From an uncultured Verrucomicrobiae bacterium (GTDB lineage Bacteria; Verrucomicrobiota; Verrucomicrobiia; Limisphaerales; DASXHY01): a stretch of DNA of 64,000 bases. The stretch spans positions 4,254,456 to 4,318,455 of the forward strand of contig OY969416.1 in the NCBI GenBank assembly GCA_963699145.1, written 5' to 3'. Below, piece by piece: positions 1 through 64,000 of this stretch. Below the pieces are notes generated by a model that searched no databases, had not been told where the DNA came from, and worked only from the letters and a program-made list of their open reading frames with translations. Each line of letters starts with the position of its first letter. The first letter of the stretch is position 1. A program made the translations under genes and the position numbers.

Positions 1-980
1 AACACGCGCGGGTAAAACGCGCTCGTGGCCACTCCCACCTGCGCGTTCGCGGATGCCATGCGGCGTTCCGCAGCGGCGATGTCCGGACGGCGTTCGAGCA
101 ATTCGCTCGGAACCCTCGCGGGCACGGCGGGAATCGCGTTCGTCAGCGGGAGGGTCGCCAGTTGAAAGCTGATGGCCGATTGGCCGCACAGCGTGGCGAG
201 CGCATGCAACACGCGCGCGCGTTCCAAATCGAGCGCCGGCAATTCCGCCTCCGTGCTCCGCAATTGCGTCTCGGCTTGTGAGACATCGAGATCGGAAACA
301 ATGCCGCCTTTGCGGCGATTCTGCGTCAATTCCAGCGAATGGCGGAAGGTTTCAATCGTGTCCGCCACCACGCGCCGCTCCTGGTCGAGTTCGCGCAGCG
401 AAAAATAATCGAGCGCCACTTCCGCCTGCAACGCCAGCCGCGCCGATTCCAGATCGTCCGCGCTGGCGACAAAGTCAGCCCGTGCGGATTCCACCTGCCG
501 GCGCACCCGGCCCCACAGGTCCAGCTCCCAATTCATATTGATCGGCGCGACAAAATTGTTATACGTGTGCGCGCCCTTTTGCAGCGGCGCATTCGGGCTG
601 AGTCGCTGGCGGGTGACTTGCGGATCAGCGGAAAATTGCGGATAAAAATCCGAGCGGGCGACGCCCAGATCGGCGCGGGATTGTTCCAATCGCGCCGCCG
701 CCGCCGCCAGCCCCTGGTTCCCCGAGGCGGCGACTGTTTCCAGCTTTGAAAGTTCCGGGTCGCCGAAAATCTCCCACCACGCGCCGCGCGGCAAATTCGC
801 GGCCGGCTCGGCGGTTTTCCATTCGCCAAAATTATTCGTGCCCGTTTGCACGCTGAACGCTTCCGGCACCGCCTCGGATTTCAGCGCCGCCGGCCGGCGA
901 TAATCAGGCCCCACCGAGCAGCCGGCAATGAGGGCCAGCGCGCCGCACGCGAGCGCCATTATGGAAAAACGGCTGCTCAT
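1..980 (-). CDS. RND efflux outer-membrane lipoprotein, NodT/OprM family (N-terminal ~326 aa; C-terminus beyond window start)
   Basis: Own minus-strand translation from ATG at 980: MSSRFSIMALACGALALIAGCSVGPDYRRP... This is a signal peptide plus lipobox (LIAGC) and the GPDY motif typical of NodT OMFs. The frame is open to position 1, so it is absent from the ORF track (no in-window stop). Its ATG overlaps the stop of the upstream adaptor gene (ATGA at 977-980). Confidence 0.85.
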   Translation of the reverse strand, partial: MSSRFSIMALACGALALIAGCSVGPDYRRPAALKSEAVPEAFSVQTGTNNFGEWKTAEPAANLPRGAWWEIFGDPELSKLETVAASGNQGLAAAAARLEQSRADLGVARSDFYPQFSADPQVTRQRLSPNAPLQKGAHTYNNFVAPINMNWELDLWGRVRRQVESARADFVASADDLESARLALQAEVALDYFSLRELDQERRVVADTIETFRHSLELTQNRRKGGIVSDLDVSQAETQLRSTEAELPALDLERARVLHALATLCGQSAISFQLATLPLTNAIPAVPARVPSELLERRPDIAAAERRMASANAQVGVATSAFYPRV

Positions 981-2188
981 TTCTCAGCCACCTTCGTGGG
1001 TTCAGCCACGCGCACGGTCATTCCCGAGGCCAGCGAATCCGGCGGATTCACAATGACGTGGTCCCCGGCTTTGATGCCGTCCACGACTTCCACGGACTGG
1101 CCGAAATCGCGGCCAACGCGAATCGTGCGCATCTCGACTTTCCCGCCCGTATCCACCACGCCCACCTGCATCCCTTCGGAGCGGAACAGCAGCGTGTTGG
1201 CCGGCAGCGTGAGCGTCGGGTCGCCTTGCGTATCATTAAAGCGCACCTGGGCGTAACTGCCGGCGAGAATTTCATTTTTCGGATTATCCACTTCGAGTTC
1301 CGCGAGCAAGGTGCGCGAAACCGGGTCCATCGCGCCCGCGGTGCGGACAATTTTCGCTTTGAATTTGCGGCCCGGCAATTCGCTGATCATCAGTTCAGCC
1401 GTCTGCCCCGCTTCCACCGCCCGCGACAACGTCTGCGGCACGTGCACATACACGCGCAATGGATTGGTCTGCGCGAGCCGGAACAACCACCGGCCACTTC
1501 CGGCGGTGATGAGCTGGCCGACGTCGGTGTCGCGGGCCGTGATCGTGCCCGCGAACGGCGCCGTCACGCGCGCGAAACTCTTCAAGTCTTCGAGCCGATG
1601 CAAATTGGCGTTGGCCGCTTCGAGGTTCGCCTTTTTCAATTCGTAATCCGCCTGTTTCTCCGCCGTTTCCTGCTCGCTGACGCTGGAAGTTTTGAGCAGG
1701 TCGACCCAGCGCTCCGAAGTGGATTTGGCGAGCGTCAGGTTGGCATTCGCTTGCGCGACTTCCGCCTTGGCTTGCTCCAACTGCTGGTCCACTTCCGGCG
1801 TGTCAATTTCCGCCAGCAATTGCCCGGCTTCCACATTCTGGCCGATGTCCACGTCCCACTTTTTCAAGTAACCACTGGCGCGCGCGAAAATGGGCGCTTC
1901 CACAAACGCCTGCACTTCCGCCGGCAACGGCACGCCGAGATCCGCCTTGCCGGGCGTCGCCGAAACAACGGCAACGAATTGAACGGTGTTCGCCGCCGTT
2001 TCCTTCGCAAGCGAACGGTGCGACAGGTAACGCGGCACAATTCCCACCGCGAGGCCGATGATAATCAGCACGGCGGCAACGGCAAAAATGGGACCGAGCT
2101 TGATGGGTCGCGGCGCCGGGTGCGTCGGCGCGGGTGGTGCCGGCACGGCCGGCGCAGTCGGTGGTCTTTCGGTGGACGGTGTATTCAT
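977..2188 (-). CDS. RND efflux periplasmic adaptor (membrane fusion protein, HlyD family)
   Basis: ORF 977..2299. The likely start is ATG at 2188 (MNTPSTERPP...), 5 nt after the pump stop. It has a Pro-rich N-terminus, one TM helix (IFAVAAVLIIIGLAVGIV), then lipoyl/coiled-coil/beta-barrel-like sequence (ARASGYLKKWDVDIGQNVEAGQLLAEIDTPEVDQQLEQAKAEVAQA). Confidence 0.85.
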   Translation of the reverse strand: MNTPSTERPPTAPAVPAPPAPTHPAPRPIKLGPIFAVAAVLIIIGLAVGIVPRYLSHRSLAKETAANTVQFVAVVSATPGKADLGVPLPAEVQAFVEAPIFARASGYLKKWDVDIGQNVEAGQLLAEIDTPEVDQQLEQAKAEVAQANANLTLAKSTSERWVDLLKTSSVSEQETAEKQADYELKKANLEAANANLHRLEDLKSFARVTAPFAGTITARDTDVGQLITAGSGRWLFRLAQTNPLRVYVHVPQTLSRAVEAGQTAELMISELPGRKFKAKIVRTAGAMDPVSRTLLAELEVDNPKNEILAGSYAQVRFNDTQGDPTLTLPANTLLFRSEGMQVGVVDTGGKVEMRTIRVGRDFGQSVEVVDGIKAGDHVIVNPPDSLASGMTVRVAEPTKVAEK

Positions 2189-2192
2189 GTGA

Positions 2193-5100
2193 TTAAGAAA
2201 TGGGATGTGGATTGGCGAGCGCAGCGGAGGCGGACGAATCTTCCGCTTTGCTGGCGGCCGTTGCGCGGCGATGCATGAAACTGAAAACGACCGGCACAAA
2301 CAAGAGCGTGGCGATGGTGGCCATGAACAGACCGCCGATCACCGCGCGGCCGAGCGGCGCATTCTGTTCGCCGCCTTCTCCCAGCCCCAGGCTCATCGGC
2401 AACATGCCGATCAACATCGCCGCCGCGGTCATCAACACCGGCCGGATACGGCTCGCGCCGGCATCCAGCGCGGCTTCGACTGAGTTCATGCCGCGTTGCA
2501 AATTGTCGCGCGCGAAACTCACCACGAGCACCGAGTTCGCCGTGGCCACGCCCAGGCTCATGATCGCGCCCATCAACGCAGGCACGCTCAAAGTCGTCTG
2601 CAACAGGAACAACGCCCAGGTCACGCCCGCCAGCGCGCCCGGCAACGCCGTGATGATGATGAACGGATCCAGCCAGCTTTGGAAATTCACCACCAGCAAC
2701 AGGTAAATGAGCACGATGGCCATCACCAGTCCTACTCCCAGGCCGAGGTAACTGTCGTGCATCGTTTTCGCCTGGCCGCGCAATGACAATCGTATTGCCC
2801 TTGGTCAATTGTTTCTGAGCCTGGGCCACCAACGGTTCCAAATCATGCAGCACACCCCCGAGATCGCGCCCGTCCACGCCGCCGTAGACGTCAATGACCG
2901 GCGCCACGTCGTAATGCGTGAATACCGGCGGGATGTTGCTCCGGGTCATCGTGGCGACATTCGCCAGGATCTGCCGCATTGGCCCCCGCGTTGACCGGCG
3001 TCGATCGGAATGTTTCGACTGAATTCATCGCATATTCGGGAACACGAGTATTAATCAGATATTGTACCCCAATCCTGGTATCGAGCCAGTAAGTCGGCTG
3101 CACCTGGCTGCTGCCGCTCAAACTGAGCAACACGGAGTTGGCCACGTTTTGCTCGGTCAAGCCCAACTCCGCGGCCTTGGCGCGATCCACTGTGACGCTG
3201 AGATGCGGCAGGTCCGCGGGTTGATGCACATGGGCATCCACCGCGCCCGGGACGCGGCGGATTTGTTCAACCAGTCTGGCCGCCACGCGACGATTATTTT
3301 CCTGGTCGCGACCGACGATTTGAATATCAAACGGCGCAGGCAAGCCGAAGTTCAACGTCTGGCTCACAATATCCGCGGGCAAAAAGTAAAACAAATTACC
3401 GGGGAATTGTTCATTCAACGTCTTGCGCAAACGGCGGACATATTCCTCGGTCGGCCGATGGCCGGCATTCAATGAAACCAGGATATCCGCATCGCCGGGT
3501 CCGATGACGCCACTGGTGTTGTAGCTGAGATTCACGCTGGAATTCGGGATGCCGATATTGTCCGTGATGCCGTGAATTTCCTTCGCCGGAACTTGTTTGC
3601 GAATCGCGGCGTCGATATCCGAGCAAAGCAGGATCGTTTCCTCAATGCGCGTGCCCGTGCGGGCGCGCACGTGCAGAAGTAACTGGCCCGCATCCACGCT
3701 CGGGAAAAAATCCCGGCCCAGCGGCAAGACCAACAACAGCGAGGCAATGCAAATTCCGAGGAACGTAAAACCAAAAACACCGCGGTGCGTCAAACACGCG
3801 CACAGCAGCGCGCTATAAGCTTCCCGGAAACGGTCAAAGCCGCGCTCAAACCCTTGTTGAATCCGGAGGAAAGGCCGCATCCAGAAAGGTGCATGGCTGT
3901 CCTCGGCGTGTTCCTCGTGCGACACATTGCGGTAAAACCACATCACCAGCGTGGGGACCAGCGTCCGTGAAATGATGTAGCTCGCCAGCATCGCGAACAC
4001 CACCGCTTCCGCCAGCGGCACGAACAGGAAATGCGCGACGCCGGTCAGGAAAAACATTGGCACGAACACGATGCAAATACACAGAGTCGACACAAACGCC
4101 GGCAACGCAATTTCGTGCGCGCCATCGAGAATCGCTTCCTCGAGGCTCTTGCCCGTAACCATGTGTCGGTGGATGTTTTCAATCGCCACCGTGGCGTCAT
4201 CCACGAGAATACCCACCGCCAGCGCCAATCCACCGAGCGTCATCAGGTTGATGGTCTCACCCAGCGCGCTGAGGACCGCGATGGAGCAAAGCACGGAAAG
4301 CGGAATCGAGAGCGCGATGATCAACGTGCTGCGCCACGAGCCGAGGAACAGCAAAATCATCAACGCCGTGAGAGCCGCCGCAATGATGCCTTCCCGCAAA
4401 ACGCCGTTCACCGCCGCGCGCACGAAGAGCGATTGGTCCGCAAACTCCTTCACCTGAAAACCCGGCGCCGAGATGGAACTCATGATGTGCGGCATGGCAT
4501 TTTTGGCGCTATTCACCACATCCAGCGTGGACGCGGTGCCGCTTTTCATAATCGTCAAAAGCGCGCCGCGCACACCGTCCTGCCGCACCGCGTTCTGTTG
4601 CGGATTGTAGCCGTCATGCACCTGCGCAACCTCGTGCAATTCGATCGTCGCGCCGTTAATCACCTTCACCGGAATGTGATTCAAATCGTCGATGGCGTTG
4701 ATCGTGCCGTTGACGCCGATGTCATATTCCGTCGGCCCCACCTTCGCCGTGCCGCCGGGCAGAATCAGGTTCTGGGCGCTGATGGCATTGACGACATCCT
4801 GCGGGGCGAGATTTTTCGCCTTGAGCGCGGGAAGATTCAGGTCCACTGAAATAACGCGCGTCTTTCCGCCGTACGGCCAGGGCACCAACGCGCCGCGCGT
4901 GGTCGCCAGCCCAATGCGCACCTGGTTCGCCGTCACGTCGAAGAGCTGCTGCTCGGACATTTGCGGACTGCTGAAACTGTATTGCAGAATCGGAACGGTG
5001 GAAGCGCTGTATTGAATGATCAGCGGTGGTTGCGTTCCCGGCGGCATCTGGCGAATCGCTGTTTGCGCGATCGAGCTGATCTGCGATACGGCGGCGTCAA

Positions 5101-5404
5101 CGGACGCGCGGGGCTGCAAAAATACTTTGATCACGCCGATGCCATTATAGGAAGTCGACTCGATATGCTCGATGTCGTTGACCGTGATGCTCAGCGCGCG
5201 TTCGTGGTTGTAAATAATCCGCTGCTCAATCTCCGCCGCGCTCAGGCCCGGGTATTGCCATACCACGCTGACCACGGGAATGTTGATGTTCGGGAAAATG
5301 TCGGTCGGCGTGCGCAGCAGGATCAGCGGCGTGATGATCAAAAGCAAAAGCGCGGCCACGACAAACGTCAGTGGCCGGCGCAAAGCAAGTCGGACAATCC
5401 ACAT
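2193..5404 (-). pseudogene. RND multidrug efflux permease (AcrB/HAE1-type), interrupted by two frameshifts
   Basis: Three collinear frame pieces. Piece 1 is 5404 down to ~2985 (837-aa ORF, MWIVRLALRRPLTFVVAALL...). Piece 2 is ~2984-2790 (frame of ORF 2185..2979: MRQILANVATMTRSNIPPVFTHYDVAPVIDVYGGVDGRDLGG...). Piece 3 is 2789-2193 (...RGQAKTMHDSYLGLGVGLVMAIVLIYLLLVVNFQSWLDPFIIITALPGAL...). Together they read as one full-length 12-TM RND pump. The shifts lie at the C5 run 2983-2987 and near 2776-2790. Confidence 0.8.
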
Positions 5405-5525
5405 AGGTCTTAACTTTCCGCCAATCGGCGATCTGTCAAAGTTACGATACGACGGACAGAATAACCGAACGGTTACTAATTAATGGATGCAAATCGGGTC
5501 CTTGCCTAATACAATCTTGCCGGGG

Positions 5526-5552
5526 TTATTGATACCTATTTAGTATCAATAA
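5526..5552. promoter_or_regulatory. Perfect 10-7-10 inverted repeat containing a T-N11-A core; candidate LysR-type regulator binding site
   Basis: TTATTGATAC-CTATTTA-GTATCAATAA, 12 nt upstream of the LysR start codon, in the divergent spacer between the LysR gene and the RND operon. Confidence 0.4.
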
Positions 5553-5564
5553 ATTGAGATTGTT

Positions 5565-6449
5565 ATGGAACTGCGACATTTACGCTATTTCGTGGCGGTG
5601 GCGGAGGAATTGAACTTTCGCCGCGCCGCCGAGCGCCTGCGCGTGGCCCAGCCCGCGTTGAGTTCGCAAATCAAAAACCTCGAACAGGAACTGGGCGTGA
5701 AACTGTTCGCTCGGACCACGCGCTCCGTGCAACTCACCCCCACCGGCCAGGTCTTTCTCGGCGAAGCACGCGGTATTCTCACCGCCACCAATCACGCGGA
5801 ACAGTTGGTGCGCAAAGCGGAACTCGGACTCGTCGGCACCCTGCGTTTGGGCGTCATCACACCCGCCACCGGCCCCCTGCTCGCCCGCGTCCTCCGGCAT
5901 TTTCATCAAAAATTCCCCGGCGTCCAACTCTCCCTCTCCGCGCTCACCACCACCGAGCAATTGAAACGTTTGCGCGCGGGCGAACTCGACGCCGGCTTGC
6001 TGCGCCCGCCCGTGGTGTCGCCCGATTTTGAAACGCGATTCGTCGAACAAGCTCCGCAAATGCTCGCCCTGCCCGCCGGCCATCGCCTCGCAAAAAAGCG
6101 AAAACTGGAATGGATGGATTTTAACGGCGAAGGACTGGTGATGATTCATCCCGACCTGCAACACAGCTTTTACGATCCTTTCATTGCCGCCTGCGCCAAA
6201 GCCGGCGCCAAAACCCACGTCGCGCAATACGCGCAGGATGTGCAAATAAAAATGTGGCTGATCTCCGCCGGCTTCGGCATCGCGCCGGTCACCGCCACGC
6301 TCGTGGAAATCCGCCGCCCTGGCGTCGTCTTTCGCCCCTTGCCACCCGGCTTGCCACCCGTCCAAACCATGCTCGTCTGGCGCCGCGCCGACGCCTCCCT
6401 GCCCGTCATCAAAAACTTCCTGGAATGTTTTAACTCGGTGAAGGCCTGA
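5565..6449 (+). CDS. LysR family transcriptional regulator
   Basis: MELRHLRYFVAVAEELNFRRAAERLRVAQPALSSQIKNLEQELGVKLFARTTRSVQLTPTG is a canonical LysR wHTH N-terminus, followed by a substrate-binding domain. It is divergent from the RND operon. Confidence 0.9.
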   Translation: MELRHLRYFVAVAEELNFRRAAERLRVAQPALSSQIKNLEQELGVKLFARTTRSVQLTPTGQVFLGEARGILTATNHAEQLVRKAELGLVGTLRLGVITPATGPLLARVLRHFHQKFPGVQLSLSALTTTEQLKRLRAGELDAGLLRPPVVSPDFETRFVEQAPQMLALPAGHRLAKKRKLEWMDFNGEGLVMIHPDLQHSFYDPFIAACAKAGAKTHVAQYAQDVQIKMWLISAGFGIAPVTATLVEIRRPGVVFRPLPPGLPPVQTMLVWRRADASLPVIKNFLECFNSVKA

Positions 6450-6495
6450 AAAACAGTGTTATAACGCGGGACTTTGATCCGCGAACTTCGGATTA

Positions 6496-6608
6496 ACGCA
6501 GGGACGCAAAGGACGCGGAGAAGCGCTGAAAGCGCCCGCAATCCACTGCGCAGATTCTCCGCGTCTTGTCGTTCTCCGCGAAACTCTGCGTTCTTTGCGT
6601 CTCTGCGT
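6496..6608. repeat. Long imperfect inverted repeat whose arms are short tandem units (ACGCAGG/ACGCAAAGG ... CTGCGTT/CTTTGCGT)
   Basis: Left arm is ACGCAGGGACGCAAAGGACGCGGAGAA (6496-6522). Its reverse complement recurs as TTCTCCGCG...CTTTGCGTCTCTGCGT (6575-6608), with an extra partial copy at 6555-6565. It lies in the convergent spacer between the LysR gene and the SGNH gene. Confidence 0.5.
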
Positions 6609-6626
6609 TGTTTCCGCGGTACCCAA

Positions 6627-7994
6627 CTATTCCGCCTCAATCCGAATGATATGCGTCACCGGCACAAACGCCGCGCTGACCGCCGCCGCCAGTTGGTCGT
6701 GCTTCTTCTCGTCATCCTTCACAACCTTCTCCGTCTGCGGAATCACTTCTTCAATCGGCGCGCGCAGATTGCCATTCGGGCGAAAATCCGTCTTCATCTC
6801 CTTCGTCTCAAACTCCTGCTTGGCCGCCACCGCCGCATCCACTTTCGCAAACGCCTCCGTGAAAGGATTGCTCGGGAATTCCACGCTCAAATTAATGCCT
6901 TGCGCCAACTGCTCCGCGGAAAAGTTTTTCTTTTGATCACCCCACGTGACGGAATATTGCTTCGCGCTCCCATTTTTCGCGATCAACGTCAAACGATTCA
7001 AATCCTGGTTGAACGGAACCAGCGCCATGCCCGCCTCGATATTATCGTCGCGCGAAATCTCAGTTTTGCCGCACACCGGGTAATGCCTCGCCGCCGCGCC
7101 CTCGGGTTCGCACGGGCAAAACGGATACCGCGCGCTTTTGATTTGAAACTCTCCCGTGTTGGCGCCGATCACTTCATGCCCCGCAGTGGTCTTCATTTGG
7201 TTCTTTTTGAGATCGACCGTGAACGTGCCAATCTCGCCATCCAGCCCCATCCCTTTCAAAAACGCATACGCCATCACCGTGTGCCCCGCCCAATTCGGAT
7301 GCACGCCATCCGCGCCGGAAATATTGAAATTCGTCCCGTACCGTTGCCGCGCGACTGTCCCCGCGTTCAGCATCGGCTCGAAAACATCCGCGAAACCCAC
7401 ATTCATCTTTGCCGCAAGCTCCGCATCGATATTCCGCAACGTTCCCAGATTGGAATTCAATTCATCGACCGTATACAAAGCACGATCCTTCTGCCACGTG
7501 GGAACTTTGCCGACGCATCCCGCCGATCCCAGGATCACGCGCACGCCCCAATGTTTGAACGTATCCACAATCATTTCCTGGTTGGTCCGATACGTGTCAC
7601 CGATGCGATCTTCATACGTGCGATATTCGTGATCGTTCATGCCGTAGCAGGTGGTGGCGACGGTTGGCTCGAACCGCAGCACGTCATTGGTCATGCGCTG
7701 GAGAAATTCCGGCGCCTTCTCGCCGCTCCAGCCGTATTGGCGCACCGTGACATTCAATTGCGGCACGCACATCGTCAGGTAATCCTCCATGATGCGCGAA
7801 TACATCTTCTGTTCGGTGATGGAATCGCCACAAATCGCCACGTGATCGCCGTGGCGCAAAATCAGATGCGTCGGTTGCGGCGCCGCGACCGGCATGAACC
7901 CGGACAAAAGCGCCGCGTTGGAATTCGTGTCATCGGCCGCCGCCGCCGTCAACGTGAGCGTGAGAAATCCAAGAAGAAATGTTTTTGTTCCCAT
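6627..7994 (-). CDS. Secreted SGNH/GDSL-family hydrolase
   Basis: ORF 6627..8135. The likely start is M48 (MGTKTFLLGFLTLTLTAAAA, signal peptide). SGNH blocks are present: ICGDSITE (I), GWSGEKA (II), YGMNDH (III), DGVHPN (V). Confidence 0.8.
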   Translation of the reverse strand: MGTKTFLLGFLTLTLTAAAADDTNSNAALLSGFMPVAAPQPTHLILRHGDHVAICGDSITEQKMYSRIMEDYLTMCVPQLNVTVRQYGWSGEKAPEFLQRMTNDVLRFEPTVATTCYGMNDHEYRTYEDRIGDTYRTNQEMIVDTFKHWGVRVILGSAGCVGKVPTWQKDRALYTVDELNSNLGTLRNIDAELAAKMNVGFADVFEPMLNAGTVARQRYGTNFNISGADGVHPNWAGHTVMAYAFLKGMGLDGEIGTFTVDLKKNQMKTTAGHEVIGANTGEFQIKSARYPFCPCEPEGAAARHYPVCGKTEISRDDNIEAGMALVPFNQDLNRLTLIAKNGSAKQYSVTWGDQKKNFSAEQLAQGINLSVEFPSNPFTEAFAKVDAAVAAKQEFETKEMKTDFRPNGNLRAPIEEVIPQTEKVVKDDEKKHDQLAAAVSAAFVPVTHIIRIEAE

Positions 7995-8138
7995 AAAAAA
8001 CGTTTTTGTTATTCGCGTTCTTCCACAAGTGGACCCAAGGCATACGCTTTTCCCCAAGGAACCGGCAACAACAAAAATTGTGGACGTGCGCCTGTAGCGG
8101 CGGTCTATGACCGCCGCCAGATTTTTATGCTGCACCGG

Positions 8139-8987
8139 CTACCGCTGGCACTTCGGACAATAAAACGTGCTCCGCGCCCCCTGCACAATCCGTTTGATCG
8201 CCGTGCCGCACACCCGGCACGGCTTGCCCGCCCGATCATAAACCCGCAAACGTTCCTCGTAAAAATCCGGCGCATCCGGCGCGCTGCCAAAATAAAAAAG
8301 CCCGTCGCCCTTGCCCTCGCCGGAATAATTCAGCGGAACCGTGCTGCCGCGCTTAATCGCCTCGCGCAAGGTCTCACGAATGGTTTCGCGCAGGCGCGCG
8401 ACCTGCGGTGGTTTCAAACGGCGCGACGCCACGCGCGGTGAAATCCCCGCCCGAAACAGCGCCTCGCTCGCATAAATATTGCCAACACCCGCGACCAACT
8501 GCTGATCCAGCAATTTCACCTTGATCGGCTGCGTGGATCGTTGCAGCGCCACCTGGAAATATTCCGCCGTGAAAGCCTCGCCGAGCGGCTCCGGACCCAG
8601 CGCAGCGATGGCGCTGTCATCGAGCGTCATCCGCCCAAAATACCGCGTGTCCTCGAAAACAAAAGTTTCGCCGCCCAACTCAAACACAACGGCGGCGTGT
8701 TTCGGCAAAGCGCTCTTTTCCGGCAGCAAATACATCCGCCCCGTCATGCCGAGATGGCCGATCAGCGGGAAACCCAGCCCCTTCGCCGCCCGCATCTCGA
8801 AAAGAAGATATTTCCCGCGACGCGTCAGTTCGCCAAACGTCGCGCCCCGCAATGTTCGCGAGAACTGTTCCGCGGTGGATGGCGCAATGACACGCGGGCG
8901 CCGCACAATGGCTCGCTGGATTTTTCGATTTCGCACCAGCGGCGCCAAATGCCGCACCAACACTTCCACTTCTGGCAACTCAGGCAT
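8139..8987 (-). CDS. mutM: Formamidopyrimidine-DNA glycosylase
   Basis: The N-terminal MPELPEVE catalytic motif, an H2TH region and a C-terminal zinc finger (CRVCGTAIKRIVQGARSTFYCPKCQ) are present. Confidence 0.92.
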   Translation of the reverse strand: MPELPEVEVLVRHLAPLVRNRKIQRAIVRRPRVIAPSTAEQFSRTLRGATFGELTRRGKYLLFEMRAAKGLGFPLIGHLGMTGRMYLLPEKSALPKHAAVVFELGGETFVFEDTRYFGRMTLDDSAIAALGPEPLGEAFTAEYFQVALQRSTQPIKVKLLDQQLVAGVGNIYASEALFRAGISPRVASRRLKPPQVARLRETIRETLREAIKRGSTVPLNYSGEGKGDGLFYFGSAPDAPDFYEERLRVYDRAGKPCRVCGTAIKRIVQGARSTFYCPKCQR

Positions 8988-9142
8988 GCGCGCACCTTAA
9001 CCTAAAAATGCGAAAGGGAAAATTTTTCGCTTGGAATATTTCTCAAAAGAAATTTCCGCATAGGTGGGGCAAACCTGCGGGTTTGCCACCATCTTCCGGC
9101 AGGGAGGTCACCAACTTTGCGGAGATTTCATTTGAGAAATAT

Positions 9143-9781
9143 CTAGTGATCCGCATGCTCCGCCCGCAACAACTGAACCACCTCATCATCGCTCGTCTGC
9201 GAGAAAGATTCGTAATACGCGCCCACCGCCTCCAAACCGGGATCGATAATCAGCGCAAACATGCCATTCGTGACGCGCTCCAGCTTCCCGACCGCCGTCA
9301 TCGAAGCCACCGGCACCGCCACCATGACCTCTCTCGCCCCTTTCCTTCTCGCCGCCATCACCGCGGCCTCCATCGTCCTGCCGGTCGCCAACCCATCGTC
9401 CACAATCAACACCGCCTTATTGCAAAAATCAACTTCCTCGTCTGGATGAAACTTGCCTTGGTATTGCGCCAACCGCTCCTGCTCCTCGCGAATGACCTCC
9501 GCCACCATCACACGCGCCGTCTCGTTCGAACCCAGCGCGTGCTCGTCCAGCAAAACGACATCGTTCTCCGCCAGCGCGCCCACCGCGAACTCGCGATGCA
9601 GCGGATGCCCGATCTTTCGCACCATCAACACGTCCAGCGGAACATGCAACCCATGCGCCACCTCCGCCGCCACCACCACACCGCCGCGCGGCAAACCGAC
9701 CACAACATCCGCGTGCACGCCTTCATTCAGAAGATGGCTCGCCAGCTTTTGCCCCGCATCCTGACGTGATGCAAATGACAT
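9143..9781 (-). CDS. Phosphoribosyltransferase family protein
   Basis: PRPP-binding motif VLIVDDGLATGRTM, plus N-terminal VVVGLPRGGVVVA. Confidence 0.8.
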   Translation of the reverse strand: MSFASRQDAGQKLASHLLNEGVHADVVVGLPRGGVVVAAEVAHGLHVPLDVLMVRKIGHPLHREFAVGALAENDVVLLDEHALGSNETARVMVAEVIREEQERLAQYQGKFHPDEEVDFCNKAVLIVDDGLATGRTMEAAVMAARRKGAREVMVAVPVASMTAVGKLERVTNGMFALIIDPGLEAVGAYYESFSQTSDDEVVQLLRAEHADH

Positions 9782-9864
9782 AAAACATCCATCGTCCCCT
9801 TTGGCGAAAAAATCAACGGGAAGTTACCAACACGGGATGCCTGCTTCGTGGCTCCGCACAAATT

Positions 9865-9889
9865 CACGCAACACGCAACACGGAACACG
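9865..9889. repeat. Tandem heptamer tract (CACGCAA)n
   Basis: CACGCAACACGCAACACGGAACACG lies directly downstream of the pyrH stop. It is related in unit sequence to the heptamer arms at 10739-10770. Confidence 0.5.
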
Positions 9890-9897
9890 TTTGAAGC

Positions 9898-10620
<723 letters not shown>

Positions 10621-10682
10621 TTAAGGCCGCAATGACGCGCAGCGTTTTAGCAGTCTCGGCGCGGAAGGTCAATGAAGACGTA

Positions 10683-10777
10683 GTGCGTGTTACGTATTAC
10701 GTGTTGCTCTCTGGATCTCCCCGACTCTCGCATGAATTCACGTAACACGTAACACGTAACACGCAGCACGTTTTTTT
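10683..10777 (+). repeat. ~21-bp-stem hairpin with heptamer-repeat arms, followed by a T7 run (terminator-like) in a divergent promoter region
   Basis: Left arm is GTGCGTGTTACGTATTACGTGTTGC (10683-10707). Right arm is (CACGTAA)3-CACGCAGCACG (10739-10770). The arms are complementary with about one mismatch, and TTTTTTT follows at 10771-10777. The structure is 44 nt upstream of the PAP2-GT start codon. Confidence 0.55.
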
Positions 10778-10820
10778 CTAATTCAGTTTTCATTCGCCAA
10801 TTCTTCATTAAACTCTGGGC

Positions 10821-13154
10821 GTGCATTGGCTTCATACCCTGGATCTAAGCGTGTTTCGTTTCATCAACGGCACGCTGAGCAATTCATTTTTTGACGTGTT
10901 GATGCCGTTTGCGAGCGGCAACAAGTTTTTTTTCCCGGTGCTTGCGGTCGCTGGAATGCTGCTGCTGTGGAAAGGCGGAAAACGCGGCTGGATTTGCATG
11001 CTGATGGCCGCGATGATTTTGTTACCCGGCGATTCCCTGGTCTGCAACACCATCAAACACGCCATCGCGCGGCCCCGCCCATTCGTGGCGCTGGAAAATG
11101 TAAACCAGCCCATGACGCGCGACCAAAATCGTCCCGCTCAGCCCCCGGCGATGGAAACTCCGCAAAACACCTCGCCGGACAACCTTCCCGCCCACAATTC
11201 CATGCCGTCGTCGCACGCGGCGAATTGGTTTGCCGCCACCATGATTTGCTTCGTGTTCTACCGGCGGAGCTGGCGCTTCATGCTGCCGCTGGCCTGCCTC
11301 GTTTCCTTTTCGCGCATCTATAATGGCGTGCATTATCCCAGCGATGTCCTGGCCGGCGCAATTCTCGGCGCGGGCTACGCGGTCGCCGGCCTCTGGGCGA
11401 TTGAAACCCTTTGGCGCAACCTCGGCCAGCGATGGTTTCCGCTCTGGTGGGAACAATTGCCCTCGCTCGTGAATCTTCGCTCGAGCCCTGCGGCTAACCT
11501 TTCCGAAGATGAGGAATTGCCGCCGCTCCCGGATGAAACACGCCCCGCCAAATTGGACGCTCAATGGCTGCGCCTCGGTTATGCCTTCATCGCCCTCTCT
11601 TTGCTGCTGAATCTCGCCTACCTCGCCAGCGGGTTGATCGAATTGAGCGAAGACGAAGCCTACCAATGGGTCTGGTCCAAGCACATGGCGCTCTCGTATT
11701 ACAGCAAACCGCTGCTGATCGCCTGCACGCAATGGCTCGGCACGCACCTTTGGGGCGACACTGCTTTTGGCGTGCGCTTTTTCGCGCCGGTCATCAGCGC
11801 CATCCTCGGCGTCATGTTGTTGCGCTTCTTTGCGCGCGAAGTGAACGCCCGCGCCGGATTTTTTCTCGCGCTGACCGTCACTGCCACGCCGCTGCTGTCG
11901 CTCGGCACCGTCATCATGACCATCGATCCGTTATCGGTTTTATTTTGGACCGCCGCCATGATCACCGGCTGGCAAGCCGCCCGGCCGGGAGGAAAAACCT
12001 CAAGCTGGTTGTGGACCGGCCTGTGGATGGGGCTTGGTTTCCTGAGCAAATACACCGAAGTGTGCCAGCTCGTTTGCTGGATCATCTTCTTCATTCTCTG
12101 GAAACCGGCGCGCGCCCATTTGCGCAAGCCCGGCCCGTATCTCGCCCTCCTGATCAACCTTCTGCTGACCGCCCCGGTGGTGATTTGGAACCAGCAACAT
12201 CACTGGGTCACGATTTCGCACGTGGCGAGCAATGCCGGCGCAAACACACCCTGGCAACCGTCCTGGAGTCACCTGACCGACTTCACGACCTTCATCGGCG
12301 TCGAGACTTTTTTGCTGAACCCGATATTTTTCATCGCCACAGCCTGGGCTTCCATCGCGTTCTGGCGTCGCGGCCGGCACGACCCACGCCTGGTCTATCT
12401 TTTCAGCATGGGCACTCCGCTTTTTCTGGGTTACATGCTGTACAGCTTTCACTCTTCCATTAAGCCGAATTGGATCGCTCCGTCCGTCCTGCCGATGATG
12501 TGCGTGGCGTTGATCTATTGGGACACTCGCTGGCGGCTCGGTGTCCGCGCGCTGAAAGGCTGGCTCGTCGCCGGCCTGGCGCTGGGCGTCGCCATCGTCG
12601 CATTCTTGCATGAACCTGATTTAATCCAACATTTCGCCGGCCGCACCCTGCCGCCCAAGATCGACCCCTCCACGCGCGTGCGGGCGTATAGCGCCATGGC
12701 GGCCGCGGTGGAAACGCAGCGCGAAAAACTGGAGGCCGACGGAAAACCGGTGTTCATCATCGGCGCGCACTACGGCACCGCCGGCCACCTGAGTTTCTAC
12801 ATACCCGAGGCCCGCACCAACGTGACGGACAACCCCATCGTCTATTGCCAGACCAGCGGTGAAGCAAAAAACCAGTTCTATTTCTGGCCCGGCTACGAAG
12901 GCAATCGCACCGGCGACAACGCCATTTACGTGAAGGAAATCGGCATGCCAAAATTGAAAAGCAATTGGCCCATCCTGTGGCTAAAGGGCGCGTCGATAAA
13001 AAAGTTGGTCCGCGAAGAACCGAAACAGGATCCCCCGCCGAAATTCCTCATGCAGGAATTTGAGTCCGTCAAAGAGCTGGGCGTGTTCCCCATCCTTTAT
13101 CGCGGCCGCATCTTTCACTACGTCCAAATGTTTGAGTGCCGAAACCTACATTGA
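10821..13154 (+). CDS. Fusion protein: N-terminal PAP2 lipid phosphatase and C-terminal GT-C glycosyltransferase (GT39/GT83, ArnT/PMT_2-like)
   Basis: PAP2 motifs are KHAIARPRP, MPSSHAAN and SRIYNGVHYPSDV. From ~aa 270 it is a multi-TM GT-C region with EDEAYQWVWSKHMALSYYSKPLL and many TM helices. The start is GTG. Confidence 0.8.
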   Translation: MHWLHTLDLSVFRFINGTLSNSFFDVLMPFASGNKFFFPVLAVAGMLLLWKGGKRGWICMLMAAMILLPGDSLVCNTIKHAIARPRPFVALENVNQPMTRDQNRPAQPPAMETPQNTSPDNLPAHNSMPSSHAANWFAATMICFVFYRRSWRFMLPLACLVSFSRIYNGVHYPSDVLAGAILGAGYAVAGLWAIETLWRNLGQRWFPLWWEQLPSLVNLRSSPAANLSEDEELPPLPDETRPAKLDAQWLRLGYAFIALSLLLNLAYLASGLIELSEDEAYQWVWSKHMALSYYSKPLLIACTQWLGTHLWGDTAFGVRFFAPVISAILGVMLLRFFAREVNARAGFFLALTVTATPLLSLGTVIMTIDPLSVLFWTAAMITGWQAARPGGKTSSWLWTGLWMGLGFLSKYTEVCQLVCWIIFFILWKPARAHLRKPGPYLALLINLLLTAPVVIWNQQHHWVTISHVASNAGANTPWQPSWSHLTDFTTFIGVETFLLNPIFFIATAWASIAFWRRGRHDPRLVYLFSMGTPLFLGYMLYSFHSSIKPNWIAPSVLPMMCVALIYWDTRWRLGVRALKGWLVAGLALGVAIVAFLHEPDLIQHFAGRTLPPKIDPSTRVRAYSAMAAAVETQREKLEADGKPVFIIGAHYGTAGHLSFYIPEARTNVTDNPIVYCQTSGEAKNQFYFWPGYEGNRTGDNAIYVKEIGMPKLKSNWPILWLKGASIKKLVREEPKQDPPPKFLMQEFESVKELGVFPILYRGRIFHYVQMFECRNLH

Positions 13155-14022
13155 ACGCGTTGCCGCCACGGCCGTCTTCCCCGTGCGCGATTACGATCTC
13201 GCCGGCACGCTCGAATCCGGCCAGGCCTTTCGCTGGAATCGCGTGGACGGCGGCTGGAACGGGGTGATTCGCGGCCACTGGGTGCGTTTGCGCGCGGACC
13301 AATTCTCCATCACCGCCCAGGCCGCGCAGCCGGTCACCGATTGGACCTGGCTCACCAATTATTTGCAGCTCGAACTGGACCTCAGCATGGTCGTCGCCAC
13401 TTTTCCGGACGATGAACCCATTCGCGCCGCCGTCAACGCCTGTCGCGGTCTGCGCTTGCTGCGGCAGGACCCGTGGGAATGCCTCGCGTCGTTCATTTTG
13501 TCGTCCACGAAACAAATCGTGCAAATCCGCCAGATCATTTCCGTGCTCTGCGAACGCTTCGGCGAACCCATCCCCGCCGCGCCGCCCTACACGCCCGCAT
13601 TCGGATTTCCGAACGCTGCCCGCCTCGCGCGCGCCAGCGAAGCGGAGCTGCGCGCGTGCAAAATGGGCTTTCGCGCGCCCTATTTGCTCGAAACCGCGCG
13701 AGCCGTTACCGAAGGCCGAATCGACCTCGAGCGTTTGCGCGAGCTTCCTGTCGAAATCGCCCGCGAGGAACTCGTGCAACTGCCCGGCGTCGGCCGCAAA
13801 ATCGCCGATTGCGTGCTGCTCTTCGCGTATGGATTCCAGGCCGCATTTCCGGTCGATGTGTGGGTGATCAAGGCGCTGCAGAAACTTTATTTCCCGCGCC
13901 GCCGCGCCTCGGCCAAACGTCTGCGTCGTTTTTCCGAAACGCACTTCGGCCCCAACGCCGGCTACGCCCAGCAATATTTATTTCACTACATGCGAACCAA
14001 ACACGGAAAATTGCCCCGATGA
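13060..14022 (+). CDS. ogg: 8-oxoguanine DNA glycosylase (OGG1-type, HhH-GPD)
   Basis: LAGTLESGQAFRW..., GLRLLRQDPWECLASFILSS, LPGVGRKIADCVLLFAYGFQAAFPVDVW (HhH-GPD with catalytic K and D) closely parallel OGG1. The start is uncertain: the ATG at 13060 overlaps the upstream gene by 95 nt, and an in-frame GTG near 13183 is an alternative. Confidence 0.85.
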   Translation: MSPSKSWACSPSFIAAASFTTSKCLSAETYIERVAATAVFPVRDYDLAGTLESGQAFRWNRVDGGWNGVIRGHWVRLRADQFSITAQAAQPVTDWTWLTNYLQLELDLSMVVATFPDDEPIRAAVNACRGLRLLRQDPWECLASFILSSTKQIVQIRQIISVLCERFGEPIPAAPPYTPAFGFPNAARLARASEAELRACKMGFRAPYLLETARAVTEGRIDLERLRELPVEIAREELVQLPGVGRKIADCVLLFAYGFQAAFPVDVWVIKALQKLYFPRRRASAKRLRRFSETHFGPNAGYAQQYLFHYMRTKHGKLPR

Positions 14023-14774
14023 AATCCCTGGACGTTCTCTTCACCCCCGCCGATTTCGCCGCGCTGAAAAATCAGAATCTGGATGACACACTCTGCGTGG
14101 TCTTCGACGTGTTCCGCGCCACCAGTTCCATGGTGACCGCCCTTGCCAACGGCGCGGAAGCAATCATTCCCGTCGGCGAAATTCCTGAAGCGCTCGCCCT
14201 CAAACAAAAATCGCCGGGCATGCTGCTCGCCGGCGAACGCGACGGCGTCCGCATTCGCGCCGCGCAAACCGGCGGAACGGATTTCGACCTCGGCAATTCC
14301 CCGCGCGAATTCACGAAAGAAAAAGTCGCCGGCAAAACCATCGTGATAACCACCACCAACGGCACCCGCGCCCTGCGCTCCTGCGCTCACGCAAAAACCG
14401 TTTTAATCGGCTCCTTTTTAAATTTGCAGGCCACCGCGGATTTCATTTCCAAATCAGCGCCGCAAAATCTCCTGCTGATTTGCAGCGGCACCTACGAACA
14501 ATCCGCCTACGAAGACGCTCTCGGCGTCGGCGCCTTGTGCGAACTGCTTTGGAACCAACTTGATCCACTGCACATTTCCGATTCCGCAAAAATGGCGCGA
14601 GAGCTCTACACCGTTGCGAGTGCGAATGTCGAAGCCGCCGCCGCAACCTCCCGCAACGGAACCCGCCTAAGCGGAATCCCCGACCTGCGCGACGACGTCC
14701 CCTTCTGCACGCAGCGCGACATCTTTAATTTCGCCGCCTCGATGCAAACGGACGGGAAAGTCAGGAAAATTTAA
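14019..14774 (+). CDS. 2-phosphosulfolactate phosphatase family protein (ComB-like)
   Basis: MKSLDVLFTPADFAALKNQNLDDTLCVVFDVFRATSSMVTALANGA...ERDG...GNSP matches the ComB family pattern. Its ATG overlaps the ogg stop (ATGA). The long N-terminal extension in ORF 13473..14774 is an out-of-frame overlap with ogg. Confidence 0.8.
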   Translation: MKSLDVLFTPADFAALKNQNLDDTLCVVFDVFRATSSMVTALANGAEAIIPVGEIPEALALKQKSPGMLLAGERDGVRIRAAQTGGTDFDLGNSPREFTKEKVAGKTIVITTTNGTRALRSCAHAKTVLIGSFLNLQATADFISKSAPQNLLLICSGTYEQSAYEDALGVGALCELLWNQLDPLHISDSAKMARELYTVASANVEAAAATSRNGTRLSGIPDLRDDVPFCTQRDIFNFAASMQTDGKVRKI

Positions 14775-14851
14775 ACTCGAGCAGAAGGGCCCGAACGGTT
14801 CTACGTTGGATTGAGTTCCGGATATCCAATCTTCCGATAGCGTGATAAATT

Positions 14852-14885
14852 TCTCCCTTTCCCCGGCGGAGAGGGCGAGCGTAAA
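14852..14885. repeat. Degenerate copy of the CCCTCTCC/GGAGAGGG hairpin repeat family
   Basis: TCTCCCTTTCCCCGGCGGAGAGGGCGAGCG lies in the convergent spacer between comB-like and clpX-like genes. Confidence 0.4.
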
Positions 14886-14903
14886 ACTAATAACCAGTAG
14901 GGC

Positions 14904-16463
14904 TTAACTCTTCCCCCGATAACTCGCCACCACCATATCACTCAGCACCTTATCCGGCGCCTCCACGGCATCCCGATCAATCACGAACTCCTGCGGGCCG
15001 GAATTCTGCGTGATAAGCTTCAAGCCAAATTGAAAATCCTTGAACCGTTTGCCGCACAGATCGCGCACCGACAGCTTCTTCTCCAACGCCTCATTCACCA
15101 GCATCTCCCCCGCCGCTTCCGTGAAACGAATCTTGATCCCATGCAATTCCTGGAACCGATGCGCGAATTCCTCCACCAACTGCCGCGCCACGATATGCTC
15201 CTCGCTCTGCGGATCGGTTAAAATTTTCTTCAACTCCGCCGCCGGATTTCCCACCAACTCCGGCGTGACCACAAAACGTTTCACCGCGGTCGACGGCAAT
15301 TCAAATTTAATCTCGCGAAACACCCGCTCGCACACCGTCATCAAACCGCGCGCGCCCGTTTGCTCGTTGCTCGCGCGCTCTGCGATGCGCCGCAAGCCTT
15401 CATCGGAAAACAGCACTTCAATCCCGTAAGCCGCAAAATCCTGCTCGTATTGCCGTATGATGCTGCCCTCCGAACTTTTCAAAATCTGGAACAGGTCGTC
15501 CGTGTTGAGCGAATGGCAAACGACGCGAACAGGCAGGCGCCCGATAAATTCCGGCTCAAAACCGAATTCAATAAAATCGCGCGTCTGGGCCGCCGTCAGC
15601 ACTTCCTCCGGCGCCTCAACATGCGATTCCTTCGCCGCAAAACCAATCGCCGCCTCGCGCAGGCGTTTCCGAACGATTTTTTCCAAACCATCAAACGCGC
15701 CGCTAACGATGAACAAAATGTGCTTCGTGTTGATCGTGCTCGGCGCCTTCCGCCCGCGTTGGATGTCCATCATCGCCTGGATTTGGCCCGCGATGTCATT
15801 CGGCGAACGAGACGGCACCTCGGTTTCCTCCATCAGCTTGAGCAGGTTCGTCTGCACGCCGCGGCCGCTCACATCGCGCCCGCCGCTGTGGTTCGCCGCG
15901 CCGATTTTGTCGATCTCATCAATATAGATAATGCCATACTGCGCGCGCTGAACATCGCCATCCGCCAACCGCACCAGATCGCGCACCATGTCCTCCACAT
16001 CGCCGCCGACATAACCCGTCTCGGAAAATTTCGTCGCATCCGCCTTCACGAACGGCACGCCGATCAATTCCGCTGCGCTCCGGATCAAATACGTTTTTCC
16101 CACGCCGGTTGGCCCCACCAAAATCACATTCTGCTTCGCGTAATTCGGCGATTCCTTCCCCTCGAGCGCCAGCCGCACGTGGTGATAATGATCGCACAAC
16201 GCCACGCTCAACACTTTTTTCGCCTCGTGCTGCTTGATGACGAAGCGATCGAGATATTCCTTCACCTCACGCGGCGTATGTTGAAATGCAAAATCCTCGT
16301 CCTTGTCCTTGTCCGCGCGCGCCTCCGCGCTGCCACCGGGAACCTCCTCCGCCGGCGTCGGGTTGCCTGGCGCGCCTTTTTGAAAATGTTGCCGCACAAA
16401 ATCTGTCAATTGCCGCTGAAATTCCTCCGGCGACAACGGAGTGTTGGATGCTGAAGCCTTCAT
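14904..16463 (-). CDS. ClpX-family AAA+ ATPase paralog (no N-terminal zinc-binding domain)
   Basis: Likely start is MKASASNTPL (ATG 16463). Walker A GPTGVGKT, pore loop GYVGGD, Walker B IIYIDEIDK, an IGF tripeptide (AAIGFAAKE) and sensor region GARGL are present. There are no CxxC pairs in the N-terminal ~90 aa. A ~110-aa C-terminal extension follows. Confidence 0.8.
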   Translation of the reverse strand: MKASASNTPLSPEEFQRQLTDFVRQHFQKGAPGNPTPAEEVPGGSAEARADKDKDEDFAFQHTPREVKEYLDRFVIKQHEAKKVLSVALCDHYHHVRLALEGKESPNYAKQNVILVGPTGVGKTYLIRSAAELIGVPFVKADATKFSETGYVGGDVEDMVRDLVRLADGDVQRAQYGIIYIDEIDKIGAANHSGGRDVSGRGVQTNLLKLMEETEVPSRSPNDIAGQIQAMMDIQRGRKAPSTINTKHILFIVSGAFDGLEKIVRKRLREAAIGFAAKESHVEAPEEVLTAAQTRDFIEFGFEPEFIGRLPVRVVCHSLNTDDLFQILKSSEGSIIRQYEQDFAAYGIEVLFSDEGLRRIAERASNEQTGARGLMTVCERVFREIKFELPSTAVKRFVVTPELVGNPAAELKKILTDPQSEEHIVARQLVEEFAHRFQELHGIKIRFTEAAGEMLVNEALEKKLSVRDLCGKRFKDFQFGLKLITQNSGPQEFVIDRDAVEAPDKVLSDMVVASYRGKS

Positions 16464-16533
16464 GTTCGACTCATTCAAGGTTATTTCGAATCGTCTTGTC
16501 ACCATAATCCAATTTTGCCATAAGACCAGAGCA

Positions 16534-17142
16534 TTGAGTTCAGAATTTCAACCAGCCGATCCCGCGCGCTTCGCCGCCGCGCTGCGCCGTTTCGATGCGG
16601 AAAATTCGCGCGACCCAAATTTTGAAACCATCGCCGGCGTTGCGCAGCCTCGCGAACTCGTCTACGCGCAATGGCTGACCGATTGGGTGTTGAAACTTTC
16701 TCCGCACGCTTCCGAAGAATTGCGCCTGGCCGCGCGTTGCCAGCATTTGTGCCGCTGGAAAATCCCGCGCGACTCTTACCCCATGACGCGCCCCGGCTAC
16801 CTGAAATGGCGCGCGGACCTGAAACGTTTCCACGCCGAACGCGCCGGCGAAATCCTCCGCGAAGTTGGCTATCCCGATGCGACCATCGCGCGCGTGCAGG
16901 ATTTGAATTTAAAAAAGAATTTCCCCACCGACCCGGAAAGCTGCGTTCTCGAAGACGCCCTCTGCCTCGTTTTTCTCGAGCATCAACTCGCCGATCTCGC
17001 CGCCAAGACCGCCGACGACAAAGTCATCACCGCCTTGCAAAAATCCTGGAAGAAAATGACTCCCGCCGCGCACACCGAAGCCTTGAAACTTTCCTACACC
17101 CCTCGCGAAAAAACGTTAATTGAGGCCGCGCTGAAAGCGTAG
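16534..17142 (+). CDS. DUF4202-family protein
   Basis: FDAENSRDPN...ELVYAQWLTDWVLKLSPHASEELRLAARCQHLCRWKIPR...YLKWRADLKRFHAERAGEIL is typical of DUF4202. The start is uncertain: an in-frame TTG at 16534 is proposed, while the ORF track start at 16441 overlaps the divergent clpX-like start. Confidence 0.7.
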   Translation: MSSEFQPADPARFAAALRRFDAENSRDPNFETIAGVAQPRELVYAQWLTDWVLKLSPHASEELRLAARCQHLCRWKIPRDSYPMTRPGYLKWRADLKRFHAERAGEILREVGYPDATIARVQDLNLKKNFPTDPESCVLEDALCLVFLEHQLADLAAKTADDKVITALQKSWKKMTPAAHTEALKLSYTPREKTLIEAALKA

Positions 17143-17169
17143 TGGCACGGGCGTCTCGCCCGTGCGAAC
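17142..17169. repeat. GC-rich 9-bp stem / TCT triloop hairpin (GTGGCACGGGC family)
   Basis: GTGGCACGGGCG-TCT-CGCCCGTGCGAAC lies immediately after the DUF4202 stop. It is near-identical to the copy at 49047-49075. Confidence 0.6.
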
Positions 17170-17200
17170 ATCACCCGGCAAGCGTTGCCAAATCCACCAG

Positions 17201-18004
17201 CTATACCATCTCAGCTGGTTCTTTCAGATACTGATCCAACCCCTTTTCACACCGCACCCTCCCTGACCGCAGCACCTCCTCCAGCCGCGCTTTGTTCGCG
17301 TCAAAATGCGGACGCGGCATGATCGGATGATCCAAATGAAACACCAGCGCCCGTCCGTAAACGAATTTGCGCCGCCGCCCCAAATTATAAACGCGACTCC
17401 CCAGGTCCGAATCCGCTCCCATCCCGCGGCCCTGATAGGATTCATCAAACCCATTCACCGCCACGACGTCCTCGCGCCAGTAAGCCATGTTGCAACCCAG
17501 AATTCCCCGCTGCCCGCGATCGCGCCGAACAATCGGAAACGGCAGCCTCACGCTTTTCGCCGGGCGCGCGATGCGTCCGCGCAAAGCCCACTGCCACGCT
17601 GAAGTCGAAACGGGATTAAACTCCGCGACAAACGGCTCGCGCACAAAACACCTCCGGCCCTGCACCCAGCAGCCGCGCTCCGCCAACGCGCGATGATCCG
17701 CGATAAATTTCCGGTGCGGCACGCAATCACCATCCAGAAACACAATATATTCCCCCGTTGCCGCCGCCACACACCGGTTCAGAATCGTCGTCTTGAGAAA
17801 TCCCTGGTCCGGCTGCCAAAGATGCTCCACCGGCACGCGCATTTTGGATTTCCATGCCGCAATCAATTCCTGCGTCCCATCCGCCGAGCCATCATCCGCA
17901 ATGAGAATTTGCTCCGGCGAAACCGTCTGCCACGAGAGCGCCCGAAAAATTTTATCGAGCGCGTCCCGCTGATTATAGGCGCAGATGATGAGCGAGAGTT
18001 TCAC
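17201..18004 (-). CDS. Glycosyltransferase family 2
   Basis: LSLIICAYNQRDAL..., ILIADDGSADGT, IVFLDGDCV (DxD). The proposed GTG start at 18004 overlaps the stop of the upstream ATP-grasp gene (GTGA). Confidence 0.85.
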   Translation of the reverse strand: MKLSLIICAYNQRDALDKIFRALSWQTVSPEQILIADDGSADGTQELIAAWKSKMRVPVEHLWQPDQGFLKTTILNRCVAAATGEYIVFLDGDCVPHRKFIADHRALAERGCWVQGRRCFVREPFVAEFNPVSTSAWQWALRGRIARPAKSVRLPFPIVRRDRGQRGILGCNMAYWREDVVAVNGFDESYQGRGMGADSDLGSRVYNLGRRRKFVYGRALVFHLDHPIMPRPHFDANKARLEEVLRSGRVRCEKGLDQYLKEPAEMV

Positions 18005-18960
18005 GGCACTTTGCGGGTTCGCGTGAGCAGATTTTTCCACGGCCGAAATTTCTGCAACGCCCCATTCTCCAGGCGAACCGACGAACCGTTCGGGCTGTCG
18101 ACCGCGTGCAGCGCTGACAAATAAGTCTCCCAAACCAGGTTCATGCTTTTGATGCGGCTCGCCGACGGATGCGCGCTCGGCGGCGCCACATGCGGGTTCG
18201 TGTTGATCTCGTAAACCTGGATTCGCCCCTGATACAATCCAAAATCCGCGCGGCCATATTCGATGCCCGCGATATCAAACACCTTCTTCAAATGCCCCGC
18301 GTAAGGATTCGTTTGCAGCAACGTGAGCTCCTGCTTGTACAGATCCTCCATGTCATCGAACTTCCGGCCGTATTTCACCAACCATACCGTGTCGTGCACG
18401 CTGATGTGCGGCACGATGGCATCGCCGATGCGAAAAGCCGACATTTTGCGAAACAACCCCGGCCGCAACGGCTCCGCGGCGAATTCTACGATCAGCACGT
18501 TTTCGCGCGGCGTGCCGCCAGCGATCGCGGTTGCAACACCCTTTTGCATTTTCTCCCGCGTTTGCAACAACTCACTCAAAGGCGCGCGATGCCCATGAAT
18601 CTTTCGGACAAACACCGGAAACCGCTTCACCGCATCCATTTCATCGACTCGATACGCATTGAAATCGTTGAGCCCCGCCGCGTGCAAAGCCCGCAACAGC
18701 GGATACCGCGTCCGCACCAGCGCCGGATTATTCAGCACGTGCAGGCCGGCATTTTTCATTTGCAGATACAAATGACTCGCGTGCTCGAGATCCCAAAAAC
18801 TCAACCGATCAACATCCGTGAAAATATAAGTCCCGCCGGGCAACGAACGCGCGCGAATCAGCGCATCATAATGAAGGCACCGAACCGTCGGCGCCTTGGC
18901 GGCGCCCTTCACTTCCTTGACGGTGTAACTATGCCCGCGCGAGTGGAGGAATCGAATCAT
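18001..18960 (-). CDS. ATP-grasp-fold protein (possibly TupA-like, sugar/polymer-modifying)
   Basis: The C-terminal GRADFGLYQGRIQVYEINTNP resembles the ATP-grasp Mg/ATP-binding E-x-N segment. The gene is translationally coupled to the GT2 gene. The specific function is not recognisable by eye. Confidence 0.55.
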   Translation of the reverse strand: MIRFLHSRGHSYTVKEVKGAAKAPTVRCLHYDALIRARSLPGGTYIFTDVDRLSFWDLEHASHLYLQMKNAGLHVLNNPALVRTRYPLLRALHAAGLNDFNAYRVDEMDAVKRFPVFVRKIHGHRAPLSELLQTREKMQKGVATAIAGGTPRENVLIVEFAAEPLRPGLFRKMSAFRIGDAIVPHISVHDTVWLVKYGRKFDDMEDLYKQELTLLQTNPYAGHLKKVFDIAGIEYGRADFGLYQGRIQVYEINTNPHVAPPSAHPSASRIKSMNLVWETYLSALHAVDSPNGSSVRLENGALQKFRPWKNLLTRTRKVP

Positions 18961-19053
18961 GCGAGGCGACCAATCATCGAATTAAAGTTCCCCTGTCCTT
19001 TGGCGCGGGATCGAGTCGAATAGCGCACAAGCTTATAAAAACGCGATACAGTT

Positions 19054-19095
19054 CACCCTCTCCCTGAGGGAGAGGGCTGGGGTGAGGGGGAAGGA
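19054..19095. repeat. CCCTCTCC/GGAGAGGG hairpin repeat with GGGGTGAGGG tail
   Basis: CA-CCCTCTCCC-TGA-GGGAGAGGG-CTGGGGTGAGGGGGAAGG has a perfect 9-bp stem. It sits in the divergent spacer between the ATP-grasp gene and the small ORF. Confidence 0.6.
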
Positions 19096-19200
19096 GATGT
19101 CGCAAATTCATTCCATCCGGAGATTTGTTTGGGCAATCACGCTAATAATGGTTATAACGCGCGCTTGACAACCTGCGCCGGATAATAGAAAAGATGGCTC

Positions 19201-19362
19201 ATGAAATCCACAAATAAGCGCATCCAGTTGGATTGGGCCAAACTAATGGGCTTCAACCAGGTCACGACGGCTCAAACCGCGGAGGACAAGAAGGCCTTCC
19301 GGGCTGCCCTCGGCGCGAAAATCGGAGGCAAAGTCGGAACCAAAGGCGGCGGCGTGGCATAA
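19201..19362 (+). CDS. Unannotated 53-aa ORF (candidate precursor-like peptide)
   Basis: Own translation: MKSTNKRIQLDWAKLMGFNQVTTAQTAEDKKAFRAALGAKIGGKVGTKGGGVA*. It is below the ORF-track size cutoff. It is on the same strand as the HExxH protein gene and 106 nt upstream of it. It has a Gly/Lys-rich C-terminus and no obvious SD sequence. Confidence 0.35.
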   Translation: MKSTNKRIQLDWAKLMGFNQVTTAQTAEDKKAFRAALGAKIGGKVGTKGGGVA

Positions 19363-19468
19363 GCGGCCCTGTCGACCAACGTCTCAAGCCGAATTAAAAC
19401 CGACTATTTGGTTTTAACCGGTTACGTTCCCTCCACTCCAGTCACGAGCTCGCGGCTGGAAAAATACC

Positions 19469-20473
19469 TTGTCTGTTCCCACCCAGGAAAATCTGCACGC
19501 GTTCGCGCCCAGCGCCGAACGCGTTTTGTTTCTCGACCAACGCATGCGCTCGCGGCTGGCTGACAGCCTTCGGTATATCCTCACCCAGGGCGACGGTTTT
19601 CTGGCGATCCCCCAGGACCGATTTCAAACCTTCCTCCGCGACCTCGAAGTCCGTCCGGTTTCGCCGCTGGCATTCAGTTTTTACAACGACGCCGTGCTCG
19701 CGATCGAAGAGGACGACCTCGAAACTGCCTCCGGGCTCCTCACTGAATTGACCAGACTGCCGCCGCGCACCAGCGGCCTGGAAATCCTCGAACTCGCCGA
19801 CCCGAACCAGGACGCCATCGGCGCGCGCTACGCCCGGTTCTTGAATGACGACCCGTCCGTGAAGTTCGAAATTTTTCCGCCCGCCCCACAAGTGGCCGCC
19901 AATTGCCGCGCGCAAATTGCCGACGCCTTCGCCCTCCTGGACGCCGGCGATCCGGAACTCGCCGCTGAACTGCGCGCGTTGCTCCGCGAAATCATTCTCG
20001 CCGCCGGAACCAAAGACCCGAAAGCGATGACCTTCGACGGCGCCTCGTCCTTCATGCTCTGGGGCGCCATCATCATCAACGCCGACCGCGGCGACGGCGC
20101 CATCGGCATGGTGCAAATGCTCGCGCACGAATCCGCGCACAACCTGCTTTTCGGGTTCAGCGCCGACGGGGCGTTGGTGGAGAATTCGCCGGAAGAACTC
20201 TTTTCGTCGCCGCTGCGCAAAGATCCGCGCCCGATGGATGGCATTTATCACGCGACCTTCGTTACCGCGCGCATGTATCGAGTCGTTCAACAACTTCTCG
20301 ACCACGGCGTCCTGGACGCCGCCGCAAAAGAGAAGGCGAAAAAGGATTTGGCCGACAACGCGCGCCTGTTCCAACAAGGAATTGAAACCGTGCGGAAATT
20401 CGGCAAGCTGAGCCCCCTCGGCGAAAGCGTCATGCGCGGCGCCAGCGACTACATGGCCACCGCCCCCGCCTAA
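19469..20473 (+). CDS. HExxH-motif protein, aKG-HExxH-type peptide beta-hydroxylase-like (TIGR04267-like domain)
   Basis: MVQMLAHESAHNLLFGF (HExxH) followed by RPMDGIYHATFVTARMY matches my recollection of the HEXXH-motif peptide-modification family. The start is TTG at 19469 and is uncertain. Confidence 0.65.
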   Translation: MSVPTQENLHAFAPSAERVLFLDQRMRSRLADSLRYILTQGDGFLAIPQDRFQTFLRDLEVRPVSPLAFSFYNDAVLAIEEDDLETASGLLTELTRLPPRTSGLEILELADPNQDAIGARYARFLNDDPSVKFEIFPPAPQVAANCRAQIADAFALLDAGDPELAAELRALLREIILAAGTKDPKAMTFDGASSFMLWGAIIINADRGDGAIGMVQMLAHESAHNLLFGFSADGALVENSPEELFSSPLRKDPRPMDGIYHATFVTARMYRVVQQLLDHGVLDAAAKEKAKKDLADNARLFQQGIETVRKFGKLSPLGESVMRGASDYMATAPA

Positions 20474-20679
20474 CGCCTGGGACCGCCGGCGCCCGTCGCG
20501 CCGAAGTCGGACGAAGGCGGATCCCCCCGGCCCGTTGGAGTTCAAGCTTCAGCTTGTCCCCCTCTCAATGTGCAAATAAGCCAGCCAAACCCTGACAATC
20601 TGAAATCTTAATCAATCCGTCCGCGAAATCGTTCTTGCGATTTTACCGGGACGTTGTAACTATTTCGGACCTGGTGCAC

Positions 20680-20755
20680 GGGGTTGTAGCTCAGTTGGTA
20701 GAGCGTCTCGTTCGCAATGAGAAGGTCAGGGGTTCGATCCCCCTCAACTCCACCA
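20680..20755 (+). tRNA. tRNA-Ala (anticodon CGC), CCA encoded
   Basis: Folded by hand: acceptor GGGGTTG/CAACTCC with the G3:U70 Ala identity pair; D arm GCTC-AGTTGGTA-GAGC; anticodon stem TCTCG/TGAGA with loop TTCGCAA (CGC); T arm AGGGG-TTCGATC-CCCCT; discriminator A plus CCA. Total 76 nt. Confidence 0.95.
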
Positions 20756-20784
20756 GTTTTCCCGCGCAACGTGAAAACTGCCGC

Positions 20785-20836
20785 GCCGTGGCGCAGGCTG
20801 GCAGCCTGCTGTATCGCCGACTGGCAGTCGGCACCC
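20785..20836. repeat. Paired short hairpins (AGGCTG-GC-CAGCCT; GCCGACT-GGC-AGTCGGC) downstream of the tRNA
   Basis: GCCGTGGCGCAGGCTGGCAGCCTGCTGTATCGCCGACTGGCAGTCGGCACCCC is a REP-like element. Only one copy was recognised in this window. Confidence 0.4.
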
Positions 20837-20952
20837 CTCAATTCTCAGACCCCTCGCGGTTTTTCAACTGCACTCGCGCTATGGACTTGATTTGAAACAT
20901 CCAACCTTCTCATAGTGAGCCACACCAGAATCCCATAACCCCGCTCCGGACC

Positions 20953-23655
20953 ATGGAAAAAAATTCTCGCCGCCATTTTCTCAAAACCACCGCCGCCGCG
21001 ACCGCCGCGCTGACCGCCGCCGACCTCTTTCCCGGCTCCGTATCCGCCAAAGAAAGTGCCCACGGCGTCGCCATCATTCTCAACTCGGAAGATGCCGCAC
21101 AAAAACCCGCCGCCTGGGCCGCCGCGGAATTGCGCGATGCGTTAAAAACCCGGAACGTGGCCGCAGAAATTTTCCCCAGTCTCGAGCAAGCGCCAGCCGG
21201 CTTCGATTGCATCCTCGCCGCCACCAGCAATTCCGCCGCCGGCAAAGAAGCGCTCGCCGCCACCAAACTTTCGCTGCCGCAATCGCCGGAAGCCGTCGGC
21301 CTCGCCCGCGGCACGATCCACCAACACCGCGCCCTGCTCGCCGCCGGCTCGGACGCGCGCGGCCTCGTCTACGCCCTGCTCGAACTCACCGACCGCGTCA
21401 ACCACGCCGCCAATCCGCTCGCTGAACTCAGCCGCGTTCAACGAACCGTGGAAAAACCAGCCAACCGCATCCGTAGCAATTGCCGATTGTTTGCGAGCGA
21501 TGTCGAAGACAAACCCTGGTTCAACGATCGCGAGATGTGGCCGCGTTACCTCACGATGCTCGCCACGCAACGGTTCAATCGTTTCAATCTCGGGCTCGGC
21601 CTCGGCTACGATTTCCTGCAGGACGTGACCGACGCCTATTTCCTGTTCGCCTACCCGTTTCTGCTTTCCGTTCCGGGATACGATGTGCGCGCCGCGGGTT
21701 TGCCCGATGCCGAACGCGATCGCAATCTCGAGATGCTGCGATTCATCAGCGAGGAAAGCGTCGCGCGCGGCCTGCAATTTCAACTCGGCATCTGGATGCA
21801 CGGTTATGTCTGGGAGAACACCACCCGCGCAAATTACGTCATCACCGGTTTGTCCAAACAAAATCACGCCGCCTATTGCAGCGACGCCATCTGCGCCCTG
21901 CTGAAAGCCTGCCCCGCCATCAGCGGTGTCACGTTGCGAACTCACGGGGAAAGCGGCGTGACCGAAGGCAGCTATGATTTTTGGAAATCAGTGTTCAACG
22001 GCGTCGGCAGATGCGGACGCTCGGTCGAAATCGATCTGCACCCGAAAGGCATCGATGACACGATGATCGACAACGCGCTGGCGACCGGCATGCCGGTAAA
22101 AGTCTCGCCGAAATTCTGGGCCGAACATCTGGGCATGGCGTATCATCAGGCGGAAATTCGCCAGTTGGAACGCCCCACCGGCCGCGACGGTGGTGGCCTG
22201 ATGAAACTGAGCAGTGGCTCGCGAAGTTTTCTCCGTTATGGCTACGGCGATTTGCTCAAGGAAAATCGCCGCTACGGCATCATCCATCGCATCTGGCCCG
22301 GCACGCAACGACTGTTGATCTGGGGCGACCCGCAAACCGGCGCCGCCTATGGCCGCGATTTCAGTTTCTGCGGCAGTGACGGCGCGGAATTCATGGAGCC
22401 GCTCACCTTCAAAGGCCGCCGCGGCTCAGGCATCGCTGGCGACCGCTGTGGTTATGCCGACTCCTCGCTCCGGCCGCGCTGGGATTGGGAAAAATATCTC
22501 TACACCTTCCGGATGTGGGGCCGAATGATGTATAACCCGGATTCCGATCCCGACGTTTGGCAACGCACCTTGCGAAAAGATTTCGGACGCGGCGCACCGT
22601 CCGCAGAACTCGCCCTCGCCAACGCCAGCCGCATTCTGCCCATTATCACCACCGCGCATCTGCCCTCCGCCGCCAACAATAATTACTGGCCGGAGATGTA
22701 TCTCAATCAATCCCTCATCGAAGCGCGGCTCGGCGGCAATAATTACAGCGACACTCCTTCGCCGAAAATTTTCGGAAACGTCAGCCCACTCGATCCGCAA
22801 TTATTTTCGCGCATGAACGACTTCGCGGGCGAACTGCTCAAAGGCCAGCGCAGCGGCAAATACACGCCCATCGAAGTCGCCCAATGGCTCGAAGATAACG
22901 CCAGCGCCGCCGCAAAGAATCTTGCCGAATTCGAACGCAAAGCCAGCGACAAAACCACGCCTGAATTTCGCCGTCTGGTGATCGACCTGAAAATTCAAAT
23001 CGGATTGGGCCGATTTTTCGGCGCGAAGTTCCGCTCCGGCGTTCTTTACGGGCTCTTTGACCAAAGCGGCGATGCGAGTGCACTCATCGAAGCCATCAAA
23101 GCCTACCACCGCGCGCGCGCTGCCTGGGCCGAACTGGCGAATGCCAGCGGCAATGCCTACATGACCGACATTACCATCGGCGAGCTGCCGCAACTGCGCG
23201 GCCACTGGGCCGACCGCCTGCCGTTGATTGATCGCGATATCGCCGCGATGGAAGAAAAATCAGCCCACGCCGGCGACAAAACAACTCCCAACATCAAAGC
23301 GCTGATTCAAGAAGCCACCGGCCGCCCGAACCGCGCCGCGATTGTCGCGCATCACGCGCTGCCGGCCACCTTGCGCGCGGGCGAACCGTTGAACATCGAA
23401 TTGACCATCGAGAAATCCGCACAATCCGTGCGCCTCTATTATCGGCACGTGGATCAAGGCGAGCGATTTGAATCCGTTTCAATGCAGGCCAACGGAAAAA
23501 GTTTTCAAGCCGCCATCCCCGCGACCTATCTCGATTCCCCCTACCCGCTCCAATATTATTTCGAAATAACGCGCGACCCGCAGAACGTCACGCTTCATCC
23601 CGGCCTCGGCCCGAACCTCACACAGCAGCCTTACTATATTGTGCGGAAAATATGA
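20953..23655 (+). CDS. Tat-exported 900-aa protein of unknown function (possible glycoside hydrolase)
   Basis: Twin-arginine signal MEKNSRRHFLKTTAAATAALTAADLFPGSVSA. It is a long conserved-looking ORF with no family motif I can name. It is convergent with a GH2 gene. Confidence 0.7.
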   Translation: MEKNSRRHFLKTTAAATAALTAADLFPGSVSAKESAHGVAIILNSEDAAQKPAAWAAAELRDALKTRNVAAEIFPSLEQAPAGFDCILAATSNSAAGKEALAATKLSLPQSPEAVGLARGTIHQHRALLAAGSDARGLVYALLELTDRVNHAANPLAELSRVQRTVEKPANRIRSNCRLFASDVEDKPWFNDREMWPRYLTMLATQRFNRFNLGLGLGYDFLQDVTDAYFLFAYPFLLSVPGYDVRAAGLPDAERDRNLEMLRFISEESVARGLQFQLGIWMHGYVWENTTRANYVITGLSKQNHAAYCSDAICALLKACPAISGVTLRTHGESGVTEGSYDFWKSVFNGVGRCGRSVEIDLHPKGIDDTMIDNALATGMPVKVSPKFWAEHLGMAYHQAEIRQLERPTGRDGGGLMKLSSGSRSFLRYGYGDLLKENRRYGIIHRIWPGTQRLLIWGDPQTGAAYGRDFSFCGSDGAEFMEPLTFKGRRGSGIAGDRCGYADSSLRPRWDWEKYLYTFRMWGRMMYNPDSDPDVWQRTLRKDFGRGAPSAELALANASRILPIITTAHLPSAANNNYWPEMYLNQSLIEARLGGNNYSDTPSPKIFGNVSPLDPQLFSRMNDFAGELLKGQRSGKYTPIEVAQWLEDNASAAAKNLAEFERKASDKTTPEFRRLVIDLKIQIGLGRFFGAKFRSGVLYGLFDQSGDASALIEAIKAYHRARAAWAELANASGNAYMTDITIGELPQLRGHWADRLPLIDRDIAAMEEKSAHAGDKTTPNIKALIQEATGRPNRAAIVAHHALPATLRAGEPLNIELTIEKSAQSVRLYYRHVDQGERFESVSMQANGKSFQAAIPATYLDSPYPLQYYFEITRDPQNVTLHPGLGPNLTQQPYYIVRKI

Positions 23656-23705
23656 TCGCACTGATTCGAAGACGGACGCGCGAAAATTCCCAAAGCGTGT
23701 ATTTG

Positions 23706-23753
23706 TCTCCCTCTCCGCCGCGAAGCGTGGGAGAGGGTTAGGGGTGAGGTGGT
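23706..23753. repeat. CCCTCTCC/GGAGAGGG hairpin repeat with GGGGTGAGG tail
   Basis: TCT-CCCTCTCC-GCCGCGAAGCGTG-GGAGAGGG-TTAGGGGTGAGGTGG lies in the convergent spacer between the 900-aa gene and the GH2 gene. Confidence 0.6.
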
Positions 23754-23799
23754 GCTTCAGGGTTCAGGGGGCGAAGCTTCAGGCTTTTATCTGTCGGCC

Positions 23800-26190
23800 T
23801 TACCGCGCGCGCAATTTCAAGGTCGCCTCCGGCAACCCCTCCGCCGAAACCCTCACCGTAATGGAACCCGCCTCACGCGCGCTCTCCACCACCATGAACG
23901 AGCGCCCCTGGTTCAATTTCCGCGACGGCTCCTGCAATCGCGTCATATCGCGCTGGTCGCCATTGTCCAAAGACAACAACCTGCCCGCGCCTTCGACACG
24001 AACCGAGCACAGCGTCGCTCCATTCGGGACCAGAACTCCTTTCGCATCCACCAGCCGCAATTCAATCTGCGAAACATCCTCGCCATTCGCTGCCAGCTTC
24101 GTCTTATCCGCCACCAACTCAACCCGCGCCGGCTGGCCGGCAGTCACGAGGCTCGTCTCCACCTTCTTGCCGTCGCGCGAACCGACCGCCTTGAGCTCGC
24201 CCGCTTGGAACGGCACGCTCCAGTGAAAAACGCCATTCGTGGATTCCGCCGAAGTTTCTGCGCCGAGCGATTTTCCGTTCAGAAACAATTCCACACTTTT
24301 GCAGTTGGAATAAACATCAACCGGCAACGTCTCGCGCGAGTCCCCCTGCCAATTCCAATGGCTTTGGACGCCTCCTCCAAATCGTCCGCGACCGCCGCCG
24401 AATTGCTGGCGAACACCCATGTAAACCACCGGTTGCTCCGCCCAAATCGCCGCGCGAATGTACGAACGCGGTTTCAAAAAGCCGGTGGTATCGAAGAGCC
24501 CTGCCGCCGAACCGCGCGACGGCCACGCATCACTTTCGCCGAGAAAATCAAAACCAACCCACAGAAACTGCCCGGTGACGCGTGGGTTCCTGGTGATCTC
24601 GACATAATCCAATCCAAACCCATTTTCGCTGCCGACAATTTTGCGATTCGGATATTTCTCAAAGTCCTTCGTGTATTGTTCGATCTGGTAATTGTAGCCC
24701 ACGACGTCGAGCAAATCCGCCAACCCGGTGGCATTCGACGCCGGAATATTCGCGAGCGCCGCCGCGACGGGCCGCGTCGGATCGGTCTCGTGCACAATCT
24801 TGATCAACCGCGGCGCCGTGCGCGCCAGAATTTCGGCGGAAGGTTTGTTGCTGTTGTAATTCCTGCCATCCGTCGGATAGCTGAACGGATCGTTCTGAAA
24901 ATCGACCTCGTTGCCGATGCTCCACAGGATGATCGAAGGATGATTGCGATCGCGCTGGACCATTTCGCCAAGATCGGCGTCGGCCCATTCTTCAAAGAAC
25001 TCCGAATACCCGTGATGCGACGCCGTGCCGTTATTCCGCCCCGTGACCCATTTGTTTTTCGCGCCGGTCCATTCATCGAAAGCTTCATCCATCACCATCA
25101 AACCGATCCGATCGCAAAGATCATAGAACTCCGGCGCCATCGGATTGTGCGACGTGCGAAAAGCGTTGACGCCCATTTCCTTTGCCAAACGCAATCGCCG
25201 TTCGAGAACCCCATCCGGCACCGCGGCGCCGAGCGCACCCGCATCGTGATGCATGCAGATGCCCTTGAATTTCATCGGCTCGCCGTTCAGGAAAAAACCG
25301 GTTTGCGCATCAAACCGAATTGACCGCACGCCAAAAGTGGTTTCCAACGAATCCACGACTTTGCCTCCGATGCGCACCGTCGTAGCCACCTGATAAAGCG
25401 ATGGGCTGTCCGGCGACCAAAGTTTCGGGCGCGCAATTTCCGCCTGTTGCGTCAAAGTCCCCTCGCCCATTCCCGCAATGTTGGTCCTGGTCGAAACCTG
25501 CCGCACCACTTTTCCATTCGGCGCCATCAACTTCGTCACCACTTCAACTTCGCGGGCGTTCGGCGTTTGATTTTGCAATTGAGTTTGGATTTCGACAGTT
25601 GCGTTATCTGCGCTGACTTCCGGCGTGGTCACGTAAATGCCGTGGCGGGCGACGTGCACGGGCTCCATCGCGGTCAGCCACACATGACGATAAATCCCGG
25701 ATCCAACGTAAAACCGCGAGTCGGCCTTTTCACTGTGGTCCACGCGGACCGCGATGACATTGGTGCCGCCCACTATGAGGTAAGGCGTCAATTCATAAGC
25801 AAAACTCGAAAAGGCATACGGACGTTTGCCAAGCAGATGTCCGTTAATCCAAACCTCACTGTTCATCGAAACGCCACCGAACTCGATCTCAACCGTTTTG
25901 CTTTTCCATCCGGCGGGCACAACAAAGGTTTTGCGATACCACGCGATTCCCGTCGGCAGAAACGCCGTGCCGCTCGCGTTGGTGCGGGAGAACTCGCCTT
26001 CCACACTGAAATCATGCGGCAGGTCGAGTTTGCGCCAGGCGGCGTCGCTGAATTCCGGCGCGGACGCTTCGGCAGCATCACCTGCCTGGAAACGCCAATC
26101 GAAATCGAACTTTTCCCGAATGCGCGGCGACGTCTCCGCGCGCAGCAGCGTGGTCGCGGAAAGAAACACAAGAGCGAGGAAGATTTTCAT
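23800..26190 (-). CDS. Glycoside hydrolase family 2 (beta-galactosidase/beta-glucuronidase-like), secreted
   Basis: Likely start is MKIFLALVFLSATTLLRAETSP (ATG 26190). GH2 sugar-binding domain WRKLDLPHDFSVEG...IAWYRKTF. TIM-barrel region VNAFRTSHNPMAPEFYDLCDRIGLMVMDE and NHPSIILWSIGNE. Confidence 0.9.
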   Translation of the reverse strand: MKIFLALVFLSATTLLRAETSPRIREKFDFDWRFQAGDAAEASAPEFSDAAWRKLDLPHDFSVEGEFSRTNASGTAFLPTGIAWYRKTFVVPAGWKSKTVEIEFGGVSMNSEVWINGHLLGKRPYAFSSFAYELTPYLIVGGTNVIAVRVDHSEKADSRFYVGSGIYRHVWLTAMEPVHVARHGIYVTTPEVSADNATVEIQTQLQNQTPNAREVEVVTKLMAPNGKVVRQVSTRTNIAGMGEGTLTQQAEIARPKLWSPDSPSLYQVATTVRIGGKVVDSLETTFGVRSIRFDAQTGFFLNGEPMKFKGICMHHDAGALGAAVPDGVLERRLRLAKEMGVNAFRTSHNPMAPEFYDLCDRIGLMVMDEAFDEWTGAKNKWVTGRNNGTASHHGYSEFFEEWADADLGEMVQRDRNHPSIILWSIGNEVDFQNDPFSYPTDGRNYNSNKPSAEILARTAPRLIKIVHETDPTRPVAAALANIPASNATGLADLLDVVGYNYQIEQYTKDFEKYPNRKIVGSENGFGLDYVEITRNPRVTGQFLWVGFDFLGESDAWPSRGSAAGLFDTTGFLKPRSYIRAAIWAEQPVVYMGVRQQFGGGRGRFGGGVQSHWNWQGDSRETLPVDVYSNCKSVELFLNGKSLGAETSAESTNGVFHWSVPFQAGELKAVGSRDGKKVETSLVTAGQPARVELVADKTKLAANGEDVSQIELRLVDAKGVLVPNGATLCSVRVEGAGRLLSLDNGDQRDMTRLQEPSRKLNQGRSFMVVESAREAGSITVRVSAEGLPEATLKLRAR

Positions 26191-26293
26191 TCGCGGAAAA
26201 CCATGCCGCCGGCATCTTGCCACTGTCAATCCCCCAACCGGGTAAAACCCGTTTTTCATTTGAACGACGGCAAATACCGAATTAATTTGCCGC

Positions 26294-26662
26294 ATGGATC
26301 ATTCGCCCGGTTTTTTGAAAGTTGTCAACGAAGCGCGCCCTTTCGTCAAGGAAATCACCGTGGAGCAGGCCCGCGAACGCCTCGCGCAAAATCCCAAGGC
26401 CGTGCTCATGGACGTGCGCGAAGATTCCGAGTGGAACAAACAACACGCCGAAGAAGCCGTGCATCTCGGCAAGGGCATCCTGGAACGCGACCTGGAAAAC
26501 ATGTTTCCCGACACCAACACGGAAATCCTGATGTATTGCGGCGGTGGGTACCGCTCCGTGCTGACCGCCGAGGTGGCTCAGAAAATGGGCTATCGCAATG
26601 TGTTCTCGATATTGGGCGGCTACAAGGCGCTGGTCACCGCGAAGTGGCCGATGAAATCCTAG
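26294..26662 (+). CDS. Rhodanese-domain sulfurtransferase
   Basis: VLMDVREDSEWNKQHAEEAVHL...ILMYCGGGYRSVLTAEVAQKMGYRNVFSILGGYKA is a single rhodanese domain with an active-site Cys loop CGGGYRS. Confidence 0.85.
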   Translation: MDHSPGFLKVVNEARPFVKEITVEQARERLAQNPKAVLMDVREDSEWNKQHAEEAVHLGKGILERDLENMFPDTNTEILMYCGGGYRSVLTAEVAQKMGYRNVFSILGGYKALVTAKWPMKS

Positions 26663-26697
26663 AGCATTGACGGAAAAGATGTGGCGATGAGCAGCGA

Positions 26698-26786
26698 GGA
26701 TTTTTGGTTTTTGGCGAGGCTTCGGTGAAGGAGCAGGTTTGAAACACCCTGTGACTGAGCCGAAACGAATCCAAAAACCAAAAAAG
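26698..26786. repeat. Hairpin with perfect 14-bp stem made of tandem heptamers (TTTTTGG)2 / (CCAAAAA)2
   Basis: GGA-TTTTTGGTTTTTGG (26698-26714) pairs with CCAAAAACCAAAAA (26771-26784), leaving a ~56-nt loop. It lies in the convergent spacer between the rhodanese gene and the GNAT-aminotransferase gene. Confidence 0.6.
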
Positions 26787-26834
26787 CTGCTGCCGCTGAC
26801 TCCAACTCATCGCTACAGCTTTGAGGGAAATGCT

Positions 26835-28475
26835 CTAAGCCTTGGTCGTCTCCGCCGGTCGATTGCGCCGCGGAAAGCACACGCGATTCAGCGCATTGAG
26901 CAACGACACGATTTTTTCCCGCGTGCACTCGCCCATCAAGCAAATCTGCATCCAGTTTTTCTTGCGCAGATATTCGCTGTTGTAACTCAGGAGGTATCCC
27001 GCTTCCTGAATCATTCCGCCGATCTTCAGCGCATTCATTTCGGGCGGCAGCGCGATGGTCACCACCACCGGCGAAGTCACCGTGTCGGTGCCGATGAGCG
27101 AGAAGCCCGTTTCCAACAGTTTCTCCCGCAGGAAAGTCGAGAGCGCCACGGCTTCCGCAAAACGCTTTTCCCAATCGACGTGCTTCACCGCGGCGTGCAG
27201 CGCGTGCAAAAGATTCGAGGAAAATGTGAACGGCACGCCTTGTTGTTGCGAGTAGTAGCCGAGGTCCAGGTAACGCGGCAGGCGCTCCGGCTGCGGCAGG
27301 ACCGCGTGATTATGAAACACCATCGAAATGCCCGGATACGAGCGCAATCCTTTGCCGCTGGAACAGGACGCCAGATAAACGCCGCTCAAATCCACCGGCA
27401 ACGTGCCGACCGAACTGATGCAATCGAGACACAGTTTGACCTGGAACTCGTCGCAGAGCGCCTTGAGAGAATCGAGCTCATTCAGGACGCCGGTCGAAGT
27501 CTCGCAATGCGTGCACCAAAGCCAGCCCGGCGCGGATTCCTTCTCAAAAGCTTTGCGAACGGCGCGCAGATCGATCGGTTGTCCCCAGGGAAATTCAATC
27601 GCCTCAAAATTGAGCCGCCAGCGGCGGGATTGATCGATAAGCCGGCCGCCAAATTCGCCGTTGCTCAACACAATGCCGCGCTTCGGTTCCAACGAAAGCT
27701 GCCCGCCGATAACGTCATTCGCCAGCGTGCCGGAGCCCAGCATCAACTCCACATTCCGCGTGCGCACCAATTCGCAAAGAATCTGCCGTGCCGTCCCGAA
27801 ATCCTTCATGAAAATATCCGCGCGATGCGATTCCGGCGCCTGCTCGAAGGCCCGCCGCACCTCGCGCTTCACCGTCACCGGGCCGGGCAGGAAATTCACC
27901 GCGCTCGGCTGGAATGATCGCGAGGGCGACGACCGCAAAAATTCGCGCGCCGTGTTCTCGAACGTTTCGAGCGTGACATACATCGGCTGAAATTGCGCCT
28001 CGCCCGTCCCGACCATCGGGCCGAACGGAACAAATCCGAGGTGCTGATACAACTTGAACTGCCGCGTGGTGCCGGAAATGATCGCGAGATCGTAGCCCTT
28101 CTCAATTCCATGCTGCCACAGCAACGCCAGGATGCCCTGCAACACCTGCGCGCCGCGGAATTTCTTTTCGATGGCCAGCAGGCGGATTTCGCAAATCGTG
28201 CGGCCGGCCGGCAGATACGAATCGAGGTTCTCGAGTTTTTGATCGAGCGAAAACGGTCGAGCGCCGCGCACCGCCAGCATGCCGACCAGCTTTTTGCCCG
28301 ACAGACAAATCAAATACGTATTCTCGGCGTGAAATTTATCAACGATCCGATTGCTGGGCGAAACCTGGTGCTGGGGAATCTCCTCGGCGAACGTTTTGTA
28401 GTTGAGCCGGTGGATTTGCTCAAACTCCCAATCTTCATTCGCGGTTTTGAAAGTCAGTGGTTGCCGTGTGCTCAT
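26835..28475 (-). CDS. Fusion protein: N-terminal GNAT-type acyltransferase and C-terminal class V (PhnW/serine-pyruvate-like) PLP aminotransferase
   Basis: N-terminal ~170 aa are GNAT-like (LAVRGARPFSL...RLLAIEKKFRGAQVLQGILALLWQHGIEKGYDLAIISGTTRQFKLYQHLGF). The C-terminal part has class-V aminotransferase features (NFLPGPV..., GSGTLANDV, SSGKGLRSYPGISMV with a PLP lysine). Its ATG overlaps the plsY stop (ATGA at 28472-28475). Confidence 0.8.
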   Translation of the reverse strand: MSTRQPLTFKTANEDWEFEQIHRLNYKTFAEEIPQHQVSPSNRIVDKFHAENTYLICLSGKKLVGMLAVRGARPFSLDQKLENLDSYLPAGRTICEIRLLAIEKKFRGAQVLQGILALLWQHGIEKGYDLAIISGTTRQFKLYQHLGFVPFGPMVGTGEAQFQPMYVTLETFENTAREFLRSSPSRSFQPSAVNFLPGPVTVKREVRRAFEQAPESHRADIFMKDFGTARQILCELVRTRNVELMLGSGTLANDVIGGQLSLEPKRGIVLSNGEFGGRLIDQSRRWRLNFEAIEFPWGQPIDLRAVRKAFEKESAPGWLWCTHCETSTGVLNELDSLKALCDEFQVKLCLDCISSVGTLPVDLSGVYLASCSSGKGLRSYPGISMVFHNHAVLPQPERLPRYLDLGYYSQQQGVPFTFSSNLLHALHAAVKHVDWEKRFAEAVALSTFLREKLLETGFSLIGTDTVTSPVVVTIALPPEMNALKIGGMIQEAGYLLSYNSEYLRKKNWMQICLMGECTREKIVSLLNALNRVCFPRRNRPAETTKA

Positions 28476-38300: not shown

Positions 38301-41277
38301 GACCCACACCCAGCATCCGCAATCGATGCGCCACCTGGTTGGCGCGCGCGTTCAATTCCACATAGCTGAAACGTTCCGCGCCATCGATCAAAGCGATCGC
38401 CGCCGGTGAGCGCGTCACTTGCGCTTCGAACAATTGCGCCAGCGTCGCATCGCGCGGGTATTCGCGCTCGGTGGCGTTCCACTCGACGAGAACTTTCTGC
38501 AACTCCTCTTCCGGCAACATCGGCAACGCGCCCAATCGCTGCGACGGGTCGGCCACCATCGCCGTGAGCAACACCTCGAAATGCCGCGCCATGCGGGCGA
38601 TGCGATCCGCATCGAATAACGCCGTGCTGTATTCGAACCAGCCCGCCATCCCGTCAGAGACTTTTTCGAGATGCAATCGCAAATCGAGTTTGCACGTTTG
38701 GTTATGAATTTCCTCCGGCTCGAAACCAAGCCCGGCCGCCTCAATTTTTTCCAACGGCCGATCCTCGTAATCAAACAGCACCTGGAAAATGGAATTGTAG
38801 CTCGCGTTGCGCTCCAGCTTCAGCTCCGCCAGGATTCTCTCGAACAACAACGCATCATTCGCCAGCGCACCGCGCGTGCCCTCGCAAACCCGGCGCAGGA
38901 ATTCGCGAAATTCCGGATCACCGCTGGCATCCGCCCGCAGCGCAATGAGGTTGTCGAATTTCCCGATCATCCCCTCCAGTCCGGCGCGAGGGCGAATGCT
39001 CACCTTGGAACCAACCACGAGATCCGTCGCGCCAGTGTAACGCGAAAGCAGCGTTTGGAACCCGGCCAGCAACACCATGAACGGCGTGCACTGCTCCCGC
39101 CGGCTCAAAGTTTCGACCGCATCCGCAAGCTCTTTCGGCAACACAAAACGCTGGCGCGCCCCCGCATCGCTTTGATGCGCCGGCCGCGGCCGGTCCGCCG
39201 GCAAATCCAGCAACGCCGGCGCGTCCTTGAGCCGTTGCATCCAGAATTCAAGCTGCTTCTTCTCGATCTCCGGCGGAAGTTGCAAACTCTCGAGCGCCGC
39301 GGCATAGCGACAACTGGGCGACGGCAGCGTCACCGGATGGCCGCTCACAAATCCCCCGTAAAGCGCCACCAACTCCTCCACCAAAATGCGCGTGGAAATC
39401 GAGTCACACGCCACCCCATGCAGGACGATGAGCAGCAAATGCTCGTTTTCACTAAGCCGCAGGAGTCGTGGATGCAGCACTGGCCGCGACATCACATAAG
39501 GCTTCGCCGCCTCTTTGATCGCCGCCTCCCGCGCCGCCGCCTCGCGTTCCGCTTCCGGCACATTGGAAAAATCACTCACCGGCAACTGCACCTCTCGTGG
39601 TTCGCAAATGATCTGCACCGATTTGCCATTCTCGACTGGAAAAATCGCGCGCAACGCCTCATGCCTCAGATACAGCGCGGTGAAACTCTGTTCCAACGCG
39701 CGAATATCCAGCGGGCCGCTCAATCGCACCATGGTCGGAATGTTGTAATTCGATTGCCCCGGCTCGAATTGATCCAGGAACCACGTGCGCCATTGCCCGG
39801 GCGTCAACGGAAGCTGTTCGCCCCTGGTCATCGCGGTGACCGGAAGCACCGGCTGATTTTCCGTGCTCACCTCGGCCAGATCCTCCGCCAGTGCGGCCAC
39901 CGTCGGCAGCATGAACAAACTTTCCAGCGGCGTCTCCATTTGCAGCGTCTCGCGAATCTGCGTGATGACCTGTGTCGCCAGCAGCGAATGGCCGCCCAGG
40001 TCAAAGAAATTATCCTCCACCCCGATGCCTTCCAGGCCGAGCACTTGCTCCCAGATGCGCGCGATCACTTCCTCCATCGGCGTGCGCGGCGCGACAAATC
40101 GCGAACTCAAATCCGGCCGCCCGCGGCCCGGCTCCGGCAGCGCGCTCCGGTCCACCTTGCCCGCGGGAGTCATCGGCAATGCCTCCAACCGCACAAACGC
40201 CGCCGGCACCATGTGGAAAGGAAGTTGCGCTTTCAGGAACGCCAGCAGATCACCCACGCTCACCTTCGTGCCCGCAGCGGGAACGTAATAGCCAATCAAT
40301 TTCTTGTTGGTTTCCCCGCGCGACACCACGATCGCTTCCTTCAAATTCGGATGCGTCCGCAAAATGGCTTCAATCTCACCCAACTCCACGCGAAACCCGC
40401 GAATCTTCACCTGCTCGTCCGCGCGTCCGATAAACTCGATCACACCATCCGCGCGCATTCGCGCCAAATCGCCGGTTCGGTAAAAGCGCGCTGCCGCCAG
40501 GCTTGGCACGCGATGTTCAATAAACGCTGCCGCCGTGAGTTCCGGCCGATTCAAATATCCGCGCGCAACTCCAAGCCCGCCGATAAATAATTCCCCCGTT
40601 TCGCCAATCGCAACCGGTTTTAAATTGCCATCCAGAATCGCCGTATCGACATTTGGCAGCGGCCGCCCGATCGGCAGGCTTTCATCAGTCAAACGCGCCG
40701 CGTGCATCGTGGCGATCACGGTCGCCTCCGTCGGCCCGTAGGTGTTGATTAGTTTCACCGCCTCGCCGACGCGGAATTTCCACCGGCGCCACGCTTCATC
40801 CGACGCTTTCTCGCCCCCGATGACCACCAATCGAACCGACTGCGGCATCAAAGCCGTCTGCAAATAATCGACAATTTCGTGCCAGTACGCCGTCGGCAGA
40901 TTCAGCACCGTCAATCGCTCGCGCTCGATAAATTCCATGAACTTCGCCGTGCCGGCCAGCACTTCCTCATCACGCAACACAATCGCGCACCCGCGCAACA
41001 AACTGGGAAAAATTTCCTCAACTGAGATGTCGAAACTGACCGGGCTGAATTGCAACACACGATCTTCCGCGCGCAAATCATACGCGCTCGCCACCGCCAA
41101 ATTATGATTCAGCAACGAACGCTGCGTAATCTCCACGCCCTTCGGCTTCCCGGTGGAACCGGAAGTGTAAATCACGTAGGCGAGATTCTCGGATTGACCC
41201 GCGGGCGCCAAATTATCGGCCGGTGCCGCCTCAATCGCCGCCGCCTGCGCCGGCTCATCGAGGCAAACCACTTTCAC
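32362..41277 (-). CDS. Non-ribosomal peptide synthetase, 3' portion (rest of A2)-T-C-A-T-C-FkbH-T-TE; continuous with 41255..45817 apart from a 1-nt frameshift
   Basis: This 2971-aa ORF begins in mid adenylation domain (…VKVVCLDEP…[17 protein letters not shown]). Domains were assigned from core motifs; see the sub-features below. Confidence 0.95.
   Translation of the reverse strand: [2971 protein letters not shown]
32428..33225 (-). other. NRPS domain TE2 (terminal thioesterase, Cys at nucleophile position); approximate bounds
   Basis: [13 protein letters not shown]..., nucleophile elbow [15 protein letters not shown] (Cys codon TGC at 32998-33000), [13 protein letters not shown] (His). Confidence 0.8.
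33283..33492 (-). other. NRPS domain T4 (carrier protein); approximate bounds
   Basis: [24 protein letters not shown] (phosphopantetheine Ser in GGHS). Confidence 0.85.
33688..35277 (-). other. FkbH-like domain (HAD-IIIC phosphatase plus C-terminal acyltransferase-like half) in place of an A domain; approximate bounds
   Basis: [22 protein letters not shown]...; HAD motif I [61 protein letters not shown]...[17 protein letters not shown]...[13 protein letters not shown]. No AMP-binding core motifs occur between C3 and T4. Confidence 0.8.
35353..36666 (-). other. NRPS domain C3 (condensation, canonical HHxxxDG); approximate bounds
   Basis: [15 protein letters not shown]..., [21 protein letters not shown]. 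Confidence 0.85.
36733..36939 (-). other. NRPS domain T3; approximate bounds
   Basis: [24 protein letters not shown]. Confidence 0.85.
36958..38445 (-). other. NRPS domain A3 (adenylation); approximate bounds
   Basis: [85 protein letters not shown]. A by-eye specificity-residue read gives D-L-F-S-N-A-L-T-Y-K, which is tentative and close to the Ala-type code DLFNNALTYK as I recall it. Confidence 0.8.
38503..39816 (-). other. NRPS domain C2 (condensation-like, degenerate active-site motif); approximate bounds
   Basis: [15 protein letters not shown]..., RHEALRAIF are present, but the HHxxxDG position reads [10 protein letters not shown]. Confidence 0.75.
39883..40086 (-). other. NRPS domain T2; approximate bounds
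   Basis: [24 protein letters not shown]. Confidence 0.85.
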
Positions 41278-41620
41278 GCCTTGAACGTTCAGTTCCGAAA
41301 AGCACTTCCGTGCGCGTCAGCAACAGTCTGGCGCGCGAATCACTCAGCATGTAAGCGATCCGCTCATCGGGATACGAACGATCCAGCGCCAGATACGCTC
41401 CACCCGCTTTCCAAATCGCCAGCAGCGCGATAATCAATTCCGGCGAACGCTCCAGGCACACCGCCACCAGCGTTTCCGGGCCCACCCCCAGCGCGCGCAA
41501 TTGGTGCGCCAATTGATTTGCGCGGCGATTCAGCTCGGCATAAGTGATCTCCTGCTTTCGGAATCGAACCGCCACCGCCTCGGGCGTGCGCGCAGCCTGT
41601 TCTTCAAAATGCTGTGGATA
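40123..41620 (-). other. NRPS domain A2 (adenylation), interrupted by the frameshift at 41298-41301; approximate bounds
   Basis: The N-terminal part lies in the upstream ORF ([14 protein letters not shown]...[10 protein letters not shown]...ARLLLT). The remainder lies in the downstream ORF ([69 protein letters not shown]). Confidence 0.85.
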
Positions 41621-44600
41621 AATTTTGTCGAGCGGAAAGCGAACCTGCTCGCCCGCCGCGACCGAACCCTCATTTGTCGGCGGCTTCGAGGCCACGCCAT
41701 TTAATTTCACCACCGGTTGCTGAGTTTTGCCGGGCTCCGCGGCAGCGAGGACATCGAGACGGATTTTTAATTCCTTCGCGAGCGATTGCACGCAAGGCTC
41801 TTCCAGGATTTTTTCGTGCACGCCTGGCACGATGCTGATGTCGACGCCTTTCGCCATGACTCCCCAGCCGTAATCGGCTTCAAACGAACACAAGATGGGA
41901 TGGCCCGGGCTGCGAAACAAATGGATGCGGCCGGCGTATCCCTTGGGGTGATAGTCCAGCAAAGCGCTAATGTGCGTGCGCCAAAGTCTTCGTTGATCCT
42001 CAGGAAACGAGGAGAGATCCACGAGGTTGCCGGCGTCCACCTTGAGCCGTTTGACGAAACCGTGCTCCAGCACTCCCGACAGCCGTTGCCGCAAGACTTC
42101 CTTTTTCCAACGGAAGAATTCGCGACGTTGAGCGGGAGTCCAATGCCGGAAATATTCTCCCCAGTACACCAGGTTTTTCGCAAACCGCGCAAGCCATGCG
42201 GGCGTCCAGGAAACTTTTTCGTATTCGGAATTCGGCGGCGAACAATTGAGCAGCGCGAGCATCGCCACTTCTTCGCCCTGTGCCTTCAATTGCCGCGCCA
42301 TTTCATACGCCACGTTTCCGCCAAAACAATATCCGCCGAGATGATACGGTCCGCGCGGCTGCAGCCCGCGGATGTCCTTGATATATTGCGCGGCCATCTC
42401 CTCGATGCTGCCCATCTCCTCGCCGCCGTCGAGCCCGCGCGATTTCAATCCGTAAACCGGCTGCTCCGTGCCGAGGTGGCGCGAAAGATTCACATAACCC
42501 CAAAACATGCCGCCGCCCGCCCCGTGCACGAGAAACAACGGCGGACGCGTGCCCTGCGATTGAATCTCCACCAGCGACGTGCCCGCGAGCGCGGACCCTT
42601 CCTGGATCTCTTCGCGAATGACCGCGGCCAGTTGCTCGATTGTCGGCGACTGAAAAACCGTCGCGACCCGCAATCGGCGTCCAAAAACCTTTTCAATCTG
42701 CGCGATCAATTTGACCGCCAGCAGCGAATGGCCGCCGAGATCAAAAAATTTGTCCTCGATGCCAATCGGATGCACGTCAAGCACGCTCTCCCAAATCTCC
42801 GTCAGCTTGAGTTCCACGGCATCGCGCGGCGTGGCCAGGCCTTCCACGAGCGGACGGCCGGTGCTGGGCTCCGGCAACCCTTTCCGGTCCACTTTTCCAT
42901 TGGGCGTCAGCGGCAACGCCTCCAGCGGCACAAACGTCGACGGCACCATGTGTTCCGGCAGACGTTCCTTGAGAAAACGCAGCAACTCGTCGAACGACGG
43001 AACTCTTTTGCCGCTGCAAACGTAATACGCCACGAGCCGATCGCGGCCCGAACGTTCCTTTCGCATCGACACCACACACTCGCGCACCGCCGGATGGCGG
43101 TCGAGAACGCACTCAATCTCGCCCAACTCCACGCGGAACCCGCGAATCTTAACCTGCTCATCCAGGCGCCCGAGAAATTCGATGTTTCCATCCGGCAGCC
43201 ACCGCGCCAAGTCGCCGGTCTTATAAAGCGATTGCCCTTCGCGAAACGGATTCGCAATGAACTTTTGCGAGGTCAGATGCGGCCGATTCCAATACCCCCG
43301 CGCCAACCCTTCGCCGCCCACGTGCAATTCACCCGGAACTCCAATCGGCACCGGGTTCAAATGCGCATCCAAAATGTAGCATTGCGAATTCGCAATGGGC
43401 CGGCCTATGGGAACGTTCGTCGCGTTTGCGGGCATCCCGCGAACCTCATAACATGCCGAAAAGGTGGTGTTCTCCGTCGGCCCGTATCCGTTGACCAGGC
43501 GCTGCGGCGGTTTGTGCTTGAGCACACGCGCCACCGATTTCGGGTCCCCCGCCTCACCGCCAAACATCATCGTGCGCACTGTCGCAAAGGCATCCGGCAC
43601 TTCCGCCGCCAGTTGGTTGAACAACGCCGCCGTCAAAAACATCGCGCTGATATTCTGCTCGCGCAGTTCCCGCGCAAAATCCTTCGGCGACAGCGTGACA
43701 TCGCGCGTGATGCCCACCAGCGTCGCGCCGTTGAGCAACGCGCCCCAAATCTCAAACGTCGCCGCGTCGAACGACGCCGTCGAAACCTGCGCCACGCGAT
43801 CCTCGCTCGTGAATTGAATGTAATTCGTGTTCAACACGAGCCGGTTCACGGCGCGATGCGGCACCGCCACGCCTTTCGGCATCCCGGTCGAGCCCGAAGT
43901 GTAAATCACGTAAGCGAGACTATCCGGCGTGCCTGTGCGCGGCAGATTTTCGCGGCTTTCGCGCGCGATCAATTCCCATTCGGAATCCAAACACACCGCA
44001 TTCGCGGGCTTCGGCAGCCGGTCGAGCAATCGTTGATGCGTCAGCAACACCGGCGTCTCCGAATCGGCCAGCATGAAAGTGATTCGGTCGCGGGGATACG
44101 TGACTTCAATCGGCACATACGCGCCGCCGGCTTTCAAAATCGCCAGCAGGCCGACAATCATTTCCAGCGAACGATCCAGACAAATCCCCACCAGCACATC
44201 CGGACCGACGGAATATTTTTTCAGGTAATGCGCCAGCCGATTCGCGCGATAATTCAATTCCTGGTACGTCACGGATTGATTGCCGAAAACCACCGCCACC
44301 GCATTCGGCGTCCGCTCCGCCTGCGCCTCGAACAATTCGTGGATGCACTTCTCCCGCGGGTATTCCGTCGCGGTGTTGTTCCAATCCACCACCACCTGTC
44401 GGCGCTCCGCTTCGCCCAGCAACGGCAGTTCCGACAATCGGCTTTTCGGGTTGGTCGCAATGCCTGCGAGCAAAATTTCGAAGTGTTCCAGCAACCGGTT
44501 GATCGTGCTCGTCTCGAACAAATCGCGGTTGTATTCCGCCTGCGCCACCAAGCCGCGCTCGGTCACCTGCAAAACCATCGTCAGGTCGAATTTCGCCGTG

Positions 44601-45817
44601 TCGGTTTCGCAATCGACGAACTGCAACTTCAGCTTCGGCCACGCCATTTCGCCCAGCGTGCTGTTTTGCAGGACAAACATCACGCGCGTGAACGGCATGT
44701 TGGTCGCCGCGCGTTCGGGGTGCAAATCTTCAACGAGTTTCTCGAACGGCAACTCCTCGTGCGCATAGGCGTTCAACGTGGTCTCGCGAACGCGCTGCAA
44801 AAGTTCTTCAAAGCTCGGATTGCCCGAAATATCCGTCCGCAGCAAAAGGGTATTGACGAAAAAGCCAATGAGCGCCTCGGTTTCGACGCGATTACGCCCG
44901 GCGATCGGTGAGCCAATGACAATGTCCTCCTGTTGCGTATAGCGATGCAATAACGCCTTGAACGCGGCCAGCGAGACCATAAACAGCGTCGCTCCGTGGC
45001 GCGCGCCCAGTTGCGTCAGCGACTCGCCCAGCTTGCTCGGCAACACGCGCGATTGAATCGTGCCGCGAAAAGTCTGCACTGCCGGACGCGGATGATCCGT
45101 GGGCATTTCCAAAACCGGCGGCGGCCCCTGCAAATTCTTGCGCCAATACGCCAATTGTTTCTCCAGCAAATCGCCTTGCAGCGTCTCCCGTTGCCACACC
45201 GAGTAATCCGCGTATTGAATCGGGAGCGCCGGCAATTGCGGCTGCCGTCGTTCGCAATGCGCGGCATACAATTCACCCAATTCCCGGAAACAGATTTTCA
45301 AAGACCACTCGTCGGACACGATATGGTGAATGTTCAGGACGAACCAATGATCCTCCGGCTGCATGCGAATGAGCGTCGCGCGAATGGGCGCGCCGGAACT
45401 CAGATTAAACGGCCGATTCACTTCGGCGCGCACCAACGCCTGCGCCTTTTCCTCCCGCTGCGTCGCCGCCTGGCCGCTGAGATCGTGCAATTCCAAATTC
45501 AGCCGCAAAGTTTTATCAACGAGCTGCGCGGGATTTCCCTCCGCATCGACGAATCGCGTCCGCAAACTATCGTGCCGCGCCATCAGGCCCTCGAGCGCAG
45601 CGCGCAGCGCTTCGATCTCCAGCGCGCCGGTCAGGTGCACAACCGTTGGCACACTGTACAGTGGGCTGTTCGGCTCGAGTTGGTCCAGGAACCAAAGGCG
45701 TTGTTGGGCGAACGAAAGCGGGATCGTCGTCTCCGCGGCTTTGCGGAGCCGCTCGGCCAACAAAGCGCGTTTCGTTTTGCCCTGGTTGTCCGGAGTGGAA
45801 TTCAGCAAAACACTCAT
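41255..45817 (-). CDS. Non-ribosomal peptide synthetase, 5' portion C-A-T-TE-(start of A2)
   Basis: 1520-aa ORF. Its last ~12 residues ([14 protein letters not shown]) are out-of-frame read-through after an extra T in a T4 run. The correct continuation, [20 protein letters not shown], is in the frame of ORF 32362..41277. Confidence 0.95.
   Translation of the reverse strand: [1520 protein letters not shown]
41768..42556 (-). other. NRPS domain TE1 (internal thioesterase, Cys at nucleophile position); approximate bounds
   Basis: [13 protein letters not shown]..., [15 protein letters not shown] (Cys codon TGT at 42326-42328), [13 protein letters not shown]. It is followed in the same open frame by a ~50-aa linker and then A2. 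Confidence 0.8.
42617..42829 (-). other. NRPS domain T1; approximate bounds
   Basis: [24 protein letters not shown]. Confidence 0.85.
42848..44341 (-). other. NRPS domain A1 (adenylation); approximate bounds
   Basis: [84 protein letters not shown]. A by-eye partial specificity read gives D-A-F-?-M-G-G-T-F-K, which is tentative and resembles aliphatic Val/Ile-type codes. Confidence 0.8.
44408..45724 (-). other. NRPS domain C1 (N-terminal condensation domain, no carrier protein upstream in cis); approximate bounds
   Basis: [45 protein letters not shown] (HHxxxDE). It starts ~30 aa after the initiator Met. Confidence 0.85.
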
Positions 45818-46044
45818 TATGCGATCGAATTGCCTGAGAGAGATTTTCGAAATTGTGAGGAACTGGAATTACTACGCGGCGTCGCCACGAACTCGGAAAT
45901 CTTCGTGACGAAATCCAATCGGTTCGCCTTGGCCGCGAGTTCGTGCTGAAACGCTCGCCACCGCACCACAAAAGGGGTCGGGCGAGCCCGGAAAAGCTGC
46001 GTTTTACCGATCAAATCGGCCTGGTTTTCAACGTTGTTTCCCAT
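45817..46044 (-). CDS. Hypothetical 75-aa ORF abutting the NRPS start (TAATG overlap)
   Basis: MGNNVENQADLIGKTQLFRARPTPFVVRWRAFQHELAAKANRLDFVTKISEFVATPRSNSSSSQFRKSLSGNSIA has no recognisable family and lacks MbtH signature tryptophans. The only support is the stop/start overlap with the NRPS. Confidence 0.3.
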   Translation of the reverse strand: MGNNVENQADLIGKTQLFRARPTPFVVRWRAFQHELAAKANRLDFVTKISEFVATPRSNSSSSQFRKSLSGNSIA

Positions 46045-46214
46045 AGGATGCCCGCCAGCGTATTACGTTGATTCGAAGGGGAGTAAGTGGGTGAAAACCT
46101 TACCCGACGGGTGGAAACACCCTAAGAGAAAAGAAACCTCGCTCTACGCTCCAAAGCGCTGGGCATCGTGGGTGTCCCGGCAAACCAAGTAGCCGCAGAC
46201 GTGAGTCTGCGTTC

Positions 46215-46252
46215 ATAAAACAAAAGAGAATAGCCCGCCGAAACTTCAGCGG
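46215..46252 (-). terminator. Candidate intrinsic terminator downstream of apt
   Basis: The minus strand reads CCGCTG-AAGTTT-CGGCGG (6-bp stem including one G-U pair), followed by GCUAUUCUCUUUUGUUUU. Confidence 0.4.
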
Positions 46253-46264
46253 TTAGGAATTGCC

Positions 46265-46795
46265 TCAATACATCACCACCGACCGCACTTTGTGCCCCTT
46301 CAATCGGTCGCGCCCATTGAGAAATTTCAACTCAATCAGGAAGGAAATCTCCAGGATTTGCGCACCCAGTTTTTGGACCAGCGACGCCGCCGCCGCGGCC
46401 GTGCCGCCCGTGGCCAGCAGGTCATCAATCAAAAGCACGCGCGCGCCGGGCTTCAGCGCATCCACGTGCATCGCGATGGACGCCGTGCCGTATTCCAAAT
46501 CATATTCCTGGTCGTAGGTCTTATACGGAAGCTTGCCCTTTTTGCGAACCGGAACAAAACCGGCCTCCAGCCGAATCGCCGCCGCCGACGCGAAAATAAA
46601 TCCGCGCGCATCGATCCCCACCACCGCATCCACCTGCCCCGGCTTGAAACCATCAATCAGCAAATCAATGCAGCCCGAGAAAAGCTTGGCATCGGCGAGC
46701 ACCGGCGTGATGTCCTTGAACTGAATCCCCGGTTTGGGGAAATCGGCAACATTTCGAATGGCGCGCTCGATATCAGCCGGCTTCGTTTGAATCAT
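46265..46795 (-). CDS. apt: Adenine phosphoribosyltransferase
   Basis: FPKPGIQFKDITPVL..., GIDARGFIF, VLLIDDLLATGGTA are canonical Apt motifs. Confidence 0.95.
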   Translation of the reverse strand: MIQTKPADIERAIRNVADFPKPGIQFKDITPVLADAKLFSGCIDLLIDGFKPGQVDAVVGIDARGFIFASAAAIRLEAGFVPVRKKGKLPYKTYDQEYDLEYGTASIAMHVDALKPGARVLLIDDLLATGGTAAAAASLVQKLGAQILEISFLIELKFLNGRDRLKGHKVRSVVMY

Positions 46796-46848
46796 GCGTA
46801 GTGTTTAGGCGGGCAACGCGATGCTGCGCAAGGAAATTCTTTGGGCAT

Positions 46849-46920
46849 GAAACGTAAAACGTGAAACGGGAATTTTGCAGAACGCCCCGCAAACATTCAC
46901 GTTTCACGCCTCACGTTTCA
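46849..46920. repeat. Inverted repeat with short-tandem-unit arms (GAAACGT.../...ACGTTTC) just downstream of rpoD
   Basis: GAAACGTAAAACGTGAAACGG (46849-46869) pairs with CACGTTTCACGCCTCACGTTTCA (46898-46920) in 7-bp and 9-bp complementary blocks around an internal loop. Confidence 0.55.
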
Positions 46921-46922
46921 GA

Positions 46923-48014
46923 CTATTTTACCTTCGCCGCCTCCAGCTTCTCAATCATCTTGCGCAGTTTCTTCAGCGCGATGTTTTGAATCTGCCGGAC
47001 GCGTTCGCGCGTGACACCAAATTTTTCGCCAACCTCCTCCAATGTCCGCTCCGGGCCGCCATCCAGCCCGAAACGAGCGCGCAAAATCGTCGCCTCGCGC
47101 GGGTCCAGCGTCTTCACCATTTCCTGCAGCATGCGCGTGACGGTCTTTTCCTCGAGTTGCTCATATGGCGTATCGGCGGCCTCATCCTGGACCACCTCGG
47201 CAAAATTATTCGAATCTTCATCGCCAATCGGCGCATCCAGCGAGGCCGGGCGAATCGCCGCCAAACGCATTTGCGCCACGCGCGATGCGCTGATGCCGAG
47301 TTCCCCGCCCAATTCATCATCCGTGGGTTCGCGGCCCAATTCCTCCTGCAACCGCATCGCCGTGCGGCGCATTTTGGAAATCTTATCGACGAGATGCACC
47401 GGCAATCGGATCGTTTTCGATTGGTTGGCCAGCGCGCGCTTGATGGATTGCTTGATCCACCAGGAACCGTAGGTCGAAAGCTTTCCGCCTTTGGAAGGGT
47501 CAAAACGTTCGACCGCCTTCATCAGGCCGATATTCCCCTCGCTGATAAGATCGAGCAACGGCAAACCGATGCCTTCGTAATCGCGGGCAATCTTCACCAC
47601 CAACCGAAGATTCGCCTTGATCATCTGCTCGCGCGCCTTTTTGTCGCCCTTCTTGATGCGCGCGGCCAATTCGATCTCTTCCTGCGGCGTGAGCAATTTA
47701 ACCTGGCCGATCTCGCGAAGGTAAAGTTTGATCGCCGTGTCGCCGTCGTAACTCGTGCGTTCACGTTCCACGTGGGCCACCGGCGCTTCCGCCTTGGGGA
47801 CAATCGCGGGAAGCTCGAGCTCGCCCGGCTTGTGAAAACCGTTCTCGGCTTTTCCGGAGTCCTCCGCCGTTTCCTTGGCGGGCTCGGCCGGTTTCATCGC
47901 CGCGCCACGTGCCGGTTGCAATTTTCGGGCTTGAACCGTGGTCGTGCGGCCGTGGGAATTGTGGTTCTTTCGGCCACCCGATTTTTGCTTTTTAGCTTTC
48001 GCAGCCATGATCAT
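46923..48014 (-). CDS. rpoD: RNA polymerase sigma-70 factor (primary-type, short N-terminus)
   Basis: Regions 1.2-4 are present: IKLYLREIGQVKLLTPQEEIELA, ANLRLVVKIARDY, LLDLISEGNIGLMKAVERFD, STYGSWWIKQSIKRA, TLEEVGEKFGVTRERVRQI. Confidence 0.93.
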   Translation of the reverse strand: MIMAAKAKKQKSGGRKNHNSHGRTTTVQARKLQPARGAAMKPAEPAKETAEDSGKAENGFHKPGELELPAIVPKAEAPVAHVERERTSYDGDTAIKLYLREIGQVKLLTPQEEIELAARIKKGDKKAREQMIKANLRLVVKIARDYEGIGLPLLDLISEGNIGLMKAVERFDPSKGGKLSTYGSWWIKQSIKRALANQSKTIRLPVHLVDKISKMRRTAMRLQEELGREPTDDELGGELGISASRVAQMRLAAIRPASLDAPIGDEDSNNFAEVVQDEAADTPYEQLEEKTVTRMLQEMVKTLDPREATILRARFGLDGGPERTLEEVGEKFGVTRERVRQIQNIALKKLRKMIEKLEAAKVK

Positions 48015-48171
48015 TTTATGCCTTAAGTTTTAACCGTTTCACCACAAGCTAATTAACACCGCCGCCCTCTCTTCGTTGTTTTAAATGATTTAACAAATCA
48101 ATGAATGTGACGATATAGGTTGTGTTGCCCAAAAAACCCCGCATTTCAAAGGTATTACACATATTGACGTC

Positions 48172-48882
48172 TCAACGCCGGTCGCGGGCCACCGAAATCC
48201 AATATAAAAGTTGTAACAAAGCGGTGACGAGCGCCGCCACGTAAGTCATCGCCGCCGCGCTCAACACCTGGCTCACCGCGGCCCGCTCATCTCCAGTTAC
48301 GAGTCCCAGCCGAAACAATTGTTCCTTCGCGCGCCGGCTCGCATCGAACTCCACCGGAAGGGTTATGGCTTGAAACAGCGCAACGATAGCAAACAAGACA
48401 ATGCCCACAACCATCAGGTGCGAAAACGTCGACCCTGCGATGATCCTCATGTAATGCAGCATCACGCTGCCGCCCAAAATGAAATAAGACGCGCTGGTCG
48501 CGAAATTGGTAACCGGCACAATCGCCATCCGGAAATTCAGCGGCGCATACGCCGCCTTTTGCTGCAACGCATGACCCGCCTCATGCGCGGAAACACCCAC
48601 CGCCGACAGGGAGCGTTCATGGAAATTCGTGGAGGACAAAAACAAAGCGCGTTTCTTCGGATCGAAATGATCGGTCAAATTTCCCGGAATTTCTTCGACG
48701 GGAATATCCTGCAAACCCGCATCATCCAGAATGCGCCGCGCCGCCTGAGCCCCCGTCACCCCGGACTCCGCCGGCACCCGCATAAATTTTCCATAAGTGG
48801 TGGACAGCTTGAATTGCGCATACAGACCCAGGAGCAAACCCGGAAGGGCGAACACCAAATACAACGGATCAAAATAGAACAT
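48172..48882 (-). CDS. YugP-family membrane zinc metallopeptidase
   Basis: Likely start is MFYFDPLYLVFALPGLLLGLYAQFKL (ATG 48882). HExxH motif is VSAHEAGHALQ. C-terminal TM helices are present. The ORF-track N-terminal extension runs through a REP hairpin (TGKMPVPL). Confidence 0.85.
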   Translation of the reverse strand: MFYFDPLYLVFALPGLLLGLYAQFKLSTTYGKFMRVPAESGVTGAQAARRILDDAGLQDIPVEEIPGNLTDHFDPKKRALFLSSTNFHERSLSAVGVSAHEAGHALQQKAAYAPLNFRMAIVPVTNFATSASYFILGGSVMLHYMRIIAGSTFSHLMVVGIVLFAIVALFQAITLPVEFDASRRAKEQLFRLGLVTGDERAAVSQVLSAAAMTYVAALVTALLQLLYWISVARDRR

Positions 48883-49046
48883 ACAACCTGATGAGCGAGT
48901 TTCATGCTCACTCAGGTTGGGGCGGAAATTTCCACGATATCGTTCAAATCCATGGAAATATGGAGAATCCAGGAAAAACAACTGAGCCAGAACCCGCTCC
49001 CTGACACACCCGCTGTCCCAAACTGTGCGATTCTGGCGCACCTTTA

Positions 49047-49113
49047 GTGGCACGGGCATCTTGCCCGTGCGGATCAAATCCTTCCCTTCACGGGTACGAT
49101 GCCCGTGCCACGC
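49047..49113. repeat. Two inverted copies of the GTGGCACGGGC hairpin repeat
   Basis: GTGGCACGGGCA-TCT-TGCCCGTGCGGATC (49047-49075) and TCACGGGTACGATGCCCGTGCCACGC (49088-49113, the reverse-complement orientation of the same unit). They lie between proS and the YugP gene. Confidence 0.65.
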
Positions 49114-49121
49114 ACTTTCGC

Positions 49122-50846
49122 TCAGTGCGTCTGCGGCATTAATTGATCAATCAGCTCCATCACCTTTGCCACCGCCTCCTCGGGCTTGATCGCCAGCATC
49201 GCCCCGCCCCGCGGCTTGATTTCCACCTCACCCTTGGCCAGCGATTTTTCCCCGATCCCAATGCGAATCGGAAACCCGACCAATTCGGAATCCTTGAACT
49301 TCACTCCCGGCCGTTCATCGCGATCGTCCAGAATCACATCCACGCCGCGAGCCGTCAGGTCGGCATACATTTTTTCCGCGAGCTGCATCACCGCGCTGTC
49401 CGCCACGATACTCAACGGCGTGATGCACACCGTGAACGGCGCCACGCTCACCGGCCACACGATGCCGTCCTTATCGTTGCTCTGCTCGATGACCGCCTGC
49501 AAGGTGCGCGTCACCCCGATGCCGTAGCAGCCCATCACGCACAACTTCCGCGAGCCATCTTCCGCCAGATAAGTGGCGCCCAGTTTATCGCTATACTTGG
49601 TTCCGAGAATAAACACGTGCCCGACTTCAATGGCGCGCCGGATTTTCAGCGATTTGCCGCACTTCACACACGGCTCGCCCGCCGTGACCGTCCGCAAATC
49701 CGCCCATTTCGTCACCTGAATATCGCGCTCGATGGAGACACTCTTGAAATGAAACCCGTCCTCGTTCGCGCCGGTCGTCATGTCATTGGCACCACGCAAT
49801 CGTTCATCGGCATACACCGAAAACTTCTTCACACCCACCGCGCCCAGACTCCCCGGATGCGCACCGAGCGCCTCAAAAATTTCCGTAGCCTCCGCCGCCC
49901 GGAAAATCGTCGTGCCCAACACGCCCGCAAGTTTGGCCTCGTTGAGTTGGTCGTCACCGCGAATCAAAATCAACACCGGCTTGCTGTCCGCCATGTAAAT
50001 GAGCGTCTTGATCTGCCGATTGGCTGCAACCTTATAAGGTTCCTTGGTCAACGCCTCAATCGTCACCACCCCGGGCGTCGCAAATTTCTCAATCGCCGCG
50101 CCGATTTCCCGCGCCGCGGTTTTGGGAATGCCGCTGGTCGCCTTCTCCACATTGGCCGCGTACCCGCACGCCTCGCAAAACACCACTTCGTTCTCACCTG
50201 TCTCGGCCGGCACCATGAACTCGTGCGAAAAATTTCCGCCAATGACGCCCGTGTCCGCTTCCACCGGAAAATTCTTCAAACCGCAGCGATCGAAAATGCG
50301 TTTGTACGCGTCATACATCTTTTTGTAGCTGGCCATCGCGGCTTCGTCATTCACATCAAAGCTGTAAGCGTCCTTCATGATGAATTCCTTCGCGCGCATC
50401 AGGCCGTAGCGCGGGCGGATTTCATCGCGGAACTTGATGCTGACCTGGTAAAAATTGATCGGCATCTGGCGATAGGAATTGATCTCACTCGCCGCCACCG
50501 TCGTGATGACCTCCTCCGCCGTTGGGCTGAGCAACCATTCCTTTTTCGCGCGATCGCGGACTTTGAACAAAACTTCCGCCGCCGTCTCATAACGCCCGCT
50601 TTTCTGCCAGATATCCGTCGGCTGCATCGTCGGCATCAACACCTCCAAAGCCCCCGCGCGATCCATTTCCTCGCGCACGATTTTTTCGACCTTGCGCAAC
50701 GCCCGCAGCCCAAGCGGCAAAAAAGTATAAACCCCGCCCGTCAGTTTGCGAATGAGCCCCGCGCGCAGCAAAAGTTTATGCGAAACGATTTCCGCATCGG
50801 AAGGCGCCTCACGGAGCGTCGGAACAAATGTCTTAGTCCACTTCAT
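49122..50846 (-). CDS. proS: Prolyl-tRNA synthetase (bacterial type with INS editing domain)
   Basis: MKWTKTFVPTLREAPSDAEIVSHKLLLRAGLIRKLTGGVYTFLPLG..., class II motifs and an anticodon-binding C-terminus. Length 574 aa. Confidence 0.95.
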   Translation of the reverse strand: MKWTKTFVPTLREAPSDAEIVSHKLLLRAGLIRKLTGGVYTFLPLGLRALRKVEKIVREEMDRAGALEVLMPTMQPTDIWQKSGRYETAAEVLFKVRDRAKKEWLLSPTAEEVITTVAASEINSYRQMPINFYQVSIKFRDEIRPRYGLMRAKEFIMKDAYSFDVNDEAAMASYKKMYDAYKRIFDRCGLKNFPVEADTGVIGGNFSHEFMVPAETGENEVVFCEACGYAANVEKATSGIPKTAAREIGAAIEKFATPGVVTIEALTKEPYKVAANRQIKTLIYMADSKPVLILIRGDDQLNEAKLAGVLGTTIFRAAEATEIFEALGAHPGSLGAVGVKKFSVYADERLRGANDMTTGANEDGFHFKSVSIERDIQVTKWADLRTVTAGEPCVKCGKSLKIRRAIEVGHVFILGTKYSDKLGATYLAEDGSRKLCVMGCYGIGVTRTLQAVIEQSNDKDGIVWPVSVAPFTVCITPLSIVADSAVMQLAEKMYADLTARGVDVILDDRDERPGVKFKDSELVGFPIRIGIGEKSLAKGEVEIKPRGGAMLAIKPEEAVAKVMELIDQLMPQTH

Positions 50847-50932
50847 GTGGCCGAAAGGTTAACCATAATGGAACCCGGGAACGAAAGAATTATTTGAACG
50901 GATTGAAACGCGGCCTGGGGAAAGCGTGCAAC

Positions 50933-51325
50933 TTAAAAATCCCTCGTCGAACCATCGCCGCTGGAATCTGACACGGAATCGCCAACGATCTTAAGGCTGT
51001 CGGACGAAGCGTTAGACAAAAGAATCTCGTTTGTACGTCCCGCCCATCTCAAAACAAAAAATGCCAGAATGCTCAAGAAAACCGTAGTGATCAGAATTGC
51101 CAGCAGAAAATAGTTCAGACTGCTATCCCCCACGAGAGCCCCGGCAAGCCAAAACCCCGGCTGATGAATGACCCGCACAAAACCTGGCGCGTCACCCGTG
51201 AATCCACACGGTCCGATGCCGCCTGCCAAAACTGAAACGACCGATATCACACCAAGCGCAGCCTCAACCGCAAACCCGACAATAAACGCCAGCAAAACAG
51301 CGGGAACTTTTCGCGCCTTGGTCAT
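50933..51325 (-). CDS. Hypothetical membrane protein
   Basis: A 130-aa ORF with ~4 predicted hydrophobic helices. Its ATG overlaps the FAH gene stop (ATGA). Confidence 0.5.
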   Translation of the reverse strand: MTKARKVPAVLLAFIVGFAVEAALGVISVVSVLAGGIGPCGFTGDAPGFVRVIHQPGFWLAGALVGDSSLNYFLLAILITTVFLSILAFFVLRWAGRTNEILLSNASSDSLKIVGDSVSDSSGDGSTRDF

Positions 51326-52077
51326 TTGACGGTATTTACCAATGGGTGCATCCCCTGAATCCGCACCTCCAGTTGATCGCCGGATTCAATCGGGCCGACG
51401 CCTGATGGTGTCCCGGTGAGGATAACGTCGCCTGGCAGCAGCGTCATGTTGGTGGAAACGAAGCTGACGATTTTGTAGCAGTCGAAGATGAGTTGATTCG
51501 TGTTCGAATTCTGCCGCAATTGCCCATTTTGAAACAATTGAATCGTCAAATCATGCGGATCGATCTTGGTTTCAATATACGGTCCCAGCGGCGTGAACGT
51601 GTCGAATGATTTCGCGCGCGTCCATTGACTCTCGCCACCCTGAATGGTGCGGTCGCTGATGTCCTGCGCGGAAGTGTAGCCGAGAATATAACGCGCCGCC
51701 GCCGCCGGCGTCACATTGCGCACCCGCCGCCCAATCACGATGCACAACTCCGCCTCGTAATCCGTGCGATGGTTGGCAAACGGAATTTCAATCTTGGCGC
51801 CATCGGGAATCAGCGACGTCGTCGCCTTGATCCAAAATAGCGGCTCTTTGGGCAGCGGTTTATTTTGTTCGCGCGCGTGGTCCGCGTAATTCAGGCCGAT
51901 GGCAATGACCTTGGACGGAACCACGGGAGTCAGCGTGCGCACGCCGCGCCTCGGAATGGGCTTGCGATCAAACGAAGGGGAGCCAAAAACATCTCCACGC
52001 AGCCGGTGGAGTTCGCCATCGATGACCTTGGCGTGGAAGATTTCGTCGCTTTTTTGAAATCGGCCAATGGCTGCCAT
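51322..52077 (-). CDS. Fumarylacetoacetate hydrolase (FAH) family protein
   Basis: IGLNYADHAREQNKPLPKEPLFWIK..., DYEAELCIVIG..., PGDVILTGTPSGVG. Confidence 0.88.
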   Translation of the reverse strand: MAAIGRFQKSDEIFHAKVIDGELHRLRGDVFGSPSFDRKPIPRRGVRTLTPVVPSKVIAIGLNYADHAREQNKPLPKEPLFWIKATTSLIPDGAKIEIPFANHRTDYEAELCIVIGRRVRNVTPAAAARYILGYTSAQDISDRTIQGGESQWTRAKSFDTFTPLGPYIETKIDPHDLTIQLFQNGQLRQNSNTNQLIFDCYKIVSFVSTNMTLLPGDVILTGTPSGVGPIESGDQLEVRIQGMHPLVNTVK

Positions 52078-52178
52078 ACAGCGGGCGCATTGTAGCGAGA
52101 CCGGCCCGTTTCCGCAACCATAATCACGATTTGGCAGCGACGGCCGAGCTTGCGCCGTCTGCGTCGCAAGTGACGTAT

Positions 52179-52223
52179 CGCAGGCGTCCCCGCCTGCGAG
52201 TTCCGGCGGCGTCTCGCCGCCGG
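52179..52223 (-). terminator. Two tandem GC-rich hairpins downstream of htrA (terminator/REP-like)
   Basis: CGCAGGCG-TCCC-CGCCTGCG (52179-52198) and CCGGCGGCG-TCT-CGCCGCCGG (52203-52223). No clear U-tract follows. Confidence 0.4.
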
Positions 52224-52237
52224 CCCATCAGCATGCA

Positions 52238-53827
52238 CTACTTCTTCTTCGTGTTATCCACGGTAATATAGAAACTGCCCCCGCCGTTGCCGCCGCTATT
52301 CGGCCGCCAAACCTTCAGCAGCACGCGCGCCCCGTGCGCCTTGTCGCTCAACTTCACGGCGTCGTCCGCCGTGCGCACCGTTTCGCGATTGATTTCCTGG
52401 ATGACATCGCCCTCGCGCACGCCGGCCTCTGCCGAATTCGAATTCTCATCCACGCTCGTCACCACGGCTCCGCGAACGCTGCTCGGAATCCCATATTGCT
52501 GCCGCGCATTCGAATCGATATCGCCCACCTCCACGCCATCGAGTGAATCATAATTCGAATCTTTTTGGTCGTCCGGCGCGTTGTTGCGGCCCGTCGTCTG
52601 GCCCGGCAACGTGCCCAGCGTGGCAGAAATCGTTTTCTCAACCGGCTTCTTGCCATTTTCCGCGCGCAAAAGGATCACTGTCACTTTGGTGCCGGGAGCC
52701 GTCTGGGAAATCATCAGGCGCAATTGCTGGCTGTCGGCAATCTTTTTGCCATCCACCTGGCGGATGACATCCCCATCCTGGATGCCAGCCTTGGACGCCG
52801 GCGTGCCCGTTTCCACATCCGTCACCAGCGCGCCGCTTTGATCCGGCAAACCGAATTCCTCCGCCAACTCCGGCGAGAGGCTTTGGATATCGACACCCAG
52901 ATAACCGCGCGTGACCTTGCCATATTTAATCAACCGCTCCATCACGCTGCGCGCCAGGTTCACCGGCACCGCAAATCCCACGCCTTGATAACCGCCGCTC
53001 TCGGAAAAAATCGCCGTATTGATGCCGATCAACCGTCCATCCGCATCCACCAACGCGCCACCGGAATTGCCCGGGTTGATCGCCGCATCCGTCTGGATGA
53101 AATCCTCATATTGATTGATGCCCAACGCCGTGCGCCCCGTCCCGCTCACGATGCCCATCGTCACCGTCTGCCCCACGCCGAATGGATTTCCAATCGCAAG
53201 CACCACATCGCCCACTTCCAGCTTGTCACTATCGGCCATGGTGATGATCGGCAAATCCTTGCCCGCAATTTTCAACACCGCCACGTCCGTCGGCGCATCC
53301 GCCCCGATGACCTTGGCCGTGAATTCCTGCCCGCCGTTCGCGAGCGCGACTTTGATTTCATCCGCGCCTTCCACCACGTGATTGGCGGTAAGAATGTAGC
53401 CATCAGCCGAAATGATCACGCCCGACCCCAAACTTTGCGAACGCTCCGTGCGCGGCTGCGGGCGCCGCCGGCCGCCGCGATTCCCCTGCCCCGGCATCTG
53501 CTGTTGCTGCTCCTGCCCATCTCCCGAGCCGTCATCGTCAGGCCCGAAAAACCGGCGGAAAAAAGGATCATTGAACATCGGATTATCGCGCTGGCGAACC
53601 GTGCGCGTGGAATAAATATTCACCACACTGGGCGCCACGCGCTTGACCACCGGCGCGAAACTGGTCACGCCGTGCGTGTCGCGCTCAATGGGCGCGCTGT
53701 CCATTTTGATCTGCGGAGGCGCATTCGTCTCGCGCCCCCACGAAGTAAATTGCACCGCCGCAAACACCATCACTCCGCCAACCACCGCCGGCCATAAACC
53801 CACCATCCATTTAGAAAATTGCTTCAT
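52238..53827 (-). CDS. Periplasmic serine endoprotease DegP/HtrA (Do family, two PDZ domains)
   Basis: N-terminal TM/signal sequence. Catalytic triad context TANHVV, DVAVLKI, GNSGGAL. Two PDZ-like repeats are present in the C-terminal half. Confidence 0.92.
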   Translation of the reverse strand: MKQFSKWMVGLWPAVVGGVMVFAAVQFTSWGRETNAPPQIKMDSAPIERDTHGVTSFAPVVKRVAPSVVNIYSTRTVRQRDNPMFNDPFFRRFFGPDDDGSGDGQEQQQQMPGQGNRGGRRRPQPRTERSQSLGSGVIISADGYILTANHVVEGADEIKVALANGGQEFTAKVIGADAPTDVAVLKIAGKDLPIITMADSDKLEVGDVVLAIGNPFGVGQTVTMGIVSGTGRTALGINQYEDFIQTDAAINPGNSGGALVDADGRLIGINTAIFSESGGYQGVGFAVPVNLARSVMERLIKYGKVTRGYLGVDIQSLSPELAEEFGLPDQSGALVTDVETGTPASKAGIQDGDVIRQVDGKKIADSQQLRLMISQTAPGTKVTVILLRAENGKKPVEKTISATLGTLPGQTTGRNNAPDDQKDSNYDSLDGVEVGDIDSNARQQYGIPSSVRGAVVTSVDENSNSAEAGVREGDVIQEINRETVRTADDAVKLSDKAHGARVLLKVWRPNSGGNGGGSFYITVDNTKKK

Positions 53828-54053
53828 AAAAATGTCATCAAATGCTCACACCTTTTCCCAGCTGAAAACTGATCGCACAACTCCAAATAAATCGCGCACG
53901 CCGCCGCGTGCAACTTCCCACTGAAATACCGTTTGTCAAAGCCGTGCGGGTAACACCCACCCAATACTACCTGGCGCCTCAACTTGGCAAGCTGAACAGT
54001 TTGACACGTTTCAACGATTGTTGTCTGATGGCGCAGCACGCGGAAGGATTAGC

Positions 54054-55655
54054 ATGATCACTTTGATTTTGAAAAAGCATTGGCCGGTGCGTCTGCTTGG
54101 GTTCGCTCTGTGCCTGAATCTGTGCGCCGCCTCGGCGAAGGATGCCCTGGTCGGAAAATGGGGACGCTTCGACCAAAGTTTCAAAAGCAGCGTCAACTAC
54201 GAAAATCCCCTTCAACAATGCGCGCTCAAAGTCACCCTCGTTTCTCCCTCCGGCGCCACCAACATCGTGGACGGTTTTTGGGACGGCGGCAAAACCTGGC
54301 GCGTGCGCTTCTCGCCCAATCAACTCGGTTACTGGACCTATCACACCTCCTGCTCGGACACCGCCAATCGCGGTTTGGACAATCAATCCGGCAAATTCCT
54401 CTGCACCTCGCCCACCGGCCAAAGCCGTTTCGCGAAGCACGGGCCGATTCAAGTGGCCCGCGATCATCACCATTTCGAACACGCCGACGGCTCGCCGTTT
54501 TTCTGGATGGCCGACGCCGCCTGGAACGCCCCGCGCCTTTCCAATCCCCGCGATTGGATCCTCTACACCCAGGCGCGCGCCGGACAAAATTTCTCCGCCG
54601 TCCAATGGTCCGCTGCCTCCGGTGCGGACGTCAGAAGCCATTCCGCCTTCAGCGGCCGCAGCCGCATCACCATCGACCCCGCCTACTTTCAAGCACTGGA
54701 CGAAAAAGTCGACATGATGAATCGCGCCGGGTTGCTCAGCGTGATTGCGCCCTTGTGGGGCAACGAAAGCGCCACAGATGATTTACCCGAAGAACAAATC
54801 GCGCTGCTGGTGCGCTACATGAACGCCCGTTGGTCCGCCTACGATGTCGCGTGGCTGCTCACCATCCACGAAGGCCGCAGCGCCCGCTGCCTGCGAATCG
54901 GCCGCGAAGTATTCGCCGGAACACCGCACGCGCCGGTAATTTTATTCCCCGGCGAACTCAGCTCCGGTTTCGACGAATTTCGCCATGAGAATTGGGTCGA
55001 TGCCTTCGGTTTCGGCCTCGGCCAAAACCTGAACAGCGATTCCGTGAAATGGCTCATCTCCGGCCCGCTCAGCCGCGAATCCTCCACCCAGCCCGCGCGC
55101 CCATTCCTCAACGTCCTGCCGCCCATGGAAAACGGCCTGGCCGCCCAGGGCCAAATGCGCATTAACGCCGACGATGTACGCCGCATCGCCTGGTGGAGTT
55201 TGTTGCTGACGCCGCCCGCCGGTGTGAGTTACGGCGCGCAGGACGTCGCCACGTGGAACACCACCAAACTATCCAAGCTCTCGACCTGGCAGGTTTCCCT
55301 CTTCCTCCCCGGCGCGAAACAAATGAGCCAGATTCAATCCGGCCTCGATCCACTGGAATGGTGGACGCTGCATCCCGCGCCGAAATCGATCTCCGTGCAG
55401 CCCGGCGAGGAAAATCCGAACCGTTACATCGCCAACGCCGAGAACGACGCGAAAAACCTGAGCCTCACCTTCATTCCCGAAGAGCGCACGTTGGATTTAT
55501 TTCTGGAAGCGCTGCCTTCCGCTCCCGTGATCCATTGGCTGAACCCGCGCACCGGCAAAATCAGTTCCGCCGTCGCCGTCGTCGGCACGCGCACCTGCCA
55601 GCTTCCGACGCCCGACAAAGGAGACTGGGTGCTGTTGGCAAAAACCGGCAAGTGA
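54054..55655 (+). CDS. Secreted DUF5060/DUF4038 protein (glycoside hydrolase family 140-like)
   Basis: Likely start is MITLILKKHWPVRLLGFALCLNLCAASA. VDGFWDGGKTWRVRFSPNQLGYWTYHT (DUF5060-like) is followed by DGSPFFWMADAAWN (DUF4038-like). Confidence 0.7.
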   Translation: MITLILKKHWPVRLLGFALCLNLCAASAKDALVGKWGRFDQSFKSSVNYENPLQQCALKVTLVSPSGATNIVDGFWDGGKTWRVRFSPNQLGYWTYHTSCSDTANRGLDNQSGKFLCTSPTGQSRFAKHGPIQVARDHHHFEHADGSPFFWMADAAWNAPRLSNPRDWILYTQARAGQNFSAVQWSAASGADVRSHSAFSGRSRITIDPAYFQALDEKVDMMNRAGLLSVIAPLWGNESATDDLPEEQIALLVRYMNARWSAYDVAWLLTIHEGRSARCLRIGREVFAGTPHAPVILFPGELSSGFDEFRHENWVDAFGFGLGQNLNSDSVKWLISGPLSRESSTQPARPFLNVLPPMENGLAAQGQMRINADDVRRIAWWSLLLTPPAGVSYGAQDVATWNTTKLSKLSTWQVSLFLPGAKQMSQIQSGLDPLEWWTLHPAPKSISVQPGEENPNRYIANAENDAKNLSLTFIPEERTLDLFLEALPSAPVIHWLNPRTGKISSAVAVVGTRTCQLPTPDKGDWVLLAKTGK

Positions 55656-55658
55656 AGA

Positions 55659-56336
55659 TTATTTCGGCAAAAACGGCCGAACCCGTTCGGCCATCAATTT
55701 ATTTCCCGCCTCGTTGAAATGGAGCTTATCGCTCTGAAATAATTCCGGGCGCACGTTGCCGTCCTTGTCGAGCGGCAAATCGGCCATCTCGCAATACTGC
55801 ATGTGGGGATTCTGTTTCACAAAATCCTTCGCGAGCTTGTTGTAAGTCTGCTCCTTATTCTTGTTGCCCAATCGAGCAATCGTCGGACTCCACGACATAA
55901 ACACAATCTCCGTGTCCGGCAATTTGGTTCGGACGAGGGCTACAAACTCTTTGAAATCCGCAAACACCTGCTCCGGCGATTTGCCGTTGGCGATATCGTT
56001 TCCACCGCACCGGAAGAAGATCATTTTCGGTTCGTACGGAAACACAATGCGATCCGCAAAATGCGTGATGTCCACGACCTCCGAACCGCCCACGCCACGA
56101 TTCACCACCGGCTGACCCGGAAAATCCTGCGCGAGCGTCGTCCACTTGCGAATCGTAGACGACCCCGTGAACAACAAACCATGTTTCGGCGGTGGATTGG
56201 TGCGGTCGGAAGCTTCGAAGGCTTTGATTTCATTTTCCCACTGGGCGAAATTGTGATTCGTCTCCGCCCCCGCCGCCAAGCGCAACGGAGCCACGAGCGT
56301 GAATACGAGAACGGCAATCGAAGGGATGCGTCGCAT
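55659..56336 (-). CDS. Secreted SGNH/GDSL-family hydrolase
   Basis: Likely start is MRRIPSIAVLVFTLVAPLRLAAG. SGNH blocks: LLFTGSSTI (I), GVGGSEV (II), CGGNDI (III), DKLHFN (V). Confidence 0.8.
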   Translation of the reverse strand: MRRIPSIAVLVFTLVAPLRLAAGAETNHNFAQWENEIKAFEASDRTNPPPKHGLLFTGSSTIRKWTTLAQDFPGQPVVNRGVGGSEVVDITHFADRIVFPYEPKMIFFRCGGNDIANGKSPEQVFADFKEFVALVRTKLPDTEIVFMSWSPTIARLGNKNKEQTYNKLAKDFVKQNPHMQYCEMADLPLDKDGNVRPELFQSDKLHFNEAGNKLMAERVRPFLPK

Positions 56337-56487
56337 GAACCCTGTGATATGAAAGAAAGGAAATTCGTGAAAGAAAAATCTCGCCTTGAACAAAATTCGC
56401 CGCGTTGACCTGGTTACCGCCGAAGGCCAATTGGCCGCATCATTGAGCAATTTGCAATGCTAAATGTTCAATTTGCAATGCCCTCCC

Positions 56488-57906
56488 TCAACCACCTCCG
56501 CCAACTCCCGATCCCCCACCCGGTTCCGTCTGCCCTTTCGCGTCCAACAATTCATCCAACTTGCGTTTATCCAACCCGGAAATCTCCAACGCCACCTCAC
56601 GAACCGTCCTTCCCGATTCATAAGCCACCTTGGCGATTTTCGCCGCCTGGTCATACCCAATCTCCGGCGCCAGCGCCGTGCACATCGCGAGGCTCTGCTC
56701 AATATTCGCCTCGCACTTCACCGCCTCCGCCTCCAAACCGGCCACACACCGGCGCGCAAACACATGGCTCGCCTTCGCCAGCAGTTCAATCGCCTGCAAT
56801 AAATTATACGCCGCCACCGGCAGCATCGTGTTCAACTCAAAATTGCCGAACGTTCCCGCGAACGTGATCGCCGCGTCATTCCCCATCACTTGCGCGCCCA
56901 CCTGGATCACCATCTCGCACATCACCGGATTCACCTTGCCGGGCATGATCGATGAACCGGGTTGCGTCGCCGGCAATTTGATTTCACCCAGGCCACAACG
57001 CGGTCCCGAGCCGAGCCAGCGAATGTCATTGGCGATTTTAATCAAACTGACCGCCACCGTTTTCAACACACCGCTGGTTTCCACCAGCGCATCGATCGCT
57101 CCCTGCGCCTCAAAATGATTCGACGCCTCACGCAACGGCAACTTCGCTTCCAGCGCAATTCCCCCAATGGTGCGCCTGGCAAATTCGACGTGCGTATTGA
57201 TCCCCGTGCCCACCGCCGTGCCGCCGAGCGGCAATTCGCCCAGATGCGTCTCCAACCGCTGCAATCGCGAAAGACCGTGCTCAATCTGGCTCGCGTAACC
57301 ACTGAACTCCTGCCCCAGCCGAATCGGCGTCGCATCCTGCAAATGCGTGCGGCCAATTTTCAGAACGGCATCGAACTCCTTGGCTTTTTTCGCGAGCGCG
57401 GAATGCAATTCGCCCAGCGAGGGCATTAGTTCATGCGTGATGCCATCCAGCGCCGCGATGTGAATCGCCGTCGGAATCACATCATTGGAAGATTGCCCGC
57501 GATTCACATGATCATTCGGATGAACCGATTTGTCGCCGCGCTTCCCGCCGTTAATTTCAGCCGCGCGATTCGCGATCACCTCATTCGCGTTCATGTTCGT
57601 GGAAGTCCCCGAGCCCGTCTGAAAAATATCCACTACGAATTCCGAATCCCATTTTCCCTCGATGACCTCCTGCGCCGCCGATTGAATTGCCTGCGAAATA
57701 GTTGCCGGCAACAAACCGAGCGTCGCATTTGCCGCCGCCGCGTGTTTTTTGATCAACCCCAGGGCGCGGATGAATCGCCGCGGAAACCGCAAATCGCTGA
57801 TCGGAAAATTCTCCACCGCCCGCGCCGTCTGCGCGCCGTAATAAGCATCCGCCGGCACCTGCATCGGCCCCATGGAATCCGCCTCCGTTCGAAAATCGGT
57901 TTTCAT
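56488..57906 (-). CDS. Class II fumarate hydratase / aspartase-family lyase (FumC-like)
   Basis: DSMGPMQVPADAYYGAQTARAVENF, QTGSGTSTNMNANEV, HPNDHVNRGQSSNDVIPTA, GSSIMPGKVNP signature. It looks closer to FumC than to AspA by eye, but this is not decisive. Confidence 0.85.
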   Translation of the reverse strand: MKTDFRTEADSMGPMQVPADAYYGAQTARAVENFPISDLRFPRRFIRALGLIKKHAAAANATLGLLPATISQAIQSAAQEVIEGKWDSEFVVDIFQTGSGTSTNMNANEVIANRAAEINGGKRGDKSVHPNDHVNRGQSSNDVIPTAIHIAALDGITHELMPSLGELHSALAKKAKEFDAVLKIGRTHLQDATPIRLGQEFSGYASQIEHGLSRLQRLETHLGELPLGGTAVGTGINTHVEFARRTIGGIALEAKLPLREASNHFEAQGAIDALVETSGVLKTVAVSLIKIANDIRWLGSGPRCGLGEIKLPATQPGSSIMPGKVNPVMCEMVIQVGAQVMGNDAAITFAGTFGNFELNTMLPVAAYNLLQAIELLAKASHVFARRCVAGLEAEAVKCEANIEQSLAMCTALAPEIGYDQAAKIAKVAYESGRTVREVALEISGLDKRKLDELLDAKGQTEPGGGSGVGGGG

Positions 57907-57950
57907 GCACGCCAATATGATTCATGCGACGCCAAGGCGCAAAGCCCTAT

Positions 57951-57974
57951 GTAGGAGCCGACGTGAGGAGGCTC
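57951..57974. repeat. 24-nt hairpin repeat GTAGGAGCCGACGTGAGGAGGCTC
   Basis: Second copy of the element at 30654-30677. It lies in the divergent spacer between the two fumarase loci. Confidence 0.6.
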
Positions 57975-58073
57975 TGACTTATTGTTCTTTTGGTGCCCCC
58001 GCGCGTCGCCCCCTCCACAGAACAGTCAACCCAAGGCTTGAACTACCTTGGGTGCGTCTTTACGCTGCCCGCG

Positions 58074-58952
58074 ATGAACGTGTTGCAAGATTCACTGCTC
58101 GAACTGATCCGCCGCACCTCAACGGAAATTCCCGATGACGTGCACCAGGCCATCCTTGGCTCGCTCGAACAGGAAAAGAAAGGGACCATCGCCGAAAGCG
58201 CGATGAAAATCATCGACCAGAACATCGCGCTCGCGAAAAACAAATCCCAGCCGATTTGCCAGGACACCGGCAGCATCATTTTCTACGTCGATTGCCCCAT
58301 CGGTTACGACCAGATTGCGTTCGAAGAAGCCGCGCGCGAAGCCGTAAAACTAGCCACCAAAAAAGGTTATCTCCGCCAGAACTCAGTCGACTCCATTACC
58401 GGCAAAAACGACGGCACCAATCTCGGCCCCGGCTCGCCGACGGTGCACTTCCACCAGCATCGCTCTCCCGACGTGAGCGTGCGGCTTGTGCTCAAAGGCG
58501 GCGGCTGTGAAAATGTCGGCGCGCAATATTCCTTGCCCAACGAAAAACTGAAAGCCAACCGCGACCTCGACGGCTGTCGCAAAGTGATTCTCGACGCCGT
58601 GCTGCAAGCCCAGGGCAAAGGCTGCGGCCCCGGCATCCTCGGAGTCTGCATCGGCGGCGATCGCGCCACCGGTTACGAACACTCCAAGCAACAACTCCTC
58701 CGCAAACTCGACGACAGCCACACGAATCCCGAAATCGACAAACTCGAAAAAGACATCGTCGAAACCGCCAACAAACTCGGCATCGGCCCCATGGGTTTCG
58801 GCGGCAAAACCACGCTGCTCGGCACCAAGATCGGCGTGCTGAACCGCCTCCCCGCCTCCTATTTCGTCAGCGTTAGCTACATGTGCTGGGCCTATCGGCG
58901 ACAAGGTTTCACGCTCGATGGCAACGGCAAAATCGGGAAATGGCTGTATTGA
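58074..58952 (+). CDS. Class I (Fe-S) fumarate hydratase / tartrate dehydratase family, alpha subunit
   Basis: Likely start is MNVLQDSLLELIRR. QPICQDTGSIIFYV, LVLKGGGCENVGAQY and GPGILGVCIGGDRATG match the family. Confidence 0.85.
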   Translation: MNVLQDSLLELIRRTSTEIPDDVHQAILGSLEQEKKGTIAESAMKIIDQNIALAKNKSQPICQDTGSIIFYVDCPIGYDQIAFEEAAREAVKLATKKGYLRQNSVDSITGKNDGTNLGPGSPTVHFHQHRSPDVSVRLVLKGGGCENVGAQYSLPNEKLKANRDLDGCRKVILDAVLQAQGKGCGPGILGVCIGGDRATGYEHSKQQLLRKLDDSHTNPEIDKLEKDIVETANKLGIGPMGFGGKTTLLGTKIGVLNRLPASYFVSVSYMCWAYRRQGFTLDGNGKIGKWLY

Positions 58953-59029
58953 TAGTTTAATCAATTTTAACCATGCTGACGTGCGCACTTTGGTTTGCAA
59001 AACAGCATTAAAAACGCTCTAATAGTGTT

Positions 59030-59263
59030 ATGCAGACGCTGGAACAAATTGAACAGGAATTCAGACAGTTGCCTTTATACGAACAACAACTGCTTTTGAC
59101 CCGTCTTGCCGATCTCGTGCAACCCCCGGAACAAACCGACTCAGCGAGTCGCAAGCGAGATTTGATTAAGTTCTTTGCGGAATGGGACGGCGCCCATTCG
59201 GTGACTGTCGGCGAAAGACCCACTCGCGCGCGCACTTATGCCGACAACTCCCGTCTTCGTTGA
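59030..59263 (+). CDS. Putative antitoxin of a type II VapBC-like module
   Basis: A 77-aa ORF that overlaps the downstream PIN toxin gene by 26 nt, a typical TA arrangement. I do not recognise the family by eye. Confidence 0.6.
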   Translation: MQTLEQIEQEFRQLPLYEQQLLLTRLADLVQPPEQTDSASRKRDLIKFFAEWDGAHSVTVGERPTRARTYADNSRLR

Positions 59264-59669
59264 TACAAACGTTCTGCTCTATGCAGCGTCCACCAATCCG
59301 GACGAGGCGGAAAAGTGTGATGCAGCTCGAAAACTTCTTTCAACCGGCCCCATTTGCCTCTCAGTCCAGGTGGCCCAGGAGTTTTTTGTAAATGCGACGC
59401 GCAAGTTGACTCCGCCTTTAAGCCGAATCGATGCTCTAAATTTCCTGAGGCAAATCAGGCCGGCGGCAATTGCCCCATTGAACTACCAGTTGTTTGAGGA
59501 CGCCACATTACTTTCTGAACGGTTTCAGATTTCATATTGGGACGCCGCAGTGATAGCGGCAGCAAAACAGTTAAACTGCACTACTCTCTACTCGGAGGAC
59601 TTGAACGAAGGCCAGAGTTTTGAGGGTGTCATCGTAAAGAAACCTTTTGGGCCGGTAGCTAAAACTTGA
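59238..59669 (+). CDS. vapC: PIN-domain ribonuclease toxin (VapC-like)
   Basis: MPTTPVFVDTNVLLYA (first acidic residue), SVQVAQEF, YWDAAVIAAA and TLYSEDLN give the four-acidic-residue PIN pattern. Confidence 0.85.
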   Translation: MPTTPVFVDTNVLLYAASTNPDEAEKCDAARKLLSTGPICLSVQVAQEFFVNATRKLTPPLSRIDALNFLRQIRPAAIAPLNYQLFEDATLLSERFQISYWDAAVIAAAKQLNCTTLYSEDLNEGQSFEGVIVKKPFGPVAKT

Positions 59670-59676
59670 AGAACTT

Positions 59677-60252
59677 ATGATCAATCTTTCCTTCCCCTTC
59701 ACCGAAGAAAAAATCCGCGCCCTGAAAGTCGGCGATGAAGTTTTAATCTCCGGCGTTATCTATACCGGCCGCGATGCCGTGCATAAATATTTGCACGAAG
59801 GCGGCAATCTGCCGGCGGGCGTGAATTTCAAGGACGGAATTCTCTACCATTGCGGCCCGGTGGTCATCAAGGACGAGCAAGGCAATTGGAAATGCACCGC
59901 CGCCGGCCCCACCACCTCCATTCGCGAAGAGCCCTATCAATGGCAGGTGATCCGCGATTTCGGTTTGCGCGGCGTCATTGGCAAAGGCGGCATGGGCGAC
60001 AAGACGCTTCAGGCCTGCCAGGAACACGGCTGCGTTTACCTGCATGGAATCGGCGGCGCGGCGCAGGTGCTCGCGCAATGCATCAAGAAAGTTCGCGGCG
60101 TGCACATGCTGGAACAATTTGGCGCGCCCGAAGCCATCTGGGAATTCGAAGTCCAGGATTTCCCCGTCGTTGTCACCATGGACTCTCACGGCGGCTCTCT
60201 TCACAAAGAAGTCTTTGCGGCCAGCCAGGCGGAACTCGCCAAGTATATTTAG
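59677..60252 (+). CDS. Class I (Fe-S) fumarate hydratase / tartrate dehydratase family, beta subunit
   Basis: LKVGDEVLISGVIYTGRDAVHK..., YHCGPV..., AAGPTTSIREEPY, VIGKGGMG, EFEVQDFPVVVTMDSHG. Confidence 0.88.
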   Translation: MINLSFPFTEEKIRALKVGDEVLISGVIYTGRDAVHKYLHEGGNLPAGVNFKDGILYHCGPVVIKDEQGNWKCTAAGPTTSIREEPYQWQVIRDFGLRGVIGKGGMGDKTLQACQEHGCVYLHGIGGAAQVLAQCIKKVRGVHMLEQFGAPEAIWEFEVQDFPVVVTMDSHGGSLHKEVFAASQAELAKYI

Positions 60253-60253
60253 G

Positions 60254-60319
60254 ATTTGCGATATACGATTGACGAGCGCATGAATTATTCAACACGCGCG
60301 TAAATCGTAAATCGTAAAT
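60254..60319. repeat. Inverted repeat with heptamer-repeat arms (CGTAAAT)3 filling the fum-beta/rpiB convergent spacer
   Basis: ATTTGCGATATACGATTGACG (60254-60274) pairs with CGTAAATCGTAAATCGTAAAT (60299-60319), with 18 of 21 positions complementary. Confidence 0.6.
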
Positions 60320-60750
60320 TAAGAGGCATCGATAAGGTCGATTCTTCGTTGGTGCCGTCCACCCTCAAAAGGAGTATCCAGCCACGTCTTCACGATTTCC
60401 AGCGCCATTTCCAGCGTCACCATGCGCTCACCGATGGAGATGACGTTGGCGTTGTTGTGCTGACGCCCAAGCCGCGCGGATTCCAGATTCCAACACAGCG
60501 CGCAGCGCACGCCCTTGACGCGATTGGCCACGATGGCTTCGCCATTGCCCGAACCGCCGAGCACAATCCCGCGCTCGCATTCGCCACGCGCCACCGCTTC
60601 CGCTGTGGGCCGGATGTAAACCGGGTAATCGACCGCGGCCTCGGAGTTCGTTCCAAAATCCTTCACGTCATGCCCAAGCTTCAAAAGAAACTTTTTGATC
60701 TCTTCTTTGTATTTGAAACCCGCGTGATCTGAACCAATCGCAATTTTCAT
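60319..60750 (-). CDS. rpiB: Ribose-5-phosphate isomerase B
   Basis: MKIAIGSDHAGFKYKEEIKKFL..., GIVLGGSGNGEAIVANR..., RQHNNANVISIGERM. Confidence 0.93.
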   Translation of the reverse strand: MKIAIGSDHAGFKYKEEIKKFLLKLGHDVKDFGTNSEAAVDYPVYIRPTAEAVARGECERGIVLGGSGNGEAIVANRVKGVRCALCWNLESARLGRQHNNANVISIGERMVTLEMALEIVKTWLDTPFEGGRHQRRIDLIDAS

Positions 60751-60923
60751 GACTCATTCAACATGGCAGACCACGAAAATTTCGCGAGCGGAAATGAATC
60801 GTAGCGCCGCCGGCCAGTCGGCAAAGGCTCATTTCTTCGCAGCGTGAGAAGCTTTCTACCAAGCCATTTATTTTCGGAAACGGCCCCATTGACTCCCAAA
60901 ACCAAAGCGCGTTCATTCTCAAC

Positions 60924-61910
60924 ATGCGAGCAATGGTGCTGGAAAAACCGGGATCGCCCCTTCGCCTCCGCGAAATTCCTCAGCCAAAACCAATAATGCC
61001 CGGCGAGGTCCTGATTCGCGTGCGGGCCTGCGCCGTGTGCCGGACGGATTTGCACGTGCTGGACGGCGAGTTGCCCAATCCGAAACTGCCGCTCGTGCCC
61101 GGGCACGAGATCGTCGGCACCGTGGTGGAAGCCGGCAGCGGCGCGAACTGGTTCCCGGTCGGCGCGCGCGTCGGCGTGCCGTGGCTGGGCTGGACGTGCG
61201 GCGAATGTGCTTTTTGCCTTTCCGAGCGCGAGAATCTTTGCGACCGCGCGCGCTTCACGGGCTACACGCTGGACGGCGGCTACGCGGAATACGTCGTTGC
61301 TGATGAACGGTTTTGTTTTCCGCTGCCGCAAAATTGCACCGACGCCGAAGCCGCTCCCCTACTTTGCGCGGGATTGATCGGCTACCGTTCGCTCGGAAAA
61401 ACCGGCGCCGCCAGGCGCATCGGCATTTACGGCTTTGGCGCGGCGGCGCACATCATCACGCAGGTCGCGCGCTACCAGGGCCGCGAGATTTACGCGTTCA
61501 CACGCCCGGGAGATTTCGACGGGCAACAATTCGCCAAATCGCTCGGCGCCGTGTGGGCCGGCGATTCGGAAACGCTCCCCCCGGAACCGCTGGACGCGGC
61601 CATTATCTTTGCGCCCGCGGGAGACCTGGTTCCGCGCGCGTTGAAAGCAGTGAACAAAGGCGGCGTCGTGGTCTGCGGCGGGATTCACATGAGCGATATT
61701 CCGTCATTTCCCTACGACTCGCTGTGGAACGAGCGCAGCATTTGTTCCGTCGCCAATTTAACCCGGCGCGACGGCAAGGAATTTTTCCTGCTGGCCCCGC
61801 GCATCCCGGTGAAAACCACGGTGCTGACATTTCCGCTGGAAGAAGCGAATGAAGCCCTCGCGCGCTTGCGAGAGGGAAAAATAAAAGGGGCGGCAGTTTT
61901 GATGCCCTGA
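60924..61910 (+). CDS. Zinc-dependent alcohol dehydrogenase family protein
   Basis: VCRTDLHVLDGE, GHEIVGTVVE and structural-zinc cysteines GECAFCLSERENLC are present. The Rossmann motif is GIYGFGAAAH. Confidence 0.9.
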   Translation: MRAMVLEKPGSPLRLREIPQPKPIMPGEVLIRVRACAVCRTDLHVLDGELPNPKLPLVPGHEIVGTVVEAGSGANWFPVGARVGVPWLGWTCGECAFCLSERENLCDRARFTGYTLDGGYAEYVVADERFCFPLPQNCTDAEAAPLLCAGLIGYRSLGKTGAARRIGIYGFGAAAHIITQVARYQGREIYAFTRPGDFDGQQFAKSLGAVWAGDSETLPPEPLDAAIIFAPAGDLVPRALKAVNKGGVVVCGGIHMSDIPSFPYDSLWNERSICSVANLTRRDGKEFFLLAPRIPVKTTVLTFPLEEANEALARLREGKIKGAAVLMP

Positions 61911-61955
61911 CGGCTCTGACTGGTGAAGCGTTGATTTTCGTATTATATCTGCCGG

Positions 61956-63909
61956 GTGAAATCCGCCATTCGCGTCGCCGCGCCGCCGCCAAAGCCGTTG
62001 CTGGTTTATGACGGCCAGTGCGGATTTTGCAAACTTTGGGTGAATCGCTGGCGTTGCGCCACGGGCGAGTCGGTCGATTATCTGCCCTCGCAAGATCCGC
62101 AGATCGCGGAGCGGTTCCCGGAGATTCCGCGCGCAGGCGTTTGCTGCGTCCGTGCAATTCATCGAGCCCGACGGCCTGGTTTACAAGGGCGCGGAAGCGG
62201 TGTTCCGCTCCCTCAGCCACCATCCCCACTTCCATTGGCCGCTGGATGTCTATGAAGTTTTTCCTCCTTTCGCGAGAATCACGGAATGGTCTTACCAGCT
62301 CGTCGCCCGGCATCGCGCCTTTTTTTCGTTCGTCACAAAATTGCTTTGGGGCCGGCATGTGGAACGGCCTTCGTATGTTTTGGTGCGGCGCGCGTTCCTG
62401 GGCTGCCTCGGCGTCATTTACCTCATCGCATTCCTTTCGCTATGGGTGCAACTCGATGGATTAATCGGAAGCAAAGGCATCGTCCCCGCGGCGCAAACCA
62501 TGGCCGGAATCAGGCAGGCCTCCCAGGCCATGAACCTGGGACTGAGCCGCTACTACCGCGCCCCGACGCTGTGCTGGTTCGGCGCCGGCGACGGTTTCCT
62601 GAACGCCCAATGCGCCGCCGGCGTGGCGCTCGCGGTCCTGTTGATCATCGGCATCGCCCCCGCGCCATGTCTGTTTCTATTATGGTTGATTTATCTCTCG
62701 CTCTGCACGGTGGGAGATCCGTTTCTCAGTTTCCAATGGGACGCGCTGCTTTTGGAAACGGGATTTCTCGCCATTTTTTTTGCGCCGTTGCAATGGCGGC
62801 CGAAAAATCCCGCGCGGGAAAAACCGCCGTCCGTCGTCGCGCTCTGGTTGTTGCGCTGGCTGCTGTTCAAACTGATGTTTCGCTCGGGTTGCGTAAAACT
62901 GACCAGCGGCGATCCCACGTGGCGCCATCTGACCGCGCTGAATTATCATTTTGAAACGCAACCGTTGCCGACGTGGATTGGCTGGCATGTGCACCAATTC
63001 CCGGAGTGGATCCATAAGAGCGATACCGTGTTCATGTTCGCGATTGAATTGGCGGTTCCGTTCCTGATTTTCCTGCCGCGGCGACCCCGTCAACTCGCCT
63101 GCCTGGCTTTTCTCGCGCTGCAGTTCTTCATCCTGCTCACGGGCAATTATTGCTTCTTCAATTTGCTGGCGATGGTCCTGTGCCTGACGCTGCTGGATGA
63201 CGCCGCGTTGCAACGATGTTTGCCGGCGCGATGGTGTCGCAGGTCCGAAGACATTGCGCCGGCGCATCGCTCCGCTCTCGAAATCTGCCGCCGCGTGACC
63301 GTGGTACCGGTCGTCGCGATCATGATGCTCACTTCGTTCGTGCAATTCTATGACATGTTCCATTCGAACGTCCGCTTGCCGGCTCGATTGCTCCGGGCTT
63401 ACGAAAACGTGGAACCGCTCCGCACGTTCAACGGCTACGGATTGTTCCAGGTGATGACGACTTCGCGCCCGGAGATCATCGTTCAGGGCAGCAACGACGG
63501 CGTGAACTGGCGGAACTACGAATTCAAATACAAGGCCGGTGATTTGAAGCGGCGTCCGGCCTTCGTGGAGCCGCATCAACCCAGGCTGGATTGGCAGATG
63601 TGGTTTGCGGCGTTGGGCAACTATCAAAGCAATCCGTGGTTCGTGCAATTCTGCGTGCGGCTGCTGGAAGGCTCGCCGCCGGTGTTGGAATTGCTCGACA
63701 AAAATCCGTTTCCGGACGCGCCGCCGAAATATATTCGCGCGGTCGTGTTCGAATATCATTTCACGGATGCCGCGACGAAAAAGAAAACCGGCGAATGGTG
63801 GCGGCGGGAATTGGCGGGAGGTTATCTGCCGGTCATTTCGCTGCGCACCGAACCCGGCGGGCAGAGTGGTTTGCCCACCGCTCCTGATCAACGGGAGAAC
63901 GCGCGCTGA
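61956..63909 (+). pseudogene. DCC-family thiol-disulfide oxidoreductase fused to a lipase maturation factor (LMF)-family membrane domain; one frameshift near 62127-62137
   Basis: Frame 1 (ORF 61956..62255) reads LLVYDGQCGFCKLWVNRWRCATGESVDYLPSQDPQIAERFPEIPR. The DCC domain continues in the frame of ORF 62152..63909 (AQAFAASVQFIEPDGLVYKGAEAVFRSL...). A multi-TM LMF-like region follows (FLSFQWDALLLETGFLAIFFAP..., PRLDWQMWFAAL). The shift lies in CCGCGCGCAGG. Confidence 0.75.
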
Positions 63910-64000
63910 CCGGTGCTCGCGCGGCTATTTCCCTTTTCCGTGTCCAGTTCGTTGTCCTGCCAGGCTTCAAACCCGCCGTCCATTTCCATGACCTGATAGC
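63889..64000 (-). CDS. C-terminal fragment of a rhodanese-like protein (gene continues beyond window end)
   Basis: Own translation of the minus strand gives ...YQVMEMDGGFEAWQDNELDTEKGNSRASTGQRAFSR*. The L/M-x-GG-x-x-AW pattern is typical of rhodanese C-termini. Only 36 codons are visible. Confidence 0.35.

Follow-up and report, generated by a model that had tools for sequence, protein, structure and literature searches.

A conserved Lys-Gly-repeat peptide gene, an αKG-HExxH-type oxygenase and a divergent ATP-grasp ligase form a probable RiPP-like peptide-modification module

The window, i.e., the whole 64,000-nt stretch of DNA analysed here, contains four neighbouring genes on two divergent strands (Table 1). 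A small open reading frame (ORF) is followed on the plus strand by an oxygenase gene with two conserved active-site blocks, and on the minus strand lie the genes for an ATP-grasp ligase and a GT2 glycosyltransferase. A sequence-only reading of this DNA had pointed out the 53-aa ORF, the co-directional 334-aa protein with its two motifs 106 nt further on, and ATP-grasp-like and GT2 ORFs transcribed divergently, and had remarked that no ORF for a radical SAM enzyme, a lanthipeptide synthetase or a protease is adjacent; every one of these features is present as described. Two gene starts deserve comment. The TTG-started form of the oxygenase is plausible because the 25 residues preceding M26 are conserved in homologs, and the GT2 ORF, listed as 17201-18133, more likely starts at the GTG codon given in Table 1.

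Table 1. Features of the locus (positions counted from the first nucleotide of the window)
Feature	Position	Strand	Details
GT2 glycosyltransferase	17201..18004	-	267 aa from GTG at 18002-18004; Glycos_transf_2 (Pfam) 2.2e-17
Divergent ATP-grasp ligase	18001..18960	-	319 aa
ATP-grasp catalytic block	18193..18255	-	GRADFGLYQGRIQVYEINTNP, residues 236-256
Divergent intergenic region	18961..19200		presumed promoters for both transcription units
Predicted precursor peptide gene	19201..19362	+	53 aa, ATG start; product MKSTNKRIQLDWAKLMGFNQVTTAQTAEDKKAFRAALGAKIGGKVGTKGGGVA
Leader/recognition motif	19228..19254	+	LDWAKLMGF, residues 10-18
Core region	19309..19359	+	LGAKIGGKVGTKGGGVA; K-h-G-x-K repeats KIGGK and KVGTK
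Stem-loop in precursor-HExxH spacer	19387..19423	+	MFE of 121-nt spacer -34 kcal/mol, z = -2.4
αKG-HExxH-type oxygenase	19469..20473	+	334 aa, TTG start; 106 nt downstream of 53-aa ORF; contains LAHESAHNLLF and IYHATFVTARM
HExxH metal-binding motif	20126..20140	+	H220-E-S-A-H224, within LAHESAHNLLF
Second conserved active-site block	20207..20272	+	SPLRKDPRPMDGIYHATFVTAR, residues 247-268

The small ORF recurs widely. In 72 of 80 homologous loci, across phyla, the HExxH gene is directly preceded on its own strand by one to five related small ORFs, the conserved neighbour that the sequence-only reading had proposed to look for. The loci span about eight phyla, with members in Verrucomicrobiota, Planctomycetota, Alpha-, Beta- and Gammaproteobacteria, Myxococcota, Gemmatimonadota, Bacteroidota and Cyanobacteria. 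The 53-aa ORF and its close homolog L001 differ synonymously at 16 codons and non-synonymously at 15. A chance ORF is ruled out by the cross-phylum conservation together with the motif control given below. The sequence comparisons indicate that the small ORF is a real, conserved gene. A search with a profile of the precursors recovered 454 protein clusters, every one named "hypothetical protein", and scans of both the Pfam and NCBIfam libraries assigned the precursor to no family. A known precursor family was also sought with 40 of the peptides against the same libraries; this yielded scattered chance matches only, and DUF7216 matched one of the 40 (E 0.04). Where several copies occur, the precursors stand in tandem, their leaders conserved and their C-termini hypervariable, a combination typical of RiPPs. 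The generic hallmark of a RiPP locus, a leader-conserved, core-variable precursor adjoining modifying enzymes, is found at 72 of the 80 loci. We infer that the 53-aa product is a precursor peptide serving as substrate of the neighbouring enzymes.

As judged from their sequences, the predicted precursors share one layout: an N-terminal leader, then a spacer that varies, and at the C-terminal end a core of K-h-G-x-K repeats with Lys at every fourth residue. The leader consensus among the homologous small ORFs is h-x-L-D-x-S-K-L-L-G-F, and a logo of 83 peptides gives L (95%), D (90%), x, S (59%), K (68%) or R (21%), L (95%), L (86%), G (96%) and F (89%). The strict form of this motif has a single match in all six frames of the window, namely at 19228 on the plus strand. 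In the homologous loci, 80 in number, 82 matches fall on the same strand in the 1.5 kb preceding the HExxH gene and three fall elsewhere, i.e., at densities of 0.72 versus 0.0026 per kb, an enrichment of about 280-fold. In the 83 C-terminal tails, the pattern K[ILVMFA]G.K occurs 166 times versus 3.6 ± 1.9 times in shuffles, and a Lys-Lys spacing of exactly 4 is dominant (222 cases). Gly occupies position -2 in 63% of sites and forms the invariant centre of each repeat. In multi-copy arrays, the last 10-15 residues are hypervariable, yet K-x-G-h-K is kept, and the C-terminal tripeptides differ greatly among peptides (GVA, KPA, KPV, IGA, RRL, VKG and others). With a median of five Lys per tail, Asp and Glu together make up 6.3% of the tail residues and have no conserved position; at least one of them is present in 74 of the 83 tails, and the nine tails devoid of both include that of L001.

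Recognition of αKG-HExxH enzymes as peptide oxygenases is recent. The 334-aa protein is a member of this family (TIGR04267 / IPR026337), as the sequence-only reading had suggested: it scores 94.6 bits against TIGR04267 (cutoff 40; E 6.8e-27), with residues 151-324 covering positions 2-176 of the 177-position profile, and it is predicted to oxidise a peptide. The HExxH motif is invariant among 22 homologs, as are S247, P248, L249, R250, D252, R254, P255, M256, G258, I259, Y260, H261, A262, T263, V265, A267 and R268 of the second block. Both elements align with those of ChlH (8s5f) and SjiH (22nu), the ChlH block reading sPWReDLRPpsGLlHAiFV, and the second block may provide a third metal ligand or bind αKG. 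A Foldseek search of the PDB (E ≤ 0.001) with the AF2 model of the protein (pLDDT 86) returned only ChlH 8s5f (E 5.8e-10, TM 0.65) and SjiH 22ob (E 1.3e-6). The modelled fold is of the ChlH type, distinct from those of zincin proteases and cupin αKG oxygenases.

The profile match, the fold and the HExxH plus His/Arg block are common to the αKG-HExxH RiPP enzymes ChlH/ChlBHExxH (8s5f), PflC/PosC, PesO and BipH/BpmH, which are likewise encoded beside a leader-bearing precursor, and the repeated target units resemble the Gln run of PflA. The present enzyme differs in being stand-alone rather than rSAM-fused and in having about 150 N-terminal residues that are specific to its family. It has no rSAM, MNIO, nitroreductase or Asn-synthetase partner, its constant partner being an ATP-grasp protein, and precursors with an LDxSKLLGF leader and a K-h-G-x-K core are unrelated to the ChlA, PflA, PesA and Bip precursors.

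The 319-aa protein represents a divergent, unmodelled ATP-grasp family, as no Pfam or NCBIfam model reaches its cutoff. A phmmer search of the PDB with the single sequence gave nothing meaningful, and the identity was settled only by a profile of diverse homologs and by a fold search. K172, R237, D239, E251 and N253 are invariant among 27 diverse homologs, the catalytic block can be aligned with the Mg/ATP site (GRaDF...lEvNTaP) of D-Ala-D-Ala ligases, and the profile of diverse homologs matches Ddl (E 1.3e-4). Foldseek with the AF2 model (pLDDT 85) gave 342 PDB matches at E ≤ 0.001; the best 50 of the 342 are all ATP-grasp proteins, led by RimK 7qys (E 2.6e-10), LysX 1uc9, ArgX 3vpb and Ddl 5bph. 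The model and the alignments point to an ATP-grasp protein of RimK/LysX/Ddl-like fold with intact Mg/ATP residues. The family comprises 1,181 representatives at 50% identity (E ≤ 1e-30), and its proteins include fusions with TPR domains, i.e., modules that bind peptides.

Of all neighbours of the HExxH gene, this ATP-grasp family shows the most consistent linkage, co-occurring with it in 69 of 81 loci; it lies divergently in 43 loci and directly downstream in 19, in many with a 4-nt overlap. Reciprocally, all 16 ATP-grasp-anchored loci with enough flank contain both partners. In six loci that lack the 319-aa gene, an adjacent ATP-grasp gene of another type, whose product resembles the N and G domains of cyanophycin synthetase, takes its place, a non-orthologous replacement. 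The ATP-grasp gene is thus a near-obligate partner of the HExxH gene.

The GT2 gene is tied to the ATP-grasp gene in the clade of the window. Its GTG start overlaps the TGA stop of the ATP-grasp gene by 4 nt (GTGA), it lies downstream of the ATP-grasp gene in all 25 loci whose ATP-grasp identity is at least 62% and in none of 29 more distant loci, the linkage persists where the outer flanks differ (L082), and one protein (P0401) is an ATP-grasp-GT2 fusion. GT2 is a clade-specific fourth gene translationally coupled to the ATP-grasp gene. The ClpX-like AAA+ gene and the DUF4202 gene are placed outside the module, because their synteny extends only to close relatives (L081) and L082 lacks both. 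No other ORF family within 4 kb on either side of the HExxH gene is common to more than 11 of the 81 loci, a MOP/Wzx-like membrane protein being encoded in just seven, and neither a conserved protease nor a conserved exporter was found in the same range. This lack counts against the RiPP-like reading proposed below; a leader protease and/or exporter is frequent in RiPP clusters and not obligatory. Anti-phage defence was considered as well, and PADLOC gave no match for any of the four proteins.

The sequence-only reading had proposed a minimal two-gene pair, in which a peptide and a β-hydroxylase would act alone and the ATP-grasp and GT2 genes would be chance neighbours from polysaccharide metabolism. 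In favour of this, four well-flanked loci (L026, L027, L030 and L044) hold the peptide and HExxH genes with no ATP-grasp gene within 4 kb, and GT2 enzymes and MOP flippases are typically encoded among polysaccharide genes. The idea does not sit with the co-occurrence in 69 of 81 loci, seen in two gene orders and about eight phyla, with the reciprocal 16 of 16, with the non-orthologous replacement of the ligase in six loci, or with its translational coupling to the HExxH gene in many. Setting aside GT2 is likewise countered by its overlap with the ATP-grasp gene, its presence in 25 of 25 clade loci and the fusion protein. We regard the minimal pair as strongly disfavoured and a chance neighbourhood as very improbable.

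The locus is, in our judgement, probably a RiPP-like peptide-modification module with three core genes, four in this lineage. In the order of steps that we infer, the HExxH oxygenase, an Fe(II)/α-ketoglutarate-dependent enzyme, would bind the leader and oxidise the core. The most likely reaction would be iterative side-chain β-hydroxylation within the K-h-G-x-K units, at Lys or the aliphatic residue, and the +16 Da β-hydroxylation of the peptide put forward in the sequence-only reading is a reasonable guess. Known αKG-HExxH enzymes hydroxylate runs of residues iteratively and in a leader-dependent manner, and small residues lead to α-hydroxylation and cleavage (PMC12636437). His, Asp, Phe, Gln and Pro are their known substrate residues, and it is said of their reactions that they "at present cannot be predicted" (PMC13060819). 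The core here offers Lys, Gly and aliphatic residues as targets, and the substrates demonstrated so far for the family include neither Lys nor aliphatic residues, which counts against the proposed reaction.

The alternative outcome of the oxidation step would be α-hydroxylation with backbone cleavage at Gly. Here, the oxygenase would α-hydroxylate the Gly or a small residue of K-h-G-x-K and cut the backbone, so that fragments with an amidated C-terminus are produced or the follower is trimmed, and the ATP-grasp enzyme would subsequently ligate or extend the cleaved pieces. PflC/PosC do cleave oxidatively, at the Ala of ARMD, and Ala and Gly favour α-hydroxylation with cleavage (PMC12636437). 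Gly lies at the centre of every repeat (position -2 in 63% of sites), the short unconserved C-termini beyond the last Lys resemble a disposable follower, and a conserved dedicated protease is missing within 4 kb on either side in the 81 loci. Against these points, the ARMD recognition motif is absent, characterised family members are mostly β-hydroxylases (PMC13060819), and cleavage gives an amide rather than a carboxylate and hence no obvious ATP-grasp substrate. We consider such oxidative processing rather unlikely and favour β-hydroxylation.

After β-hydroxylation, the ATP-grasp enzyme would form an acyl-phosphate with ATP and create an amide or ester linkage on the peptide, most likely by acylating either the ε-amines of the repeated Lys or the newly made hydroxyls. 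A Lys or hydroxyl of the peptide is not the default nucleophile, because RimK, LysX, Ddl and the G domain of CphA activate the carboxylate of a chain or an amino acid; the nucleophile in these enzymes is the α-amine of a free amino acid, which counts against the favoured polarity. A carboxylate of the peptide that might be activated is not evident either, because the C-termini are unconserved and nine of the 83 tails have no acidic residue.

The structural relatives of the ligase bring in another possibility, in which the peptide would be a scaffold, comparable to LysW, S6 or pearlins, onto which the ATP-grasp enzyme loads one or more amino acids at Lys ε-amines or the C-terminus; the oxygenase and GT2 would then tailor the tethered unit, to be released or kept as a poly-amino-acid tail. 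In line with this, RimK, LysX and ArgX, the best structural matches (E ~1e-10, TM ~0.5), are ligases of just this type, which act on protein tails or carriers, and a small partner polypeptide of about 50 aa is encoded nearby, as in systems of this kind. In length the peptide is close to LysW, its repeated Lys would offer several loading sites, and the six-locus replacement enzyme resembles the N and G domains of cyanophycin synthetase, a primer-extending ligase. The differences are considerable: sequence identity to RimK, LysX/ArgX and cyanophycin synthetase is 12-17%, no lysine or arginine biosynthesis or ribosomal context accompanies the genes, and whereas LysW, S6 and the pearlin scaffolds each end in a conserved acidic or a defined C-terminus, the C-termini of the present peptides are hypervariable, with no conserved acidic tail of the LysW kind. 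Furthermore, multi-copy arrays with diversified cores resemble product diversification, and a conserved release hydrolase is lacking within 4 kb on either side in the 81 loci. A carrier or primer function is therefore held to be unlikely.

Known RiPP ligases of the ATP-grasp type offer a further comparison. The enzyme could make Lys-Asp/Glu lactam or hydroxyl-ester macrocycles as in microviridins, with the oxygenase as a tailoring hydroxylase. Like graspetides (microviridin-type ω-ester/amide), the module joins an ATP-grasp gene to a Lys-rich ribosomal precursor with a conserved leader, multi-copy precursors occur, and most tails (74 of 83) have at least one Asp or Glu. Unlike graspetides, the core has no conserved acidic acceptors: nine tails including that of L001 are non-acidic, and Asp plus Glu amount to about 6% at no fixed place versus a median of five Lys. 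The oxygenase is moreover an obligatory partner, and the ligase has no Pfam ATP-grasp match, its nearest structures being RimK, LysX and Ddl, with no graspetide ligase among the best 50 of 342 structural matches. An HExxH-linked group is also not mentioned in the graspetide phylogenomic survey. The canonical Asp/Glu-Lys cross-link is the less likely outcome of ligation, and a graspetide-type system as a whole seems quite improbable; acylation of Lys or hydroxyl groups remains our preferred reading of the ligation step.

In the verrucomicrobial clade of the window, the ATP-grasp-coupled GT2 would finally add a sugar. As in glycocins with SunS-type GT2 enzymes, a soluble GT2 is encoded in one unit with a ribosomal peptide. 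In contrast to glycocins, the enzyme scores only 11.9 bits against the SunS model TIGR04195 (E 0.072; cutoff 350) and matches generic Glycos_transf_2 only, it is confined to one clade of the system, and glycosylation here is a prediction. By analogy only, an αKG hydroxylase and a glycosyltransferase acting on Gly/Lys repeats formally resemble hydroxylysine glycosylation in collagen, where the Lys context is X-K-G as opposed to G-x-K-h-G here. We tentatively raise the possibility, with low expectation, of a new RiPP class or ribosomal-scaffold pathway in which Lys-x-Gly-x repeats would be hydroxylated iteratively by the stand-alone oxygenase, then (amino)acylated by the ATP-grasp enzyme at Lys ε-amines or hydroxyls, and glycosylated by GT2 in some clades. 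Such a pathway would amount to a bacterial counterpart, on ribosomal peptides, of the hydroxylysine type of hydroxylation and glycosylation, and it would yield a decorated, polycationic peptide that is widespread among bacteria of soil and fresh water.

Neither Pfam nor NCBIfam has a name for the three-gene module. The papers searchable for HExxH with ATP-grasp, TIGR04267 or IPR026337, a scope outside which the founding Nat. Chem. 2024 survey (PMID 39294420) lies, do not describe it, and the system is not covered in the paper on the R2K ATP-grasp clade or in the graspetide survey. The locus stands for a large and phylogenetically broad set of clusters, with about 1,200 representatives of the ATP-grasp family at 50% identity in some eight phyla, in which an HExxH enzyme is tied both to precursors of a new family and to ligases for which Pfam and NCBIfam have no model. 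Whatever the chemistry, working it out would give two uncharacterised protein families a function, and the range of substrates or reactions would probably be extended for both HExxH oxygenases and RiPP-associated ATP-grasp ligases. Strains in culture carry the module too, among them Devosia aurantiaca H239, Caenimonas sp. SL110 and Thioalkalivibrio sp. ALJT; given these strains, clear substrate candidates and a small module of three or four genes, the chemistry is directly testable.

The noncoding parts of the locus show some further features. No sigma-70 consensus promoter was found in the divergent spacer. The idea that a conserved attenuator or terminator follows the precursor gene was considered and rejected: the window has a hairpin there, and the corresponding spacers of L001 and L002, at 6-22 nt, cannot hold one. 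As these spacers are too short for it, the stem-loop is not conserved and not claimed for the system, and a role in setting the precursor-to-enzyme transcript ratio is speculative. The divergent spacer further contains a 9-bp perfect palindrome at 19055-19077, present as a single copy in the window (fold z = -2.7).

A 53-aa ORF lying 106 nt before a co-directional 334-aa HExxH protein had been proposed, from sequence alone, as a possible minimal RiPP pair; both ORFs are present in the window, and the larger one contains LAHESAHNLLF and IYHATFVTARM. The 53-aa ORF is a real, conserved gene. The comparison set comprised 80 loci coding homologs of the HExxH protein (34-83% identity) from Verrucomicrobiota, Planctomycetota, Alpha-, Beta- and Gammaproteobacteria, Myxococcota, Gemmatimonadota, Bacteroidota and a Synechococcus, the closest relatives being Verrucomicrobiia MAGs at 83% amino acid identity, so the window's likely source is a soil verrucomicrobium. 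With the 53-aa query, tblastn finds a related peptide just 5' of the HExxH gene in almost every locus, and a regular-expression scan detects at least one motif-bearing same-strand upstream ORF, often in 2-5 tandem copies, in 72 of the 80, as anticipated for a genuine precursor. The strict motif matches 82 times in the same-strand 1.5 kb upstream versus 3 times in the other 1.16 Mb of six-frame space, and once in the entire 64-kb window, at 19228. A peptide profile search of 5.8 billion proteins yields 454 protein clusters, in which all source-named members are "hypothetical protein"; Pfam and NCBIfam hold no model for the family.

Features in and around the predicted module
Feature	Position	Strand	Remarks
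Precursor peptide ORF, 53 aa	19201-19362	+	ATG start; read from sequence
HExxH ORF, 334 aa	19469-20473	+	TTG start
ATP-grasp ORF, 319 aa	18001-18960	-	Opposite strand to peptide and HExxH ORFs
GT2 ORF	GTG start at 18002-18004 most likely	-	Overlaps ATP-grasp stop as GTGA
tRNA-Ala (anticodon CGC)	20680-20755		Immediately 3' of HExxH gene; module boundary
Perfect 9-bp palindrome, CCCTCTCCC TGA GGGAGAGGG	19055-19077		In divergent spacer; one copy in window; fold z-score -2.7
45-aa ORF	18974-19111	-	Spurious; rests on the palindrome
ClpX-like AAA+ ATPase	14904-16505	-	Flanks GT2
DUF4202 protein	16441-17142	+	Flanks GT2
Very long ORF, 2,971 aa	32362-41277	-	Adjoins the next
Very long ORF, 1,520 aa	41255-45817	-	Adjoins the previous

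Across 83 peptides, the N-terminal part follows the logo (I/V)-x-L95-D90-x-S59-K68-L95-L86-G96-F89 (subscripts in %), and after a variable spacer comes a tail with much Gly (15%), Lys (14%) and Ala (13%), arranged as K-[VIL]-G-x-K units. Such K-h-G-x-K units occur 166 times versus 3.6 +/- 1.9 in composition-preserving shuffles, and a Lys-Lys distance of exactly four residues predominates. In arrays of 3-6 paralogous precursors (loci L117, L119, L124, L126 and L127), the copies hardly differ over their first ~37 residues, and the last 10-15 are hypervariable, with K-x-G-h-K retained. As judged by sequence, this constant N-terminal part and hypervariable C-terminus form a classic RiPP leader/core pattern. 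In two Chthoniobacterales/Spartobacteria loci without ATP-grasp, precursor homologs carry a PEP-CTERM sorting domain C-terminal to an AKVG unit (L030:3662-3892, which scores 24 bits with TIGR02595, above its cutoff of 16, and L026:3750-4001), hinting that some family members are sent to the cell envelope by exosortase.

The 334-aa protein has no Pfam match; it scores 94.6 bits against NCBIfam TIGR04267, "aKG-HExxH-type peptide beta-hydroxylase" (cutoff 40), bearing out its proposed HExxH family membership. Its AlphaFold2 model (pLDDT 86) has just two real matches in the PDB, the HExxH domain of ChlBHExxH (8s5f; E 5.8e-10, TM 0.65) and SjiH (22ob), the rest being noise. When 22 homologs are combined into a profile, its HExxH motif and block SPLRKDPRPMDGIYHATFV align with the matching ChlH residues, and the aligned residues are invariant across the family. 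Homologs conserve the protein sequence of the ~25 residues preceding M26, which supports translation from TTG as the long form. The oxygenase is a member of the known αKG-HExxH family, and its close homologs already bear a name at NCBI.

Clustering of every ORF of at least 90 aa in 81 loci showed that, besides the HExxH gene and antisense shadow ORFs, the sole widely shared family is that of the 319-aa protein (69/81 loci), with a GT2 cluster in just 6/81. The 319-aa gene occurs in two arrangements: in 43 loci it has the layout of the window, divergent and 5' of the precursor(s), and in 19 it lies on the same strand directly 3' of the HExxH gene, often with a 4-nt overlap. This linkage outlasts rearrangement across phyla, indicating that the two genes are functionally associated. 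Reciprocally, with the 319-aa family as anchor in metagenome contigs with at least 1.5 kb on either side, an HExxH homolog and a motif peptide each accompany it in 16/16 loci. Linkage of all three genes is nearly constant, which contradicts the minimal pair. Six HExxH loci lacking the 319-aa gene (L040, L042, L047, L051, L056 and L058) instead have an adjacent 600-700-aa ATP-grasp protein resembling the N and G (ATP-grasp) domains of cyanophycin synthetase without the Mur-ligase-like M domain, which replaces it non-orthologously; no ATP-grasp lies within 4 kb in four well-flanked loci (L026, L027, L030 and L044). In seven proteobacterial loci (L045, L055, L059, L068, L069, L071 and L078; ~4950-6500 in each), the HExxH and ATP-grasp genes are separated by a MOP/Wzx-type flippase-family membrane protein (Polysacc_synt_3), which may serve export or connect the module to glycan chemistry.

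The 319-aa protein has no Pfam match, only sub-threshold NCBIfam matches, and database homologs that are all "hypothetical". A diverse 27-member profile of its family hits D-Ala-D-Ala ligases (E 1.3e-4) across GRaDFg..G.pqvYEiNtNP, the Mg/ATP site, and the catalytic residues are intact, with K172, R237, D239, E251 and N253 invariant in all 27. The AlphaFold2 model (pLDDT 85) has 342 PDB matches at E<=0.001, the best 50 of which are all ATP-grasp enzymes, led by RimK (7qys, E 2.6e-10), LysX, ArgX and Ddl (TM ~0.5, 12-17% identity). An exhaustive profile search at E<=1e-30 gives 1,181 representatives of 50%-identity clusters for this family, which has no Pfam or NCBIfam model. Fusions to C-terminal TPR repeats, suggestive of a peptide-binding accessory domain, occur in some members, and one forms a tandem double ATP-grasp (P0368, P0369, P0409, P0410, P0413, P0418, P0371). 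The full-text literature searched, a scope outside which the founding Nat. Chem. 2024 paper fell, describes no HExxH/ATP-grasp system. The module is best seen as a RiPP-like cluster centred on an αKG-HExxH enzyme whose partner enzyme is new.

Among metagenome loci, a GT2 homolog lies 3' of the ATP-grasp gene in 25/25 with an ATP-grasp sharing at least 62% identity with that of the window, and in 0/29 with a more distant one. The 4-nt GT2/ATP-grasp overlap recurs in the close relative L081, and L082 keeps the linkage despite different outer flanks. A distant GT2 overlaps the ATP-grasp gene in Devosia (L066), and P0401 is an ATP-grasp fused to a GT2 domain. Added to the clade-wide linkage, these two cases indicate that GT2 is probably a fourth component specific to the clade, not a polysaccharide gene unconnected with the module; together with the ATP-grasp linkage, they disfavour the assignment of both genes to polysaccharide modification in the sequence-only reading. 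The ClpX-like AAA+ and DUF4202 genes, syntenic in L081 yet missing in L082, are probably unrelated to the module.

Characterised αKG-HExxH enzymes β-hydroxylate residue runs iteratively and in a leader-dependent manner, and cleave oxidatively where residues are small (PMC12636437; PMC13060819). By analogy, the oxygenase would bind the LDxSKLLGF leader and repeatedly oxidise the K-h-G-x-K units; alternatively, it could fragment the peptide oxidatively at Gly. The ATP-grasp enzyme would first make an acyl-phosphate, from which an amide or ester would follow. Peptide C-termini are not conserved, 9/83 tails have no acidic residue, and the most pronounced feature of the core is its Lys spacing, all of which weakly favours derivatisation of Lys ε-amines or newly made hydroxyls over C-terminal tailing or a canonical graspetide cross-link, although graspetide-like lactams are an alternative, as is a peptide serving as carrier or primer, like LysW or RimK systems. 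The module chemistry is open to direct testing. In L081, the spacer matching that with the palindrome is only ~105 nt, so the palindrome may be an inserted element.
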